From: an uncultured bacterium
Lineage (GTDB): Bacteria > Patescibacteriota > JACMRA01
Length of the DNA stretch: 64,000 bases
Assembly (NCBI GenBank): GCA_963784355.1
Contig: CAWAQU010000012.1
Location: 32,001-96,000 of the forward strand
Direction: 5' to 3'
Shown here: piece by piece, positions 1 to 64,000 of the stretch
Layout of the letters: every line of letters starts with the position of its first letter
Numbering within the stretch: the first letter of the stretch is position 1
The notes under the pieces: model-generated
What the model was told of the DNA's origin: nothing
Database searches by the model: none
The model's input: the letters and a program-made list of their open reading frames with translations, nothing else
Position numbers and translations under genes: made by a program

Positions 1-126
1 CCATAGCGTAATTATGGCATAATTTAAATATAAGGTCAAAATCAGTAGGGAATTTAGCTATTTTGTAATAATGGTGCTCGTGTATTTTTGACTTTTTGCT
101 GGCTTTGTAGTAATAATCTAACTTAG

Positions 127-1518
127 ATGATCATACAAAAGATAAAAGCGACATTTTTACATAGGCCCAATTTACAAGCCATATTTATTATTACTTTGGG
201 TACTTTGTTATCCAGATTATTAGGTGCCTTGAGAACTTTGGTAGTAGGAAAATTACCAACTATTGAAGCAGATATTTATAACCTAGCCTTTATTTTACCG
301 GATAATATCATCTCAATTTTTGTGATTGGCAGCATTACAGTAGCTATATTACCTAATATTATTAAACTACATTCAGAAAACAATCTAAAATCCTACGAGC
401 AGCAAAACATCTATGTTAGTTGGTGTACTTTATTCTTATCTTCTTTCATTGCTTTTTTAAGCATTATTTTGATCACATTTACACCTCAAGTTTTAGGCTT
501 TTTGAACCCCCAGGTTTTTAATAAATTAGTAAGTAGCGGCAAAGCAGAAGAGTTGGTTAGCCTGACCAGAATACTTCTTTGTACACCGTTGATTTTTGCT
601 GTGAAAACTGTTTTTGGGGCTTTTTTAAATTCCATTAAATCTTTTGTAATATATTCTTTTGACGGGGTAATTTCAAATTTTGGTGTATTGTTCGGGTTGA
701 TCGTATTGTATAGTTATTTTGGCCTCAACGGGGCAGGGTATGGGGTTGTTTTGGGCTTTTTACTGTCAACATTGCTATTTATATACGATTGCTGGAAACA
801 TGGCTTTAAATTTAATCTAGGAAGCTTTGATGGTTTAAATGTATATTTGTTAGAAACATGGCAAAATTTTTGGCCTCGACTATTTATTATCTCAAATTTT
901 CGAGTTACTCAGACCCTAATGACTTTAACTGCGGCTTCAATTGATGGTGAAATTAGTGCCTTGGTGATTGCTTTAAATTTGGAAAGCGTGTTTGTAGGCT
1001 TATTAATTGGGGTAGGGACTGTGTTTTTGCCTGATATTACTAAATTGTACATAGACAAACAAGATAAATTGTTCTGGCAGCATTTATGGAAGTATCTGAG
1101 GGCAAGTGCGATTTTTAGTACAATAGGGGGTATATTAACTATGCTTTCTCTGCCAATATTTTTCATGATAATAAATCAGTATAAAATCTTTGGTGCAGAT
1201 AGCTTTTTTGCTCAAGAAACCAATCAACAAAGAGTTCTTTTATTTACTTTTATCACGATTTTGAGTATTATTTTCCAAAGTACTGGGGATATTTTAAATA
1301 GATTATTTGCGGCAGTAAAAAACGTAAAAACCCCTCTAATTTCCTCTATAACAGGTAACTTAACAGCCATTATAATTGCATTTTTAGGTGTTAATTTATT
1401 TAAACTTAATCCCGGTATTGCTGTAGCTATTAGTTTTAGTATCAATAATGCAGTTTATACCAGTATAATGGGCATAAAAGTCTGGCATGATTGGAAAAAG
1501 AGTAAGTTGGTAGCTTAG
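127..1518 (+). CDS. murJ: Lipid II flippase MurJ/MviN
   Basis: N-terminal 'LGTLLSRLLGALR...ADIYNLAFILPD' and 'GTVFLP' motifs; about 12-14 hydrophobic segments. Confidence 0.85.
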   Translation: MIIQKIKATFLHRPNLQAIFIITLGTLLSRLLGALRTLVVGKLPTIEADIYNLAFILPDNIISIFVIGSITVAILPNIIKLHSENNLKSYEQQNIYVSWCTLFLSSFIAFLSIILITFTPQVLGFLNPQVFNKLVSSGKAEELVSLTRILLCTPLIFAVKTVFGAFLNSIKSFVIYSFDGVISNFGVLFGLIVLYSYFGLNGAGYGVVLGFLLSTLLFIYDCWKHGFKFNLGSFDGLNVYLLETWQNFWPRLFIISNFRVTQTLMTLTAASIDGEISALVIALNLESVFVGLLIGVGTVFLPDITKLYIDKQDKLFWQHLWKYLRASAIFSTIGGILTMLSLPIFFMIINQYKIFGADSFFAQETNQQRVLLFTFITILSIIFQSTGDILNRLFAAVKNVKTPLISSITGNLTAIIIAFLGVNLFKLNPGIAVAISFSINNAVYTSIMGIKVWHDWKKSKLVA

Positions 1519-1539
1519 TTTAAATCTATATTAGTAAAA

Positions 1540-2174
1540 CTAAAACATACCTTTAGAAATAGTGAATATAGCCATAGTTACAAGCAAAAATACAATTAAA
1601 ACCAAAAACCAGGAACATATTTTCACAAATATATTGTTACTTTTGTAAATCATTTTCAGTATTTTGATTAATAGCGAAAGTAATTCTGCTAACATATGTT
1701 GTAACATTTTTGGATAGGTTAAATTAAAATATAAATTTATTTGCAAGTTCTATAGACAATTTTGGCAATGCTACTGATTACTTTTTAATATTATTAAATT
1801 TATTTAGTACTGAATTTTCCTCGCTAATGGCTTTATTTATTTTGTTACAATCAAGATCTTTACTTATCAAACAATAAATCCATAATATTATTCTAACAAT
1901 CAACAGAATAATACTTAATGCAAACGGTACAAAAGTAATGAAAGTGATTATGTTTATAAAATTAAGACTATATTACAATAATTATTTGCTATACTTTCTT
2001 CATAAAAAAGCTGATTGTACGATAAAGACTAAGAAACGGGTAATTAATTTTAGCTTCATTGCTAATACCCCATGTTGGAACTGTAATCACAAAGGGTGAT
2101 AGAATCAATGCCAGAAGTATTATTTTGGTAAATTGTTTTAGGTACATAAAAAATATTTTTAAAAACCTAAGCAT
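1540..2174 (-). pseudogene. Probable decayed membrane-protein gene in several fragments
   Basis: Consecutive hydrophobic fragments in different frames: 1989..2174, a start-less frame at about 1779-1972 (YSLNFINIITFITFVPFALSIILLIVRIILWIYCLISK), and 1540..1746. Confidence 0.4.
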
Positions 2175-2379
2175 TTGTACTAAAATCTAAACTAGTCTCT
2201 TCTTAAATACTTATAGCTGATTGTCAAGAAATATAAAAGTAGCATTTTGTAAAAAACCTATATAATATAAGGCTGATTACACATAGCGTATTTTAACTTG
2301 CTTAAATTCAAATGTCCAAAAAGTAAAAATTGCTACAAATAAGTAGCAGTGTAAATACGATAAAAATAAATTTTAGAAC

Positions 2380-3579
2380 CTAATTATTGGCTGCCTGACA
2401 GACTGTCAGCATATGAGATAAATTACTTGATGCTAAAGAGAATATAAGCTCCATTTTACAATACTCAAAATCTTCAAAAAGTCTCTGCTTTGATAGCATT
2501 TTATGATACCAAATGGCTATTGACTCATCTCTACTTAATTCAACTTCTTTTATAACTCCAGCAACTTTAAATTTTATTTTATAATCTTTATCAGGTAAAA
2601 AATATCCAATCCTGCTAGAATCCTGATCATTATATTTTCCGTAAAAATCACAATTTCCAATATCAACGCTTAATAATTTTGGAGTTAGAAAATGTGTAAG
2701 GTTTTTATTGGCTAATCTATCAAAATCAGTTTTTCGATTATTTTTATCAATCATACTGATATTTACAAAAATATCTTCGTTATCCAAAGAATATCTAATG
2801 TTGTTGTAAACTCTGATATGATTTTCAAAATTACCAATTGTGCCACCTAGAGCGAAAACGATATTTAGTGTATCAGCTGTCTTATTTTCAAAAAGTATGT
2901 CCATCAAAGTTTGATGCTCCAAATCCCTAATATATGATTTATACTCCACAGAATTACCAAACCATTTTTTGATGTTTTGTTCAGAAATTTGTAGCATGTC
3001 TTTACTTATATCGACAGCAATGTATTTACCAAGCTTGTTATCTTTTACAAATTGATTAAGTATTTCTTGAATTGGATAAGAGTTTCCTGGACCTAAATCT
3101 ATAATATTAATTTTTTTATAATTTGCTATTCTAGTATTTAAAAAACAGACTGTTGAGTCTAATAATTCTTTTGTAGCTTTTATTACAGGGTAAGTTCCAC
3201 TTTCTAAGCTCTTCACATAAAACTCATCCCACATTTTAGCTCCTTCACCCATGTAAGTAAACTTTAGATCAATTTTCTTTTGTACCTTCAATGAGTTAAT
3301 AATTTCAATTTGCTGCTCTTTACTAAAAATCTCGTAAAATTCCGATTTTGGTTCGATTTCAGCGTAGCTTGAGCTTGGTCTGTATTTGCTTCCTTCTTCT
3401 TTGAGTTTTAGCATTTCCGCATAGTTATGCTCATTTTTCAAAACATAAACTTTTTTGTCACGCTTATCAACTTGAAGATTGTTTCTGCCTTCTTCTGCAC
3501 CATCAATCCATCTAGTAATTGTTGTCTTAGAAACATTGAAAAGCTCAGCAATTTCGGTATAAGTTCTATAATAATTCAT
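2380..3579 (-). CDS. N-terminal HTH fused to an EgtD-like (L-histidine N-alpha-methyltransferase family) SAM-dependent domain
   Basis: HTH 'TYTEIAELFNVSKTTITRWI'; 'LKFTYMGEGAKMWD', 'IIDLGPGN', 'YIAVDISKDML', 'LGGTIGNF'. Confidence 0.75.
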   Translation of the reverse strand: MNYYRTYTEIAELFNVSKTTITRWIDGAEEGRNNLQVDKRDKKVYVLKNEHNYAEMLKLKEEGSKYRPSSSYAEIEPKSEFYEIFSKEQQIEIINSLKVQKKIDLKFTYMGEGAKMWDEFYVKSLESGTYPVIKATKELLDSTVCFLNTRIANYKKINIIDLGPGNSYPIQEILNQFVKDNKLGKYIAVDISKDMLQISEQNIKKWFGNSVEYKSYIRDLEHQTLMDILFENKTADTLNIVFALGGTIGNFENHIRVYNNIRYSLDNEDIFVNISMIDKNNRKTDFDRLANKNLTHFLTPKLLSVDIGNCDFYGKYNDQDSSRIGYFLPDKDYKIKFKVAGVIKEVELSRDESIAIWYHKMLSKQRLFEDFEYCKMELIFSLASSNLSHMLTVCQAANN

Positions 3580-3608
3580 AATTCACAAAAATGGTAGTAA
3601 GTTTTTTC

Positions 3609-3637
3609 TTGACAAAACCGTGAAAATCTTGTAACAC
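3609..3637 (+). promoter_or_regulatory. Putative sigma70 promoter for the small ORF at 3674
   Basis: TTGACA (3609-3614), 17-nt spacer, TAACAC. Confidence 0.45.
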
Positions 3638-3673
3638 ATTTATACTTTAATTTTTAATACAAATTTTTGATTT

Positions 3674-3844
3674 ATGACCTTAACAAGTAAAAATTCAAAT
3701 AAGACAAAAGGAAAAACCAATACAAAACTTAAAAGTTTATTAAAAGACTTTGAATTGGCTTATAAATTATCTCCTTCTTTAACATCAAGACAAGTACAAT
3801 TGCTACAAAAAAAATTCGAACAGATTATCCAAAATAAAAAATAA
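3674..3844 (+). CDS. Small basic 56-aa hypothetical protein (below the ORF-track cutoff)
   Basis: Hand translation MTLTSKNSNKTKGKTNTKLKSLLKDFELAYKLSPSLTSRQVQLLQKKFEQIIQNKK*; promoter upstream. Confidence 0.5.
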   Translation: MTLTSKNSNKTKGKTNTKLKSLLKDFELAYKLSPSLTSRQVQLLQKKFEQIIQNKK

Positions 3845-3940
3845 TTTAAAACAACCATAATATAGAAAATGACTTATGTCAAAAGCCAAATAACTGCTTA
3901 TGTTTATTAAAAAGTTTACCCTTAAATAATAATATATTTT

Positions 3941-4165
3941 ATGTCTTTAAGAATCTCGGTTTTAACCCGGTTTGGATCTACTGTGCGAAAATATCGTCTT
4001 AAATTAGGTTTATCACAAGAAGAATTTGCTTTTGTTGTAGGATTACACCGCACATATGTAGGTGCTATTGAGAGAGGTGAGAGAAATATTACACTAAATA
4101 AAATGGTGCAAATAGCTAACGCTCTTAAAGTAAGACCGAGTGATTTATGCCAAGAGCTGGACTAG
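3941..4165 (+). CDS. XRE/Cro-C1 HTH regulator (controller-protein-like)
   Basis: 'GLSQEEFAFVVGLHRTYVGAIERGERNITL'. Confidence 0.9.
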   Translation: MSLRISVLTRFGSTVRKYRLKLGLSQEEFAFVVGLHRTYVGAIERGERNITLNKMVQIANALKVRPSDLCQELD

Positions 4166-4181
4166 TAACTAATTACTTTGC

Positions 4182-5813
4182 CTACTTTTTAGAATTTTTT
4201 GGCTGCTGATTAACTATCTCAACTGCAGCAAACTTTTTCCTGGACTTGTAAATGATTAGGCCTGTTCCTAGAGTACCTATAATTGAAAGCAATATTGCAA
4301 TATTACCGCTTCCTCCACTTCTAACAGTGTTTTTTACAGGGGCATCACCCGTCACTACAAATGTACTTGAAACTGGAATAATTGATGAATAGTTATTGTT
4401 ACCAAGGTTTTCTACATTGGCTTCTACTCCCGGAGAGCTACAGCTATAGGCTTTGATATTTGTTAAATCCTTAGGTAATGCGAAGAATACCTTAATTTTA
4501 TCTACTTTACTCTTTTCAAATTCGTAATTAAAACTGATACCCAATTTTTGTGTACCGCTGACTTCAGTACATGAGCCAAAATCAGAAATCAGTTTATAAT
4601 TTAGTTTAGAATTGGTTATTTCACTTAAGGCTGATATTTCAAACTTGCTCACGCCGTCCAAAGGTGTATTTATAGTTTGCATAGCACCAGAGGTAATGTT
4701 AAGTGTGCTACTACCTGAAGTGACTTTGGTAATCACCGGAGCAGTTGATTTTGGTGCTACAGTTGAAACTGTTGATTTCGGCGGTGTTGAACTAATAGTA
4801 GATTTAGGGGGAGTAGTTATTGTTCCTGACCCAGTTGAGCTACCTGTACTGCTTGCACTACTTGATCCAGTTCCAGTTGAGGTTGTACTTCCTGTTGATG
4901 TAGAACTTGTTGAACCAGTTCCTGAAGTAGATGTAGATGGTGAAGTACTACCTGATCCAGAACCTGTGCTCGAAGTATTGCTATTCGATGTTGTACTACC
5001 AGTGCTACCAGAGGAAGATGAGCCTGTTGAACCCGTTGTACTACCTGACCCAGTTGAGCTACCTGTACTGCTTGCACTACTTGATCCAGTTCCAGTTGAG
5101 GTTGTACTTCCTGTTGATGTCGTTGATGTAGAACTTGTCGAACCAGTTCCTGAAGTAGATGATGAGTCAGTTGATGCACCAATTTTCAGAACAAAAACTT
5201 GCTTTCCCGGTCTGTTTGACTCTTGATAACTTGAAGAATTAGCTGCATCCGGGTCAAAAGTAATTGTAGCTTGTTGATTTTCACTAGCACCAGATTTAAC
5301 TTTCATTTGCACTCTAATACAACCTGTATTTTTCTCTCTAAGTCTTGCAGGTGATCCGTTACCGCTTGGGGATATGGGTTGATTAGCAGTTTGAAAACCA
5401 TATGTAAAATTATTGCCTGCAATCAAATTAGGGCTGATAGGGTATACAGGACCTAGATAAGTGGAGTTACAAGTTGCTACGTCAGGCGGATTTTCATTGT
5501 CACCTCTAAGTGGGGAACCATAATAAAAATCGGCAAAACCCCCCGGAGAAAATTCAAAACCCTCTCCTGAAATATTTACTGACGCTTGAGCATTTTGTAT
5601 ATCAGTATCTGAGTTAATACTCCCATAGGAAAAGTATAGGTAAAATGGGGTAGTACGGTTTTTAGGGATAGGATAAGCACTTCTATCAACAACCGTATCA
5701 TTTTGTCTAGCTTTGGCAAAGTTTGAATACAGTGTGGCAGCAAGTACTACTCCTACAATAAATAGGATAAGAACTTGTATTATATTTTTTCTAATCGTTG
5801 TCATATTTATCAT
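4182..5813 (-). CDS. Secreted surface protein with Ser/Thr/Gly stalk and C-terminal membrane anchor
   Basis: N-terminal signal/TM, about 150-aa S/T/G-rich tract, then 'TVRSGG'-TM-'KSRKK' tail. Confidence 0.8.
   Translation of the reverse strand: MINMTTIRKNIIQVLILFIVGVVLAATLYSNFAKARQNDTVVDRSAYPIPKNRTTPFYLYFSYGSINSDTDIQNAQASVNISGEGFEFSPGGFADFYYGSPLRGDNENPPDVATCNSTYLGPVYPISPNLIAGNNFTYGFQTANQPISPSGNGSPARLREKNTGCIRVQMKVKSGASENQQATITFDPDAANSSSYQESNRPGKQVFVLKIGASTDSSSTSGTGSTSSTSTTSTGSTTSTGTGSSSASSTGSSTGSGSTTGSTGSSSSGSTGSTTSNSNTSSTGSGSGSTSPSTSTSGTGSTSSTSTGSTTSTGTGSSSASSTGSSTGSGTITTPPKSTISSTPPKSTVSTVAPKSTAPVITKVTSGSSTLNITSGAMQTINTPLDGVSKFEISALSEITNSKLNYKLISDFGSCTEVSGTQKLGISFNYEFEKSKVDKIKVFFALPKDLTNIKAYSCSSPGVEANVENLGNNNYSSIIPVSSTFVVTGDAPVKNTVRSGGSGNIAILLSIIGTLGTGLIIYKSRKKFAAVEIVNQQPKNSKK
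4825..5161. repeat. Intragenic direct repeat of about 110 bp (2 copies)
   Basis: 4825-4901 is identical to 5044-5120; identity resumes after a 9-bp insertion and runs to 4933/5161 with one mismatch. Confidence 0.9.
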
Positions 5814-5824
5814 GTAATATTAAT

Positions 5825-7312
5825 TTAAATCCCCCCAATTTCCGGTGTTCCTCCTGATGATCCTACTGCACCTACTATCAATACTAAAGTATCTACATTA
5901 TAATAAGTAGAATTATTGCTTGTGACTTCAACTTTAACTCTGTAATAGTTGATAGTTTGGTCTGCTGCAGTAAAATCAGTTTGGCATTTTCCGTCCGTCA
6001 TTGTAGCTGTAAAAGTTTTTAATAAATTTTGTTGAGTCCCGGAATTACCGTATCTATATAACTTGAAAGTACAATTTCCTGTTGTTACAGCACCACCATT
6101 GGAAGACTGTACCTGATCGTATACTAAAGTTACTTTACCATCTTTATATTTTTGAGATTGCAAATAACTTGTGTTAAACTCTAGACTTGAGTCCCAGTTT
6201 GCACTAACTCCATCTTTTCCTATAAAATATAGTCTTCCACTTTTATTTGAAGTAGGCGTAGCTTGAGTCAGATTTATTGTTCCTTTCTGTGATGAGCTAA
6301 ATGCTGTAGAATTAAAGTCTTGTTTCAGACTTAGGAATATATTGTTTGAACCGACTACGGCCTGAGTAGTGGGTATATTTTGACACTGTAAGATAGTGTT
6401 ATTAACAATCTCACATGTAGATGAATTTGTACCTTCAAAACTAGCTCCGGTGTTGGCGTACACTCCTGGAGTAATGTAGTAATTACCGTTTGCTAGATTA
6501 AAGTCACAGCTAACTGTTTGGCCTATTGTACCAGGGTTACAAATAGCTGTTTGTATGTTATCTATAGCAAGAATTGTGGTTATTGGCAAATCGATACAGT
6601 TACCTGTGTTTTCCAAAGTTATATGAGTAGAGTTTGCTACTAGTACACAAATCTTTCTAGCCAGGCTGGGTTTACTACTGATTTCTAAATTAAATGGCGA
6701 TACTCCGGAATAGTGTTGATTTTGAGGCAAGTTGTTTGGATCTTGCAGCTTGTAATTTGAATCTGTTTCGGTATAGTAAAAATGAAGGTGATTTCCTGTT
6801 GAAAGCGCACCTGTAGCAAAATTGATCACGTACGAATCAGTATTTGTAGAAATGCCTCTAATTTGAGCAAAATTTTGTGGTAAGCTAAAGTTTGTGGGTA
6901 CTTCTCCTACAACCCCTCCAACTCTTAAGCTACCTACTTGGCTGCTAGTAAGTGCACAGTTTGGTATAGTTTGGTCTGCTGTAGGAATCCAAGTAACAGC
7001 ATTACCAGTATTTTGGATAGTTCCGGTAAGTGAATTTTCACAACCGCTAGGTACAAAAATTGCTTGAGTTCCATTTGCAATATCACTACCTGTTAGGATA
7101 ATATTTGGTAAATTTTGCCCAAGTACACCTGTGACTTGCTGTGGAGAACCAAAAGTAGTATTTGCTGCTTTAGCATTCTTAGTAGTTTGGAGAAAGAGAT
7201 ATCCTGATATAAAGAGTAATATGGATATCAAGACGCCTACTATCAAGAGTTGTAACTTAATATTAGCTTCGCCATTTCTATTTTTATAATCGCTTTGCAA
7301 ACTGTATTTCAT
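5825..7312 (-). CDS. Secreted or membrane-anchored multi-domain (Ig-like, Cys-paired) surface protein
   Basis: N-terminal TM followed by 'AKAA'; T/N/G-rich beta-type domains, paired Cys, 'GNHLHFYY'; likely co-transcribed with 4182..5813. Confidence 0.65.
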   Translation of the reverse strand: MKYSLQSDYKNRNGEANIKLQLLIVGVLISILLFISGYLFLQTTKNAKAANTTFGSPQQVTGVLGQNLPNIILTGSDIANGTQAIFVPSGCENSLTGTIQNTGNAVTWIPTADQTIPNCALTSSQVGSLRVGGVVGEVPTNFSLPQNFAQIRGISTNTDSYVINFATGALSTGNHLHFYYTETDSNYKLQDPNNLPQNQHYSGVSPFNLEISSKPSLARKICVLVANSTHITLENTGNCIDLPITTILAIDNIQTAICNPGTIGQTVSCDFNLANGNYYITPGVYANTGASFEGTNSSTCEIVNNTILQCQNIPTTQAVVGSNNIFLSLKQDFNSTAFSSSQKGTINLTQATPTSNKSGRLYFIGKDGVSANWDSSLEFNTSYLQSQKYKDGKVTLVYDQVQSSNGGAVTTGNCTFKLYRYGNSGTQQNLLKTFTATMTDGKCQTDFTAADQTINYYRVKVEVTSNNSTYYNVDTLVLIVGAVGSSGGTPEIGGI

Positions 7313-7416
7313 ATTTGTTTTTGTTTTTCGTAGTTCTTTATAGTCTAAGTATACACTAAGTTTTGATTAAATGCAAATTTCTTTACAGAACTCAATAAAT
7401 GGGGAATTATTAGTAC

Positions 7417-9483
7417 ATGGACAGACTATTTTACCCTACTTCGGTTGCAATTATAGGTGCTTCAAATACATCCGGAAAAATCGGGAATATAATTCTGAAA
7501 AATATTATCGAAAGTGGCTATAAAGGCAAAATTTGGCCTATTAATCCAAAACATTCTGAGGTCTTAGGGTATGAATCCCACTCTTCCGTGTTTTTATTAA
7601 AAGAAATCCCTGATTTAGTAATTGTGGCTATAAAAGCTGAAGAAATCCTAGCGGTGATTGATGATCTTGGGAAATTAAAAATTAAACTAGCGGATGGCAG
7701 TCAGCTACAACAAACTTATGTGGTAGTAATCTCGGCCGGATTTTCTGAATTTGGTAAGGGTGGCTTGGAATTGGAGCAAAAGCTGATGCTTCTCTGTAAA
7801 AAGTATAGTATCGAACTTGTAGGTCCTAATTGTCTTGGTTTGATGAGCTTGGGAAAAAGTGAATATAGTTTTAATGGTACTTTTGACTTTGCGCCTAAGT
7901 TTAGAGGTAATGTAGCATTAGTATCACAATCAGGCGCTTTAATTTCCGTATTATTAGAGAATGCAGATTACTTTGGCTTTGGCTTTAGTAAAGTAATTAG
8001 TTTAGGGAATAAAGCCGGCATAAATGAGACTGAACTTTTAGAATATTTGGACAGTGATCCTGAAACAGAAGTAATTGGAATGTATTTAGAGTCCTTTAAG
8101 AATGGAAAAGAATTTTATAAACAACTAAATAGTTGCAGAAAGCCTGTAATTATTTTAAAACCGGGCAAAACCGAAGCTTCAAAAAAAGCAGCCTCTTCAC
8201 ATACGGGTGCAATTGCCGGAAATAGTAAAGTAACTTCAGCCTTTTTATCAGAAGCGGGAGCTATTGAAGTAACAAATTTGGAGGAAATGATTGATTGCCT
8301 AAATCTATTTTCAAAGTATAAAAGCGTAGACTCCGACCTTGTTTCTGTAGTCACAAATGCAGGGGGTGTGGGTGTTATGACTTTAGATGCATTAGAAAAT
8401 ACAGATTTGAAAATTACAAAACTACAAACTTTATCACAGACTAAACTTGCTGAAATATTACCCGGGGCCTCGAGCAAGATAAATCCGATTGATTTGTTGG
8501 GTGATGCCGGTGCAGGTAGATATGAAAATGTACTGGAAACGTTGTTAACTGATATACAGCCTGATTCTTTAATTGTAATTTTAACTCCCCAAGTAAATAC
8601 AGAAATTTTGGAAACAGCTAAGGTGTTGGTAGATTTTGCAGACAAATTTAAAAATACTGTGATTTTGCCTGTATTTGCAGGCCGTGAAAGGCTGGGTGAG
8701 GCGCATGATTTATTTAAACAGCACAACCTACCTTATTTTCAAACACCAGAAAGAGCGGTGAAAGCTTTGAATTATTTATATAAATATAGCCAGAGTCTTT
8801 TGCGAAAACGAACTAAATTGAAAGATATTGAACCAGTTACAATGCAATCTTTGCCCTTAGATACTTTTACCAGTAGTATTTCGGAATTTGAAAATGTAAT
8901 GAAATTAGCAAAAAAATACAGTATAAATGTCCCAAAATATATAAATCTAAAAGACTCCAAACATGAAGAAATTTTTGATTTACTTGGTAGTCCGGTTGTA
9001 CTAAAATGTGTAAATGGAGACATTCTGCACCGTACGGAAAACAATATGGTTAGAGTAGGGGTAGATAGTATAGCACAAATTCAAGATTTTGTCCAAGCTC
9101 ATCAAGGTCTCGAAATAATTGCTCAAGAAAGTGTTGAAAAAGGAATCGAGGTATTTTGTGGTATTCAAAATGATGTTGATTTTGGTCTTGTTATGGTCTT
9201 AGGTAGTGGGGGAATATATGCTGAGGCTATAGATGATTTTGCGATGGGTCCTTTACCAAAAAGCAAGGAAGAGGTCTTGAAAATACTTCAAAAAACTAAA
9301 GTATACAAAATTTTAAATGGTTTTAGGGGTAGTCAATTTGCTTTAGACGAGTTATTGAAATGTCTATTAAGTTTGGCTGAGTTAGCTCGTACTTTGCCGG
9401 TAGATTTTAAATCAATTGATATAAATCCTTGTATCGTTACAAAAAATGACTACATGATTGTAGATTTCAAAATACAGGTTTAA
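7417..9483 (+). CDS. ADP-forming acetate/acyl-CoA ligase, alpha-beta fusion
   Basis: 'SVAIIGAS', 'VGPNCLG', 'SQSGAL', phospho-His 'SSHTGAIAG', C-terminal ATP-grasp 'IDINP'. Confidence 0.92.
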   Translation: MDRLFYPTSVAIIGASNTSGKIGNIILKNIIESGYKGKIWPINPKHSEVLGYESHSSVFLLKEIPDLVIVAIKAEEILAVIDDLGKLKIKLADGSQLQQTYVVVISAGFSEFGKGGLELEQKLMLLCKKYSIELVGPNCLGLMSLGKSEYSFNGTFDFAPKFRGNVALVSQSGALISVLLENADYFGFGFSKVISLGNKAGINETELLEYLDSDPETEVIGMYLESFKNGKEFYKQLNSCRKPVIILKPGKTEASKKAASSHTGAIAGNSKVTSAFLSEAGAIEVTNLEEMIDCLNLFSKYKSVDSDLVSVVTNAGGVGVMTLDALENTDLKITKLQTLSQTKLAEILPGASSKINPIDLLGDAGAGRYENVLETLLTDIQPDSLIVILTPQVNTEILETAKVLVDFADKFKNTVILPVFAGRERLGEAHDLFKQHNLPYFQTPERAVKALNYLYKYSQSLLRKRTKLKDIEPVTMQSLPLDTFTSSISEFENVMKLAKKYSINVPKYINLKDSKHEEIFDLLGSPVVLKCVNGDILHRTENNMVRVGVDSIAQIQDFVQAHQGLEIIAQESVEKGIEVFCGIQNDVDFGLVMVLGSGGIYAEAIDDFAMGPLPKSKEEVLKILQKTKVYKILNGFRGSQFALDELLKCLLSLAELARTLPVDFKSIDINPCIVTKNDYMIVDFKIQV

Positions 9484-9527
9484 AACTCTAGCTAAGCTAA
9501 AGTGTTCATTTAGAGAGGTTAAAACAT

Positions 9528-10283
9528 TTAGTTTAAATATAACGCTGAGAGCAAATTTTCTGTAAATCTTGTTGAGTCATCAAATTCAGGATATCTGGAA
9601 GCTTGGTTGTATATTTTAATCAAATAGTAGCTATCTTCAGTAACTGTGGCGTAATAAACGATATCTTCTGAGTTATCTTTAGATTGAATTTTAGTTACTT
9701 TGATTTCTTTCGGTAAATTGATATCTCTAGATTTTATTTCAAATTGATCACCCAGCTTGGAAACAATTAGATTTTCGTATGCTTCCTTGTCTAATTTATT
9801 ATCGTATTCAGTTGTGGAAACTTCAAGACCACTTTGTAGGGTTTGTCCGGCTTTTGTGTTATTAGTTAAAAGACTTGTGGTGACAGCTTGTTTTTCTGGG
9901 ATAATTTCAAAACTACCGCTTTTTCTGCCAAGGGCAAAGTTACTTGGGGTGGCTTGATTGAGAACTAGGCTAAATCCTTCTGCAGATATAATATTTTGAG
10001 CTGAATTAACATCTTGAGCCCCGGCTACACTTTGATTTTTTAGGCTGGAGATTTGTTTTTCATTTTCTTTATTTTGAATTAGTGTGTATGTACCAAGGCC
10101 TACTAAACTAAGCATCAATACGAATATTATAACCCAAGATTTGTTTCCTCGTCTATAATTTGGTTGAGAAGTGTGCAAAGTTTGTTTTAAATCATTTTCT
10201 TTTTTAGAAACGTAATCTTCAAAGCTCTCTCTAGCGCTAAGAGTCTTACTGAAGTCAAAATCTGAGGAGCTGTTTTCCGACAT
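9528..10283 (-). CDS. Single-pass membrane hypothetical protein
   Basis: 251-aa ORF with one TM near residues 50-68 and an extracellular domain. Confidence 0.6.
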   Translation of the reverse strand: MSENSSSDFDFSKTLSARESFEDYVSKKENDLKQTLHTSQPNYRRGNKSWVIIFVLMLSLVGLGTYTLIQNKENEKQISSLKNQSVAGAQDVNSAQNIISAEGFSLVLNQATPSNFALGRKSGSFEIIPEKQAVTTSLLTNNTKAGQTLQSGLEVSTTEYDNKLDKEAYENLIVSKLGDQFEIKSRDINLPKEIKVTKIQSKDNSEDIVYYATVTEDSYYLIKIYNQASRYPEFDDSTRFTENLLSALYLN

Positions 10284-10445
10284 AGTTTCAATTGGTTATA
10301 GCATTAACTTACCAGGTAATACGGTTTTTGTCAATTTGTTGAGAAGGCAGCGTTGGATGCAATTTTAGTTTTATTTTTAATAGTGTTTAGCTTACTACAG
10401 CAGTGTTTGTCATTTAACTTTTAAACTGTATTTCTACTAAATATG

Positions 10446-11468
10446 CTATAGCTCCATTTGGGCTTGAGTCAGTTTACCAACCCAGGCGATTTGCTCACCG
10501 GAAGCTATTGCCCCAATTCCGTACTTACCTATAAAAATAAGATTGTCGGGACTTACAATGTCTTCAAATAAATTATCATTAGGTCTGTATACCTCTCCAT
10601 ATTTTTGCCCTGTTTGCCATGTGTCGCCAACATCGGTTTGCCATATTAAGTATCCAGCTTTAACAGCTGTTAAATGAAAACAGTTTTTAGCAGGGAGTTT
10701 ATAATAGTTATCTTCAACATTTTGTATATTTCCCCAAATAAAATTTAGCCAATTATGTAAATATTCCAATTTTTCTTCCAATTCGATTTGCTCAATTTGC
10801 CCGTGGATACTAGCTTCCCAGGTACAGACTTTTGGAACGTCACTTTCATCCAAATTTTTCATAAATGCTATACTATGTGCTTCATCAAAAGCTCCAGCTG
10901 CATCGTCATATTCAGTTATAACATGTATTTTAGCTTGTAAGTGATTAAAAACTTGGCTTTGACCCGGAAAAGTAAAAAGATGATTTATTGTTTCAATGCC
11001 GGTGGTATGTATATCTATAACATAATCCGCTTCCGAGGACAGAAGCATTAGAGCTGAGGATAGTTTTTGCTCTATACTTAGGTTTACATTATTCAGTTGT
11101 GTTTGATAATACTCTTCTCTTTCTTTTTTCGATTTAAAATTTTCTGTTGTGTTAAAAATTCTGTTCCAGTTTGTGCCGTTCTGTTTATTCCATCTGCCAT
11201 CCATGCTATTGTAAGTGGTTTGCTGTACTCCGATCGGATTGGCACAGGGGACTATAGTTAATTTTCCCGTAAATTCAGTGTTGCCCAGTTGAAGTTTTTG
11301 CATTAGTTTGCCAAGTAAGGCTGTACCAAAAATTTCCGGTCCATGTAAATTAGCCTGCAGGTATATATTTGGACCAGGTTTTTCAGAGTCAAACACATAA
11401 CTACTTATTGATAAATAATCACCTGTGGCAAGTTGTTGGATTTTGTGATTGTTGCTAGTAAAAGTCAT
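10446..11468 (-). CDS. Succinylglutamate desuccinylase/aspartoacylase-family (M14-like) zinc hydrolase
   Basis: 'ANLHGPE', 'VPCANPIG', 'NWNRIF', 'VIDIHT'. Confidence 0.85.
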   Translation of the reverse strand: MTFTSNNHKIQQLATGDYLSISSYVFDSEKPGPNIYLQANLHGPEIFGTALLGKLMQKLQLGNTEFTGKLTIVPCANPIGVQQTTYNSMDGRWNKQNGTNWNRIFNTTENFKSKKEREEYYQTQLNNVNLSIEQKLSSALMLLSSEADYVIDIHTTGIETINHLFTFPGQSQVFNHLQAKIHVITEYDDAAGAFDEAHSIAFMKNLDESDVPKVCTWEASIHGQIEQIELEEKLEYLHNWLNFIWGNIQNVEDNYYKLPAKNCFHLTAVKAGYLIWQTDVGDTWQTGQKYGEVYRPNDNLFEDIVSPDNLIFIGKYGIGAIASGEQIAWVGKLTQAQMEL

Positions 11469-11473
11469 ACAAA

Positions 11474-12235
11474 CTAATTAATTTTTTTGGGATACACCAT
11501 TAAATGACATCCTGATTGATTTTTTATATTTGTAAAGCCCTGATCGGCTAAATGGCAATTTTTATGGTCTGTACAACCTAGACATCTACTATCACAAGAT
11601 AAATTCTGCAGCTCTTGAGTCCAGTCTTGTCTTCTAAATCCGGTATTCAATAAGGCTAGTTGGGATCTAAGACTTCTAGTTGTTGCTATAATTTCACCAT
11701 TTGGATCATTTTGTTGGATTTGCGCAATAATAGCTTTGAGAGCTTGAGTGGCAAAAGAAGTGCGAGTATTGGTAAGGTAGGAATTTATAGGGAATACCAA
11801 AGATTTGCTGGGTGTTTTTTTAGTTCGATCAACTGTAACGGCCGGATTGGTTATTACCCCTCCTACTTCGTAGACCACTTGGCCTCTTAAATTTTTGCCT
11901 AGCTCACTGTACATACATGATGACAAAAAATCTAATTGCCCATTTTCATTCCTACCTAATATAATTATCATTCTGCCTTTTTCAAGGGCATCTTTTAATT
12001 CATTAGTAGTTTTAGGTAAAATATAATTTCCCAGCTCATAGGATTGTTGAATCACATCAGAAATTTGGCCTAAAACAGGATAAACTTCATTCCACTGAGG
12101 ATTTTTTTGTAGATAACTCCAACCGTTAATAACATTGTTTTCAGGTTGAGGTTGAAAATTAAGTTTCCTTCGGACTTGCGGCAAAGGTGATATATTTCTT
12201 GGCTTAAATTGTTGCTCCAACATATTTTTTTTCAT
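11474..12235 (-). CDS. GNAT-like protein, possibly ArgA/N-acetylglutamate-synthase-like
   Basis: 'YILPKT', 'VYEVGGVITNP', 'FATQALKAII', 'GF', C-terminal CxxxCxxCxxxxxC cluster. Confidence 0.4.
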   Translation of the reverse strand: MKKNMLEQQFKPRNISPLPQVRRKLNFQPQPENNVINGWSYLQKNPQWNEVYPVLGQISDVIQQSYELGNYILPKTTNELKDALEKGRMIIILGRNENGQLDFLSSCMYSELGKNLRGQVVYEVGGVITNPAVTVDRTKKTPSKSLVFPINSYLTNTRTSFATQALKAIIAQIQQNDPNGEIIATTRSLRSQLALLNTGFRRQDWTQELQNLSCDSRCLGCTDHKNCHLADQGFTNIKNQSGCHLMVYPKKIN

Positions 12236-12346
12236 TAAATTTATATAATCTCTAATTCTACATATTTCCTTTAAGTTAGCAAAATTCCCTGTCTTCTAGA
12301 CAAAAATGAGTAAATTGTGTATGAAATGTTACAAATCGTAAATATT

Positions 12347-12989
12347 ATGCTTTCAGTTAGTGACGCGGTGCGTCAAATTTTAAAAAACCAACCTTTTGTG
12401 GAAGATCTTTGCAAAAAGGAATTTTAAATCTATCTCAATATGCTATTCAAATTCAAAAGCAGGTAGAAGATATTACTTTTAAGCCTGTCACTCAAGGGTC
12501 CATTGTCACGGCACTTTCTAGAATTCAGGGAGAAATACACACTAAATTTGATATTGATTTTAAAGTAAATGATTTGTCACTCAAATTCCCTTTATCTGAG
12601 GTAGTTTTTCCGATACATCCGTCAGCTACTTTTAAAACAGGAGAGGTATATAAAAATTTTAGTAAATTCCAAAATCACTTTTTAAATATCATAGCAGGAA
12701 ATACAGAGATTACGGTATTTGTAAACAGTAGGTATGAGCAGGATCTAATTAAATTATTTGGGCCGCTGGAGCCTATTAAAATCATGAAGACTTTGCCGGA
12801 GTAAGTTTGAAATTCTCCGAGGAATATTTTGAAGTGCGAGGTATTACTTATGAGGTTCTAAAATCCCTAGTTTGGGAGGGGATTAATTTGACCGAAATCA
12901 TATCTACTTACACTGAAATCACACTTATAATCGGACGTAAAGATGCTAATAGGGCTTTTGAGGTACTGTCAGAGAAGTTTTTGGTTTAG
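12347..12989 (+). pseudogene. Helical N-terminal plus ACT-domain protein, doubly frameshifted
   Basis: ATG at 12347 (MLSVSDAVRQILKNQPFVEDL); adding one base at about 12409 and one at about 12780 joins three frames into 214 aa ending in ACT-like 'GINLTEIISTYTEITLII'. Confidence 0.7.
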
Positions 12990-13907
12990 TTTTAAATCTA
13001 ATTTTACTCTGAATCAATCTTTTGCACAAATTTCACTAGGCTTTTTACGCTTTGCCCAGTGGCACCACTGACACCCAAATTATTTTTGCTTTCATTGTAG
13101 GCTGAGCCGGCTATATCCATATGAGCCCATTTGAAACATTTTGGATTCTCAATTTTAATCTCAGGGTTTCTAAATAGGCTTTGGTCCACGAAATGGCTTA
13201 AAAATAAGCCCGCAGTTACATGACCTGAACTTATTGGTGACTTGGAAGTATTAACCAGATCACTGTTACTGCCTTGTACATACTCTCTCAACATTTCCGG
13301 CATATGCACTAAAATTGTAGGTTCATTTTCCTCTACAAAAGTATCATGCAATTTTTGGCAGAGTTCTGTATCATTGCCCATTAAGGCTGTAAAGTAAGCG
13401 GATAAAGCCATAATACAAGCACCTGTCAATGTAGCGGCGTCAATAATATAGTCAGGATTTAATAAAGTAGCATAAGTTAAAGCGTCGGCCAGAGTCAATC
13501 TGCCTTCTGCATCAGTATTGTAAACTTCGATAGTTTGACCCGAATAAGAGGTAATAATATCATCAGCTTTATAACTGCTCTCGCTTATCATGTTTTCGGC
13601 AAAAGCTGAGATCCAGTGCACCTGAGTATTTTTTAACCCTAGTTCACTCAAAATTTTAATTACGCCAAACATGGTGGCAGAACCAGCCATATCAGTTTTC
13701 ATGGTCCTCATATGCCCGGCAACTTTAATATCTAAGCCTCCCGAATCGTAAGTTAGCCCTTTACCAATCAAACAAATTGTATGTTTAATTTCTCCTTCAG
13801 GTTTCAAAGTTACATGTACAAGCGTTGGTTTAAAACGGCTAGCTCTACCTACAAAAGTAATTCCTTTCATCCCCATCTTTTCCAGTTCATCATACTGGAT
13901 CTGTTTA

Positions 13908-14772
13908 GAACCTGTTTGAATACTTTCTAAAATTAATCTGTAATAAGTCAGTATGGCTTATCCATCTGATTTAACTCAAGCAGAGTACGAGGAAATAAAA
14001 CACTATCTACCTGATAAAAAATGTACTAAACCTCTAAAATGGACAAAACATCAAATTATCAATGGAATGATGTATGTCTTGGTTTCCGGGTGTCAGTGGA
14101 GGATGCTCCCTAAAGATATGCCGCCTTGGGAAACAGTATATTACTATTTTAATACATGGAAGAAAGCAGGAGTAATAGACCTGATTTTAAAAAAATCTGG
14201 TAAAAAAGTATCGTCTATTGCTGGGAAAAGAACCTTTACCGACAAAGGGTATTATTGATTCCCAGAGTGTTAAAAATACTGATTGTGCATGTAAAAAGCA
14301 GAAAGGTTATGACGGAGGTAAGAAAGTAGGAGGAATCAAAAGACATTTAGTAACTGATACTAATGGTCTGCCTTTGGACATTGTCATTACTCCTGCTAAT
14401 GAAAGTGAACGAGATGTTTGTTTTCAAATTCTGTTAAACCAAGAAGAGCTGCTTGTCAGACTTGAGGAAATATATGCAGACAGCGGTTACAAAGGAGAAA
14501 GGTTTGAATTTGAAATATATCAGGATACGGGAGTGATAATTACTGTAGTTCCAAGAAGACAGAATACTAAGACAAGTTTTGCTGTAGTACCAAAAAGATG
14601 GGTTGTGGAAAGATCCTTTTCCTGGCTGGATAAATGCCATAGGTTATGGAAAAATACTGAGAGGATGATAAATACAAGTAAAGCAATGATTCAACTATGT
14701 TTCGTTAGATTATTGGCAAGGAGACTTGGAAATTGGGGAGTTTAGTGATGGGTAGAGATTTCAAACAGGTTC
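13908..14772 (+). mobile_element. IS5-family insertion sequence, 865 bp
   Basis: Terminal inverted repeats GAACCTGTTTGAA (13908-13920) and TTCAAACAGGTTC (14760-14772); TTA target duplication at 13905-07 and 14773-75. Confidence 0.95.
13953..14745 (+). CDS. IS5-family DDE transposase in two overlapping ORFs
   Basis: orfA 'YPSDLT...GCQWRMLPKDMPPW'; orfB 'IIDSQSVK', 'ADSGY', 'RWVVERSFSW'; A7 run at 14189-14195 at the frame junction. Confidence 0.92.
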
Positions 14773-15500
14773 TTAATTGCTATATTATTTTTTGTAGCCA
14801 ACTCTTTTTTGATAATTTCCGGCATGGTTTGGGGATTTATATTTTCCGGCGTGTCGTTTACAAGCTCTCTAGTTAGATTTAAACCTTCATTGAAAATCAA
14901 AATTTTTTTCTTTAGTTCAGAGTCCAAAAAAGTGGCAATTTCTTGGTCAAAGCTTATTTCAAGGTCGGACTTATTAGTGTCCTCTTTTAAAAATTTATCA
15001 AATTTATAGCTGGCTTGTAAAAATCCTAAGACAAAATCTTCAAAAAATTTATTTGTATCAATATTTTCTAGTGGTGGTTGATTTTTAATATTTATACTTT
15101 TTTCTTTGAAATCGCCCAATTTTTTATATAGAGTAGCTCCTAGTTGTATTGGATTTATTTTGAAAAAGGGATCAAAATTGGTAGTTGTAGACTTTAATTC
15201 AGTACCAATATAAATTTCTTTTGACTCCGGTAAAATGCAGACTTGTTTATATTTTGCTGCAAAACTCAAACTTTCCAGTAAAATTTTCTTGGAACTTTGA
15301 TCTAATGTGCTTTTATTTAGAAAATAAACTTGAAATGATTTGGGCTGAGATAAGAAATTGATTACTGGCATAGATTTGAATATTTAAATGCGAAAAAAAC
15401 CAAGCTTTGTCAAAGTAATTTGATTTTACAGATGTTTAATATCTAAATTTTTATATGGTGATATGTTGACAATGGCAATATTCTGAGTCATGATTAGAGT

Positions 15501-16964
15501 ATGCAGAAATTTTTGAATTTCTTAAAAAAGCTACTAGGGAAAAAAGTGACAAAAAGAGTAAGACCACTTGGACATGGTATAAAAAGTTGGCTATCAGCAG
15601 CGTATTTTGGCTTTCCGGGAAAAAAAATAACTTTAATCGGTATAACCGGAACAAAAGGTAAAACTACAACCACGATTTTGACAGGGAGATTAATGAATTT
15701 GGCCGGAGTTAAAACGGGCTATATCTCCACAGGTACAATAAATACATCAGGAGAGATATCTAAGGAATTTTTGAATCCCTATAAAATGACGACTTTGGAC
15801 GGATTTGTTTTGCAGAAATATCTAAGTGAGATCGTAAAAAACGGTTGCAATTATGCGGTACTTGAAATGTCTAGTCTCGGGCTTGAGCAAAATAGACATT
15901 GGGGTATGGGTAAGTTTGATGTAACCATGCTTACCAATCTGTACCCCGAACATCTAGAAGCACATGGGGGAATAGAAAATTACAAAAATGCTAAGGGAAT
16001 TCTCTTCCAAAATTTAAAAGAAGGCGGCTTGTTTATTGGAAATTACGAAAAAAAACAAGATGAACTTTCAGAATTTATGTGGAATAAGGTACCTGAAAAT
16101 ATTAGGTCTTATTGCAAGAAAATAGAAATAGTACCGGAAAAAAGTTTTAAAATCATTGATGAGGAAAATACTCTCTACAAGACATTAATTTACAACGACA
16201 AAAAATATTTCACTGATTTTATTGCCGGTTTTGATTTGCAAAATCTTTTTTTTGCTATACAAACTGTAGAATCATTTAAGCCCCAATTTTCAAGTGAATT
16301 ACAAAATATTTTATCTAAACTACGAAGCCAAATCCCCGGAAGGATGGAGTTTGTAGTGAAGGACGGACAAATTGTTTTTAACAAATCTTTGGTATTGGCT
16401 TCAGGTTCACAGTCCCCAATTTCAATTTTGGTTGATTATGCTCATGAGCCTGAAAGTTTGCAAAAACTTATGGAGACTTTACTTGAGTGGAAAACTAAGA
16501 AATACTTTGATAAAATTATACATATATTATCCTCCGATGGTGCTGGTAGAGATGACTGGAAAAAACCAGTTATGGGTTCTATAAGCTATAGATATGCCGA
16601 TTTTTCTATAATTACCACAGATAATTATGATATGGAGGATAAGCCACAGGAAATTTTAGATTTGCTTACTAAGGATCTTCCAGTTGAAAAGATGGTAACC
16701 AAAGATTTGTTGCTCGAAAACTTAAGTAGCAAAAAATTTTTAAAACAGACTAATCGAAAAAAAGCTTTTGAAATGGGATTAACCTTAGCCAAGATAATTT
16801 TTGGTACCAAAGATACACCAGAAACTTTATCCGATGAAAAAAAACGCATTTTAATTGTATCTACTGGCGTCGGTTCCGAACAAGGACTTACCCAGCCGGA
16901 GGGAAAATTGGAATGGGATGAGAGAGATGTTTGGATTGAGGAATACAACAAATTTGCGGCTTAA
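15501..16964 (+). CDS. murE: Mur ligase, MurE-like
   Basis: 'GITGTKGKTTT', 'LEMSS', 'TNLYPEHL', 'PGRME', 'VDYAH'. Confidence 0.8.
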   Translation: MQKFLNFLKKLLGKKVTKRVRPLGHGIKSWLSAAYFGFPGKKITLIGITGTKGKTTTTILTGRLMNLAGVKTGYISTGTINTSGEISKEFLNPYKMTTLDGFVLQKYLSEIVKNGCNYAVLEMSSLGLEQNRHWGMGKFDVTMLTNLYPEHLEAHGGIENYKNAKGILFQNLKEGGLFIGNYEKKQDELSEFMWNKVPENIRSYCKKIEIVPEKSFKIIDEENTLYKTLIYNDKKYFTDFIAGFDLQNLFFAIQTVESFKPQFSSELQNILSKLRSQIPGRMEFVVKDGQIVFNKSLVLASGSQSPISILVDYAHEPESLQKLMETLLEWKTKKYFDKIIHILSSDGAGRDDWKKPVMGSISYRYADFSIITTDNYDMEDKPQEILDLLTKDLPVEKMVTKDLLLENLSSKKFLKQTNRKKAFEMGLTLAKIIFGTKDTPETLSDEKKRILIVSTGVGSEQGLTQPEGKLEWDERDVWIEEYNKFAA

Positions 16965-17080
16965 TTAGTATAATGGCTTAGATCTTAGCTTTACAATTTT
17001 TGAATTTTCTTTTATGATTCCCTCGAAGTAAACTTAAGCACTAACTAAGACAAAATAGATAAATTAAGTTAATAGTAAAT

Positions 17081-17156
17081 GCCAGCATAGCTCAGTTGGT
17101 AGAGCGAGTCACTCGTAACGACTAGGCCGCAGGTTCGATCCCTGTTGCTGGCTCCA
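17081..17156 (+). tRNA. tRNA-Thr(CGT)
   Basis: GCCAGCA/TGCTGGC acceptor stem, D-arm AGCTCAGTTGGTAGAGC, anticodon loop CTCGTAA, GGTTCGATCC T-arm, encoded CCA. Confidence 0.95.
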
Positions 17157-17358
17157 GCGGAGACTATTATTGACAGGTTATTTTTTTTGAATTTCCCTAC
17201 CGAGATAAAAACTGAACAATACAAAGGAACTCAAAATCGAATTAAATCAAACTTTTTACTATTATTTATATTATCCCCATTTCACTTAATGGAGCTTATT
17301 TTTATATATCTTAATTTTTAAAAGGGGTTTTATTCCCCTATCTTTCTACATATTTATT

Positions 17359-19068
17359 ATGCCAACGACAATATTATATATACTAACTGTTATTTTTGCT
17401 ATATCTTCAGCAGGGCTGGGTTACTATGCTTATGTATTACAAAACAAGCCTAAAAGTAGGGGTGAATTTACTCAAGAGGATCTTGATAAGCTAGTTGAAT
17501 ATAAAAGTAAAAAAATTAAAGAGGAAAAACAATTACAACTCGAAGAATTTAAAGCTGAAATCAAGAAAAATTACACTGATAAAGAAGCTGGATTAAATGA
17601 TGAGATGGAAGCAAGAAATAAAATCTTGTTGGAAAAAATGAAATTAGAAGCTCAAGTACAAATTCAAGAAGAGGAAAAACAGATGAGACAAAGAATACTT
17701 GATTTGCAGGAAAATATTGATAGAAAAGAAAACACACTCAATGCAAAGCTTGAAAAACTTGATGCAGACAAAGAAAAAATGGAGGTTTTAAAGGATGAGC
17801 TTAGAAAAATTAAAGAAGACCTATTGCAAAAAAGAGCTGAGGTAGAGGAAAAGGAAAACAATTTGCAAGTTAAGATGGACCAAAAATTGGAAGAAATTTC
17901 GAGGTTGACACTGGAAGAAGCAAAGAAAAAGATTTTGGAGAGAAGTAAGGAAGAAATGGGTCAGGAACTGCTAGTCTGGCAGCAAAAATTTGTTGATAAA
18001 TATGAGGAAGACGCTAATATACAGGCTAGAGAAATTGTGGCTTTAGCAGTGCAGAGATGTTCGAGTGAAGTATCCAATGAGCTGACAATCACTACTGTCA
18101 AACTTGAGGATGAAGCTGATAAAGGTAAAATTATCGGAAAAGCCGGTAGAAATATCCAGTGGCTAGAGAAGACCTTAGGCGTAGAATTAGTAATTGATGA
18201 AACTCCAGGAGTAGTAACTTTGTCAGGATTTAGTTCAGTCAGAAGACATATTGCTAAAAGAACTTTAGAGATGCTTTTGAAAGATGGGCGTATTCACCCT
18301 GCTAGTATTGAAGATTTTTATGAGAAAGCCAAAGCTGAAATTGCGCAAGAAATTGCCGATGCAGGACAATGGGCTGTAAATGAGCTGGGTATTTATGATT
18401 TTCCGGCAAAATTAGTTAGAATCATTGGAAGGCTTAAATTTAGAACTAGTTATGGTCAAAACATGCTTAAACATAGTGTGGAAATGGCTAAGCTTGCAGG
18501 ATTATTGGCAAGGGACATGAACGAAAGGTTTAACAATAAAGAAAACCCGGTAGATGTAGATATTTGTATTAAAGGAGCATTTTTGCATGATGTGGGCAAA
18601 GCGGTCGATGAAGAGACTATGCCAAAGGGGAACCATATAAACCTAGGTGAGAAAATTTGTGATATGTTTGGCTTGGATTGGAGAATTAAAAAATGTGTAT
18701 CTAGTCATCACGATGAAAGTTATTATGATCCGGAGCATGGCTTTTGTATAGAAGCGGCTTTGGTTGATGCTTGTGATAATATTTCAGGAGGTAGACCAGG
18801 CGCTAGAAAAGAAACGGCAGAGGCTTATTTCCAACGTATGGAAGCTATGGAAAAAATCGCTGAGACCACTCCAGGTGTAAACAAATCTTGGATTATGAGG
18901 GGTAGTAGAGAATTGTGGGTTTTCTTTGATACACAAAAAATCAGTCCAGCACAAATGCATGACACTACTAGGAAAATTGCCAATGAAATACAAGCAGGAG
19001 TACGTTATCCGGGGGAGATTAAAGTGGTTGGACTGTGGGAAGATAAGGTAGTTGAATATGCTGTTTAA
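17359..19068 (+). CDS. rny: Ribonuclease Y
   Basis: N-terminal TM, coiled coil, KH 'GKIIGKAGRNI', 'RTSYGQN', HD 'LHDVGKA'. Confidence 0.95.
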   Translation: MPTTILYILTVIFAISSAGLGYYAYVLQNKPKSRGEFTQEDLDKLVEYKSKKIKEEKQLQLEEFKAEIKKNYTDKEAGLNDEMEARNKILLEKMKLEAQVQIQEEEKQMRQRILDLQENIDRKENTLNAKLEKLDADKEKMEVLKDELRKIKEDLLQKRAEVEEKENNLQVKMDQKLEEISRLTLEEAKKKILERSKEEMGQELLVWQQKFVDKYEEDANIQAREIVALAVQRCSSEVSNELTITTVKLEDEADKGKIIGKAGRNIQWLEKTLGVELVIDETPGVVTLSGFSSVRRHIAKRTLEMLLKDGRIHPASIEDFYEKAKAEIAQEIADAGQWAVNELGIYDFPAKLVRIIGRLKFRTSYGQNMLKHSVEMAKLAGLLARDMNERFNNKENPVDVDICIKGAFLHDVGKAVDEETMPKGNHINLGEKICDMFGLDWRIKKCVSSHHDESYYDPEHGFCIEAALVDACDNISGGRPGARKETAEAYFQRMEAMEKIAETTPGVNKSWIMRGSRELWVFFDTQKISPAQMHDTTRKIANEIQAGVRYPGEIKVVGLWEDKVVEYAV

Positions 19069-19137
19069 GTTGAGTATTTGCTTAAACCAATTTTTTGTGC
19101 TATAGAATAAGTCATAACAATTAATGTTTACAAAGTT

Positions 19138-19776
19138 ATGAACTTTTTTAACGGTACAAATGCAAAGAAAACATCTAACACAGGCAATTCTGTAATTGAC
19201 GTAACTACTAGTCAAACAATCGGAAGTGACGCAGACTGGAAAAAAAATAATTTGAGTTGGGCTGAATCATCCAATGGAACTCAGACAGATAGTAAGAAAA
19301 TTATAGTTGAAGAGGATTATTTTGATTCCGAATCAGTACCTCAAGTTAAAGATTTGATAAATCCTAACCAAGAAAGAAGCATTGCCTCAATTTTTGGAGG
19401 GAATTATAGTGGCTCTAACCAAAAAACTGTTATAGTTGCTTTAGTTGAAGCATTGGAAATATTTCCTACCCCTGTTGAAATTGCAAGACAGAGAGATATT
19501 CACGAACAAAATATTGCCAAACTCCAAAAGGCAAAAACAGTTTTATCTGCGGTTAGTACAATTGATCAAAATGTAAATACTGATGCTGTAAAAGCGTATA
19601 CTGCTACAGAAGCTGCTTTAAATGAAGCAATCAACATCAGAGATGAATTTGAATCTAAGCTAAGATCGCAAAGCCAATCAATTAAGCAACTTATTGCAAA
19701 TTGTGGAAATACACCTGAAAACGAAGCTAGAGCACAAGCAATTGTAGGTTTGTACGAGTTTAATGAAGTTACCTAG
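19138..19776 (+). CDS. Hypothetical protein, helical C-terminal half
   Basis: 212-aa ORF followed by a terminator. Confidence 0.6.
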   Translation: MNFFNGTNAKKTSNTGNSVIDVTTSQTIGSDADWKKNNLSWAESSNGTQTDSKKIIVEEDYFDSESVPQVKDLINPNQERSIASIFGGNYSGSNQKTVIVALVEALEIFPTPVEIARQRDIHEQNIAKLQKAKTVLSAVSTIDQNVNTDAVKAYTATEAALNEAINIRDEFESKLRSQSQSIKQLIANCGNTPENEARAQAIVGLYEFNEVT

Positions 19777-19815
19777 TTTTGCTAAACAAATTCTTAAAGT
19801 AACGTTTTTAACAAC

Positions 19816-19844
19816 AAAGAGTCCCGGTTATTACCGGGGTTTTT
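19816..19844. terminator. Intrinsic terminator between convergent genes
   Basis: CCCGGT-tatt-ACCGGG stem followed by a T run. Confidence 0.7.
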
Positions 19845-19859
19845 AGGTGTGGAATTTAT

Positions 19860-20243
19860 TTATCTATTCCCTGTAGAAATTTTTCCGGGTTTTCTTACGT
19901 CAATTATGGGTAGTCTTAATAAGCTAAATAAAAATAATCCTGTAAAAGTAATATGAATTAGCAAGATAATAAATGAACTATTTTCTTTTTCCACTATGAG
20001 ATTTAGCATTTTAGCCAAAGTTGTAGTTATGTGTAGGCAAAAAAATACTGTAATTGCCAGTCTGTGGACGACTATATTGTCTTTACCTGCAGCTAGGAGG
20101 CTGAAGATACCCAAGCTAAGAACAGGTGCCCACAAACTGTAATCCTTTAGGAATAAAAATGTAAATATAGCAATAGCGATTTCGAAAACTCCGTTAACTA
20201 CTAATAAAGTTTTAGTAAATACGTTATTTGTTGAATTTAGCAT
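19860..20243 (-). CDS. Small 4-TM membrane protein
   Basis: Four hydrophobic segments, two with His; overlaps the end of the ferric-reductase gene. Confidence 0.6.
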   Translation of the reverse strand: MLNSTNNVFTKTLLVVNGVFEIAIAIFTFLFLKDYSLWAPVLSLGIFSLLAAGKDNIVVHRLAITVFFCLHITTTLAKMLNLIVEKENSSFIILLIHITFTGLFLFSLLRLPIIDVRKPGKISTGNR

Positions 20244-20805
20244 ATGCCAGAGAAGATATTTGTAATGCCCCGAAAATTAATAAAAGTACGGCTGTGAGAG
20301 AAATTTCACGTAATGCAACATGAAGGAAAATAGTCCAAATAATTATATAGACAAGCATATGAAGTCTGCCCCACCACTTTTTTAGTTTTCTTTTTGCCCA
20401 GGTATTTGAAGTTAGAAACAGAGGAAAGGATAGATATAATGATGCAACTCCAAGTAATTCAAATAGTCTAAGGGTGGTAGGCAAAGTACCTAAAGCCAAG
20501 ATAGGTAAAATAAAGACAAGTAAATAATGTCCTACTGCCAATAAAAACATTAAAATTCCCAATTGAGCTCTGGAATACATTAATAAGCTTTGTACTTTGT
20601 TTAAAATACCGGAAGCTTTAAATCTTCTAAGTACACCTGGAGTACCGGCTAATATAAAAGTAAATGCAGCTAGGTTACCTAAAAGCTTACCAAATTCATA
20701 CTCATCTTTCAAAATAAAAGGAATGAAAATGATCAAAGCAACGCTTAAATAAATCAAAATTTTAACGAAAGATTTGAAATTATCTTTATTCCAAAAGTCA
20801 GGCAT
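20224..20805 (-). CDS. Ferric-reductase-like (MsrQ-type) heme-b membrane protein
   Basis: 'RAQLGILMFLLAVGHY', 'LTSN', 'WGRLHMLVY', 'FLH'; ATG at 20805 preferred over the ORF-track start at 20850. Confidence 0.85.
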   Translation of the reverse strand: MPDFWNKDNFKSFVKILIYLSVALIIFIPFILKDEYEFGKLLGNLAAFTFILAGTPGVLRRFKASGILNKVQSLLMYSRAQLGILMFLLAVGHYLLVFILPILALGTLPTTLRLFELLGVASLYLSFPLFLTSNTWAKRKLKKWWGRLHMLVYIIIWTIFLHVALREISLTAVLLLIFGALQISSLAYAKFNK

Positions 20806-20864
20806 ATGTAAGCTTATTATTATAGCTAATGTTAAGTTAAATCTGAACACTTACTCGATTTATG

Positions 20865-21833
20865 TCAACTGATTAACTCGCCCGGATAATTATCAGATTT
20901 TCTATAACTGCCATCTGAGTAAACTATTAAATACTCAGTCTGTAATGTTGCAGCAATTTCCACATATTGAGTTTCGGGGCAAATAAATAAGCAGGTTGAA
21001 GCTACATCTGCTTGGAGTGTGCTACTAGCATAGGTAAAGACAGCAGCTATTTGATCTATTACTCTACTTTGGTCTAATGGATTGATGAGATGATGATTTT
21101 GTCCAAACTTTCTACGATTACTACTAGAACAAGCCACCGCAGAATTTGCCAGTTCTACACTTCCGATAACTTCCTCAAAATTAAAAGGATTCTCTAACCA
21201 GATTTTCTCTTTTTCCAGTCCAAGTCCGGTGGTAAAAATATCTCCACCACCATTTATAGTATAAAATTTATGACCCTTCTCTATTAAAAATTTACTTAAT
21301 TTATCTACTAACCAACCTTTACCCAGCCCACCTAAATCCAATTTTACTTCATTAGATATTCGAATTTCATTGCATGTTAAATTTAATAAATTTTCGTCGA
21401 GATATTGTGACAAAACTAAATCATCAGGTTTCTTAATAAATAAAGTGCTATTTTCTGGTTTGAACTCTCTAGTTTTTCTTAAATTTTGATCATATTTCTC
21501 ATCATACCCTATGTTTTCCATCAAGTGGCCAATGAAAATGTCAAAGTAACCTCTGGTAAGTTGTTTTATTTGTTGACCATAAATAATCATTTCAACCAGC
21601 TCTATAGGAAAAGAGCCCAGTATTTTTGCTTGGTTTAATCTACCAACTAAACTGTTTGTATTGAATCTAGAATACAACTCTTCAAAATTGAAGATCATGC
21701 GAGAAAGCTCAGATTTTAGTCCACTCCATGCTTTTGGAGTAATAGAGTCGTAGAGGTAGACATGCCAAATGGTTCCTAGGGCCTCTAGCTTAAGTACATG
21801 AGCATTATGACTTGGCTTGTGTCTTGATATCAT
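20865..21833 (-). CDS. apbE: FAD:protein FMN transferase ApbE
   Basis: 'ALGT', 'YSRF', 'LDLGGLGKGW', 'INGGGDI', 'HHLINP', 'ADVAST'. Confidence 0.92.
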   Translation of the reverse strand: MISRHKPSHNAHVLKLEALGTIWHVYLYDSITPKAWSGLKSELSRMIFNFEELYSRFNTNSLVGRLNQAKILGSFPIELVEMIIYGQQIKQLTRGYFDIFIGHLMENIGYDEKYDQNLRKTREFKPENSTLFIKKPDDLVLSQYLDENLLNLTCNEIRISNEVKLDLGGLGKGWLVDKLSKFLIEKGHKFYTINGGGDIFTTGLGLEKEKIWLENPFNFEEVIGSVELANSAVACSSSNRRKFGQNHHLINPLDQSRVIDQIAAVFTYASSTLQADVASTCLFICPETQYVEIAATLQTEYLIVYSDGSYRKSDNYPGELIS

Positions 21834-22347
21834 TTAATGCTGCATTGAATCCTTTGGGTGTGAGAGAGGAGCCATTTAATTTACCAATTTTAACCTCATC
21901 AAGCTTTGTACCTTTAACCTGATTTACAATGTCTTTTCTAAATTTATTTTGGTAAGTAAGTGAGACAGACTCTTCAGCCTTAGGAAAAACTTCTACATTT
22001 TGTACAATGTCATTCTCTAAAACAAGTTTTAAACCAATTTCTTCTGTGCCGGCCGGAGAAGTATAGCTTCCCATTGCGTCGTAAGTGCCATTTTTATAAC
22101 TCAGAGGCTCGGGATTGTTTTTACTAGTGTTTGGATCAATATTTGCTGAACTTGTTGTACTTGCAATAGTAGATGACTGAATTGTGCTTTGTTGTTGGCT
22201 TGTTTCACTTTTAGTTTGGGTTGAATTAGAATTTGAAGGTTTGGCGGAGTTCAAATTAGAATTTAATCCAGTAGCAACTATAAATGCTGCAATCAAGACA
22301 AATAATCCAAGGCTCAAAGAAACAAGTACAGATTTTTTGGGAGACAT
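21805..22347 (-). CDS. Membrane-anchored FMN-binding (flavinylation substrate) protein
   Basis: TM plus S/T linker, 'YKNGTY', 'YTSPAG', 'NGSSLTPKGFNAAL'; overlaps apbE. Confidence 0.8.
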   Translation of the reverse strand: MSPKKSVLVSLSLGLFVLIAAFIVATGLNSNLNSAKPSNSNSTQTKSETSQQQSTIQSSTIASTTSSANIDPNTSKNNPEPLSYKNGTYDAMGSYTSPAGTEEIGLKLVLENDIVQNVEVFPKAEESVSLTYQNKFRKDIVNQVKGTKLDEVKIGKLNGSSLTPKGFNAALNDIKTQAKS

Positions 22348-22368
22348 AAATATATTTTAATAATAAAA

Positions 22369-23457
22369 TTAAGCTTTTATCCATTGATTTTCACCAATAT
22401 TTTGAGCCAAGCCGGATAGTTCAAGTAGACTTAAAATTACTGAAAGTTCATTTGTACTAAAACCTAACTCTCTACTAATATCTTCAATGTTTTGCGGGAT
22501 TAAGTTCAACTTTTGATATACCCTTTCTTCGTCCTTATTGTCAAATACCGGATCCGCTTCGGTATTTATTGTATAGCTATAGGTACTTAAACCAAGTAAT
22601 TGCAGTATATCTTGATATTCAGAAATTATATTAGCACCGTTTTTAATCAACTCCAAGTTGCCGAAATAACTATCTTCCAAAATTGAAGCTGGGGTAGTAG
22701 CTACAGTTTTTCCTAGATCTCTGGCTAGTCCTGACGTGATTAAAGTGCCGGATTTCAAACTGGCTTGCACAATCCAAGTGATTTCACTGAGAGCTGCCAA
22801 AATCCTGTTTCTTCTTGGAAAATTATACACTGTGGCTTTTGTCTGTGGTGGATATTCACTTAATACCAACCCTCCATTTTGGACTATTTGTTTTTTCAAA
22901 GTTAGATTTTGTACAGGGTAAAACACATCATCATTAATCCCGGAACCAATTACTGCGATAGTGGGAGCTTTATTATCTAGCGCAATTTTATGTGACAAAC
23001 CATCTATACCGAGTGCTAAGCCGGAAACTACACCTATCCCAGCCTGACAAGCTGGTTTCAATATCTGGTTCATAACAATCTCAGAATACTTACTATATTT
23101 TCTGGAGCCTACTACTGTGATCATTTCCTGACTTTTTACCAAATCCAAATTACCTTGATAATATAAAACTATTGGTAAATCATCTAAAATATTCAATTTT
23201 TTGGGAAAGGTGTTATCTAAAAAAGTAACAATTTGCATGTCATAATTTTCCAGTTCACTCTGAAATTTAGCTACTTCCAGATGATAGTTTTGATTGCCGG
23301 GCCACCTCTCAAGCCATTTAGGAGAGCCTAATTTTGCAAAATTGTCTTCAACTGCAAAACCCAAATTTTCGTACTGATTAAAAATTTCATTTACTTTGAC
23401 TTTATTTAGATTTACTTTTGTGCAAAGCCAAGCCAATAGCAAAGATTCGGAAAACAT
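22369..23457 (-). CDS. dprA: DNA-processing protein DprA
   Basis: 'VVGSR', 'VSGLALGID', 'FPRRNRI', C-terminal winged helix. Confidence 0.95.
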   Translation of the reverse strand: MFSESLLLAWLCTKVNLNKVKVNEIFNQYENLGFAVEDNFAKLGSPKWLERWPGNQNYHLEVAKFQSELENYDMQIVTFLDNTFPKKLNILDDLPIVLYYQGNLDLVKSQEMITVVGSRKYSKYSEIVMNQILKPACQAGIGVVSGLALGIDGLSHKIALDNKAPTIAVIGSGINDDVFYPVQNLTLKKQIVQNGGLVLSEYPPQTKATVYNFPRRNRILAALSEITWIVQASLKSGTLITSGLARDLGKTVATTPASILEDSYFGNLELIKNGANIISEYQDILQLLGLSTYSYTINTEADPVFDNKDEERVYQKLNLIPQNIEDISRELGFSTNELSVILSLLELSGLAQNIGENQWIKA

Positions 23458-23563
23458 GAGATTAAAATCTCTGAAACAGCTATTTTAGTCAAGGTTTCGG
23501 ATACCATAAACATTTCACAAGAAGAAAATAGACAAAATTCAATAGAAATATAAAAGTTTTTAC

Positions 23564-24376
23564 ATGCTTAAAACTATGGGCAATTTTGAGGAAATCAGGC
23601 TTTTAGCTAATATTTTAGGTATTGATGTAAAAGATGTTTTTGTTAGGCAAACTAAAATTACTAAAAAACAACAAAATGAGTTTGAAAAGAAAAAAGCAAA
23701 ATTGAAAGAGGGCTATCCTTTGGATTATTTACTTAAAAGTACAAAAATTGATGAACTAAACTTAACACTAAACCCGAATGTATTGATACCAAGACCTGAA
23801 ACTGAAGAATGGCTGAAATGGTTTGAAGTAAATTTTACACAAAAAACAGACACCAAAGAAATAATTTTATTAGATATCGGAACCGGGAGTGGTTTGATAG
23901 GGCTTAGTTTAGCAAAATATTTTAAAACTGTGGTACTTACAGATTTTTCTTTAAAAGCACTTAACGTAGCCAAAGAAAATGCTGCTGCTAATAAAATTGA
24001 AAATACGGTTTTCTTGAAATCAAATTTACTATCAAGCAAAAAATTAAAGCCGATTTTTTCTCAAACCTGGATTTTACTCGCTAATCTACCTTATTTACCG
24101 GAAAATACAAGATCCCTAGCCAAGCAAAACAAAGTAAATTATGAACCGGAAATGGCTTTATATTCAGGTAAAGAGGGACTAGATTTGTTTGAAATACTCA
24201 TTGAACAGCTACAAATAATCAATACAGAATACGACAATTTACCTATATTTGCAGGGTTTGAACTTGACCCGGGTAATATCCTAAAAGCTGAGAAAACACT
24301 CCAAAAAATTTATTTAAACACGGAGATAGTGAAAGATTTGAATGGTTTGCCCAGATTTTTGACTGGTAAAATTTGA
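23564..24376 (+). CDS. prmC: Release-factor glutamine methyltransferase HemK/PrmC
   Basis: 'VLIPRPETE', 'LDIGTGSG', 'ANLPY'. Confidence 0.9.
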   Translation: MLKTMGNFEEIRLLANILGIDVKDVFVRQTKITKKQQNEFEKKKAKLKEGYPLDYLLKSTKIDELNLTLNPNVLIPRPETEEWLKWFEVNFTQKTDTKEIILLDIGTGSGLIGLSLAKYFKTVVLTDFSLKALNVAKENAAANKIENTVFLKSNLLSSKKLKPIFSQTWILLANLPYLPENTRSLAKQNKVNYEPEMALYSGKEGLDLFEILIEQLQIINTEYDNLPIFAGFELDPGNILKAEKTLQKIYLNTEIVKDLNGLPRFLTGKI

Positions 24377-24432
24377 CAATATGTGCTAAAATGAATTGAA
24401 GAGTAGGTAATAATCTAAGCTTTACAAGCTAT

Positions 24433-24951
24433 ATGACTCAAGAAGTACAAGAAAGCATAACTAATTTTTTACATTTACTAATAGATCCATTAACTTCAGA
24501 ATTTGAGGTAAAGATTGAGCGGGAAGGGGATCAGTGGAGGGTAAGCTTATTAGTTTCTAATCCTGAAAATGTAATTGGAGAAGAAGGGGAGATATTGCGT
24601 TCAATCCAGCATATTTTAAGAGTTTTAGTTCACAGAAAAAATATAGAAGACCGTAGTCATTTTTTGTTAGATATCAATAACTATCGTAGAGAAAGAGAAG
24701 CCGCGGTTAGTAGTAAAATACCTGAAATAGCTCAAAATGAAGTACTAACTCAAGGAAATACAGTTATCTTAGTTGGTTTATCAGGTTATGAAAGATTGCA
24801 AGTGCACCGCATTTTGGCTGATATTAAAGGCTTAAATACTAGTAGTGTAGGTCCTGAAGATAATCGAAAATTGTTGATTATGCCGACTTCTGAGACTGGC
24901 TCAACTAGTATGGATAAAGCAAAGATTATTAACATCAATCAAATTAAATAA
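24433..24951 (+). CDS. khpB: KH-R3H RNA-binding protein KhpB/Jag, short form
   Basis: 'IGEEGEILRSIQHI', 'LDINNYR', R3H 'ERLQVH'. Confidence 0.8.
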   Translation: MTQEVQESITNFLHLLIDPLTSEFEVKIEREGDQWRVSLLVSNPENVIGEEGEILRSIQHILRVLVHRKNIEDRSHFLLDINNYRREREAAVSSKIPEIAQNEVLTQGNTVILVGLSGYERLQVHRILADIKGLNTSSVGPEDNRKLLIMPTSETGSTSMDKAKIININQIK

Positions 24952-24961
24952 ATTATACATT

Positions 24962-25369
24962 ATGCAGTCAGCTTCCTTTATTGATAAATTAGCTTGGGTT
25001 TATTTGCAAGACAGGAAAATTTTGATTACAAGGTCCAAGGGTAAGGATACTTATTATATTCCCGGTGGCAAGAGAGAAAATGGGGAAACTGATTTGCAAG
25101 CCCTAACAAGAGAAGTAAAGGAAGAGTTAAATGTTGAGTTAGTTCAGGATACTATTAAATTTATGGGCGTTTTTGAAGCCCAGGCTCATGGTAAACCTGA
25201 AGGAACGATCGTCAGAATGACTTGTTATACAGGTGATTATCTTGGTCAACTTTTTGCTAGTTCGGAAATTGAGGAAATTGCTTGGTTCAAAACAGCTGAT
25301 AAAGAAAAAACCTCTCTAGTGGATCACCTTATCTTTGATTTTTTGCATACCAAGGATTTGATTGACTAA
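24962..25369 (+). CDS. NUDIX hydrolase
   Basis: Nudix box 'GGKRENGETDLQALTREVKEEL'. Confidence 0.92.
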   Translation: MQSASFIDKLAWVYLQDRKILITRSKGKDTYYIPGGKRENGETDLQALTREVKEELNVELVQDTIKFMGVFEAQAHGKPEGTIVRMTCYTGDYLGQLFASSEIEEIAWFKTADKEKTSLVDHLIFDFLHTKDLID

Positions 25370-25488
25370 TTAAAATACTCACCACATCTTTTAAATTTGC
25401 ATCATAATAATTGCATTTTCTACTAAGCTGATTTTTTGAGTGAAATAAAAGAATTGACAAATCAGACTAAACCGAAAATCATGCGTAT

Positions 25489-26121
25489 ATGAATCTTGAA
25501 CATATACTTACTAGTATTGGCTATGTAGGCATATTTGCTATTATTTTTGCAGAAAGCGGTCTTTTGATAGGGTTTTTTCTTCCGGGGGATAGCTTGCTTT
25601 TTACAGCAGGGTTTTTGGCATCTAGAGGATTTTTCAATATCCAAATTTTATTGGTAATAATTTTTTTGGCTGCTTGTTTAGGTGATTCAGTAGGGTATGG
25701 TTTTGGTAGAAGAGTGGGTAGAAAATTGTTTAATAAAACCGATTCAGTTTTTTTTCATAAAGAAAATCTTTTAAAAGCAGAAGAATTCTATGAAAAACAT
25801 GGTAAATTAACTATAATTCTGGCTAGATTTTTGCCGGTAGTGCGTACATTTGCTCCAATTGTGGCTGGTATGGGAAAAATGGAATATAGAGTATTTCTAG
25901 CTTACAATTTGGTTGGTGGACTTGTTTGGGGCGTAGGTTTGACAGCTTTGGGGTATTTTTTGGGCAGCAAGATATCTGATATTGATAAGTATTTGTTACC
26001 TATTGTCTTATTTATATTGTTTATTTCAATCGCTCCAAGTGCTTATCATTTACTAAAAGACGAGAATAATCGCCGTCAGATTTTGAACTATTTTAAACAA
26101 TTATTTAAAAATAAAAACTAG
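25489..26121 (+). CDS. DedA/VTT family membrane protein
   Basis: 'FAESGLLIGFFLPGDSLLF', 'ARFLPVVRTFAP'. Confidence 0.93.
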   Translation: MNLEHILTSIGYVGIFAIIFAESGLLIGFFLPGDSLLFTAGFLASRGFFNIQILLVIIFLAACLGDSVGYGFGRRVGRKLFNKTDSVFFHKENLLKAEEFYEKHGKLTIILARFLPVVRTFAPIVAGMGKMEYRVFLAYNLVGGLVWGVGLTALGYFLGSKISDIDKYLLPIVLFILFISIAPSAYHLLKDENNRRQILNYFKQLFKNKN

Positions 26122-26173
26122 TACAAAATTTAGTAGTTTCAATTTTCTACAAACAAAAACTTAATAAAAATAT

Positions 26174-26896
26174 ATGGATGGCAGAGATAAAGTAGTTTTA
26201 CCACAAAAATTTAGATTTTTTAAAACAGTTCAAGTACTTGAGATAAAAACAGTCATAGGATTACTGCTCACTCTGTTTTGGTCTTTTTTGTTTTATAGAC
26301 TTACTAGGGAAGTATGGGAAAAAGAAACACTAAGTTTTGATGTTTCAGTTTCAGAGTATGTTTACAAGTTAAGAACATCTGAGCTAGATGTTTTTTTGAA
26401 ATTCATAACTAATTTTGGGGGGATTTATCTTGTATTTTTTACCATAGCTATCGTGTCAGCCTTGGCAATAAAAAAGCAATATTTAAAGGCTGTGTGGTTT
26501 AGTTTACCTATCGAAATTTCCTTCATAATTAATTTAATTTTAAAACAGGTAGTAGGTAGAAGTAGACCCACAATATCTCAAATAATAACTGAGACGGATT
26601 TTAGCTTTCCCTCAGGGCATAGTTCGGCTTCAGTAATATTTTATTCCATGCTAGTGGCCTTGATATTTAAATTAACAAAGAATCTAACAATCAGAATTTT
26701 ATCAACTTTCTTTTTCGCTATTTTAGTTTTATTAATCTTGTTCAGCAGACTGTATTTAGGTGTGCACTATCTTACCGATATTATTGGAGGTGCAGTGCAA
26801 AGTCTAATTGTAATTTTATTATTTTGGAACATAAGTAGATTTCACAAAAAAAAGCCTTTTGATAGTCCGATTAATAATACTGGAGGCAAAGCCTAA
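26174..26896 (+). CDS. PAP2-family phosphatase (likely undecaprenyl-diphosphatase)
   Basis: 'LKQVVGRSRP', 'SFPSGH', 'SRLYLGVHYLTD'. Confidence 0.9.
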   Translation: MDGRDKVVLPQKFRFFKTVQVLEIKTVIGLLLTLFWSFLFYRLTREVWEKETLSFDVSVSEYVYKLRTSELDVFLKFITNFGGIYLVFFTIAIVSALAIKKQYLKAVWFSLPIEISFIINLILKQVVGRSRPTISQIITETDFSFPSGHSSASVIFYSMLVALIFKLTKNLTIRILSTFFFAILVLLILFSRLYLGVHYLTDIIGGAVQSLIVILLFWNISRFHKKKPFDSPINNTGGKA

Positions 26897-26947
26897 ACTG
26901 ATCAACAATCTAACTTTAATTTGATATTCTCAACTTTATGAGAGCAC

Positions 26948-26971
26948 TTGACAAAATGCAACTTAGTTGCA
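26948..26971 (+). promoter_or_regulatory. -35 box plus 7-1-7 Fur-family (Zur) operator
   Basis: TTGACA at 26948; perfect palindrome TGCAACT-T-AGTTGCA at 26957-26971, just before the zur start. Confidence 0.75.
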
Positions 26972-26981
26972 ATAAAAAAGT

Positions 26982-27386
26982 ATGATTTTTGAAGAGTTGT
27001 TGGCTTTTTTAAAAGCTAAAAATTACAGATCAAGCAAAACTAGAGAGGTTATATTGGCCTATTTAATCAATACAAAGTCACCTGTATCAGTAAGTGAGCT
27101 GTTGGAAATTTTTCAGAACAAGCCAAATAAAACTACTGTGTATAGAGAAATTAATATTTTAATTAGTAACAATATATTGAAGGAATTGGATTTTGGTGAA
27201 GGTAAAAAAAGATACGAACTTAAAGATCACCATCACCATTTAGTTTGTAAAATATGTAAAAAAATTGAATGCATAGCTGTAGAACCAAACTTAAGAGACT
27301 TTCAAAACAATCTAGAAAAGTTAACAAATTTTAAAATAGAAGAGCATTTACTGGAATTTTTTGGATACTGCCAGCTTTGCAGATAA
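26982..27386 (+). CDS. zur: Fur-family regulator, Zur by context
   Basis: 'TTVYR', 'HHHHLVCKIC', 'FFGYCQLC'; heads the Zn ABC operon. Confidence 0.85.
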   Translation: MIFEELLAFLKAKNYRSSKTREVILAYLINTKSPVSVSELLEIFQNKPNKTTVYREINILISNNILKELDFGEGKKRYELKDHHHHLVCKICKKIECIAVEPNLRDFQNNLEKLTNFKIEEHLLEFFGYCQLCR

Positions 27387-27415
27387 TATCAATCTGTTAA
27401 ATTTAGCTTCCCATT

Positions 27416-28390
27416 ATGTTTAAATCAAAATCCAGCCAAGTAATTTTAGCTAATATTGTTTTCATTGTATTTTTAGCAGCGGCTCTTGGCTTTGTCTATC
27501 AAACTTTTAATTCAAAACAGGAAGTTAACTCAAGCAAAAATACAGTTATTGTAACCTCTTATCCGATATATGAATTTACTAAAACAATTGCAGGGGATAA
27601 ATTACAAGTAAGCAGTCTACTTAGTCCGGGTATTGAGCCTCATGAATTTGAGCCGACAGCAAATCAGGTCCAATCTATTTATGACTCAAAATTATTAATA
27701 TTAAACGGAGCGGGTTTTGAATCATGGCTGGAGGAATTGGGTCCGGAGTTGGAGCAAAAAGGTGTGCAAAAACTAAATTTATCTGAGCATATCGATTTAT
27801 TACATTCCGCAGAATCTGTAGATGAGGATGGTCATAATCATAATATCAAAGACGTCGACCATACAGCAGATCCACATTTTTGGCTCGACCCTAGTCTTGT
27901 AGTCAAGCAAATTGACCTAATTTCAGATAAGTTAAGTGAAATATCTCCTGAAAGCAAAATTGAATTTACAGAAAATGGAGAAAAATTTAAGCGTGAATTG
28001 TTGGATTTAGATAAACAATATTCGGAAAATCTAAAAAACTGCAAACAGAAAACAATTATCACAAGTCATAAGGCATTTAATTATTTGGCAAAAAGATATG
28101 ACTTTCAAATAAAATCTATAACCAATTTTTCACCTGAAGTGGAGCCTTCTACTGCTCAACTGAAAGAACTAGCTGATAACGTAAAAGCTAGGGGAATAAA
28201 ATATATTTTTTTTGAATCTTTAGTAAGTCCAGAAATGGCCAATACTTTGGCTTTAGAGACCGGGGCTCAAACACTAGCACTAAATCCTATTGAAAACTTA
28301 ACTCAAGAGGAATTGAAAAATAGTAAAAATTATATGAATTTGATGAAGGATAATCTAAAAAACCTTAAAATTGCAATGGAGTGTGAATAA
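27416..28390 (+). CDS. znuA: Zn/Mn ABC substrate-binding protein
   Basis: 'EPHEFEP', His-rich loop, 'DPHFWLDP', 'SHKAFNY'. Confidence 0.9.
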   Translation: MFKSKSSQVILANIVFIVFLAAALGFVYQTFNSKQEVNSSKNTVIVTSYPIYEFTKTIAGDKLQVSSLLSPGIEPHEFEPTANQVQSIYDSKLLILNGAGFESWLEELGPELEQKGVQKLNLSEHIDLLHSAESVDEDGHNHNIKDVDHTADPHFWLDPSLVVKQIDLISDKLSEISPESKIEFTENGEKFKRELLDLDKQYSENLKNCKQKTIITSHKAFNYLAKRYDFQIKSITNFSPEVEPSTAQLKELADNVKARGIKYIFFESLVSPEMANTLALETGAQTLALNPIENLTQEELKNSKNYMNLMKDNLKNLKIAMECE

Positions 28391-28391
28391 T

Positions 28392-29123
28392 ATGAAAATA
28401 CTTGAAGTAAAACATCTGGATTTTAAATATAATAATCAATTTGTATTAAAAGATGTAAATTTTGAACTTACTGAGGGTGAATACGTAGGAATTCTGGGTC
28501 CAAACGGTGGAGGAAAAAGTACTCTCTTAAAGTTGATTCTAGGGATTTTACCATTACAAAAAGGATTTATAAAAATCCCCGGTGCAAAACTTGGTAACCA
28601 CTCTTTCATCGGGTATGTGCCACAAAAAAGTAGTTGTATTGGCTATGACTTTCCCAGTAAAGTCCACGAATTACTCGACAATAGTCTTGAACCGGGAAAT
28701 AGTTTTATGTTTGACCGCCAAAAACAGGATGCAAAAATACAACAAATCTTGGATGAATTAAAAATAGATCACCTAAAAGATAAATTGCTTGGCGAACTGT
28801 CCGGTGGTGAAAGACAAAAAGTTTTTATTGCTAAAAGTTTAATCAGTAGTCCAAAAATCTTGATTTTAGATGAGCCGACTGCTGCTGTAGATATTGAGTC
28901 CGAAAGTGTATTTTATAACCTGATTAAAAGCCTAAAAAATAAATACAATCTCACAATTATTTTAGTATCTCATGACATAGCTGCAGTATCCAAGGAGGTA
29001 GATAAAGTATTTTTTTTAAATAAAACTATAGAATGTTTTCATTCGGGACAGGAGTTTTTACAGGAAGAGAATTTGGATAGACTTTATGGAAATTTTAGAC
29101 AATTAATTAACCATCATCACTAG
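28392..29123 (+). CDS. znuC: Zn ABC ATPase
   Basis: 'GPNGGGKS', 'LSGGERQ', 'ILDEP', C-terminal HHH. Confidence 0.9.
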   Translation: MKILEVKHLDFKYNNQFVLKDVNFELTEGEYVGILGPNGGGKSTLLKLILGILPLQKGFIKIPGAKLGNHSFIGYVPQKSSCIGYDFPSKVHELLDNSLEPGNSFMFDRQKQDAKIQQILDELKIDHLKDKLLGELSGGERQKVFIAKSLISSPKILILDEPTAAVDIESESVFYNLIKSLKNKYNLTIILVSHDIAAVSKEVDKVFFLNKTIECFHSGQEFLQEENLDRLYGNFRQLINHHH

Positions 29124-29126
29124 AAT

Positions 29127-29933
29127 ATGTTTGAAATTTTAGGTTACGAATTTTTTCAGAGAGCCTTAATTGGAGGTACTTTAGTGGCTATTGTAGCACC
29201 TATCATAGGGCTTTTTTTGGTTGTAAGGCGATTGCCGGCTTTGGCTGATACCTTGTCGCATGTTTCTTTACTTGGAATTTCCATTGCTAGTCTATTTAGA
29301 TTTAGTGAGGTTTATGTTGCCAGTTTGGCTTCAGTAACAGCGGGAATTGGAATAGAGTATCTTAGAAGTAATAAAAAGATCTATGGAGAATCAGTTCTAG
29401 TTCTATTTTTATCCGGAAGCTTGGGAATCAGCGCAGTTTTGCTTAGCTTATCAAAAAATGCAGGGGCAAATTTAAACAGGGTGCTATTTGGCAGTATAAA
29501 TTCAATCACTTGGAATGAATTATATTTATCATTTATTGTAGCTTTGATTACAATTTCAGCTTTTGCAATTTTTAGAAAAAAGTTTTATTTAATAGCACTG
29601 GATGAGGAGCTGGCAATTAGTCAAGGATTGAAAGTTAAACAACTTAATTATCTATTGGTGATATTGTCAGCCCTAGTAGTTTCGGTATCTATTCAAATTA
29701 CCGGAGTACTGCTTACAGGGGCGATTATGATTTTACCCGTACTTACCGCGTTGCAGTATAGATTAAGCTTTAAATCAACTCTGATATATGGTATTGTTTT
29801 TGCTTTGCTATCTATTTGGTTGGGTTTATTTCTGTCTTATTTCTTAGATTTATCTACCGGAGGAGTAATTGTAATAGTAAATTTGCTATTTTTTATTGTA
29901 GCTCTGATTACAAAAAATCTTCTTAAAAATTGA
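29127..29933 (+). CDS. znuB: Zn ABC permease
   Basis: 'ADTLSHVSL', 'LFGSI', 'DEELA'. Confidence 0.9.
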   Translation: MFEILGYEFFQRALIGGTLVAIVAPIIGLFLVVRRLPALADTLSHVSLLGISIASLFRFSEVYVASLASVTAGIGIEYLRSNKKIYGESVLVLFLSGSLGISAVLLSLSKNAGANLNRVLFGSINSITWNELYLSFIVALITISAFAIFRKKFYLIALDEELAISQGLKVKQLNYLLVILSALVVSVSIQITGVLLTGAIMILPVLTALQYRLSFKSTLIYGIVFALLSIWLGLFLSYFLDLSTGGVIVIVNLLFFIVALITKNLLKN

Positions 29934-29986
29934 TGTCTGTAGCTCAGCTTATTGACTATTTCAAAAAAATTAAAACAAGTTAAATT

Positions 29987-30892
29987 ATGCCGGAATTACC
30001 TGAAGTTGAAAGTTTAAGGCGGAGTTTGGTCCCGTTTATTGTAGGTCAAAAAATTTTAGAAATCGACGTAAAATTACCTAAGCTCATCTCGGCAAAAGGT
30101 ACAACAAGACAAATTTCAGAGGAAAAAACGTCGTCTTTTATAGACGGATTAACAAATCAAAGAATTATAGATATAGATAGAAGGGCTAAAAACCTGATCT
30201 TTAAATTAGAAAATAAATCTATCTTGCTTGTTCACTTAAAAATGACCGGACAATTGGTCTACAAACCTAACATAGAAGATAAAACGAAGCTTATTTGGGG
30301 TGGTCATCCAATTAAGGATAGCGAGCAAAATTTACCACACAAACACACATATCTTACTTTTAAACTAGAGCAAGGCACTTTGTATTATAATGACGTCAGG
30401 CAATTCGGGTATTTACTTTTTTATCCAAATCAAGCAGAATTTAAGCAGGAAAATCACTTTAAGGATTTAGGTGTAGAGCCGTTTGATGAAGAGTTTACAT
30501 TTGAGTATTTTTTGCAGCATTTGTCTAAGAAAAGTGGACAACTAAAAAAAGTTTTTTTGGATCAGACTGTAGTGGTAGGGTTAGGTAATATTTATGTAGA
30601 TGAAGTATGTTTTGCGGCCGGAGTCATTCCTACAAGAATGGTAAAATCACTTGCAAAGGGCGAAATTAGAAAGCTTTATAATGCAATAAAATACATACTA
30701 CCAAAAGCGGTTGAGCTTGGTGGATCTTCTGTGGCTAATTATCTTCTTGCTGATGGTAGTAGAGGTAATTATGCCAATGAGCATAAAGTCTACAATAGGG
30801 GAGGGAAACCTTGTTTGGTGTGTGGTACGTTATTAGAAAAAGTCCAGTCTAGTGGTCGAACTACGGTATATTGCAAAGTGTGCCAGAAGTAA
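29987..30892 (+). CDS. mutM: Formamidopyrimidine-DNA glycosylase
   Basis: 'MPELPEVE', 'HLKMTG', 'GLGNIY', C-terminal zinc finger. Confidence 0.96.
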   Translation: MPELPEVESLRRSLVPFIVGQKILEIDVKLPKLISAKGTTRQISEEKTSSFIDGLTNQRIIDIDRRAKNLIFKLENKSILLVHLKMTGQLVYKPNIEDKTKLIWGGHPIKDSEQNLPHKHTYLTFKLEQGTLYYNDVRQFGYLLFYPNQAEFKQENHFKDLGVEPFDEEFTFEYFLQHLSKKSGQLKKVFLDQTVVVGLGNIYVDEVCFAAGVIPTRMVKSLAKGEIRKLYNAIKYILPKAVELGGSSVANYLLADGSRGNYANEHKVYNRGGKPCLVCGTLLEKVQSSGRTTVYCKVCQK

Positions 30893-30908
30893 AATGTATG
30901 GCTTATTA

Positions 30909-30970
30909 TATTATAGGAATTAATATTCAGGATATTAAGTATTATAGGAATTAATATTCAGGATATTAAG
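30909..30970. repeat. Perfect 31-bp tandem duplication
   Basis: TATTATAGGAATTAATATTCAGGATATTAAG at 30909-30939 and 30940-30970. Confidence 0.92.
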
Positions 30971-30994
30971 TTTTATTAAATTCGGATCGGTAGT

Positions 30995-32134
30995 TTAAAT
31001 CTTATACTCATCAATCAGATACATTTTTCCGGACTCTAGCGTGGTTAATCTATCCAAAGCTTTAGTTGTAGTTTGAGGCAGACCCAGCATGTTACCAAGA
31101 GTATTTTTTCCTCCTAAAATGCTATCAACAAAATTTGGTTCGGTTTTAATTTCAACTAGGCTATAATCACTGCCTAAATTCGCATTTGAGGCTGCCTTAT
31201 CTGCAGCTTTGCCAATATCTCCAAGTTCATCAATTAATCCCAAATTTTTAGCTTCATCATTAGGGTAGGTAAATCCTGTAGCAAAAGTTTTTACTTTATC
31301 CTTTGGAACTTTTCTGGCGGCCGAAACAATATTTAAAAATCTATCATAGCTCTTATCTACTTGAGCTTGAATATGGGCTACTTCATCAGGCGTCATGTCT
31401 CTAAAAGGGTTACCGATATCTTTATTTTGAGCTGATTTTATCACAGTTTGGCTGTAACCGATTTTTTCTGCAGTACCTTTAAAATTTGGGATTGAAATAT
31501 ATACTCCAATACTTCCGGTTTCGCCATAATTAGAACCAATTACATAGTTTTCAGTATTTTTATAACTAGCCCACAACCCTCCACTAGCAACCAATTGATC
31601 AAAATAAAACACAGCTTGTTTTTGGTTCTTATTTCTCAAAAGATCTGCAATCAAATCACCTAAAATCTCACTGGCATATTCCTCACCTCCGGGGGTATTA
31701 AATCTAAAAACTACATTCTTAATATTATTATCTTTCTTAATTTCTTCAAAATCTTTAGCAACTATATCAGTGTAAATCCCTAGATTGCGGCTGCTGTCAG
31801 GCAATCCTTTTCCTCCGGTAGTTATCATTCCCTGCAAGTCATAGACTAAGACGGTTTTATCGCTAGGTCCATTTTTAATATAGCTTGTTTGAAAACTTTT
31901 AGTATCCTCAGACTTTTTATTATTAAGTCCTGCCAAACCGAATATCAGGCCTATAACCAGTAAAATTGTAGCAATAGTCCAGATTAAACTCATTATAAAA
32001 CCCGGTAATGATAAGATAATATATGCCCAAAGAAAACCTCCTAATTTAGGATATAGCTCTACCTTCTGTTTTACATTTGGATTCGTTGGTTGGTATCTAT
32101 TGTAGATTCTGTCGTTTGGTATGTCATTATTCAT
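30995..32134 (-). CDS. sppA: Signal peptide peptidase SppA (S49)
   Basis: 'FNTPGG', 'VASGG', 'TGSIGV', 'GLIDELG'. Confidence 0.88.
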   Translation of the reverse strand: MNNDIPNDRIYNRYQPTNPNVKQKVELYPKLGGFLWAYIILSLPGFIMSLIWTIATILLVIGLIFGLAGLNNKKSEDTKSFQTSYIKNGPSDKTVLVYDLQGMITTGGKGLPDSSRNLGIYTDIVAKDFEEIKKDNNIKNVVFRFNTPGGEEYASEILGDLIADLLRNKNQKQAVFYFDQLVASGGLWASYKNTENYVIGSNYGETGSIGVYISIPNFKGTAEKIGYSQTVIKSAQNKDIGNPFRDMTPDEVAHIQAQVDKSYDRFLNIVSAARKVPKDKVKTFATGFTYPNDEAKNLGLIDELGDIGKAADKAASNANLGSDYSLVEIKTEPNFVDSILGGKNTLGNMLGLPQTTTKALDRLTTLESGKMYLIDEYKI

Positions 32135-32309
32135 AATTAGCTGTATTGAGGGTTGGTAGTAAAAGTACTTAAATTAGATTTGAAACTTATATAAACTTAA
32201 GCTTTTTATTGAGTTAAGACTAACAAGAGTTGTTAAAAATGTAATAAATAGACTGAGCAACTATCTTGAACAATTTTGATTAAAATTATTATAAAATATT
32301 TTGTTTATG

Positions 32310-32386
32310 TGGTGCAACTGGCAGGGATCGAACCTGCGACCTTCAGGACCGCAACCTGACGCTCTAATCCACTGAGCTACAGCTGC
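32310..32386 (-). tRNA. tRNA-Arg(GCG)
   Basis: Reverse complement GCAGCTGTAGCTCAGTGGATTAGAGCG-TCAGG-TTGCGGT-CCTGA-AGGTCGCAGGTTCGATCCCTGCCAGTTGCACCA. Confidence 0.95.
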
Positions 32387-32483
32387 ATTAAATGGGCAAT
32401 GCAATATACAAGCAAGTATTGCCCCGAATAATCATAATTGTCAAGTTGACATTACCGGAATATTCTCTCTAACTAAAGTTAAT

Positions 32484-33245
32484 ATGGCTAAAAGCTACGA
32501 AGACAATTTTTGGCAAACTATTTGGGAATTTTTACCTGGAATAATAAAATTTTTATCTGTAATTGGAATTGTACTTTCATTGTTCAACTACTTCAATTTA
32601 TCTGCGCTCCAACGAAACAATGCGTTGGTGGATAATGCAAAATATGATGTAAGTATTAGAAGAAGTTACAACCATATCGAAGGAAATGAGGCCAGTAAAG
32701 TGACTTTGGTTTATTTTGTGGATCATCAGTGTCCTTATTGTCGTACCAATCAAACTGTTATGACAGAAGTAAAATCTGAATATAAAGATAAAGCATTATT
32801 TGTATACAAGCACTTTCCTTTAGAATCTATTCATGTTTATGCAAAAACTGCAGCCAAAGCCGTACAAGCAGCTGGGAAACAAGGAAAATACACTGAATTT
32901 AGTGCAAAAGCTTTTGATTTGCAAGATGGAAATAAATTTACCGGGAATAATTTAGAAGCTATCGCCAAAGAGTTAAATTTGGATGTAGAAAAGTGGAATC
33001 AGGATCGTAATAGCAATCTTATAAGTCAGGAAATTGAGAACGATGTAAAAGATCTAAGAGATATAGAGTTACCTGCAAACTCTTCAGGAGTCTCAAAACC
33101 CGGTGGGCAATTAGCAAATAGCGCAAAAGAAGGTTTAGGTACACCATTTTCAATTTTATATAAAGATGGAAAAGTTATGGATTGGTGGTCAGGAGGTTTA
33201 GATAGTCAAGGAATTAAAGCTAGGTTGGATAAAGCTTTAGAGTAA
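32484..33245 (+). CDS. Membrane-anchored DsbA-family oxidoreductase
   Basis: 'DHQCPYC', 'YKHFPL', 'GTP'. Confidence 0.88.
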   Translation: MAKSYEDNFWQTIWEFLPGIIKFLSVIGIVLSLFNYFNLSALQRNNALVDNAKYDVSIRRSYNHIEGNEASKVTLVYFVDHQCPYCRTNQTVMTEVKSEYKDKALFVYKHFPLESIHVYAKTAAKAVQAAGKQGKYTEFSAKAFDLQDGNKFTGNNLEAIAKELNLDVEKWNQDRNSNLISQEIENDVKDLRDIELPANSSGVSKPGGQLANSAKEGLGTPFSILYKDGKVMDWWSGGLDSQGIKARLDKALE

Positions 33246-33255
33246 ATTTTTGATT

Positions 33256-33465
33256 ATGAATTTGGAGCAAAAACTACTTAGACTGCAAGAAATACAGCAA
33301 TTACTTGAGCAAAAGAAAGTTAGCTTGTCTGAAAGTATGCCTTTACTCGAAGAAGCCTTTAAATTAAAACAGGAAATTGAAGAGGAGCTGACCAAAATGG
33401 AAAATAAATTGCTTGAACTTACGGAAACAGATTCAAAGAAAAATAATATAAACGAAGAAAATTAA
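33256..33465 (+). CDS. xseB: Exodeoxyribonuclease VII small subunit
   Basis: 'LEQKLLRLQEIQQLLE...VSLSES...EEAFKL'. Confidence 0.8.
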   Translation: MNLEQKLLRLQEIQQLLEQKKVSLSESMPLLEEAFKLKQEIEEELTKMENKLLELTETDSKKNNINEEN

Positions 33466-33466
33466 C

Positions 33467-33784
33467 ATGTCATCACAAGCTTTACCTGCAAGTGCAGTAA
33501 AAAAAATAGCTCACCTTGCTAGATTGAGCCAAAATCCTACTGAGGAATTTTTAAATAAATATGGTGAAGATCTTGGGGCAATATTGAGCTATGTTGAAGA
33601 ATTAAAAGAAGTTGATACTTTTGGTGTAAGTGCTTTAAATAGTAGAATAATACAAATTAATGAATTACGAGAAGATGAATTTGCAGAAGATAATAGCATT
33701 TATCAAAAGGTGAGGCAAAACATTATAAATAATTTCCCAAATAAGCAAAATAATTTGCTGGTGATACCAAGTATTTTTGAATAA
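33467..33784 (+). CDS. gatC: Asp/Glu-tRNA amidotransferase subunit C
   Basis: 'VKKIAHLARL', 'ILSYVEELKEVDT', 'LRED'. Confidence 0.88.
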   Translation: MSSQALPASAVKKIAHLARLSQNPTEEFLNKYGEDLGAILSYVEELKEVDTFGVSALNSRIIQINELREDEFAEDNSIYQKVRQNIINNFPNKQNNLLVIPSIFE

Positions 33785-33786
33785 GC

Positions 33787-35565
33787 ATGAATCACTCAAT
33801 ACAAGAGGATCGAAAAACCTGGAAATATAGACTTTTAGAAGCATCAATAGGGCTATCATCCATAATTTTCATATCACTTGTGGTAAGTTTCTCTTTTTTT
33901 GAAAGTAGCAGAAATGTGGTATCCATTTTTTTGATTATCTATAGTTTTCTATGGGTCCTAAAATTAAGTTTAAATACCTCATATACAATTTATACCTATA
34001 ATCAAGTTAGGAGATGGGAAAAATTTAATTGGGTAGAGTTTTTCTCCTACTTCCCAAACAATACCTCTCAAGCAAAAGCCAAACTTCAAGAATTTGCAAA
34101 CAAATATAAAGATAAAATAGATTGGAAGTATAAGATTGAAAATGACATTGCTCTTTTAAATAAAATAGAAAATACCAAATTTCAAAATATCGGTGAGATT
34201 TACCATGTAAACATCTTTTCAGTTTATAATGAACCTGCGGAAATTCTAATTAGGTCTCTAGAGAAAATTTACCAGGCGGGTTATAATTTAGGTAAAATTG
34301 TAGTGTTTGTAAGTCAGGAGGCTAGAAACGGAGCAGAAAAAAATAGATTATTTAGAGAAAGAATAAGTAAGGAAAATTGGCTTAGTACAAATTACTTTGT
34401 AGAAACTGAGTTAGATATAGTGTATTCAAAAGAGCATTTTGTCTCATCAGAAAATCAAGAATTTTGGGCTAAATATAAAAATACTGAACTTGAAAAAATT
34501 GAGTTATTGGCTGATAAATTAAATATAATTTTTACGGAACATCCTGATGGATTGGTTGGTGAGGTAAAAGGAAAGGCAAGCAATGAGGATTGGGGTTCTA
34601 GGCAAGCTTCTTTATTTGTAAAAGCAAAACAGATTGATCCCGAGCTAGTTTTGGCTACTAGTTTAGATGCTGATTCTCACATAGATAAATACTTTTACCA
34701 CAACCTATCTTACAGATTTTGTTTAGAAGAGGATAGATTTAGAAGAGGATTCCAACCAGTGCATAGTTACTCCAACAATTTTTTTCAGACAGGTATTTGG
34801 TCTAGGCAAGTAGCGGCCCAAACCACGCTTCATAATATGAGTCAATTGGCACTTGAAGAAGAAGTCACTTTTTTTGCTATTTATAGTGTGCCTTTAGTAG
34901 TCTTACAACAAGTAGATTTTTGGGTCAGAGAAGTAATTGCCGAAGACTCGCTTTTATTTATAAAATGCCTTATTCATTTCAACGGAAACTTTAAAGTAGT
35001 ACCTTTCTACGGAGTCTTTGAAGGAGATGCAGTAGAAGCTGACGACTATTTTGAAACAATATATAATCAGTATAAGCAGCTTCAGAGATGGGCTTGGGGC
35101 GGTATTGAAGGATTTCCATATTTATTTAAAAGATTTTTTTGGGATAAAGAAAAGTCTGATATAGATATTAGAATTAGACTCAAGTGGGCTTTTCTGCTTT
35201 TCACTAATCATTTTTTTTGGTCCTCATCCCCAATTTTATTTTCTGCGGGTATAATCTTACCTCAACTTGCCGGTGGAGATTTGTTTAGATCAAAACCCAT
35301 TTCCCAAAATTTATCTTTATTTTCTCAGTACTTTGCCTGGGTTAGCTTTGCTTTCCTAGCAATTTTTACATACATTACTATATTTTACATTGGCCAAAAA
35401 GCTACGAAAAATATTGATGTCAAATGGTATCATTGGGCCTTAGTTATCCTGCAATGCCTTACTTCCCCCCTTATCTACTGTGTCATGGGTATTCCGGCAC
35501 TAGATGCTCAGATTAGAGGTATTTTTGGTAGATATCTAACCTATTTAGTTACACCGAAAAAATAA
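33787..35565 (+). CDS. Membrane GT2-family glycosyltransferase
   Basis: 'YNEP', 'GKASN', 'LDAD', 'IAED', 'QLQRWAWG'. Confidence 0.85.
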   Translation: MNHSIQEDRKTWKYRLLEASIGLSSIIFISLVVSFSFFESSRNVVSIFLIIYSFLWVLKLSLNTSYTIYTYNQVRRWEKFNWVEFFSYFPNNTSQAKAKLQEFANKYKDKIDWKYKIENDIALLNKIENTKFQNIGEIYHVNIFSVYNEPAEILIRSLEKIYQAGYNLGKIVVFVSQEARNGAEKNRLFRERISKENWLSTNYFVETELDIVYSKEHFVSSENQEFWAKYKNTELEKIELLADKLNIIFTEHPDGLVGEVKGKASNEDWGSRQASLFVKAKQIDPELVLATSLDADSHIDKYFYHNLSYRFCLEEDRFRRGFQPVHSYSNNFFQTGIWSRQVAAQTTLHNMSQLALEEEVTFFAIYSVPLVVLQQVDFWVREVIAEDSLLFIKCLIHFNGNFKVVPFYGVFEGDAVEADDYFETIYNQYKQLQRWAWGGIEGFPYLFKRFFWDKEKSDIDIRIRLKWAFLLFTNHFFWSSSPILFSAGIILPQLAGGDLFRSKPISQNLSLFSQYFAWVSFAFLAIFTYITIFYIGQKATKNIDVKWYHWALVILQCLTSPLIYCVMGIPALDAQIRGIFGRYLTYLVTPKK

Positions 35566-35583
35566 GAAAATAAATTTAAGAGT

Positions 35584-37086
35584 ATGAAAGTTAATCTGAA
35601 TTCTACAAAAAATGAATACGAGTCCAAATATCAACAAACACACAGAAAAACTTATTATTTACCTTATAAAAATGGGCTGAATAATTTAGATTTAGACATA
35701 TCAGATGGCTCCAACCAGAAATCTCAATCGGAAAAACCAAAAAAATGGGGAGGATATCTATTTTTACTTATTTTAGCACCGCTAATTTTATTAATTTTTT
35801 TATCAACGACAGTTTTAAACAACCAAAAACAATACAACCAATCAGTTCAAAGCTGTAAATCTCTACTTCAGGAAGCCAAGCAACAAGGTTTAAACATTGC
35901 AGACCTGAATTGTCCTGAGAATCAGATTAGTCTAACTTCTTTCACTAAAACAATTGACTACGAACCTTATTTTGAAAACCAAAAAGTATTAAAAGATCGT
36001 GAGAAAACAATACAAACTGAGATTGACATTGTAAATCAGAAGATAGCAAGTACTCAAAATCAATTGAAGTTACTTCAAGTAAATTATTCTGAGAAAATTA
36101 CCGAGCCCCAACCTAACAAAAATCTAGCAATTTATTTTGAAAATCAAAAACAGTATCTGGAAAACATCGGTATTTTACTAAATGAATCTAAAACAAAAAT
36201 CAATAACTCTATACAAATTTACTCAACCTTAATCAGTTACGGTGACAAATTGCAATTACAAAATCAACAACAATTTTTAAGTCAGTACACCAAATCAAGT
36301 GAGGATGAAAAAATTAAAGGATATCAAGAATTAATAAAAAAGATTGAAGAATTGCAAACGTTACTGGAAAAAAGTAATCCCACAGAGGAGGTAAAAGATC
36401 TGCTAAAATTTAAATTTTTCACTGGAGCGGCATTTAAGGATTTATATGAACAAATGGCGTACAAAAATGTTGCCCAAACCAGTCAGAATTTCAATATTAC
36501 CGGAGATGTTCAAGCAGACAAGCATATTGTTAATTTAGCTGAAAAAAGAGGCTACAAGAAGAGAAAACAAGCTTTTGAATCGGTTTTACAATCTGTTGAT
36601 GGTGAAAAGTTACAATCTGAGGCAAAACAAGCCTGGTTAGACATGAAAGCTGCTGCACTTAATGATGGGATTAAACTTGGTTTAGTCTCCGGCTATCGTT
36701 CGGTATCAGTCCAACAGGATTTATTTAAATCGCGGTTTGAAGAAGCCAGCAAAAAAGACAATAAACAACTGTACACTCCGGATGAAATAGTTCGAGGAGA
36801 TGCGGACGCTGTAATAGATAAAGTACTGCAAATGAGCTCGGTACCCAATTACTCCAGGCATCACACAGGATTTACTATTGATATAAAAGATGCTAATGAT
36901 AAAAATAGCTTCACCCAATTTAAAGATACTAAAGGGTATGAATGGATAATGAGAAATAATTATTTAAATGCTAAAAAATTCGGATTTATTCCAAGCTACC
37001 CGGCAGGTCAAAATAATGTTGGCCCGGAACCTGAGGAATGGGAATATGTTTGGGTCGGTAAAAATCTAGTAGAATTTAAGCAATAA
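35584..37086 (+). CDS. TM plus coiled coil plus M15B (VanY/LdcB-like) carboxypeptidase
   Basis: 'SGYRS...Q', 'SRHHTG..ID', 'NAKKFGF', 'EEWEY'. Confidence 0.82.
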   Translation: MKVNLNSTKNEYESKYQQTHRKTYYLPYKNGLNNLDLDISDGSNQKSQSEKPKKWGGYLFLLILAPLILLIFLSTTVLNNQKQYNQSVQSCKSLLQEAKQQGLNIADLNCPENQISLTSFTKTIDYEPYFENQKVLKDREKTIQTEIDIVNQKIASTQNQLKLLQVNYSEKITEPQPNKNLAIYFENQKQYLENIGILLNESKTKINNSIQIYSTLISYGDKLQLQNQQQFLSQYTKSSEDEKIKGYQELIKKIEELQTLLEKSNPTEEVKDLLKFKFFTGAAFKDLYEQMAYKNVAQTSQNFNITGDVQADKHIVNLAEKRGYKKRKQAFESVLQSVDGEKLQSEAKQAWLDMKAAALNDGIKLGLVSGYRSVSVQQDLFKSRFEEASKKDNKQLYTPDEIVRGDADAVIDKVLQMSSVPNYSRHHTGFTIDIKDANDKNSFTQFKDTKGYEWIMRNNYLNAKKFGFIPSYPAGQNNVGPEPEEWEYVWVGKNLVEFKQ

Positions 37087-37159
37087 TCTAGTCTGTATTG
37101 GCTATTAAAAACTACCCTGAAGTCAACTAAAAAAGCATTTATTTTAGCTCTTCAACCCA

Positions 37160-37193
37160 GTATTTTCCTAAAAATTGTATTTTCCTAAAAATT
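37160..37193. repeat. 17-bp tandem duplication upstream of a promoter
   Basis: GTATTTTCCTAAAAATT x2, followed by TGCTATAAT near 37217-37225. Confidence 0.85.
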
Positions 37194-37251
37194 TGCTAGC
37201 CAACATTATTTTTCTGTGCTATAATTCTATAAACAAAGATATAAAGCAGAC

Positions 37252-39189
37252 TTGATGACAGCAAATACTTACAGCGATGGATTTCCGTTAACACCTTTAG
37301 AGGCAATAGAGTTTTCATACTTTTTGTCTGAGGGTGAAAAACAGGAATGGAGGGAATGGCTTCAAACTGCTACTATTGAGCAACAAAATGAGCTTGTGGA
37401 TATTCTCCACTCAATGTGGCTTGATAACCAGAAGCAAACTGTTCCGACTGCTTTCAATCCAAATAATAATCAACAAACGCAACAACAACCCGGGCTTTCT
37501 CAAGCACCTCCTAGTAATGCTTTTAATGTCTTCCCTCAAACTGACAACGCAAATTTTAATCAAGGTTTTAATAATAATTTTCAAAATTTTAACCCTGGTA
37601 TAAATCCTACACCACCTGCACAAGATGGATTAAATCATTTTGATTTTAACAATCCTCAAGTTTTCCCAAGCTCTCAGCAATCTCAACAGTTTAATCCAAA
37701 TCAAGGTTTTAACCAAAGTTCGACTCCAACACTAAATCAAATTCCAAATCAGACCTCAATTTACCCGAACCAAGGTTTAAATAATCAGCTTCCAAATTTC
37801 AATTTTAATCCTAACAGTCCTGAGCTACAAAATTACTCAACCTCACAAACTATCCAAAATCCGGAATCTCATATAAACAATTCTCAATCTGGTTTTGCTC
37901 AACCTACCATACCTACTATTACAACTCCAACTAACGATTTTAATTTTGACAACTCCGGCACTTCATCTTTTTCAAATCAACAACAAAATGATAGCAGCAA
38001 TTTTGAAGATCACTTTTCCAATTTTAGTTTTGCTACCGACGACGTTCCCGATCAACCTCAGTTTGATGATAGTTTTCAAGCTCCCAATTTAAGTGTACCC
38101 CAGATTAGCGCTACAGGATCAAATCGTACGGGAAATACTTTTGGGGGTCCGTCTAATAAAACAACCACTTCAGCTAACTTAATTGATTTGGATGATTATG
38201 AAGATGAAGATGATGACGGTTACTCAAAAGATCAGCATCCACTTTCACAGCCCATTATGGACCATGTCGGAGATGATCAAGAGGAAGCCTTGAGAAAAAT
38301 GGCCAATACTAAGTATAGCCCTAATCCTCTTCTGGATGATGACACACCCGCATTGGAAGAATTTGTATATAAAAATGCAGATGCTGAAAAGCCCGACAGC
38401 ACAAGTAATAAAAATAAAAACAACCAGTCAAAAAATACTCAAAATAAAGGCAGAAACGATAGGGACAATCAAAATGACAAACCGGAAAAACAGAAACCTA
38501 ATGAGAATGTAAAAGAAGAGAAAAAGAAAGCATTTTTAAACGCTAGCCAGATTAAGCAATCCGGTACTAAAGATGCTTTGGAAGAACTTTACAAAACTTA
38601 TCAAGGCAGTAGAGAAAAAAGATCTAGCTCACTAAATGAATTTGAAGAAAAGCAATCTATATTCTTTGATAAAATGATGCAGATAATGCTCAATTTCGAA
38701 GATGTGGGTAATTATTACGAAGCATTGATTGAAAAAATAATCGAAGTAAATGATAAGGTAGTCGAGCAAGCGAAAGATATTCAAATATTGAAAAATAGTT
38801 CACAAAGTCGAGGTGGGGTAAGTTTACAAGATCAAATTGATGAACTTAATGATGAAATTGATAGGGTAAATAGAGATTTAAGAGTTGTTAGAGGGGATCA
38901 AAGAAAAAAATATGATGAGGTGAGCGGTCAATTAGCTGCTTTTGGTGCTGATGTTTACAGGCAAGATGGTGTAATGCAAAAACTTGATTTAATGAAAGCT
39001 GATATAATTCAATTACAGCAAAAACTTAATATAAATACCGATTTTAAGCCAAAACAAGGTAATAATCAGCCTAAGCAAAATCAACAAAAGAGGTCTAATC
39101 AAGATTTTAGAAACAAAAATAATAATCAAAGCCAAAGCCAAAATGAGCCATCAGACTTTTCAGAACTTAGTGATATTGAAGAATTTTAA
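37252..39189 (+). CDS. Hypothetical protein: small helical N-domain, N/Q/F/P-rich disordered region, C-terminal coiled coil
   Basis: 645-aa ORF with clear compositional segmentation. Confidence 0.75.
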   Translation: MMTANTYSDGFPLTPLEAIEFSYFLSEGEKQEWREWLQTATIEQQNELVDILHSMWLDNQKQTVPTAFNPNNNQQTQQQPGLSQAPPSNAFNVFPQTDNANFNQGFNNNFQNFNPGINPTPPAQDGLNHFDFNNPQVFPSSQQSQQFNPNQGFNQSSTPTLNQIPNQTSIYPNQGLNNQLPNFNFNPNSPELQNYSTSQTIQNPESHINNSQSGFAQPTIPTITTPTNDFNFDNSGTSSFSNQQQNDSSNFEDHFSNFSFATDDVPDQPQFDDSFQAPNLSVPQISATGSNRTGNTFGGPSNKTTTSANLIDLDDYEDEDDDGYSKDQHPLSQPIMDHVGDDQEEALRKMANTKYSPNPLLDDDTPALEEFVYKNADAEKPDSTSNKNKNNQSKNTQNKGRNDRDNQNDKPEKQKPNENVKEEKKKAFLNASQIKQSGTKDALEELYKTYQGSREKRSSSLNEFEEKQSIFFDKMMQIMLNFEDVGNYYEALIEKIIEVNDKVVEQAKDIQILKNSSQSRGGVSLQDQIDELNDEIDRVNRDLRVVRGDQRKKYDEVSGQLAAFGADVYRQDGVMQKLDLMKADIIQLQQKLNINTDFKPKQGNNQPKQNQQKRSNQDFRNKNNNQSQSQNEPSDFSELSDIEEF

Positions 39190-39226
39190 ATTGACAAAAT
39201 TTTCGGTACAGCTTAAAAAATAGTAA

Positions 39227-39373
39227 ATGCCAAATACTGATCTAAGTAAAGAACATGTTCTTGATAAATTTAGTATCATTTTATATGTAATAATGTTTTT
39301 TTGCATAATGGTATCAGTTATTTTTATTCTGGGCATCAGTATCAACCTTGTAAAAATGAATTTTAGATTTTAA
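39227..39373 (+). CDS. 48-aa single-TM microprotein directly upstream of mraY
   Basis: MPNTDLSKEHVLDKFSIILYVIMFFCIMVSVIFILGISINLVKMNFRF*; TTGACA at 39191; ends 4 nt before the mraY start. Confidence 0.6.
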   Translation: MPNTDLSKEHVLDKFSIILYVIMFFCIMVSVIFILGISINLVKMNFRF

Positions 39374-39377
39374 TATT

Positions 39378-40490
39378 GTGAATTTACTGACATCTCTATA
39401 TTTGGAAGCAGCCAAAATCTTAAGTTATACAGCTCTATCTTTTTTGATAGCTATGTGGTGGGCGCCTAGCCTGATTAGCTTGTTAAAATGGTTGAAATTT
39501 TGGAAAAAGAAAAGTAGGGAAATTGCTACAACGGGTGAAAAATTCGAAGTTACCAAAAGTTTTTATGCACAAGATGAGGCCAAATTGCAAGTGCCTAGGG
39601 CAGGGGGCCTTTTAATATGGATAACTACTCTCAGTTTTGCCACATTTTTTTGGATTGTTTTAAAAATAGAACCAAATAGTAAATTTAGTCAGTTTTTAAA
39701 TTTTGTATCAAGAAAAGAAACATTTATACCACTAGGAACACTTTTTTTTGGATCAATTGTAGGGTTTATTGATGATGCGTTAGCTACTCTTGAAAATGGA
39801 GGAAACTACAAGGCAGGCGGGTTAAAGCTGAGTCATAGAGTAATTTTGGTCTGTATTTTAAGTTTATTAATTGGATTTTGGTTCTTTTTAAAGCTGAATT
39901 TAAATGATATTACTTTAATCCCGGGGTATTTAAATTTAACACATTTACAAATTCCCGGTGTTACAACAAATTGGGTTGTGATACCTGCTGTAGTTATTGT
40001 TTTGTTATCACTTTGGAGTAGTTCTGTTATTGATGGCTTCGATGGTTTGGCTACAGGTACTTTTATTCCAATTTATCTCTGTTTTGCGGGTATTGCCTTT
40101 GCAAGAGGCTTTTATGATATCTCAACTCTCTTAATGGTAATGGTTGGAGCGATGACTGCCTATTTATGGTACAATATACCTCCAGCTAGATTTATTATGG
40201 GGGAGACAGGGAGTATGGGAATACTGTTGATGCTAGGTGTAGTGGCTTTTCTAATAGATGCGGTATATATTATACCGATTGCAGGACTTATGCTTGTACT
40301 TACTTCTGCTTCAGACGTAATCCAGATTTTCTCTAAAAAAGTATTCAAAAGAAAAGTATTTTTGGCTGCTCCGCTGCATCACCACTTAGAGGCTATTGGT
40401 TGGCAAAGAAATCAGATTACTATGAGGTATTGGTTAGTTTCTCTAATGTGCTCTGTACTTGGTTTAGCTGTAGGGTTATTAGTTAGGTAA
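39378..40490 (+). CDS. mraY: Phospho-N-acetylmuramoyl-pentapeptide transferase
   Basis: 'VPRAGG', 'GFIDD', 'DGFDGL', 'MGETGS', 'APLHHHLE'. Confidence 0.92.
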   Translation: MNLLTSLYLEAAKILSYTALSFLIAMWWAPSLISLLKWLKFWKKKSREIATTGEKFEVTKSFYAQDEAKLQVPRAGGLLIWITTLSFATFFWIVLKIEPNSKFSQFLNFVSRKETFIPLGTLFFGSIVGFIDDALATLENGGNYKAGGLKLSHRVILVCILSLLIGFWFFLKLNLNDITLIPGYLNLTHLQIPGVTTNWVVIPAVVIVLLSLWSSSVIDGFDGLATGTFIPIYLCFAGIAFARGFYDISTLLMVMVGAMTAYLWYNIPPARFIMGETGSMGILLMLGVVAFLIDAVYIIPIAGLMLVLTSASDVIQIFSKKVFKRKVFLAAPLHHHLEAIGWQRNQITMRYWLVSLMCSVLGLAVGLLVR

Positions 40491-40759
40491 TAATATAAGC
40501 TAGGCGTCCTTATATTAAAAATAGAGTAATCTGTATTATTACTGTATTGCGATAAAATAATCAGTGTTTGATTCAGTGAACTAGAGTGTGATTTAGTTAA
40601 TAATAAAAACAGTCCTTCAATAATCAGATTTTACAATTTTGAAACACATTTTCTAAGATTAATTTGAATATAAATTACAAGTTTTTCACTTTTATTAAAA
40701 TAATTATAGTCATTTAGTATAGATAATTACTAAGCTAAAAGTTTTCCTTATAATATTTC

Positions 40760-40788
40760 TTGACAAATCTAATTTTTTTCTATATAAT
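40760..40788 (+). promoter_or_regulatory. Perfect-consensus sigma70 promoter
   Basis: TTGACA (40760-65), 17-nt spacer, TATAAT (40783-88). Confidence 0.85.
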
Positions 40789-40793
40789 ATAAC

Positions 40794-41129
40794 TAATCTA
40801 AAACAGATTAATTTTACAGCTACCTTAGAACCCGGCAGGGAAAAACAAAAGCTACTATCAACACAATGGTGACTTCTGTTTCTGCCTGTACCTTAGTAAT
40901 AATCGGTGTTTGCTGAAACATTGGTATTACAAAAACAAAAATATAATAACACAAAAACATAAAAATTTTAACAAAAACAAAACCAACTTAAAAACAAAAA
41001 TACAAAAATTATTTAATGGGTCTGGGTAGAAAAAAATCAGCCGAAGTTAGTGTTAAAAAACTAACCCGTATCTCGAGGGTAACTGCCTGTACTTGTTTAA
41101 AACTTTTGGGGCTTAGTTACCCTTTTTTT
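40794..41129 (+). ncRNA. Candidate structured non-coding RNA of unknown family
   Basis: Lies between a perfect promoter and a terminator; several helices with G-U pairs; G-free A-rich internal loop; no downstream same-strand gene. Confidence 0.6.
41076..41129 (+). terminator. Intrinsic terminator 1
   Basis: AGGGTAACT (41076-84) pairs with AGTTACCCT (41115-23), then a T run to 41129. Confidence 0.65.
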
Positions 41130-41188
41130 GTTGCCCAAATAATTTAAAATTAAACCCAATTAGTACATTTTTAGACAAATTTTATATT

Positions 41189-41214
41189 CTCCACCTAGCG
41201 TGGAGTATTTTTTT
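41189..41214 (+). terminator. Intrinsic terminator 2
   Basis: CTCCAC-ctagc-GTGGAG followed by TATTTTTTT. Confidence 0.7.
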
Positions 41215-41374
41215 GGCTTAATTTTCTAATTTATTAACTTGCTTCACTTTTTATAAATATTTAATAAAATAAATTGCCTGCTCAAAAGGAAAATAATCTT
41301 AAATAATCTAATTTGTAGACAAGTTGTTTAGTTAATAGTTAGTAGATTTAAATGGGAGGTAGGCCCAAGGTACA

Positions 41375-42262
41375 TTAATTTGCGAAAAAACCTGTTAGAT
41401 TGCCCTCTTGTTGACCATAGACGTGATACCTATCCAAATTTAATGGATTATCAAGATTTATTTCAAAGTTACCAATTTGTTCAATTGTGGTGTAACCTGT
41501 TTTGTAACCAATTTCACGAGCAAGCTTAATTGTTTTTGAGTCAAAAGCGCCATATGGATATACAATTGTTGAAATTTCCATATTTAACTCCTTCTCTAAA
41601 AAGCTTTTGCTTTCTTTAAGCTCGGATATTATTTGCTGTTCTGATAGTCTTATTTTAGAGCCAAATTCTAAACAATTACTTGTATTTATTGCTTTACTAT
41701 TTTCGGGCTTTATAAATATCTTAAGTCTTTGACCAAATTCTAAATTGGATGATAAAGTACAGTGATTTGATGTGTGAGAATCAATGCCCATATTTCTTTT
41801 TTTGAGCACTTTGATCTGATCCAAGCTCATATAGTCAGGTTTGCCGATAGCACTTGTAATTATTGCAAAATTAGCTTTAAAATTATATTTCTCAAGAATT
41901 GGTAGAGCGGTATCAAAACTGTCAGAAAAACCATCATCGATAGTTATGATTATAGGATTATTTGGGAGAGGTTTTTGATTTTCAATATAATCCACCAAGT
42001 CTTTACTTAAAATCGGATTATAGTTTTTCTCTTTTAAATAAACCATCTGTTTCTCAAAAATTTCTGGGCCTACCTTCAAATCAAAGCTAATTTTGTTCTC
42101 GCTTTGTAGATTAGAATAACTTATATGATGATAGGTAAGAATTGGTATCCGTAGGGTTTTTCTGGATTTTTTATTAAACTGTAGAAGTAAAACTGGTACT
42201 ACAATCAGTAAGCAAATTAAGAAAATAGATAGAATTTTAGCTAACTGTAGATTTTTTTTCAT
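41375..42262 (-). CDS. Polysaccharide deacetylase (CE4)
   Basis: 'PILTYH', 'TIDDG', 'SHTSNH', 'YPYG'; N-terminal TM. Confidence 0.9.
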   Translation of the reverse strand: MKKNLQLAKILSIFLICLLIVVPVLLLQFNKKSRKTLRIPILTYHHISYSNLQSENKISFDLKVGPEIFEKQMVYLKEKNYNPILSKDLVDYIENQKPLPNNPIIITIDDGFSDSFDTALPILEKYNFKANFAIITSAIGKPDYMSLDQIKVLKKRNMGIDSHTSNHCTLSSNLEFGQRLKIFIKPENSKAINTSNCLEFGSKIRLSEQQIISELKESKSFLEKELNMEISTIVYPYGAFDSKTIKLAREIGYKTGYTTIEQIGNFEINLDNPLNLDRYHVYGQQEGNLTGFFAN

Positions 42263-43664
42263 AGATTAATTCTCCAAAAATAAATAAAATGGTCCAATAT
42301 AGAGCAATTGCCTGACTTTCCCATAAGTGCAAAAATACATTACCTAAAAGAATAGCTACAAAAGCCAAGATTATGCTAAATTTTTGTATATTATAGTTTT
42401 TATGTATGAGAAATTTGTGTACCGGTATGAGTATTAGAGCTAAATACATTATGAAATACAATATGCCTCCATTTAAAATTAGTTGAATGTACCAACTTTC
42501 AGGTATGGTAAGACGTGTATTTAAAAATTGCCATTTGGAAGCTACAAAGCTATTTTCTGTCACAAGCCTCTCGGCCAAAATATTGTAATAATTTATTTTA
42601 GCTGCAGGCCCACTCATACCAAGTCCATAACCATGTAAAAATACAAAGTGATTCTGGTTTATAATATCCAGCCCGACTAAGATGGATCTGCTATGTCCCG
42701 CAGTTGAAGAAGGCTTGGCTATATAGTTGGGTGCTGAGTACAACTGTTCCTCAGAAATTTTTAAAAATTGTTTGCTCCCTACAATCGTTCCACAAAAAAC
42801 AAGAATACAGGCTGAAAGTATCAAAATGGGTTTAATGACCTCTATTTTAGCAAATTTAAGTAGAAATCTAGTTAGCAAAATATAAAAAATAAGCAATATA
42901 GCGGAAGCTGCAAGGCCAAACCAGGCAAATCTTGCAAGACTTAGAACTATAAAAATAATCCAAATACATAAAGTACCTATACCAAAAGTTTTGGATATAC
43001 TGTTTTTAGATTTTGATGTGAAGTTTATCAAAAAAGGTAAGACTAAGATGAGGTATCCGGCGAAGTGATTAGGGTTTCCAAAAACTCCTGCAAAGCTACA
43101 TGTTTTAGCTCTAAAATCTATTAGATGACAGCTTATAGGTGCTGTATCACTATTTATTTTTGAAAAACCTATTTGATTAAAAAATGTTTCCTGGCCGATA
43201 ACCAAGCTAACTATGAAAATTAAAATAATAGCAAGATAGCCAACTAAAACATAATTTACTAAGTTCTTTTTAAGAATTTTTAGATCAGGAGTAGTTAGAT
43301 TATACCAGGAAACGAGAATAGCAAAAAACCATAGCCATAACAACTCAAATCTGAAACCTATTATGAAAATATTAAGTTTTAAATGATTTAAGATAAGTGA
43401 TGTAAACGTGATGTATAGTGTTAAAAACGCAATTAAAATACCTGGCCAAATAGATTTAAAAGTTTCTATGATAGTTGGCTTCTTTACAAATATGGTTTTT
43501 ATACTATCAGCTACACAAAATAAGACTGTTAGAAGTATAATAATTTCTTTCCAGAAAACTAGTAACTCAAATTGATTTTTAGTTAAAAGTAGCGTAATTA
43601 TGGTCTGTACAGGCAATAGAGCAGCAAAAAGAAGTATAAATTGCTGTATATATTTTGAATACAT
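42237..43664 (-). CDS. O-antigen ligase/polymerase-like membrane protein
   Basis: Multi-TM; 'GVFGNPNHFAGYL', 'SLARFAW', 'GYGLG', 'PESWYIQ'. Confidence 0.75.
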   Translation of the reverse strand: MYSKYIQQFILLFAALLPVQTIITLLLTKNQFELLVFWKEIIILLTVLFCVADSIKTIFVKKPTIIETFKSIWPGILIAFLTLYITFTSLILNHLKLNIFIIGFRFELLWLWFFAILVSWYNLTTPDLKILKKNLVNYVLVGYLAIILIFIVSLVIGQETFFNQIGFSKINSDTAPISCHLIDFRAKTCSFAGVFGNPNHFAGYLILVLPFLINFTSKSKNSISKTFGIGTLCIWIIFIVLSLARFAWFGLAASAILLIFYILLTRFLLKFAKIEVIKPILILSACILVFCGTIVGSKQFLKISEEQLYSAPNYIAKPSSTAGHSRSILVGLDIINQNHFVFLHGYGLGMSGPAAKINYYNILAERLVTENSFVASKWQFLNTRLTIPESWYIQLILNGGILYFIMYLALILIPVHKFLIHKNYNIQKFSIILAFVAILLGNVFLHLWESQAIALYWTILFIFGELIYEKKSTVS

Positions 43665-43701
43665 AAAACCTTACTATTAATAGGTAAATAGCCTTATGTG
43701 A

Positions 43702-45084
43702 TTAGTTAGCTTCTACTTCCACCTCTTGTTTTCCTAAAACTCGATCAAATAACCAGCTAGCGCCTTTACTCCTCATCAATCTGTCAAAAGCGATTTCATG
43801 ATAGTACTCGTGCTCAGCATTTTTTCTAATATTGTATTCATCCGGCTTTTTCTCCATCTCATGAGCTACAGTTTCTAATTGCTCAGTAGTAATTTTATCT
43901 TCAATCTTTAATTCGTAAATAGTCCTTAAGATAAATACCCATTTAAACTCTTTTTTTACGTAATCGTTTATCTTGTTTTTAATCTCAACACCGTCGTCAA
44001 TCACTTTACCTTTAGTATCACTAATACCACTGGAAAGGAAAATCTCACCAAGACTTTGTCCTGTACTTTCAGCTTGTTGTTGTAATGTTTTTAAAATCCT
44101 ATTTTGTTCAGCTTCCATTCTATCCTCTGGTAAACTGAAATCAGGTACTACTTTCAAAGTATCTTGAATTAATTGTTTTCTTTGTAAATCCTCTTCAATT
44201 ACTTTTGTCTCTTGATCGTAATAGTTAGCCAAAAATTCTTGCAACTTTTCTTTATTTTCAAATTGTTTTTTAGCATTTTCAGTCTTCTCAAAAAGCTCAT
44301 CAAGATTTGTATAAGTTGGCTTTAGTATCTTTTTCACTTTAACTTTGTATTTAACACTAGAAGTTTTTTTACCTGTACTTGTAGGTACTTTGATACTAAA
44401 TTCTTTATCTTCATCAAGCTTTAGACCGATTAAATTAGATTGAAAATCTTCAGGTAATTCATCTGTACCTAAGGTATATGAAACATCTTTTAATTCTCTT
44501 GGCTCGGAGTCCTTAACTTCCTCAGTCAAATCTACAGTGACTTTATCAAATTTTTCTACAGCCTCAGTACTTTCAGCATAACTATTCAGTCCGGCTAAAA
44601 ATTTATTTTCTTCTCTGCTCACAAAACTTTCTTTGGACAATCTTTCAGGCATGTCTTCAACTTTAATCTCCGGTTTCTTAAGTTTTTCAAGACCAGATAA
44701 ATCAACTTTAGGAAGTAAATTTAGCATAATTCTAAATTTGAAACCTTCAGCTGTTTCTACAGTATGTTCAGGGTCGGTATCCACTGTTTGGCTTTGGATG
44801 ATTCTATCTTCTTTAGCTAAATTTTCTTTGATATCTTTTACTGCTTCACTACCGTATTTGGAAATAGTTTCTTGAAAAATTGTATCTTCTACAGCTGCAA
44901 CATTTACATTCTTTAGGGCTAATTCAGCTGGTGCTTTACCTTTTCTAAAACCGGGTACCTCTACATTGCTTAAAATTTGGTTTGTAAGTTTAGCTTTCCA
45001 AGGATTGTAGGTTTCTGCTTCAACAATATAATCAACAACATATGTTAAATCGTCAGCAAATTCGTTTTTAAGAACTTTAGGCAT
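43702..45084 (-). CDS. tig: Trigger factor
   Basis: Ribosome-binding signature 'VPGFRKGKAP'; typical length. Confidence 0.88.
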   Translation of the reverse strand: MPKVLKNEFADDLTYVVDYIVEAETYNPWKAKLTNQILSNVEVPGFRKGKAPAELALKNVNVAAVEDTIFQETISKYGSEAVKDIKENLAKEDRIIQSQTVDTDPEHTVETAEGFKFRIMLNLLPKVDLSGLEKLKKPEIKVEDMPERLSKESFVSREENKFLAGLNSYAESTEAVEKFDKVTVDLTEEVKDSEPRELKDVSYTLGTDELPEDFQSNLIGLKLDEDKEFSIKVPTSTGKKTSSVKYKVKVKKILKPTYTNLDELFEKTENAKKQFENKEKLQEFLANYYDQETKVIEEDLQRKQLIQDTLKVVPDFSLPEDRMEAEQNRILKTLQQQAESTGQSLGEIFLSSGISDTKGKVIDDGVEIKNKINDYVKKEFKWVFILRTIYELKIEDKITTEQLETVAHEMEKKPDEYNIRKNAEHEYYHEIAFDRLMRSKGASWLFDRVLGKQEVEVEAN

Positions 45085-45260
45085 AATATATTAAAACTGC
45101 CCTTTTCAGCGCTTTTTGTCAAGAGTGTAGATTGCAAGCTTCAAAACATGACTAGATAGATATATTTATCTCACATATGCTATAAATTTTTGTAAATATG
45201 GTTATTTCATTGACAAATGCTAACAGATTCTTTAAAAAATATGTACTAAATGATATATTT

Positions 45261-47099
45261 ATGTGTGGTATTGTAGGTTATTATGGAAATCCGGAAAAAA
45301 TAATTGCTACTTTGGTTGGCGGCCTAAGACGTTTAGAATACAGGGGTTATGATTCTTCAGGAGTTGCAGTAATTGATTTGGATAGTCAAGTTTATACTCG
45401 TAAGGCAGTGGGCAAGATTGTAAACTTGGAAGAAAAGTTGGATTTTGATAATAATTTAAGATTTGGGAAAATTGGTATTGCACACACCCGTTGGGCTACG
45501 CATGGTGTACCAAGTGAGGCAAACGCTCACCCTCATACTAGTTTTGATCAAAAAATTTGGGTAGTGCATAATGGTATTTTTGAAAATTATCAGGAATTAA
45601 AAGCTGATTTGGAAAAACAGGGGATTCAATTCAAAAGTCAGACTGATACTGAAGTAATAGCTAATTTAATCTCAGTCAACTATAGTGGAGATTTGGCTGC
45701 TGCGGTCAGAATTGCACTTAGTAAAGTAAAAGGGGCTTTTGCACTTGGTATATTTTGTGTAGATGAACCTGACAGATTAATTGCAGTTAAATTAAGTGCT
45801 CCCTTGGTTCTTGGATTAAAAGATAATGAATATATTATTGCTTCTGATGTGAGCGCAATTATTTCTTTGACTCGAGATGTAATTTATTTAGAAGATGGTG
45901 AAATGGTAGATATAAATAATGGTAGCTACCAAATTTCAGATTTTGTGGGAAGTGGGAGGCAAAAACAAATTCAAAATATTGACTGGACTGAGGAAGAAGC
46001 AGGAAAAGAAGGGTATGAGCATTTCCTACTCAAAGAAATTATGGAACAGCCTAAATCTGTTGAAGATACAATTAGGGGTAGATTGCTTAGGGAAACAGGA
46101 GAGATAAAATTTGGTGGTTTGATTGATATAGAGGATAGACTAAAAAACATAAATAAAGTAATTTTGATTGGGGTAGGAACTTCTTATTATGCAGCAAAAC
46201 TTGGAGAAATGTATTTTGAAGAACTGACCGGGATTTCGGCCAAGGCTGAGATGAGCCCGGAATTTAGGTACAAAACTACAGTAGTTGATAAAAATACTTG
46301 GGTGATTGTCCTAAGCCAGTCCGGGGAAACTGCAGATACTATTGCTGCATTGCAAGAAGCTAAAAAGAGAGGGGTACTAGTGACAGGTATAGTAAACACA
46401 GTTGGTTCAACTATCTCTAGAATGACTGAGGCCGGTGTATATAATCATATCGGTCCTGAAATTTCCGTAGCTTCAACGAAAGCTTTTACCTCACAAAGTT
46501 TGCTGTTACTGATGCATGCAATTTTTTTGGGACGGCTAGGAGGTTTAAATTTATCCAAAGCTCAACAACTTATTGGTGAAATTGAGAAATTACCGGATTT
46601 AATATCTAAAACTTTGAAGAAAAATGAAGAGATTTTGGCTCTAGCAAAAAAATATTATGATGCAATAAACATGTTTTATTTGGGTAGAAAATTTAATTAT
46701 CCAATTGCACTAGAAGGGGCATTAAAAATCAAAGAAATTAGTTATATCCACTCCGAGGGTCTGAGTGGTGGGGAACTAAAACACGGTTTTATTGCGCTTA
46801 TTGATGAGAAAATGCCTACTATTGCTTTAGCTACAGAAGATTCAGTTTATGAAAAGATGCTAAGTAATTTGGAAGAAATTAAGGCTAGGGGTGGGGAGAT
46901 TGTAGCTGTTGCTTCCGAGGGTGATAAAAACATTCATAAAATTACCGACAACATTATCTTTGTGCCTAAAACGCTGGAGGAATTACAACCTTTGATTAAT
47001 AATGTAGTTTTGCAACTATTTGCTTATCACTGTAGTAACTTAAAAGGTTTGGATGTTGATAAACCCAGGAATTTGGCTAAAAGCGTGACGGTTGAGTAA
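45261..47099 (+). CDS. glmS: Glutamine-fructose-6-phosphate transaminase
   Basis: Start MCGIV, 'LEYRGYDS', 'HTRWATHG', 'PRNLAKSVTVE'. Confidence 0.97.
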   Translation: MCGIVGYYGNPEKIIATLVGGLRRLEYRGYDSSGVAVIDLDSQVYTRKAVGKIVNLEEKLDFDNNLRFGKIGIAHTRWATHGVPSEANAHPHTSFDQKIWVVHNGIFENYQELKADLEKQGIQFKSQTDTEVIANLISVNYSGDLAAAVRIALSKVKGAFALGIFCVDEPDRLIAVKLSAPLVLGLKDNEYIIASDVSAIISLTRDVIYLEDGEMVDINNGSYQISDFVGSGRQKQIQNIDWTEEEAGKEGYEHFLLKEIMEQPKSVEDTIRGRLLRETGEIKFGGLIDIEDRLKNINKVILIGVGTSYYAAKLGEMYFEELTGISAKAEMSPEFRYKTTVVDKNTWVIVLSQSGETADTIAALQEAKKRGVLVTGIVNTVGSTISRMTEAGVYNHIGPEISVASTKAFTSQSLLLLMHAIFLGRLGGLNLSKAQQLIGEIEKLPDLISKTLKKNEEILALAKKYYDAINMFYLGRKFNYPIALEGALKIKEISYIHSEGLSGGELKHGFIALIDEKMPTIALATEDSVYEKMLSNLEEIKARGGEIVAVASEGDKNIHKITDNIIFVPKTLEELQPLINNVVLQLFAYHCSNLKGLDVDKPRNLAKSVTVE

Positions 47100-47152
47100 A
47101 TACCCAGGTTAAGTTGATATTATATTTACTTATTCTAAACCTGAAGATCACT

Positions 47153-47779
47153 TTAAGTGTTTATTAAGTGTTTAATAGCCTCTTGTATTTGATGATCAAA
47201 ATTATTATCCATATTTATCACTTTAAAACCATATTTTCTAGATTCTTCTTCAAAAAATTTTCCGTACTTGCAAATCATTTTTGCAATTTTGCTATATGTT
47301 TCTTCATTAATCGTTCTTTCGATTATCCAATTATTTGGTGTTGTGCTTTTTTTAATGCTACTTATAAACTTTGATTCATCAGTTTTGATAAGAGAAATAC
47401 TTTTAACTCTATTAGGATATTTTAAGGTTAATTCAGCAACTAGTTTAGGTTCAATATGGTAACCTTCAACTATAAAATCGTTGCCGTCTGCGATCTCGCA
47501 AATCGTAAACATATCAATTGCTGGATAAGAAGTTTTTGCCTGTACTTGATAAGCTTGGATAATTTCATCTATTGAATATTGAGAGTATTTTTCGTCATTA
47601 CTTTTTCCTCTTTGATAGATTGTAGGAAATTTTTCTGGATAATCATTCTCATCTATGTACGGTTTTATAACAACTTGAAGAGTATCGGTTGATATCCAAG
47701 GAATACCTTCCAGTTTTGACAATGTTTTTGCTAGAGTTGTTTTACCACATTTTGGTGGGCCTCCAATCAAATATATCAT
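47153..47779 (-). CDS. P-loop kinase (2-phosphoglycerate-kinase-like)
   Basis: 'LIGGPPKCGKTT', 'ISTD', 'IVEGYHI'. Confidence 0.75.
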   Translation of the reverse strand: MIYLIGGPPKCGKTTLAKTLSKLEGIPWISTDTLQVVIKPYIDENDYPEKFPTIYQRGKSNDEKYSQYSIDEIIQAYQVQAKTSYPAIDMFTICEIADGNDFIVEGYHIEPKLVAELTLKYPNRVKSISLIKTDESKFISSIKKSTTPNNWIIERTINEETYSKIAKMICKYGKFFEEESRKYGFKVINMDNNFDHQIQEAIKHLINT

Positions 47780-47983
47780 ATACCTAGTGTGATAAGTAAG
47801 TTCTAAATATTTGTAAAGAAGGTCCTCAATGTTTCTATAAAAAATAGCTCTTTAATTTAAGTTTGGTACCCTTATAAGATAACAAGCCTTACCGACAATT
47901 TAATAATATCTGATGCCTGTGATTGTCTAAAAATCAAATAAAATCCTTTTGACATGATTTAAGATCTATCTTATGTTAAAAGC

Positions 47984-50830
47984 ATGTTACTTGCCAGAAC
48001 TTACTCCCATCACTCACTTCTATCAGCCGTACCTAAAATCAAAGATTTGATTAAAAATGCTAAAGCTAAGGGCTATACAAGTGTGGCTCTAACTGATGAA
48101 GAGACCGGTTCAGGGTTGATAGAGTTTTATGATACATGTAAAGCATTGGAAGTCAAACCCGTTCTTGGAGTAACTTTAAAAATGCCAAATATTTCCGGAG
48201 GTGAGATTTCTTTTGGAAGTAATAAACATTTTAGTAAAGTTGGAATTTTAGCAAAAGACGAGTCGGGTTACAAAGCACTACTGGAATTGATTAGTATTGC
48301 GAGAACTGTGCAAGAAACACCTACATATCATATTAGTTTGGAAAATATAGCAGAACAAATCAAGAAAAATAGACACTTATTTGTAGTACTTGCTGGGAAT
48401 GATCATGAGATAATTAGCAGTATTAAAAATAACGATTTAAAAGCTACAGAAAAAATTCTAAATAGTTACATAGATTGTGTTGGCAAAGAAAATATTTTGG
48501 TAGAATTAGCTTTTGCTTTGAGAGATCAAGCTATTGAAGAAGTTAAAGATATAAATATTAAATTAAGCAGTTTGTGTGATAAACATAATGTAAGATATAT
48601 AATTTCTCCGGCACCTAGGTATCTCGAACCTGAAGATGAAGAAATTTTTCGTACAGTGTTAGCCATCAGAAATCAAAAAAGACTAAATGATATTAGTTTA
48701 ACTAGAGATTTTTATATTCCCAGCCTTGAAGAATTGCAAAAAACTTATGAGTACTTACCTAACATTACCGACACTTCTAGTATTGAGGAGGAGATAAATA
48801 TTGATATTCGTGTAGACTATGCCTCTAAAGCGTCCGAAGCATTTTTTCCTCCTGTAGATTTACCTAAAGGACAGACTGACACAAATAAATTAAAGTGGCA
48901 GAGTTACATTGGTTTAATGCATAAGTTTGATCCTGAGAAACCCGATTATGACGAATGTGTGGCTAGATTTCCTTTTGAAAAATTGTCTGAATTGATTGAG
49001 CACTGCAGACAAATTAATCTTGATCCTAAAGTTTTAACTAGCTATCCTAAAGAATATTTCATAAAGTACACAATACAAAATTATTTTGATCAGATTGAAA
49101 AAGAACTACAGATTTTGGAAGATAAGGGTTTTTCCAGATATATTTTAGTAATTGCCGATTTAGCCCAATTTTGCCGTAAGAACAGCATTGTGGCTAGTGC
49201 TAGGGGCTCCGGAGTTGGGTCTTTGATTGGGTATTTAAATGACATTTCTACCCTGGATACTGTTTACTATAAAATTCCATTTGAAAGATTTTTAAATCCT
49301 TTGAGGCCTTCTGCACCCGATATTGATTTGGATGTAGCTGACGATCAGCGCGAGACAGTAATTAGATATTTAATTGAAAAGTATGGGAATGATAGAGTTT
49401 GCCAGATAATTACCTTTGGAGGAATGCTTCCAAGGGCCTGTATTAGAGATGTAGGTAGAGTCCTGGGCGTGTCGTATCGTAAGTGTGATCAGATTGCCAA
49501 ACTCGTGCCAAAACCTCCTTTTGGTAAAAAAGCTAGTTTTGAATTTGCCTTCATTACCTCGGCTGAATTTAGAGATTTGTATGAAAAAGACCAAGAGGCT
49601 CAAAGAATTATTGATATTGCAAAAAAGCTTGAAGGTAATTACCGCCACGCTTCAGTACATGCTGCAGCCGTGCTTGTAACACCAACCCCAACAACTGATT
49701 ACACACCGGTTCAATGGGATTCAGAACATAACATGTTGATTTCCCAATATGATTGGCATGATGCGGAAAAAGTGGGAATTTTACCATGTAAGATTGATGT
49801 TTTGGGTATTACAAATTATTCAATTTTAGGAAATAGTATTAAAATTGCCGATAGTAGGAAAAATATAAATATAGATTTATTTAGTCTGAATTTAAATGAT
49901 AAAAAAGTTTATGATTTACTTACTAAAGGTAGAACTATGGGAGTATTTCAACTATCCTCGGCAGCAATGACAAAGTATTTAACAGAACTAAAGCCCACAA
50001 AAGTGGAAGATTTAATGGCCATGGTAGCGCTGTATCGTCCGGGTCCTATGGCCAACATTCCCGAATTCATTAAGCGAAAAAATAATGCTAAGTATGTGAG
50101 TTATTATGTACCTGAAATGCAAGAGTGGATGGAAGGGACTTATGGTATATTGGTTTATCAGGAGGACATTATGTATACCTTCGTAAATTTGGCGGGTTAT
50201 ACATTCGGTGAGGCTGACAATGTACGTAGGGCCATGGGTAAAAAGATAAAATCGGTGCTTGATGCGGAATACCCGAAATTTTTGGAAGGATGTAAAAAAA
50301 GAAATATTGATGAAGAGAAAGTGAAAAACTTATGGGATTTGATTATTCCGTTTGCTGACTATAGTTTTAATAAAGCTCACTCAGGTGCTTATGGAATTGC
50401 AGCTTATTGGACGGCCTACATGAAAGCCAATTATCCTGCTGAGTTCATGACCGCACTTATGACTAGTGAAGCCAATGATTTAAATAAAATTGCTGCAGCT
50501 ATACCAGAATGTGAGGAACTTGGACTAAAAGTTTTGCCCCCGGATGTAAATCAATCTTTTGACAATTTTACCATTGAAGATGATACAACAATTCGCTATG
50601 GATTTAGTAGCGTAAAAAACTTAGGTAGTGATGTTATTAAATATATGATTCAAGATAGGGAAACCGGTGGTAAATTTAGCAGTATGGAAGACTTTTTAGA
50701 GAGAGTAAGTAAATTCCAAGGATTTAATAAACGTAGTCTGGAGGCTCTTATTTGGTCAGGTTCTTTGGATAGTTTAGGACAAAAAGTGGTGAGTAAAATG
50801 AAAGATAAGATACACCAGCAGGTTGCATAA
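47984..50830 (+). CDS. dnaE: DNA polymerase III alpha subunit, C-terminally short
   Basis: 'RGSGVGS', 'FERFLNP', 'PDIDLD', 'KIDVLG', 'LYRPGP', 'FNKAH'. Confidence 0.93.
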   Translation: MLLARTYSHHSLLSAVPKIKDLIKNAKAKGYTSVALTDEETGSGLIEFYDTCKALEVKPVLGVTLKMPNISGGEISFGSNKHFSKVGILAKDESGYKALLELISIARTVQETPTYHISLENIAEQIKKNRHLFVVLAGNDHEIISSIKNNDLKATEKILNSYIDCVGKENILVELAFALRDQAIEEVKDINIKLSSLCDKHNVRYIISPAPRYLEPEDEEIFRTVLAIRNQKRLNDISLTRDFYIPSLEELQKTYEYLPNITDTSSIEEEINIDIRVDYASKASEAFFPPVDLPKGQTDTNKLKWQSYIGLMHKFDPEKPDYDECVARFPFEKLSELIEHCRQINLDPKVLTSYPKEYFIKYTIQNYFDQIEKELQILEDKGFSRYILVIADLAQFCRKNSIVASARGSGVGSLIGYLNDISTLDTVYYKIPFERFLNPLRPSAPDIDLDVADDQRETVIRYLIEKYGNDRVCQIITFGGMLPRACIRDVGRVLGVSYRKCDQIAKLVPKPPFGKKASFEFAFITSAEFRDLYEKDQEAQRIIDIAKKLEGNYRHASVHAAAVLVTPTPTTDYTPVQWDSEHNMLISQYDWHDAEKVGILPCKIDVLGITNYSILGNSIKIADSRKNINIDLFSLNLNDKKVYDLLTKGRTMGVFQLSSAAMTKYLTELKPTKVEDLMAMVALYRPGPMANIPEFIKRKNNAKYVSYYVPEMQEWMEGTYGILVYQEDIMYTFVNLAGYTFGEADNVRRAMGKKIKSVLDAEYPKFLEGCKKRNIDEEKVKNLWDLIIPFADYSFNKAHSGAYGIAAYWTAYMKANYPAEFMTALMTSEANDLNKIAAAIPECEELGLKVLPPDVNQSFDNFTIEDDTTIRYGFSSVKNLGSDVIKYMIQDRETGGKFSSMEDFLERVSKFQGFNKRSLEALIWSGSLDSLGQKVVSKMKDKIHQQVA

Positions 50831-50890
50831 TTAAGAAGGAGCTACTTAAAATACCTAGGTCAACTCTCCTACTGTACCAACTGTTCAATT

Positions 50891-52219
50891 TTAACCCTTC
50901 GTAATTAACACTGCGATTCCACCAATCACGAGAATTACTGTTAAGATTACAATTATAATTCTCCAATTATTGTTCTGTACCTGAGGTAAGTTTGCCTCTG
51001 TTTTTTCAGATATTTTAGGGCTGTAAATTACCTCTATTGAATCGGTTGCCTCTGGAGCAAATTTAGTGAAATCTTTGTTTACAAGCTGCACTTTGATTGT
51101 CTTGCGCCCTTTAGTAAGATCAGTTAAACCAAGTTCATTTAAAGAAAATTCAGTTTCAGGAAATATAGTTTTTCTAGGAACTTCATCTACAAATATCTGT
51201 AAATACCCGGTTTTAGGTTCATTTTGCCCTTCTTTTCGCTCGGTCAGAATAGTAAAATTACTAACCTCTAAAATAAATTTTCTATCACCATCTACATTTA
51301 GATCTGTCCTATCTTTCCTTGGCTCGACTATGCTGACTTTAGGAAGACCTACGTTTAAGGAATTGTTATAGTTTGTTTGTATGATAAATTCGGATTGGTA
51401 GGGTAAGATTTCATCTGTAGTTTTTGCCAGCACAAAAATCAACTTAGTTTGAGTGCTATCAGCAACTTTCAGTTTTTCAAAATTTAGATCTTTTGTATTG
51501 AAGCGTACTTCTGATTGTGCGTTACCCAAATCCTTACTGGAGTTGAGATTCAATGCTAGATTGGAGGGTTTTACTTCATTATAGTATACTTGCAGATGGC
51601 CTCGATTTGGCTGGTTGCTTGGCTTACTTTCCAATGCAAAATTATCTAATTTTAAAGTTACATTGTAATCTATATTTTTACCCAATACTATGCCTGTTGA
51701 AGGTTCTAAAACATTAATTTTTGGGGGGTTAACTGTATTTTTATAATTAAAATAAAACAGGACTTTAGCACCTACTTTATTGTTGGAATCTATATATACA
51801 AATAAAATCTTATTTTCTCCATCAGTTAATCTTGAAACAATTTTATCAATCCCAAGTGGGCTGTTTCCGTACTCAGTAATTAGATTTGTATCTTTGGAAT
51901 CGTCGTCTTTATAAATTTTTAGATATCCGGCACCCTTTGAAGGAGTTGTTTTGTATTTTACATTTAAATCTACTCCGGACCATTTGTATTTTATGGCATC
52001 GTTTGCGGTTAAATCTCCACTGTATCTCCAGATATTTGTGCCAGCCTGTTTGGTATTCTCATCTTTTTGATCTTTTACAACCTTAGTTATACCTAAATTA
52101 ATGGTATTTGTGCTGGATTGTTGAGCTAAAGTAGAAATTTGAGAGCCTGTAATCAAAAGAATAACGAGGGAAAAACCTGCCGTTAAAATTTTAGGCAAAA
52201 AATTATGCTTCAAAAACAT
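50891..52219 (-). CDS. Secreted protein with three related beta domains and a C-terminal TM anchor
   Basis: Signal peptide; recurring 'GYLKIYKD/GHLQVYYN/GYLQIFVD'; C-terminal hydrophobic helix. Confidence 0.65.
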   Translation of the reverse strand: MFLKHNFLPKILTAGFSLVILLITGSQISTLAQQSSTNTINLGITKVVKDQKDENTKQAGTNIWRYSGDLTANDAIKYKWSGVDLNVKYKTTPSKGAGYLKIYKDDDSKDTNLITEYGNSPLGIDKIVSRLTDGENKILFVYIDSNNKVGAKVLFYFNYKNTVNPPKINVLEPSTGIVLGKNIDYNVTLKLDNFALESKPSNQPNRGHLQVYYNEVKPSNLALNLNSSKDLGNAQSEVRFNTKDLNFEKLKVADSTQTKLIFVLAKTTDEILPYQSEFIIQTNYNNSLNVGLPKVSIVEPRKDRTDLNVDGDRKFILEVSNFTILTERKEGQNEPKTGYLQIFVDEVPRKTIFPETEFSLNELGLTDLTKGRKTIKVQLVNKDFTKFAPEATDSIEVIYSPKISEKTEANLPQVQNNNWRIIIVILTVILVIGGIAVLITKG

Positions 52220-52354
52220 AAACTAATATATTAAAGCTTGGACTTAAAACTAATTTAGTCAAGTAATGTTAAATTGCTGTAAAGTTATTTGTTGGAACTA
52301 TATTAATTATGATCAGTATTGACTCTTACAATAAATTTTGTATATTGTTATTTT

Positions 52355-55021
52355 ATGGCTGAGATTAAGCAATTAACAAATACTAATTATTATAATCTGA
52401 CAGTACCCCAAGTTATAGATAATTTTGATTCAAGTCCAGATCAAGGATTAAATCAAGAGGAAGCAGATAGAAAGCTAGAACAGTATGGTAGTAACAGTCT
52501 AAGTCTCAAAAAAATAAAAACACCATTTCAAATGGTACTAGATCAGTTAAAAAATCCTTTGATCTTAATTTTATTATTTGTAATTGCTATTAAAACCGTT
52601 AATCTTCTAGCTGATAGTATAAACAAAAGCTTGAGCGTCCAAAGTTTGATAGAGATAATTATGGTAGCTGTGGTTGTCTTGATCAGTATTTGGGTTGGTG
52701 TTTCTCAAGAGCTTAGTGCAGAAAAATCCCTAGAAAAATTACGCTCACAGGTTAAGTTTTTCACTAGAGTATTAAGAAGTGGCAAACTAGAAGAGATAGA
52801 CGCAAATCAAATCGTATATGGTGATATTCTAATATTAGAATCAGGGGATAGGGTACCTGCAGACTGTAGAGTAATAGAGTCTATAAATGGACAGGTAAAT
52901 GAGTCTTTACTTACGGGGGAGTCTGAAGAAGTTGCAAAAACGTCGGATAAAATGGACAGTTTGAAGCCTATACCTGCTGAGCAAAAAAACATGATATTTG
53001 CCGGGACAAGCATGGTAGGAGGAAAAATTAAAGCCGTTGTATGTAAAATTGGACGTGAAACAGAATTTGGTAAAATTTCTCAAGAACTGGAGAATTCTAA
53101 ACCTGAAGATACTAAGTTTCAAAAACAAGTTAAAAGCTTACTAACCAATCTTACTATTTTGTCGGGGGCTGCCTTTATTTTACTTGAGATTTTATATATT
53201 TTTGTGTTGAAATTAGACACACTACGATCAGTTGAAACTGGTTTAGCGCTAGTTATTTCTTTTATTCCTGAGGCTCTATCTGCCGTGACCGTGATCGTAC
53301 TTTCTATTTCAGCTGCAAATTTGGTAAAAAAAGGTATAATTGTAAAAAATTTAGCTTCGGCAGAGGGGATGGGCTCGGTAAACATATTTTTAACGGATAA
53401 AACCGGAACTATTACTCAAGGTAAAATGAGTATTGAGGAGCTTTGGTTTTTGGACGGTCCAGTAAAAAGTATGGATTTTAAGGCGCATGGTACTCGGGAG
53501 TCTAAAATTTTGGAGATATTGCGTTTTTGTAACAATTCAAAAGGTGCGACTGAAGAAGCGTTGACAAATTTTGTTAAACTGCATGGTTTCGAGCCAGAAT
53601 TTTTTAATCGAAAAGCCGAATATAATTACAACTCTACTACTAAAAGAATGACGGTGGTACGTGAAAACAATGGTCAACACTCTGCTTATGTGAAAGGTGC
53701 AGGAGAAGTACTGTTGGAAATGTGCCATTTTTACTATGATCATAAAAGCAATGCAGAAATTAGTTTAAACAAAGAGATCTCAAAGCAAATTTTGAATCAG
53801 ATTGAAGATTATGCTTCTAAAGGATTGAGAGTTTTGCTATTGGCTTACAGAGACTATCATCCCGATCATGAGTTTGGAAATAGGGAAAAAGATGAAGCAA
53901 AATTAGTATTTACAGGTCTGATATGTCTTTTGGATCCTCTTAGAGATGAAGTGTTTGAAACTGTAGAAAAATTTAATTCAGCAGGAATTGACCTGGTAAT
54001 GATAACAGGTGATCATCCTAATATTGCAGGGTATTTAGCTCAAAAAGCCGGTATAATAAAAGAGCAGGGAAACGTTATTACTGGCGCTGAATTGGAAAAT
54101 TATATCACATATGAGATAAAAGATTTACCGAAAGATGTAGTAACAAAGCTTATTAATACTCATGTATTTGCTAGAGTCACTCCAAAACACAAAGAATTTC
54201 TAGTAGAACTTTTTAAAGCAAATGGTAAAATAGTTGCTATGGCCGGAGATGGGGTAAATGATGCTGTAGCTATCAAAAAAGCTAATATCGGAATTGCAGT
54301 TAAAAATGCTGTTGATTGGGTACGTGATATTGCCGGGATTGTTGTGACAGGCGGATTTGATGCACTCATCCAAGCTATTGAAGAAGGTCGCAAAATTATT
54401 TATAGAGCTAGGCTTTTTAGCCACTACCTGTTATCTGGCAATATTTCCCAAGTAGGAATTTTTGTTTTGATATCTTTAACTTCCGGTAATCCACCACTGA
54501 CCTCATTGCAGCTATTGGTTATCAATCTATTAACTGATACCTTGCCGGCATTAGCATTAGCTTACGAGAAAGTTCCGGTAACCATTATGGAAGAAAAGCC
54601 TGAATCCAGTAAAACCAATTTGATAAATAAATCCATTTGGACATCTATAATTATTCAAGGATCCCTTGCAAGCTTGTTTTTGTTTCTAGTATTTGAAACT
54701 TTTGAAAATAAAGGTCTAGTATATGCCCAAACGACTGTATTTCTAGCCTATTTATGTCAAAAACTATATCGTGCTTTTACAGCCAGATCCTTCACTCAGT
54801 CTATATTTGAAATTGGTCTGTTTAGCAACAAAATGACAGTTTATTCTGTGTTTGGAAGCATATTTGTAGCCTTTATGTTGATAGGTCCGCTATCTAATTT
54901 TGTAGGTATGTCTCGGGTGAGTTTAGAGGATTTTAGATTTATAGCATTGTCAGCTTTCAGTATTCCGGTTTTTGAAGAAATTTTTAAGTTTGTTAGAAAA
55001 CAGGTGGCCAAATCAAGATAG
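52355..55021 (+). CDS. P-type (P2-like) cation-transporting ATPase
   Basis: 'LTGES', 'IPEAL', 'DKTGT', 'TGD', 'GDGVND'. Confidence 0.92.
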   Translation: MAEIKQLTNTNYYNLTVPQVIDNFDSSPDQGLNQEEADRKLEQYGSNSLSLKKIKTPFQMVLDQLKNPLILILLFVIAIKTVNLLADSINKSLSVQSLIEIIMVAVVVLISIWVGVSQELSAEKSLEKLRSQVKFFTRVLRSGKLEEIDANQIVYGDILILESGDRVPADCRVIESINGQVNESLLTGESEEVAKTSDKMDSLKPIPAEQKNMIFAGTSMVGGKIKAVVCKIGRETEFGKISQELENSKPEDTKFQKQVKSLLTNLTILSGAAFILLEILYIFVLKLDTLRSVETGLALVISFIPEALSAVTVIVLSISAANLVKKGIIVKNLASAEGMGSVNIFLTDKTGTITQGKMSIEELWFLDGPVKSMDFKAHGTRESKILEILRFCNNSKGATEEALTNFVKLHGFEPEFFNRKAEYNYNSTTKRMTVVRENNGQHSAYVKGAGEVLLEMCHFYYDHKSNAEISLNKEISKQILNQIEDYASKGLRVLLLAYRDYHPDHEFGNREKDEAKLVFTGLICLLDPLRDEVFETVEKFNSAGIDLVMITGDHPNIAGYLAQKAGIIKEQGNVITGAELENYITYEIKDLPKDVVTKLINTHVFARVTPKHKEFLVELFKANGKIVAMAGDGVNDAVAIKKANIGIAVKNAVDWVRDIAGIVVTGGFDALIQAIEEGRKIIYRARLFSHYLLSGNISQVGIFVLISLTSGNPPLTSLQLLVINLLTDTLPALALAYEKVPVTIMEEKPESSKTNLINKSIWTSIIIQGSLASLFLFLVFETFENKGLVYAQTTVFLAYLCQKLYRAFTARSFTQSIFEIGLFSNKMTVYSVFGSIFVAFMLIGPLSNFVGMSRVSLEDFRFIALSAFSIPVFEEIFKFVRKQVAKSR

Positions 55022-55113
55022 TTATTTTTATAGTTGATTGGTATTTAGATCTCAATACTATGCACATTAGTGCTTGACACTCCCAATGAATAGTGCATTA
55101 TTTAGGTATCAAT

Positions 55114-56385
55114 ATGGATTACATTAAAAAGACTGATACCATACATATTTTGTCACAGCCCCTTGATCGAAAAAAAGTTGAGATTGAAGTGATTTATACT
55201 AGTGGCGGAAGTTGGTTTGAAGATGAGGCGGATAGAGGTAAAAAACATCTTTTAGAGCATTGTATTGCTTCCAGAACGAAGGATTTGAGTTTTCAAGAAT
55301 TAAAAGATTACGAATATAGAGAAAATGTTATGCTTAATGCCTATACACAGCCGATTACAATGGGTTTAACAGCCAGCGGACATCATTCTGATTTTCATAA
55401 AATGGTTGATTTGCTTCTAGAAATGGCTTTTAAACCTACTTTTGAGCAGGGTATATTGGATAAGGAAAAAGAAATAGTACTTAGGGAAATCAGCGAAAGG
55501 CGTGGCGAGCCAGGCTATAGACTTCATTTTGATACAATGAAAGAGATTTTTACCGAAAATTCATATTCTAATCATGAGGTTTTAGGAGATAGTGATAGAG
55601 TTGCTGAAACTACGTTAGCTGACTTTACTAAACTGCACCTACAAAACTTGGAAAAAAGTAATATTATTGTAATGATAAGCGGTGGTGGAATTGATCTAAA
55701 CTATTTAAACCAAAAGCTTGATGAATATATCGCTAAGTTGCCTGAATTAAAAAGCGAAAAAGTGAAAACACCCATAAATTTTCAGGCTAAAAATACTTTT
55801 AAAGATTTTACATACTTACCTGTAATTCATGAGCTTGCTCATAGCCATGCTGAACTAAATACCTTTCTTCCTTGCAAAATTGATTTTGAAAATAAGCCGG
55901 TATTACAAGTGTTTGAAAACTTGTTTCTAAAATATGGTGGTGTATTATATGATAGATTGAGAGATGAATTGGGGCTTGTCTATGGACTTCAAAGCAATTT
56001 TGATTACAATTTGCAAGTACTAGATATTTATTTATCTTGTGAAATTCAATATATTGAGACAATTGTAAATGAAATCAAGGCAGTATTTAGTGATTTTGAG
56101 AAACATTTTAATATTACTAAGTTTGATGAGTTCAAAAATATAATAAAGAAAAAACTGGATATTTCCCAAGATACTCTAGGTGCATCTACAAATTTTACTT
56201 TAAGTATGCTTAGAATATATGGAACTCCCGAGAATTATGATGATTACGCAGAAAGATTGCTAAAAGTGACCGAAAAAGACATTAGAGAAGTTTACGACTA
56301 CATCCAAAGTAATCTTAAAAATATCAAAATTGTAGTTGTTAGCAAAGATGCTGAGATCGAAAAAATTAAGGAGATGAAGTTCTAG
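55114..56385 (+). CDS. M16 (insulinase) family zinc peptidase
   Basis: 'HLLEH', 'NAYT', 'EKEIVLRE', 'LRDELGLVY'. Confidence 0.88.
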   Translation: MDYIKKTDTIHILSQPLDRKKVEIEVIYTSGGSWFEDEADRGKKHLLEHCIASRTKDLSFQELKDYEYRENVMLNAYTQPITMGLTASGHHSDFHKMVDLLLEMAFKPTFEQGILDKEKEIVLREISERRGEPGYRLHFDTMKEIFTENSYSNHEVLGDSDRVAETTLADFTKLHLQNLEKSNIIVMISGGGIDLNYLNQKLDEYIAKLPELKSEKVKTPINFQAKNTFKDFTYLPVIHELAHSHAELNTFLPCKIDFENKPVLQVFENLFLKYGGVLYDRLRDELGLVYGLQSNFDYNLQVLDIYLSCEIQYIETIVNEIKAVFSDFEKHFNITKFDEFKNIIKKKLDISQDTLGASTNFTLSMLRIYGTPENYDDYAERLLKVTEKDIREVYDYIQSNLKNIKIVVVSKDAEIEKIKEMKF

Positions 56386-56432
56386 TTTAACTTTGCTGCT
56401 ATAATCGTAATTATTTCTTTATAGTAAATCAA

Positions 56433-58049
56433 CTACTTACTTAACCCCTTCCACCAGATTCCCCAGCCCCAGGCATAATCATCTATTTGCCAGCCTTCTT
56501 TTAGTACTTCTTGTCTAATTTCATCAGCTTTTTGGTAATTCTTTGTTTTCTTTGCAGTCCATCTTTCTTCAGCTAAGTTTAAGATTTCTTCAGGTAGGTT
56601 TAGTTCAAATAAATTTAATTTAAGTAATTTTGAATCAAATTCGGACAGAAGTTTATGGTCTTGGATAGATAAAATATTTTGATTTTGAATACGGTTGACT
56701 ATTGTGTGTAAAAATTCTTGATACTCTTCCAAAAATTTAGGCAGATTTAAATCTTCAGTCAAAATTTCTAACCATCTATTTTTAACGGCTAGATATTTAT
56801 TTTCATTCATGCTTTCCAGCTCCGGTGACTGAGCAAAAGATCGAATTTTGGCTATCTCTTTTCTAATATTAAAAAGCCTATTTTGAGATTGTTCCAATTT
56901 TTCCCATGTAAAATTCATTTGCTCATTATAGTGGTGTTCTAAAAGCATTAGGCGATATGCTAGCGGATCAAAACCTTTTTCTATTAAATCAAATACAGTA
57001 TAGGTTGTACCGGAACTTTTGCTCATTTTAGCACCGTCAATTAGTACATGTTTCCAATGTAGCCAGTTTTTCGATAAATGATATCCTAAGGCCTCAGTCT
57101 GTAAAATTTCATTTTTGTGGTGCATGGAAATGTGCTCTTCACCTCCTGAGTGCACGTCAATCAAGTAAGGTTTTTCACTAAAATTTTTGCTACCACCATT
57201 AAAATGTATTTTAGTATTGGTCAAAATATCAAAAATCATTGCTACACACTCACTGTGCCATCCAGGACAGCCCCATTTTAATTCAAATTCATCATTTCTG
57301 TACTCTTCTGAATTTTTTACATCAATTATCAAATTAAATATTTCTTGGCTAAAACTTGAGCTATCCGAACTTGTATAATCGTCAAATTTCCATTTTTGTA
57401 AACTACTTTCATCTACAAATTTCCAAAGTGCAAAGTCAGCTGGATTTTTGTCGGTATTCTTTATTTCTCTACCTGTAAAATCATTATTACCTCCAGATTT
57501 GGACATTCCCGCAAATTTCTCGAGCTGCTCAATATCTGATTTATTTGCATTATGATCAAAATAAATTCCATCTTCAAGTATGTAAGCTTTTCCCATTTTT
57601 ATCAAAGTTAGAGCTAAAATCATCTGCTGCTCTATAAATTCCGTAGCTTTTGGTCTAAATTTTCCTGAAGGTAGAGTAATATTTAATTGTTTTGCTTGGT
57701 CCAAATAATTATTTAAGTAAAAATTTACAATTTCCTCTACAGTTTTCCCTTCCCTTTTAGCTCCTTTTTCAATCTTATCCTCGCCATAATCACCATCACC
57801 AACTAAGTGACCCACATCAGTAATATTATGTACAAGTTCTACCTTCCAGCCTGCAAGTTCTGCCACACTTTTAAAAGTATCTGGAAACCAGGCAGCTCGC
57901 ATATTTCCTATTTGTTGGGTACTGTAAACAGTTGGCCCACAGGAATACATTTTAATTACTCCTGGCACCACTGTATTTTCCGGTGAAAGAACGACATCTT
58001 TTTTTTGATATGAGTCAAAGAAGCTTATTGGGTAGATATTTTGTTCCAT
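56433..58049 (-). CDS. cysS: Cysteine-tRNA ligase
   Basis: 'YSCGPTVY', 'NITDVGH', 'DFALWK', 'PGWHSEC', 'KMSKS'. Confidence 0.95.
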   Translation of the reverse strand: MEQNIYPISFFDSYQKKDVVLSPENTVVPGVIKMYSCGPTVYSTQQIGNMRAAWFPDTFKSVAELAGWKVELVHNITDVGHLVGDGDYGEDKIEKGAKREGKTVEEIVNFYLNNYLDQAKQLNITLPSGKFRPKATEFIEQQMILALTLIKMGKAYILEDGIYFDHNANKSDIEQLEKFAGMSKSGGNNDFTGREIKNTDKNPADFALWKFVDESSLQKWKFDDYTSSDSSSFSQEIFNLIIDVKNSEEYRNDEFELKWGCPGWHSECVAMIFDILTNTKIHFNGGSKNFSEKPYLIDVHSGGEEHISMHHKNEILQTEALGYHLSKNWLHWKHVLIDGAKMSKSSGTTYTVFDLIEKGFDPLAYRLMLLEHHYNEQMNFTWEKLEQSQNRLFNIRKEIAKIRSFAQSPELESMNENKYLAVKNRWLEILTEDLNLPKFLEEYQEFLHTIVNRIQNQNILSIQDHKLLSEFDSKLLKLNLFELNLPEEILNLAEERWTAKKTKNYQKADEIRQEVLKEGWQIDDYAWGWGIWWKGLSK

Positions 58050-58140
58050 ATTTTTGTGGTATAATTGCTCAGATTAAGTCGGAAAATCCTAATTTTGTAA
58101 AGGTTAAAATTTCAGTGAAATTATTTTTCTTAAATTGCTT

Positions 58141-59316
58141 TTATTCCTCAAAATAATTCTGATTTTTCAGCTCATCTGGCATACATTGTTGATCAGACTT
58201 TTTATTTTCTAAATTATGGTCATACTGATAGCCTTTTCCATAGCCTATTTCTTTCATAAATTTTGTAGGTGCATTACGGAAGTGTAGGGGAACAGGTAAA
58301 TGACCATACTTTTTTATATCTGCTTTAGCTCTGGATACTGCTTCATAGCTAGAATTATTTTTTGGGCTTTTAGCTAAATACTCTGCAAGTTGGGCTAATG
58401 CAGTTTCACATTCCGGCATTCCTAGTCTTTCACAAGCGGAGTATGCTTGGTTGGCAAGTAGGAGGGCATTGGGATTAATATTTCCTATATCCTCACTAGC
58501 AAATCTAAGTAATCTTCTGGCAACGTACAATGGGTCCTCACCGGCAGCAAGCATACGCATGACCCAATATACTCCAGCCGTAGGATTACTAGATCTCAGG
58601 CTCTTGTGGACAGCCGAAATCAGATTGTAATGCTCCTCTCCATTTTTATCGTAAAGTAAACTTCGTTGAGCAGCTTGTTCAATATTTTGTCTATCAAGTT
58701 TTTCAGGATCCAAATTTTTGACTATTTCTAATGTATTTAAAGCAAACCTTAAATCTCCGTAGGACAAATCTGCAATGTAATCTAGCAACTCAATATCTAT
58801 TTTCAAATTCAAGGTATCTCTAGATTTTTTGAGTACTTTTAAAATATTTTCTTTGGTATGAGGATTAAAGATAAAAACTCTACTTCGAGATAAAAGTGGT
58901 GCAATAATACTAAAACTCGGATTTTCAGTAGTGGCGCCAATCAATACTACGGTTCCGTTTTCCACATAGGGGAGCAGGGCGTCTTGTTGGGATTTATTCC
59001 AGCGGTGAATTTCATCAATAAAAATAATCGTATTTTTCCCTTGAATTCTGTTTTCCTCTGCAATCTTTATAGCTTTTTTAAAATCCTCCTTGCCCTCCAT
59101 GACAGCTGAAATTGTTATTATTTCTGAGCCTGTTTCTGAAGCTACCAATCTTGCCAAAGTTGTTTTTCCACTAGCAGGCGGTCCCCAAAATACCATGCTC
59201 GGAATATTTTTAATTTTGATTAGTTGATAAATAATACCGTTTTCTCCAACTAAATGATCTTGGCCCACAAATTCTTCCAAGCTTTTTGGTCTCAATATTT
59301 CGGCTAAAGGAGTCAT
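58141..59316 (-). CDS. rarA: Replication-associated recombination protein RarA/MgsA
   Basis: 'PLAEILRP', 'WGPPASGKTT', 'DEIHRWNKSQQD', 'ASEDIG'. Confidence 0.95.
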   Translation of the reverse strand: MTPLAEILRPKSLEEFVGQDHLVGENGIIYQLIKIKNIPSMVFWGPPASGKTTLARLVASETGSEIITISAVMEGKEDFKKAIKIAEENRIQGKNTIIFIDEIHRWNKSQQDALLPYVENGTVVLIGATTENPSFSIIAPLLSRSRVFIFNPHTKENILKVLKKSRDTLNLKIDIELLDYIADLSYGDLRFALNTLEIVKNLDPEKLDRQNIEQAAQRSLLYDKNGEEHYNLISAVHKSLRSSNPTAGVYWVMRMLAAGEDPLYVARRLLRFASEDIGNINPNALLLANQAYSACERLGMPECETALAQLAEYLAKSPKNNSSYEAVSRAKADIKKYGHLPVPLHFRNAPTKFMKEIGYGKGYQYDHNLENKKSDQQCMPDELKNQNYFEE

Positions 59317-59372
59317 AAATTTAGATTACAAATTAAATAACAATTTGACAATATATCTTTCAAAGCTTACTT

Positions 59373-59765
59373 ATGCAAAATATGTCAGATACACAAAATA
59401 TTTACACATTAAGCAACGGATTAATCATTGAAGATATAATCGTAGGTACTGGAAATGAAGTGCAACAGGGAGATACAATTAAGGCTCATTACACAGGTAC
59501 ACTTGAAAATGGAGATTTATTTGATACTTCCAAAGGTAGAGGTAAATTTACCACCAAGATTGGGGTAGGTATGGTTATACCTGGATGGGACATAGGTATT
59601 CCAGCTCTTACTGTTGGTGAAACTAAAATTCTAGGCTTAAAAGAAGGTGGTAAAAGAAAATTGACCATTCCAGCAGCTTTAGCTTATGGGGACAATGATT
59701 TACCAGGTATTCCTGCAGGTTCTACTCTAATTTTTGAAATTGAAGACGTGGAAATTTTGAAATAG
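59373..59765 (+). CDS. FKBP-type peptidyl-prolyl isomerase
   Basis: 'HYTGTL', 'FDTS', 'VIPGWD', 'IPAALAYG', 'TLIFEI'. Confidence 0.93.
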   Translation: MQNMSDTQNIYTLSNGLIIEDIIVGTGNEVQQGDTIKAHYTGTLENGDLFDTSKGRGKFTTKIGVGMVIPGWDIGIPALTVGETKILGLKEGGKRKLTIPAALAYGDNDLPGIPAGSTLIFEIEDVEILK

Positions 59766-59768
59766 GTT

Positions 59769-60080
59769 TTAATCTATAGGCTGACCAACTTTTTCGGATT
59801 TCATAATTACGAATCTTTTTCCGTACTCAACAGGATCGATTCCAAGTGTCGAATATTTTGTTGAATATATTTGTACTTGCCTATTAATAAATCTTTCGGC
59901 ATTATCTCTAGTTTTAAAATCTGTTCCCGATCTAGGTGTAAATCTTTTATTCGGTTCATCACTAGTTACAATATAATAACCATTTCCCTCCGGCACAAAT
60001 TCATAAGGATTAGGTTGGTTTTGGCGTTGTGTATTATCGCCTGAATTCAAATTATTATAACTCTCCATACATTGTATCAA
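59769..60080 (-). CDS. Hypothetical protein
   Basis: About 100-aa ORF; true start may be the ATG at 60068. Confidence 0.5.
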   Translation of the reverse strand: MIQCMESYNNLNSGDNTQRQNQPNPYEFVPEGNGYYIVTSDEPNKRFTPRSGTDFKTRDNAERFINRQVQIYSTKYSTLGIDPVEYGKRFVIMKSEKVGQPID

Positions 60081-60142
60081 ATAGCAGAATTATAATATGA
60101 TGTCAAAAAATGAACAATTATAAAAAATTAATAAATCAATGT

Positions 60143-60508
60143 TTAAACACTATACTCCTTAACCCTCTCAACATCCTCTTTTATTTGCTCAATTAACTCA
60201 TCAACTGAGTCAAAATTTTGCATGTCCCTGATTTTCTGGACTAATTCCAACTCTACTTCCTCGCCATAAATATCTTCTGAAAAATCTAAAATATAGCTTT
60301 CCACAGTCTCTTTAGTTTCACCAAAAACATAGGCAGGACCTACACTAGTAGCGGCTTTATAGATTTTGCCCTGACCTGAAATTTTTATACAAGAAATAAA
60401 CACTCCGTGTTTGAGTGTTAAGTTTTCTTTGGGTAAAATATTTGCAGTGGGAAATCCGATTTGCCTACCCATTTGCCTACCTTTTACAACAGTACCCTTA
60501 ATTATCAT
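60143..60508 (-). CDS. Stand-alone riboflavin kinase domain
   Basis: 'GTVVKGRQMGRQIGFPTAN', 'ESYILDF..DIYG'; no FAD-synthetase domain. Confidence 0.9.
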   Translation of the reverse strand: MIIKGTVVKGRQMGRQIGFPTANILPKENLTLKHGVFISCIKISGQGKIYKAATSVGPAYVFGETKETVESYILDFSEDIYGEEVELELVQKIRDMQNFDSVDELIEQIKEDVERVKEYSV

Positions 60509-60525
60509 GAGGGTTTAAATAAAAT

Positions 60526-61206
60526 TTAGAAATAATCTTTTTCTCCTCCATCTGGTCTATTTTTGTCATCAATTTGAAATTCATTTAACGCATCCAATTC
60601 AGCTGGTACACTACTAATACTGTCAAATTTATCTTCAACCTTTGCATCACTACCCCCCGATTTTACTACATTAATAAATGCTCCCCAAGTAGCCGTTCCT
60701 TCTCTAGGTACATAAATTGCTACTTCATCTCCGGGTTGTAACCCCAGCTGCTTCATGGCATAAGTCGCACTAGCTTTAAGAACTTTGATTGAATTTGCAA
60801 ATTTATCTACTAAAACTACAAAGTTATCACCTTCAATAGCAAAGGTACCGGTTACTCTTTCTCTATTTACAGGTTGAATTAGCTTAAATATCTCTCTTTC
60901 AGGTGTCAAAATCCATTTCATTCTATCTCCAACTACCAGTTGGGTTTTGCTGGCATAATTTTGAGGTACTAGATATGTTTTTCCGTTATCACCGATCATG
61001 TTTTCACCGTCAAAGTGACCTTCTACAACCTCAAGTGCACCTGATTCTTCAGTATTTTTGATTGAGGAAGTAGTTCTTGTATCTGTAGTTAGTCTAACAC
61101 CTCCTTTTTCCTGACCGGCTTGAAGCAATAGAGCCTTAGCGGTTTTCAAGTTTGTCTCGGCTATTTCTATTAAATTTAAAGCAGTTTCGATTTTTTTTGC
61201 TGACAT
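60526..61206 (-). CDS. Conserved hypothetical protein, CPR-type (recalled, not searched)
   Basis: 'VEGHFDGENMIGDNGKTYLVPQNYASKTQLVVGD'. Confidence 0.65.
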   Translation of the reverse strand: MSAKKIETALNLIEIAETNLKTAKALLLQAGQEKGGVRLTTDTRTTSSIKNTEESGALEVVEGHFDGENMIGDNGKTYLVPQNYASKTQLVVGDRMKWILTPEREIFKLIQPVNRERVTGTFAIEGDNFVVLVDKFANSIKVLKASATYAMKQLGLQPGDEVAIYVPREGTATWGAFINVVKSGGSDAKVEDKFDSISSVPAELDALNEFQIDDKNRPDGGEKDYF

Positions 61207-61273
61207 ATATATTTTGGTAAATTAATCTGTTTTTGTTTTATGTAAAAAAATGTTATTTTCTTGAATTGTCAAA

Positions 61274-61993
61274 TTAAACACAGCATTGTTCTCTGAGATG
61301 ATTTGTAATTAAAGCAGTATTTGCAAATTGTTTATTGTTCAAATAATTTGTATTTATCTGATAAAGCAAATCTAAAACAATCTTATTTGGTTGCAATTCA
61401 GGATGCCTTAAAGCTGTAAGCCCTGTATTAATATAACTTACAAAAAGTGGCGAGAGCATAAAATTCATAAAGTAGCTTCGCTTTATATTTAAGTCGGTTA
61501 CTTTATCAAAAGCTTTAGTTAGATTTTTTGTGAAATCTTGAATAATTTGCTCCTGATTATCATTCAAACCAAAGCTTATATGTTTTGAAGTTAGCTGCTG
61601 CAATTGCGCGGGGTGATAAAAATCAAGTAAATTTTCCAATGGCTTTACTGATTCTCCTGTAATTGCTTGCGGACTTGGTGCTCCTAAAATTTGAGGTTGA
61701 TTTAACACGCTTGTGCTAACTGGAGTTTTTTCTTTTTTAGGCAAGATAGCCCCTGCAATTTTATCTACAAAATTAGGCTCTTTAGTGTCACTAGGTTTTT
61801 CAGATTCAAAAAACTTGGCTCTCATGATCTGCAAGGATTGCAAGATTGCCGGAGCTTGCCCATGAGTAAGACTTTGCTGCAATTTAAGCTTTTCCAGTGG
61901 ACTTAGGTTATTTAATCTTTGTATCAAAAAATTTTTATCCCCTGCGCCCAAGAAAGGAGTTTTAGAAATTAAATCAATCAAATGTTGATCCAT
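61274..61993 (-). CDS. Hypothetical protein
   Basis: 239-aa ORF divergent from pilM. Confidence 0.65.
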   Translation of the reverse strand: MDQHLIDLISKTPFLGAGDKNFLIQRLNNLSPLEKLKLQQSLTHGQAPAILQSLQIMRAKFFESEKPSDTKEPNFVDKIAGAILPKKEKTPVSTSVLNQPQILGAPSPQAITGESVKPLENLLDFYHPAQLQQLTSKHISFGLNDNQEQIIQDFTKNLTKAFDKVTDLNIKRSYFMNFMLSPLFVSYINTGLTALRHPELQPNKIVLDLLYQINTNYLNNKQFANTALITNHLREQCCV

Positions 61994-62082
61994 ACTAATT
62001 ATAATTATGCTGTATTAAACAAATTTGGTCAATTTCTTGCCAAAACATAATTTTAAGGATATAATTAATACATACAAAATAC

Positions 62083-63129
62083 GTGATTCGCAAATTTCTC
62101 TCCATGTTTTCAGATAAAACACTCATTGGTTTAGACATAGGTTCAGACTCCATAAAGATGGCAGAGATTGATCATGGCCAACCAAATCCTGAGCTTCATA
62201 CCTATGGAGTTGCTAGGCATGCAATGGAACTTGAGGGTTACTGGGACAGTACAAAACTAAGGCAATTGTCAATTATTATTGATGATATTATGCGTGCCGG
62301 GAACTTTGTAGGAGTAAAAACTGTTATGGGTATTCAGAGTAAGGACGTTTATGTAACTACCATGGATTTTGAAGCCGGCTGGAGTAAAAAATTGATCCAA
62401 GAAGAAATAGATAAACAAGCTCCGTATTTTTTACCTTATCCACCTGACGAAATGAGATTGTCATGGAGTTTGATTGAAAATGACCCCAGAATAAAAGCCT
62501 ATACGGGTAAACAGAGGGTTATTATCAATGCCTTGCCTGAGTTTGTAATTGAAAATTCTAAAAATCTGCTAGAACATGTAAATCTTGATGGATTGGCTCT
62601 AGAAAATCAAACAGTTTCACAGATTAGAGCTATTTTATCGCCTGATACCGGCAACACTTTGTTAGTAGATATTGGAGCAAATCAAACTACGTTTAGTATT
62701 GTTGTAGATGGTTTTTTACGTGCTAGCTCCCACATTGCTACAGGTGTCAGCAAGATCTCTAAAGACTTTGAAAAAACCTTAGGCTTGAGCAGTATTGTAG
62801 CAGAAGATTTTAAAAAAGATTTAAACTTGGTAAATTTGTTTGAATTACCTAAAGAACTCACCGACACTTACGCAATTATTAAAACAGAACTCAATACTTT
62901 TTACGAATTAAATAAAAAAGTTTCTCAAGCTCCTCAGAAAATTGTAGTTACGGGTGGCGGTACTATGACAGCGGGATTTTTTGAATATATTAAAAATTTT
63001 GCGGTACCTGTCTATCTTTCAAATAGTTTGAAAAATGTAAAAATCAAGCAGGAGATTATTCCTTATATCACTCCACAAAGTAATGCACTTTCATCTGCAA
63101 TCGGTTTAGCTTTGAAAACTGATGTTTAA
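62083..63129 (+). CDS. pilM: Type IV pilus assembly protein PilM
   Basis: 'IGLDIGSDSIK', 'LVDIGANQT', 'VTGGG', 'AIGLALK'. Confidence 0.88.
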   Translation: MIRKFLSMFSDKTLIGLDIGSDSIKMAEIDHGQPNPELHTYGVARHAMELEGYWDSTKLRQLSIIIDDIMRAGNFVGVKTVMGIQSKDVYVTTMDFEAGWSKKLIQEEIDKQAPYFLPYPPDEMRLSWSLIENDPRIKAYTGKQRVIINALPEFVIENSKNLLEHVNLDGLALENQTVSQIRAILSPDTGNTLLVDIGANQTTFSIVVDGFLRASSHIATGVSKISKDFEKTLGLSSIVAEDFKKDLNLVNLFELPKELTDTYAIIKTELNTFYELNKKVSQAPQKIVVTGGGTMTAGFFEYIKNFAVPVYLSNSLKNVKIKQEIIPYITPQSNALSSAIGLALKTDV

Positions 63130-63271
63130 ATTGGTTATTTTAGTTGGTTTGAGTAAATTTGATTAGCTTGCAAAAAAGCGTCCAAAAGAAAACAGCCAAA
63201 CTCTATTACCAATATTAATTTTAAACTAATATTAAAGTAATTAAGTTCGGCTGCTTAGGCTAGTTAGACGG

Positions 63272-63616
63272 TTATCTTGCACAGGCTACGGTTGGCCCGC
63301 ATCCCCCTCCTCCTGAGGGGAAAGTTTTTTCAAGACGTTGAATTATTTTAACGTTTGTAATTCCTTGGAGGTGCAAACGAGACTCCAATGCATGTGCTTC
63401 GTTAGTACTTAATGGTTTAGACCGAAAGCTACGGCCTTCGAGATTTTTCCATTGAACAACTGAGTATTTAATGATCCGAACTCCCGTAATTTGGAAGCCA
63501 GGACCAATCCTCGTTTCTGGTTGAGGGTAGGGAACTCTTTTAATTTGAAAATCATTCGCCATAACTTGACCTCCAGACAGGATCATACAAAAAACAATTC
63601 CAGCAAATTGATTCAC
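63272..63616 (-). CDS. Small hypothetical protein, possibly exported
   Basis: 114-aa ORF, hydrophobic N-terminus, C-terminal GGGGCGPTVACAR. Confidence 0.5.
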   Translation of the reverse strand: MNQFAGIVFCMILSGGQVMANDFQIKRVPYPQPETRIGPGFQITGVRIIKYSVVQWKNLEGRSFRSKPLSTNEAHALESRLHLQGITNVKIIQRLEKTFPSGGGGCGPTVACAR

Positions 63617-63859
63617 TTGAAAAACTCCAAAAATATAAAACTAGCCTTTATCTCAACTTTGTAGCTGAAATAAGACAATTTACAACATAGCATAATTTTT
63701 AACCCATGTCAAAAGTATTAATTGGACTTAAATATGCACTAGTAAGTTTAATTTATTCTTTTTCCTAATGAAATTCTTAGGATTCAATTACTTATATAAT
63801 TACTCTAAGCAAGATCTGGAAAATATTTGTTTGAGATGTCAGCTCTTGAATTTCTTAAC

Positions 63860-64000
63860 CTAAATCAACAGACTTCCCGCACCGATAATACCACTATTGG
63901 TGATTTGAGCTATTTCGCATTTATCTTTAGAAAGACCTAGCTTTTCCAAATAACTGTACGTTTTTTCTTTAAACTGATAACCTTTCCAAAATAGACTTCC
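63860..64000 (-). CDS. 3' end of a gene cut by the window edge, possibly a hexokinase/ASKHA sugar kinase
   Basis: GSLFWKGYQFKEKTYSYLEKLGLSKDKCEIAQITNSGIIGAGSLLI*; resembles a hexokinase 'GSL...S.I.GA' tail. Confidence 0.4.
   Translation of the reverse strand, partial: GSLFWKGYQFKEKTYSYLEKLGLSKDKCEIAQITNSGIIGAGSLLI

Follow-up and report, generated by a model that had tools for sequence, protein, structure and literature searches.

The DNA stretch analysed here (the window, 64,000 nt in all) carries, between two convergent protein genes, the gene of an RNA that belongs to an uncatalogued family of one Patescibacteria class. In all likelihood this is a stand-alone gene, and its product would be a stable, structured non-coding RNA of ~335 nt, from a predicted start at ~40795 to the end of a U-run at 41129. 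A promoter, a long-range helix (c:d) that clamps the RNA through UUCURCC/GGYAGAA cores, hairpin 2, an A-rich tract, and a two-tier hairpin followed by a U-run were all found at 40760-41131, and the same set, from promoter to two-tier hairpin, is shared by 13 close homologs. We consider it very likely that a new, conserved and structured non-coding RNA family exists. A stand-alone non-coding RNA gene had been proposed in a first-pass annotation, made from the sequence alone, and the RNA has indeed its own promoter and terminator, no conserved ORF and no match in Rfam.

The locus and its predicted transcription unit

The gene lies in a gap of 884 bp (40491-41374), for which ~880 bp had first been estimated, and both neighbours, convergent mraY and deacetylase genes, were confirmed. 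The features of the locus are listed below, in coordinates of the window.

39378-40490, + strand: MraY-type gene (Glycos_transf_4), left border of the gap 40491-41374
40760-40788, + strand: sigma-70-type promoter, TTGACA at 40760-65, 17-nt spacer, TATAAT at 40783-88
40795-40809, + strand: weak 5'-terminal hairpin (AAUCU/AGAUU) of the minimum free energy (MFE) structure, -1.3 kcal/mol
40812-40821, + strand: single-stranded conserved UUUUACAGCU motif, read directly from the sequences
40820-40825, + strand: box a (CUACCU), resembling box c, which may pair with the GGUAG core in box d
40834-40889, + strand: hairpin 1 (MFE, stem 40835-40889), with box b in its 5' strand and box c in its 3' strand
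within the 5' strand of hairpin 1, + strand: box b (GGCAGGGAA), resembling box d
40880-40892, + strand: box c and its 3' flank (UUCUGCC UGUACC), 5' strand of the long-range helix
40896-40930, + strand: hairpin 2; its inner stem is CGGY/RCUG and its loop GYUGRRA-like
40925-41017, + strand: A-rich G-free tract, 93 nt, 66% A, six CAAAAA units, unpaired from ~40931
41019-41031, + strand: box d and its 5' flank (GGUCUG GGUAGAA), 3' strand of the long-range helix
41042-41068 (core 41046-41065), + strand: variable hairpin (MFE)
41075-41131, + strand: terminal two-tier hairpin (GGGUAAC..GCC / GGC..GUUACCC) and U-run, intrinsic terminator
41189-41214, + strand: second intrinsic terminator, hairpin 41189-41205 followed by a T-run
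41375-42262, - strand: polysaccharide deacetylase gene, convergent, right border of the gap

The promoter at 40760-40788 scores 12/12, and transcription is predicted to start near 40795. Perfect TTGACA-17-TATAAT sequences are found ten times in the 1.14-Mb genome and once in the window, in agreement with the earlier claim that this promoter was the only perfect one there. Promoter-like sites scoring 9/12 were about as frequent in real sequence as in shuffled sequence. Before each of the 19 homologous RNAs examined, the best site with a 17-nt spacer reached at least 10/12 (12/12 in five, 11/12 in eight, 10/12 in six), the search zone being the 640 nt before the terminator of each RNA and the threshold of 10/12 being uncalibrated against shuffles. 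Spacing from promoter to terminator implies RNAs of 272-493 nt (n=19).

We scanned 30 flanking ORFs of the homologous loci and found no conserved neighbour gene among them; UvrD, glyoxalase, SSB, FKBP, MscL, ParB and Fpg genes are some of those present. Cell-wall genes were the sole recurring neighbours. In a close relative (L065), mraY lies 1.2 kb upstream of the RNA on the same strand, and in three genomes of one genus (g15) a divergent Mur ligase gene lies upstream of it.

Folded as RNA, the segment 40795-41130 has a free energy of -70.7 kcal/mol, which corresponds to a z score of -3.27 relative to 100 dinucleotide shuffles, none of which folded as well; for the - strand of the same region, z was -1.48, not better than shuffles. 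The hairpins given in the first-pass annotation were all recovered, with small shifts of their ends: the 5' hairpin placed at 40794-40810 is at 40795-40809 in the MFE structure, the two long hairpins placed at 40834-40886 and 40896-40930 are at 40835-40889 and 40896-40930, and the hairpin at 41046-65 is followed by terminators at 41075-41129 and 41189-41205.

Among homologs, a hairpin starting at nt 1-3 with a ΔG of -1.3 or below was found in 11/19, and a (U/A)(U/A)ACAG-type motif within the first 110 nt also in 11/19. A hairpin is predicted at the position of hairpin 1 in homologs too. The outer stems of hairpin 2 vary in sequence and keep their pairing in 13/13 homologs, and the variable hairpin is present in homologs with another sequence and length. 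The terminal hairpin (41075-41124 in the MFE, with a T-run at 41123-41129) is, as far as its sequence tells, an intrinsic terminator and at the same time a conserved structural domain. The second terminator is possibly a back-up, or else part of the region of the convergent gene. The terminators of this lineage are often followed by a YCCAAA word.

Extent of the family

A BLAST search of 61 genomes returned a homolog from the same genus, 69% identical over 263 nt, and this copy alone aligned outside the A-rich tract; the matches inspected in other families (L007, L009, L010, L011, L014, L019) were low-complexity or coding, and were set aside. Covariance models of the 3' domain were then used, R1 built from two sequences and R2 from eight. 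At E≤0.01, R2 matched in 15/27 genomes of the organism's class (its order and its class comprise the same 27 genomes). These matches fell in 18 places, of which 17 were retained, two genomes having two copies each; the one dropped (L057, at G008:C54) is within coding sequence. One more genome, G011, shares the architecture; it is missed by R2 at E≤0.01 and was recognised through BLAST and inspection. The family thus totals 16/27 genomes and 11/19 genera of the class, and the RNA was undetected by models R2 and R3 in the remaining 11/27 genomes. Model R3, made of box c and hairpin 2, added no genome to those it was trained on; its one extra match, a weak one (E 0.013), is on another contig of G011.

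Among 151 genomes of the phylum, matches outside the class were found in two, G060 and, as a doubtful match, G138 (L058). The G060 RNA has the same layout, recurs with 72-87% identity in the rest of its order (three genomes besides G060), contains an invariant (CAAAAA)3 and has no match in Rfam. Judging from these sequences, the look-alike RNA of this order is a probable sister family.

Covariation and the boxes a to d

Compensatory changes were found at 12/14 pairs of the terminal hairpin (18 sequences), at 4/13 pairs of the c:d helix (11 sequences) and at 3/5 pairs of the inner stem of hairpin 2, which bears out the idea that the RNA is conserved with covariation. In the 18-sequence alignment, itself fitted to the covariance model, 91.7% of the terminal hairpin cells were paired, compared to 41-56% when strands were slid, and 0/500 shuffles reached the observed values; with a MAFFT alignment of 8 sequences, compensatory change was seen in 8/14 pairs.

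Four boxes recur in most homologs, a and c being UUCURCC-like, b and d GGYAGAA-like. The GGUAGAA of box d is invariant in 11/13 close homologs, and the partner of the R of box c is, depending on the homolog, a C of box b or a U. The long-range helix c:d, of 13 bp, joins 40880-40892 to 41019-41031. In order to examine its flanks, 13 sequences were anchored on the cores of boxes c and d, invariant save in one and two sequences, and the nucleotides after c were compared in register to those before d over seven columns, i.e. the six positions of the helix and the next one. We found that 79/91 cells pair, as compared to 15-47/91 with a slide of 1-3 nt, and that each column contains three to seven pair types. 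With 11 sequences aligned by MAFFT, 97.0% of the 134 cells of the helix were paired, compared to 31-50% when slid. None of 500 shuffles reached its covariation score or had as many doubly changed cells; of five measures taken on the whole structure, two were within the shuffles, namely the pairs changed on both sides (76/500) and the further pair types (345/500).

A different long-range helix had been drawn at first, between 40820-33 and 41018-29. It is present in the MFE structure of this sequence, and its CTACC:GGTAG core is possible, but the extension of its 5' strand (40827-33) pairs in register in only 19/42 cells across seven homologs, and the flanks pair as c:d instead. The box cores themselves are not assignable by covariation, a being too similar to c, and b to d. 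In thermodynamic predictions, a:d together with hairpin 1 (b:c) is favoured, cleanly so in 6/13 sequences; box d pairs with c in 1/13, the others being mixed, and a fold constrained to contain the continuous c:d helix lies 0-18.8 kcal/mol above the MFE. These pairings may be read as a three-way junction, in which a pairs with the core of d, hairpin 1 forms, and the flank of c pairs with the flank of d; or else boxes a-d may have two alternative folds. Hairpin 2 and the A-rich tract are clamped under either pairing.

The copies of G026 have an insertion with a UUCUUUCC segment, followed ~25 nt downstream by a GGUAGAA box. The box pair was also sought elsewhere in the genome, as a possible mimic of an rRNA site, and no notable or comparable arrangement was found. 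A pseudoknot between ACAGCU and the loop of hairpin 2 was discarded: by eye it has 3-5 pairs only, and it is inconsistent across homologs.

The A-rich tract

A recount of the tract at 40925-41017 gave the 93 nt without G and the six CAAAAA units announced by the first-pass annotation. This G-free run is the longest of the window (the next one is 62 nt) and joint longest in the genome, which is 17.7% G overall; its expectation under an independent, identically distributed model is 1.5e-4 per window. A tract follows hairpin 2 in 13/13 close homologs, with a length of 47-88 nt, 0-4 G and 48-74% A. The suggestion that the RNA presents an unpaired A-rich tract is thus in line both with the fold predicted here and with the G-poor, A-rich tract of these homologs. 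Its sequence is not alignable in register among homologs; CAAAAA itself was found in 18/19 RNAs, with a copy number of 0-6. Since it is G-free, the tract of the present RNA can form only A-U pairs and holds no AUG, GUG or UUG. We considered that it might be a Rho-binding site and rejected this, the tract being only ~13% C with few YC dimers by eye.

Coding potential and known RNA classes

This genome has two open frames here, one of 39 codons across the tract and one of 43 codons from an ATG at 41016. Conservation of a reading frame was not detected: in the homolog from the same genus, each of the three frames meets a stop within 21 codons, and among homologs neither the phase nor the length of the frames after box d is constant. 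Frames starting at the ATG or TTG of box d were rejected in view of this lack of conservation, as was a Shine-Dalgarno-like AGGAGG in hairpin 2 of G013.

A cmscan search against Rfam had been suggested at first reading, and no family matches the RNA. With Rfam 15 at gathering scores, two tRNAs only were found in the window, and at E≤10 the region 40450-41400 gave four noise-level matches, the best with 19.3 bits for a cut-off of 51.4. The RNA is neither tmRNA nor RNase P RNA, in line with the lack of their hallmarks noted at first: no tmRNA was found in the window by ARAGORN or cmscan, nor any match to RNase P RNA (RF00010), and both genes are elsewhere in the genome, the tmRNA gene (RF00023) on another contig at C1:923-1386 (62.4 bits) and the RNase P RNA gene at C9:19452-19796 (143.9 bits). 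SRP RNA (RF00169 / RF01854) was not found over 40450-41400 at E≤10, nor in the genome. 6S RNA (RF00013) had no match over the region or the genome, and the predicted folds of the 19 homologs have separate 5' and 3' hairpins, unlike the long hairpin with a central bubble of 6S. CrcZ (RF01675) scored 10.6 bits for a gathering score of 95. In listings of the literature on non-coding RNA of CPR/Patescibacteria, no description of such an RNA was found; passages of PMC10768705 concerned host genes.

As a separate observation, the lineage appears to lack the signal recognition particle. Ffh was absent from our searches of the genome (PF02978, PF00448 and TIGR00959, no match), and phmmer with E. coli Ffh returned nothing at E≤10, four control proteins being matched. 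FtsY was not found in this genome nor in 5 closed or nearly closed genomes. No SRP54 domain was over the cut-off in 41 relatives, Ffh was not found in 151 genomes of the phylum, and SRP RNA was found in 0/41 genomes. The genome has no masked stretches.

Translation leaders and a possible decoy role

We then looked at the leaders of 647 long ORFs, the first ATG being taken as start. A Shine-Dalgarno core at -20 to -4 is present for 30/647 genes (5%), with a background of 7.5%, and the 16S 3' end retains CACCUCCUU. This organism makes no use of Shine-Dalgarno sites. The leaders contain 40-50% A and 8-12% G, with a U at position -1 in 72% of them. The word CAAAAACAAAAA has seven copies in the genome, one of which is in the RNA; three of the six others stop just short of an ATG (0-2 nt from it), and the proteins that start there are large, all three with hydrophobic, signal-peptide-like N-termini. 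CAAAA-type A/C-rich words are 1.4-2.5x enriched in leaders, like other A/T-rich words, so that the resemblance between tract and leaders is largely compositional. Genes with hydrophobic N-termini had a somewhat longer G-free run in their leaders (12.4 versus 10.0 nt, p 0.008, a weak difference), and for the CAAAA count in these leaders p was 0.11; a genome-wide link of leader type to exported proteins is weak. The genome encodes a bS1 homolog (E 1e-35). Hfq was not found in the genome by phmmer with E. coli Hfq at E≤10, and PF17209 matched in 0/41 related genomes.

On this basis we tentatively propose, as a possibility that we hold somewhat below even, that the RNA is a decoy or sponge which shows a start-codon-free mimic of the A-rich leaders that lack Shine-Dalgarno sites. 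The absence of Shine-Dalgarno use, the A-rich and G-poor leaders, and CAAAAACAAAAA before start codons are what suggests such a mimic. The sponge and ribosome-landing-pad ideas put forward by the first-pass annotation gain indirectly from the same leaders and from the three starts preceded by CAAAAACAAAAA. The RNA is predicted to fold into a 5' hairpin, the UUUACAGCU motif, boxes a-d with hairpin 1 (b:c), the long-range c:d helix and the terminal hairpin. Hairpin 2 and an unstructured, A-rich and G-depleted tract of 50-90 nt form the domain that the long-range helix clamps. The tract would imitate a leader without Shine-Dalgarno site and without start codon, and the RNA would titrate what binds such leaders, either the 30S subunit via bS1 or a single-strand RNA-binding regulator, following a logic that resembles the action of CrcZ, CsrB or 6S RNA on their partners. 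Against the decoy, neighbouring genes point to no partner, the likeness to leaders is mostly one of composition, the CAAAAA copy number is not constant among homologs (0-6), the RNA was undetected in 11/27 genomes of the class, and a simple sponge model leaves the invariant a/b/c/d boxes unexplained.

A broader proposal, that the RNA is to the ribosome what 6S is to RNA polymerase, seems doubtful to us at present. In that case an abundant leader mimic would hold in reserve the 30S subunit (via bS1) or a leader-binding factor, and the RNA would set translation globally or for the secretome. A bolder version, which the apparent absence of SRP and the three signal-peptide-like proteins preceded by CAAAAACAAAAA suggest, would give the RNA a role in the handling of mRNAs of exported proteins.

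Alternative explanations

Invariant boxes would be expected if the RNA were the scaffold of a ribonucleoprotein, in which the UUCURCC/GGYAGAA helix, present two or three times per RNA, binds a sequence-specific double-stranded RNA-binding protein. We hold this to be unlikely, and likewise that the A-rich tract is the flexible linker or second site of such a particle. In favour of a scaffold, the flanks of the boxes covary around cores that are invariant from genus to genus, the insertion boxes of G026 could by eye form a third copy of the helix, and the conserved two-tier shape of the terminal hairpin exceeds the needs of a terminator. But we found no candidate protein and no conserved neighbour, the box pair has no comparable arrangement elsewhere in the genome, and the invariance is also explained if each box complements two partners. 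Such double complementarity is what a conformational switch would require, a:d with b:c alternating with a:b and a continuous 13-bp c:d helix, by which the RNA would detect a signal or go through a programmed order of folding while it is transcribed. The likeness of a to c and of b to d in most homologs, the two possible partners of box d in G008 (a and c, each over 13-14 bp), and a cost of 0-18.8 kcal/mol for forcing c:d are all consistent with it. However, both folds clamp the A-rich tract alike, the strands of G016 are in tandem rather than overlapping, and the RNA has no ligand pocket, downstream gene or expression platform, which makes the switch very unlikely in our view.

The tract may also act in trans, its pairing partners being U-rich RNAs (tails of terminators, U-rich leaders) whose stability or translation would be altered. 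It is long, accessible and conserved in composition, and its complement, UUUUUG repeats, resembles the U-tails of the lineage's terminators; but pairing by A-U only is weak, the tract is not conserved in register as a defined seed would require, and Hfq was found neither in the genome nor in the 41 relatives, so that we consider this role quite unlikely. A very divergent housekeeping RNA, e.g. 6S or SRP RNA, is highly improbable. The consensus promoter is typical of stable RNAs, and Rfam models detect neither 6S nor SRP RNA in the genome, but neither family was matched over the region by cmscan at E≤10, the RNA lacks the long irregular hairpin of 6S, closed by the two ends and opened by a central bubble, and an SRP RNA would lack its partner, Ffh and FtsY not being found. 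Finally, we give hardly any credit to the idea that the RNA serves a small protein as messenger or leader, or a reverse transcriptase as template. The 39- and 43-codon frames mentioned above speak for a messenger in this genome only, but they are not conserved, as the early stops of the same-genus homolog illustrate, and the downstream gene is convergent. The template idea, raised by the first-pass annotation, is disfavoured by the search for PF00078 / RVT_1, which found no reverse transcriptase in the genome (81% complete), and the genes on either side of the RNA are those of MraY and a deacetylase.

Significance and comparison with known RNAs

Patescibacteria (CPR) represent a large share of bacterial diversity, and their RNA-based regulation is almost wholly uncharted. 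What is gained here is a new RNA family supported by covariation, with a simple anatomy, a clamped A-rich single strand without start codon, and a concrete hypothesis that ties this RNA to initiation independent of Shine-Dalgarno sites. Should the decoy proposal prove true, the RNA would represent a new class of global translational regulators; otherwise the family would still stand as a well-defined orphan RNA. The a/b/c/d boxes would offer an unusually clear case of conserved alternative pairing.

We propose that the RNA would act most like decoys of the CrcZ, CsrB and 6S types, but on what was found it would not be counted as a member of any of these classes. CrcZ and CrcY of Pseudomonas are strongly expressed sponge RNAs of Hfq-Crc, with several unpaired motifs of the AAnAAnAA type, and CrcZ titrates a factor otherwise seated on A-rich sites at translation starts. 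The RNA described here resembles them as a terminator-bounded non-coding RNA showing several unpaired A-rich motifs: (CAAAAA)n fits AAnAAnAA, and six CAAAAA of the tract are predicted to be unpaired. It differs in having one long clamped loop, where CrcZ has several loops, and its boxes a-d and two-tier terminal hairpin have no counterpart there. The likeness to 6S is conceptual: 6S mimics an open promoter, and this RNA would mimic a translation leader, the proposed partner being the ribosome or a leader-binding protein rather than RNA polymerase. With tmRNA, it shares an unstructured, mRNA-like segment between the helices of a structured RNA, but it has neither tRNA-like domain nor conserved reading frame. 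Like OLE, ROOL, GOLLD and raiA, it is clade-restricted, supported by covariation, provided with its own promoter and terminator, and orphan in function; none of their models matches it, and it is a smaller RNA, of which the hallmark is a G-free A-rich loop.

Copies and look-alikes of the RNA

The A-rich-loop RNA, a predicted ncRNA of about 335 nt, is present twice in two related genomes, G025 (loci L048 and L055) and G026 (L052 and L056). Both G026 copies are about 470 nt long and contain an extra inserted domain, in which a GGUAGAA box lies about 25 nt downstream of a UUCUUUCC segment. Judged by eye, this segment and box could form a third helix of the UUCURCC/GGYAGAA type, named after the box cores of the long-range helix. 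At locus L006 (G009:C15), 1385-1632, G-free AACAAAAA-type repeats in tandem extend over at least 198 nt, downstream of a TTGACA promoter-like site and up to the contig end. This array may be an enlarged version of the A-rich tract, the G-free part of the RNA with its CAAAAA units, or else an unrelated repeat that interrupted assembly.

The look-alike RNA of another order, a probable sister family, was found in four genomes.

L059, 1501-1941, (-): second-order RNA (also L086, L087 and L088)

It is about 440 nt long, with 72-87% identity across the four genomes of its order. Long invariant stretches and an invariant (CAAAAA)3 are shared by all four loci, and inserted hairpins are optional. A search of Rfam with this group gave no match.

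Transcription signals

A (G/A)YCCAAA-like word lies 3' of the terminator U-run in 13 of 19 A-rich-loop RNAs.

41130-41139 of the window: (G/A)YCCAAA-like word 3' of the U-run of the A-rich-loop RNA; equivalent position in homologs

Since the word is also found 3' of several unrelated terminators of the source genome, G000, it looks like a terminator feature of the whole lineage. Further perfect TTGACA-17-TATAAT promoters are present in G000.

G000:C1:31779, (+): perfect promoter
G000:C3:117392, (-): perfect promoter
G000:C10:31066, (-): perfect promoter

The transcripts predicted from these three promoters are short and ORF-free at their start, and the one on C10 opens with UUUUACAG, a word it shares with the A-rich-loop RNA.

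Translation starts and signal recognition particle

The Shine-Dalgarno (SD) signal is absent at translation starts of G000: genome-wide, an SD core was counted in 30 of 647 genes, which is less than background. Leaders are high in A and low in G, with a U at position -1 in 72% of cases. Despite these SD-less starts, the 16S 3' end still retains CACCUCCUU.

G000:C12:30338-30400: 16S 3' end, 1.6 kb upstream of the window

For three large proteins (one of 321 aa, two of at least 1000 aa), CAAAAACAAAAA stops 0-2 nt short of the ATG.

G000:C1:39638: CAAAAACAAAAA before ATG
G000:C5:8744, (-): CAAAAACAAAAA before ATG
G000:C8:57602: CAAAAACAAAAA before ATG

The N-termini of all three are hydrophobic and signal-peptide-like.

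Neither Ffh nor FtsY was detected in G000 with Pfam models, NCBIfam models or a motif search. E. coli Ffh as phmmer query had no match in this genome, which has no N-runs; four control proteins did match. The SRP54 domain on its own passed the cut-off in none of 41 relatives, SRP RNA was found in none of 41 genomes, and FtsY in none of five closed or nearly closed ones; Ffh exceeded the cut-off in none of 151 phylum genomes. The SRP seems to be missing from G000 and from the phylum sample, as judged from sequence searches. Its absence could be real biology or, for genomes besides G000, a blind spot of the search tools; in the literature searched, we located no statement that the lineage lacks SRP.

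Neighbouring genes in G001

In the same-genus genome G001, two genes lie immediately upstream of the RNA gene.

L002, 491-1176, (-): PIN-domain gene (E 1.3e-13) and 90-codon ORF, overlapping by 4 nt

The two are likely a toxin-antitoxin pair.
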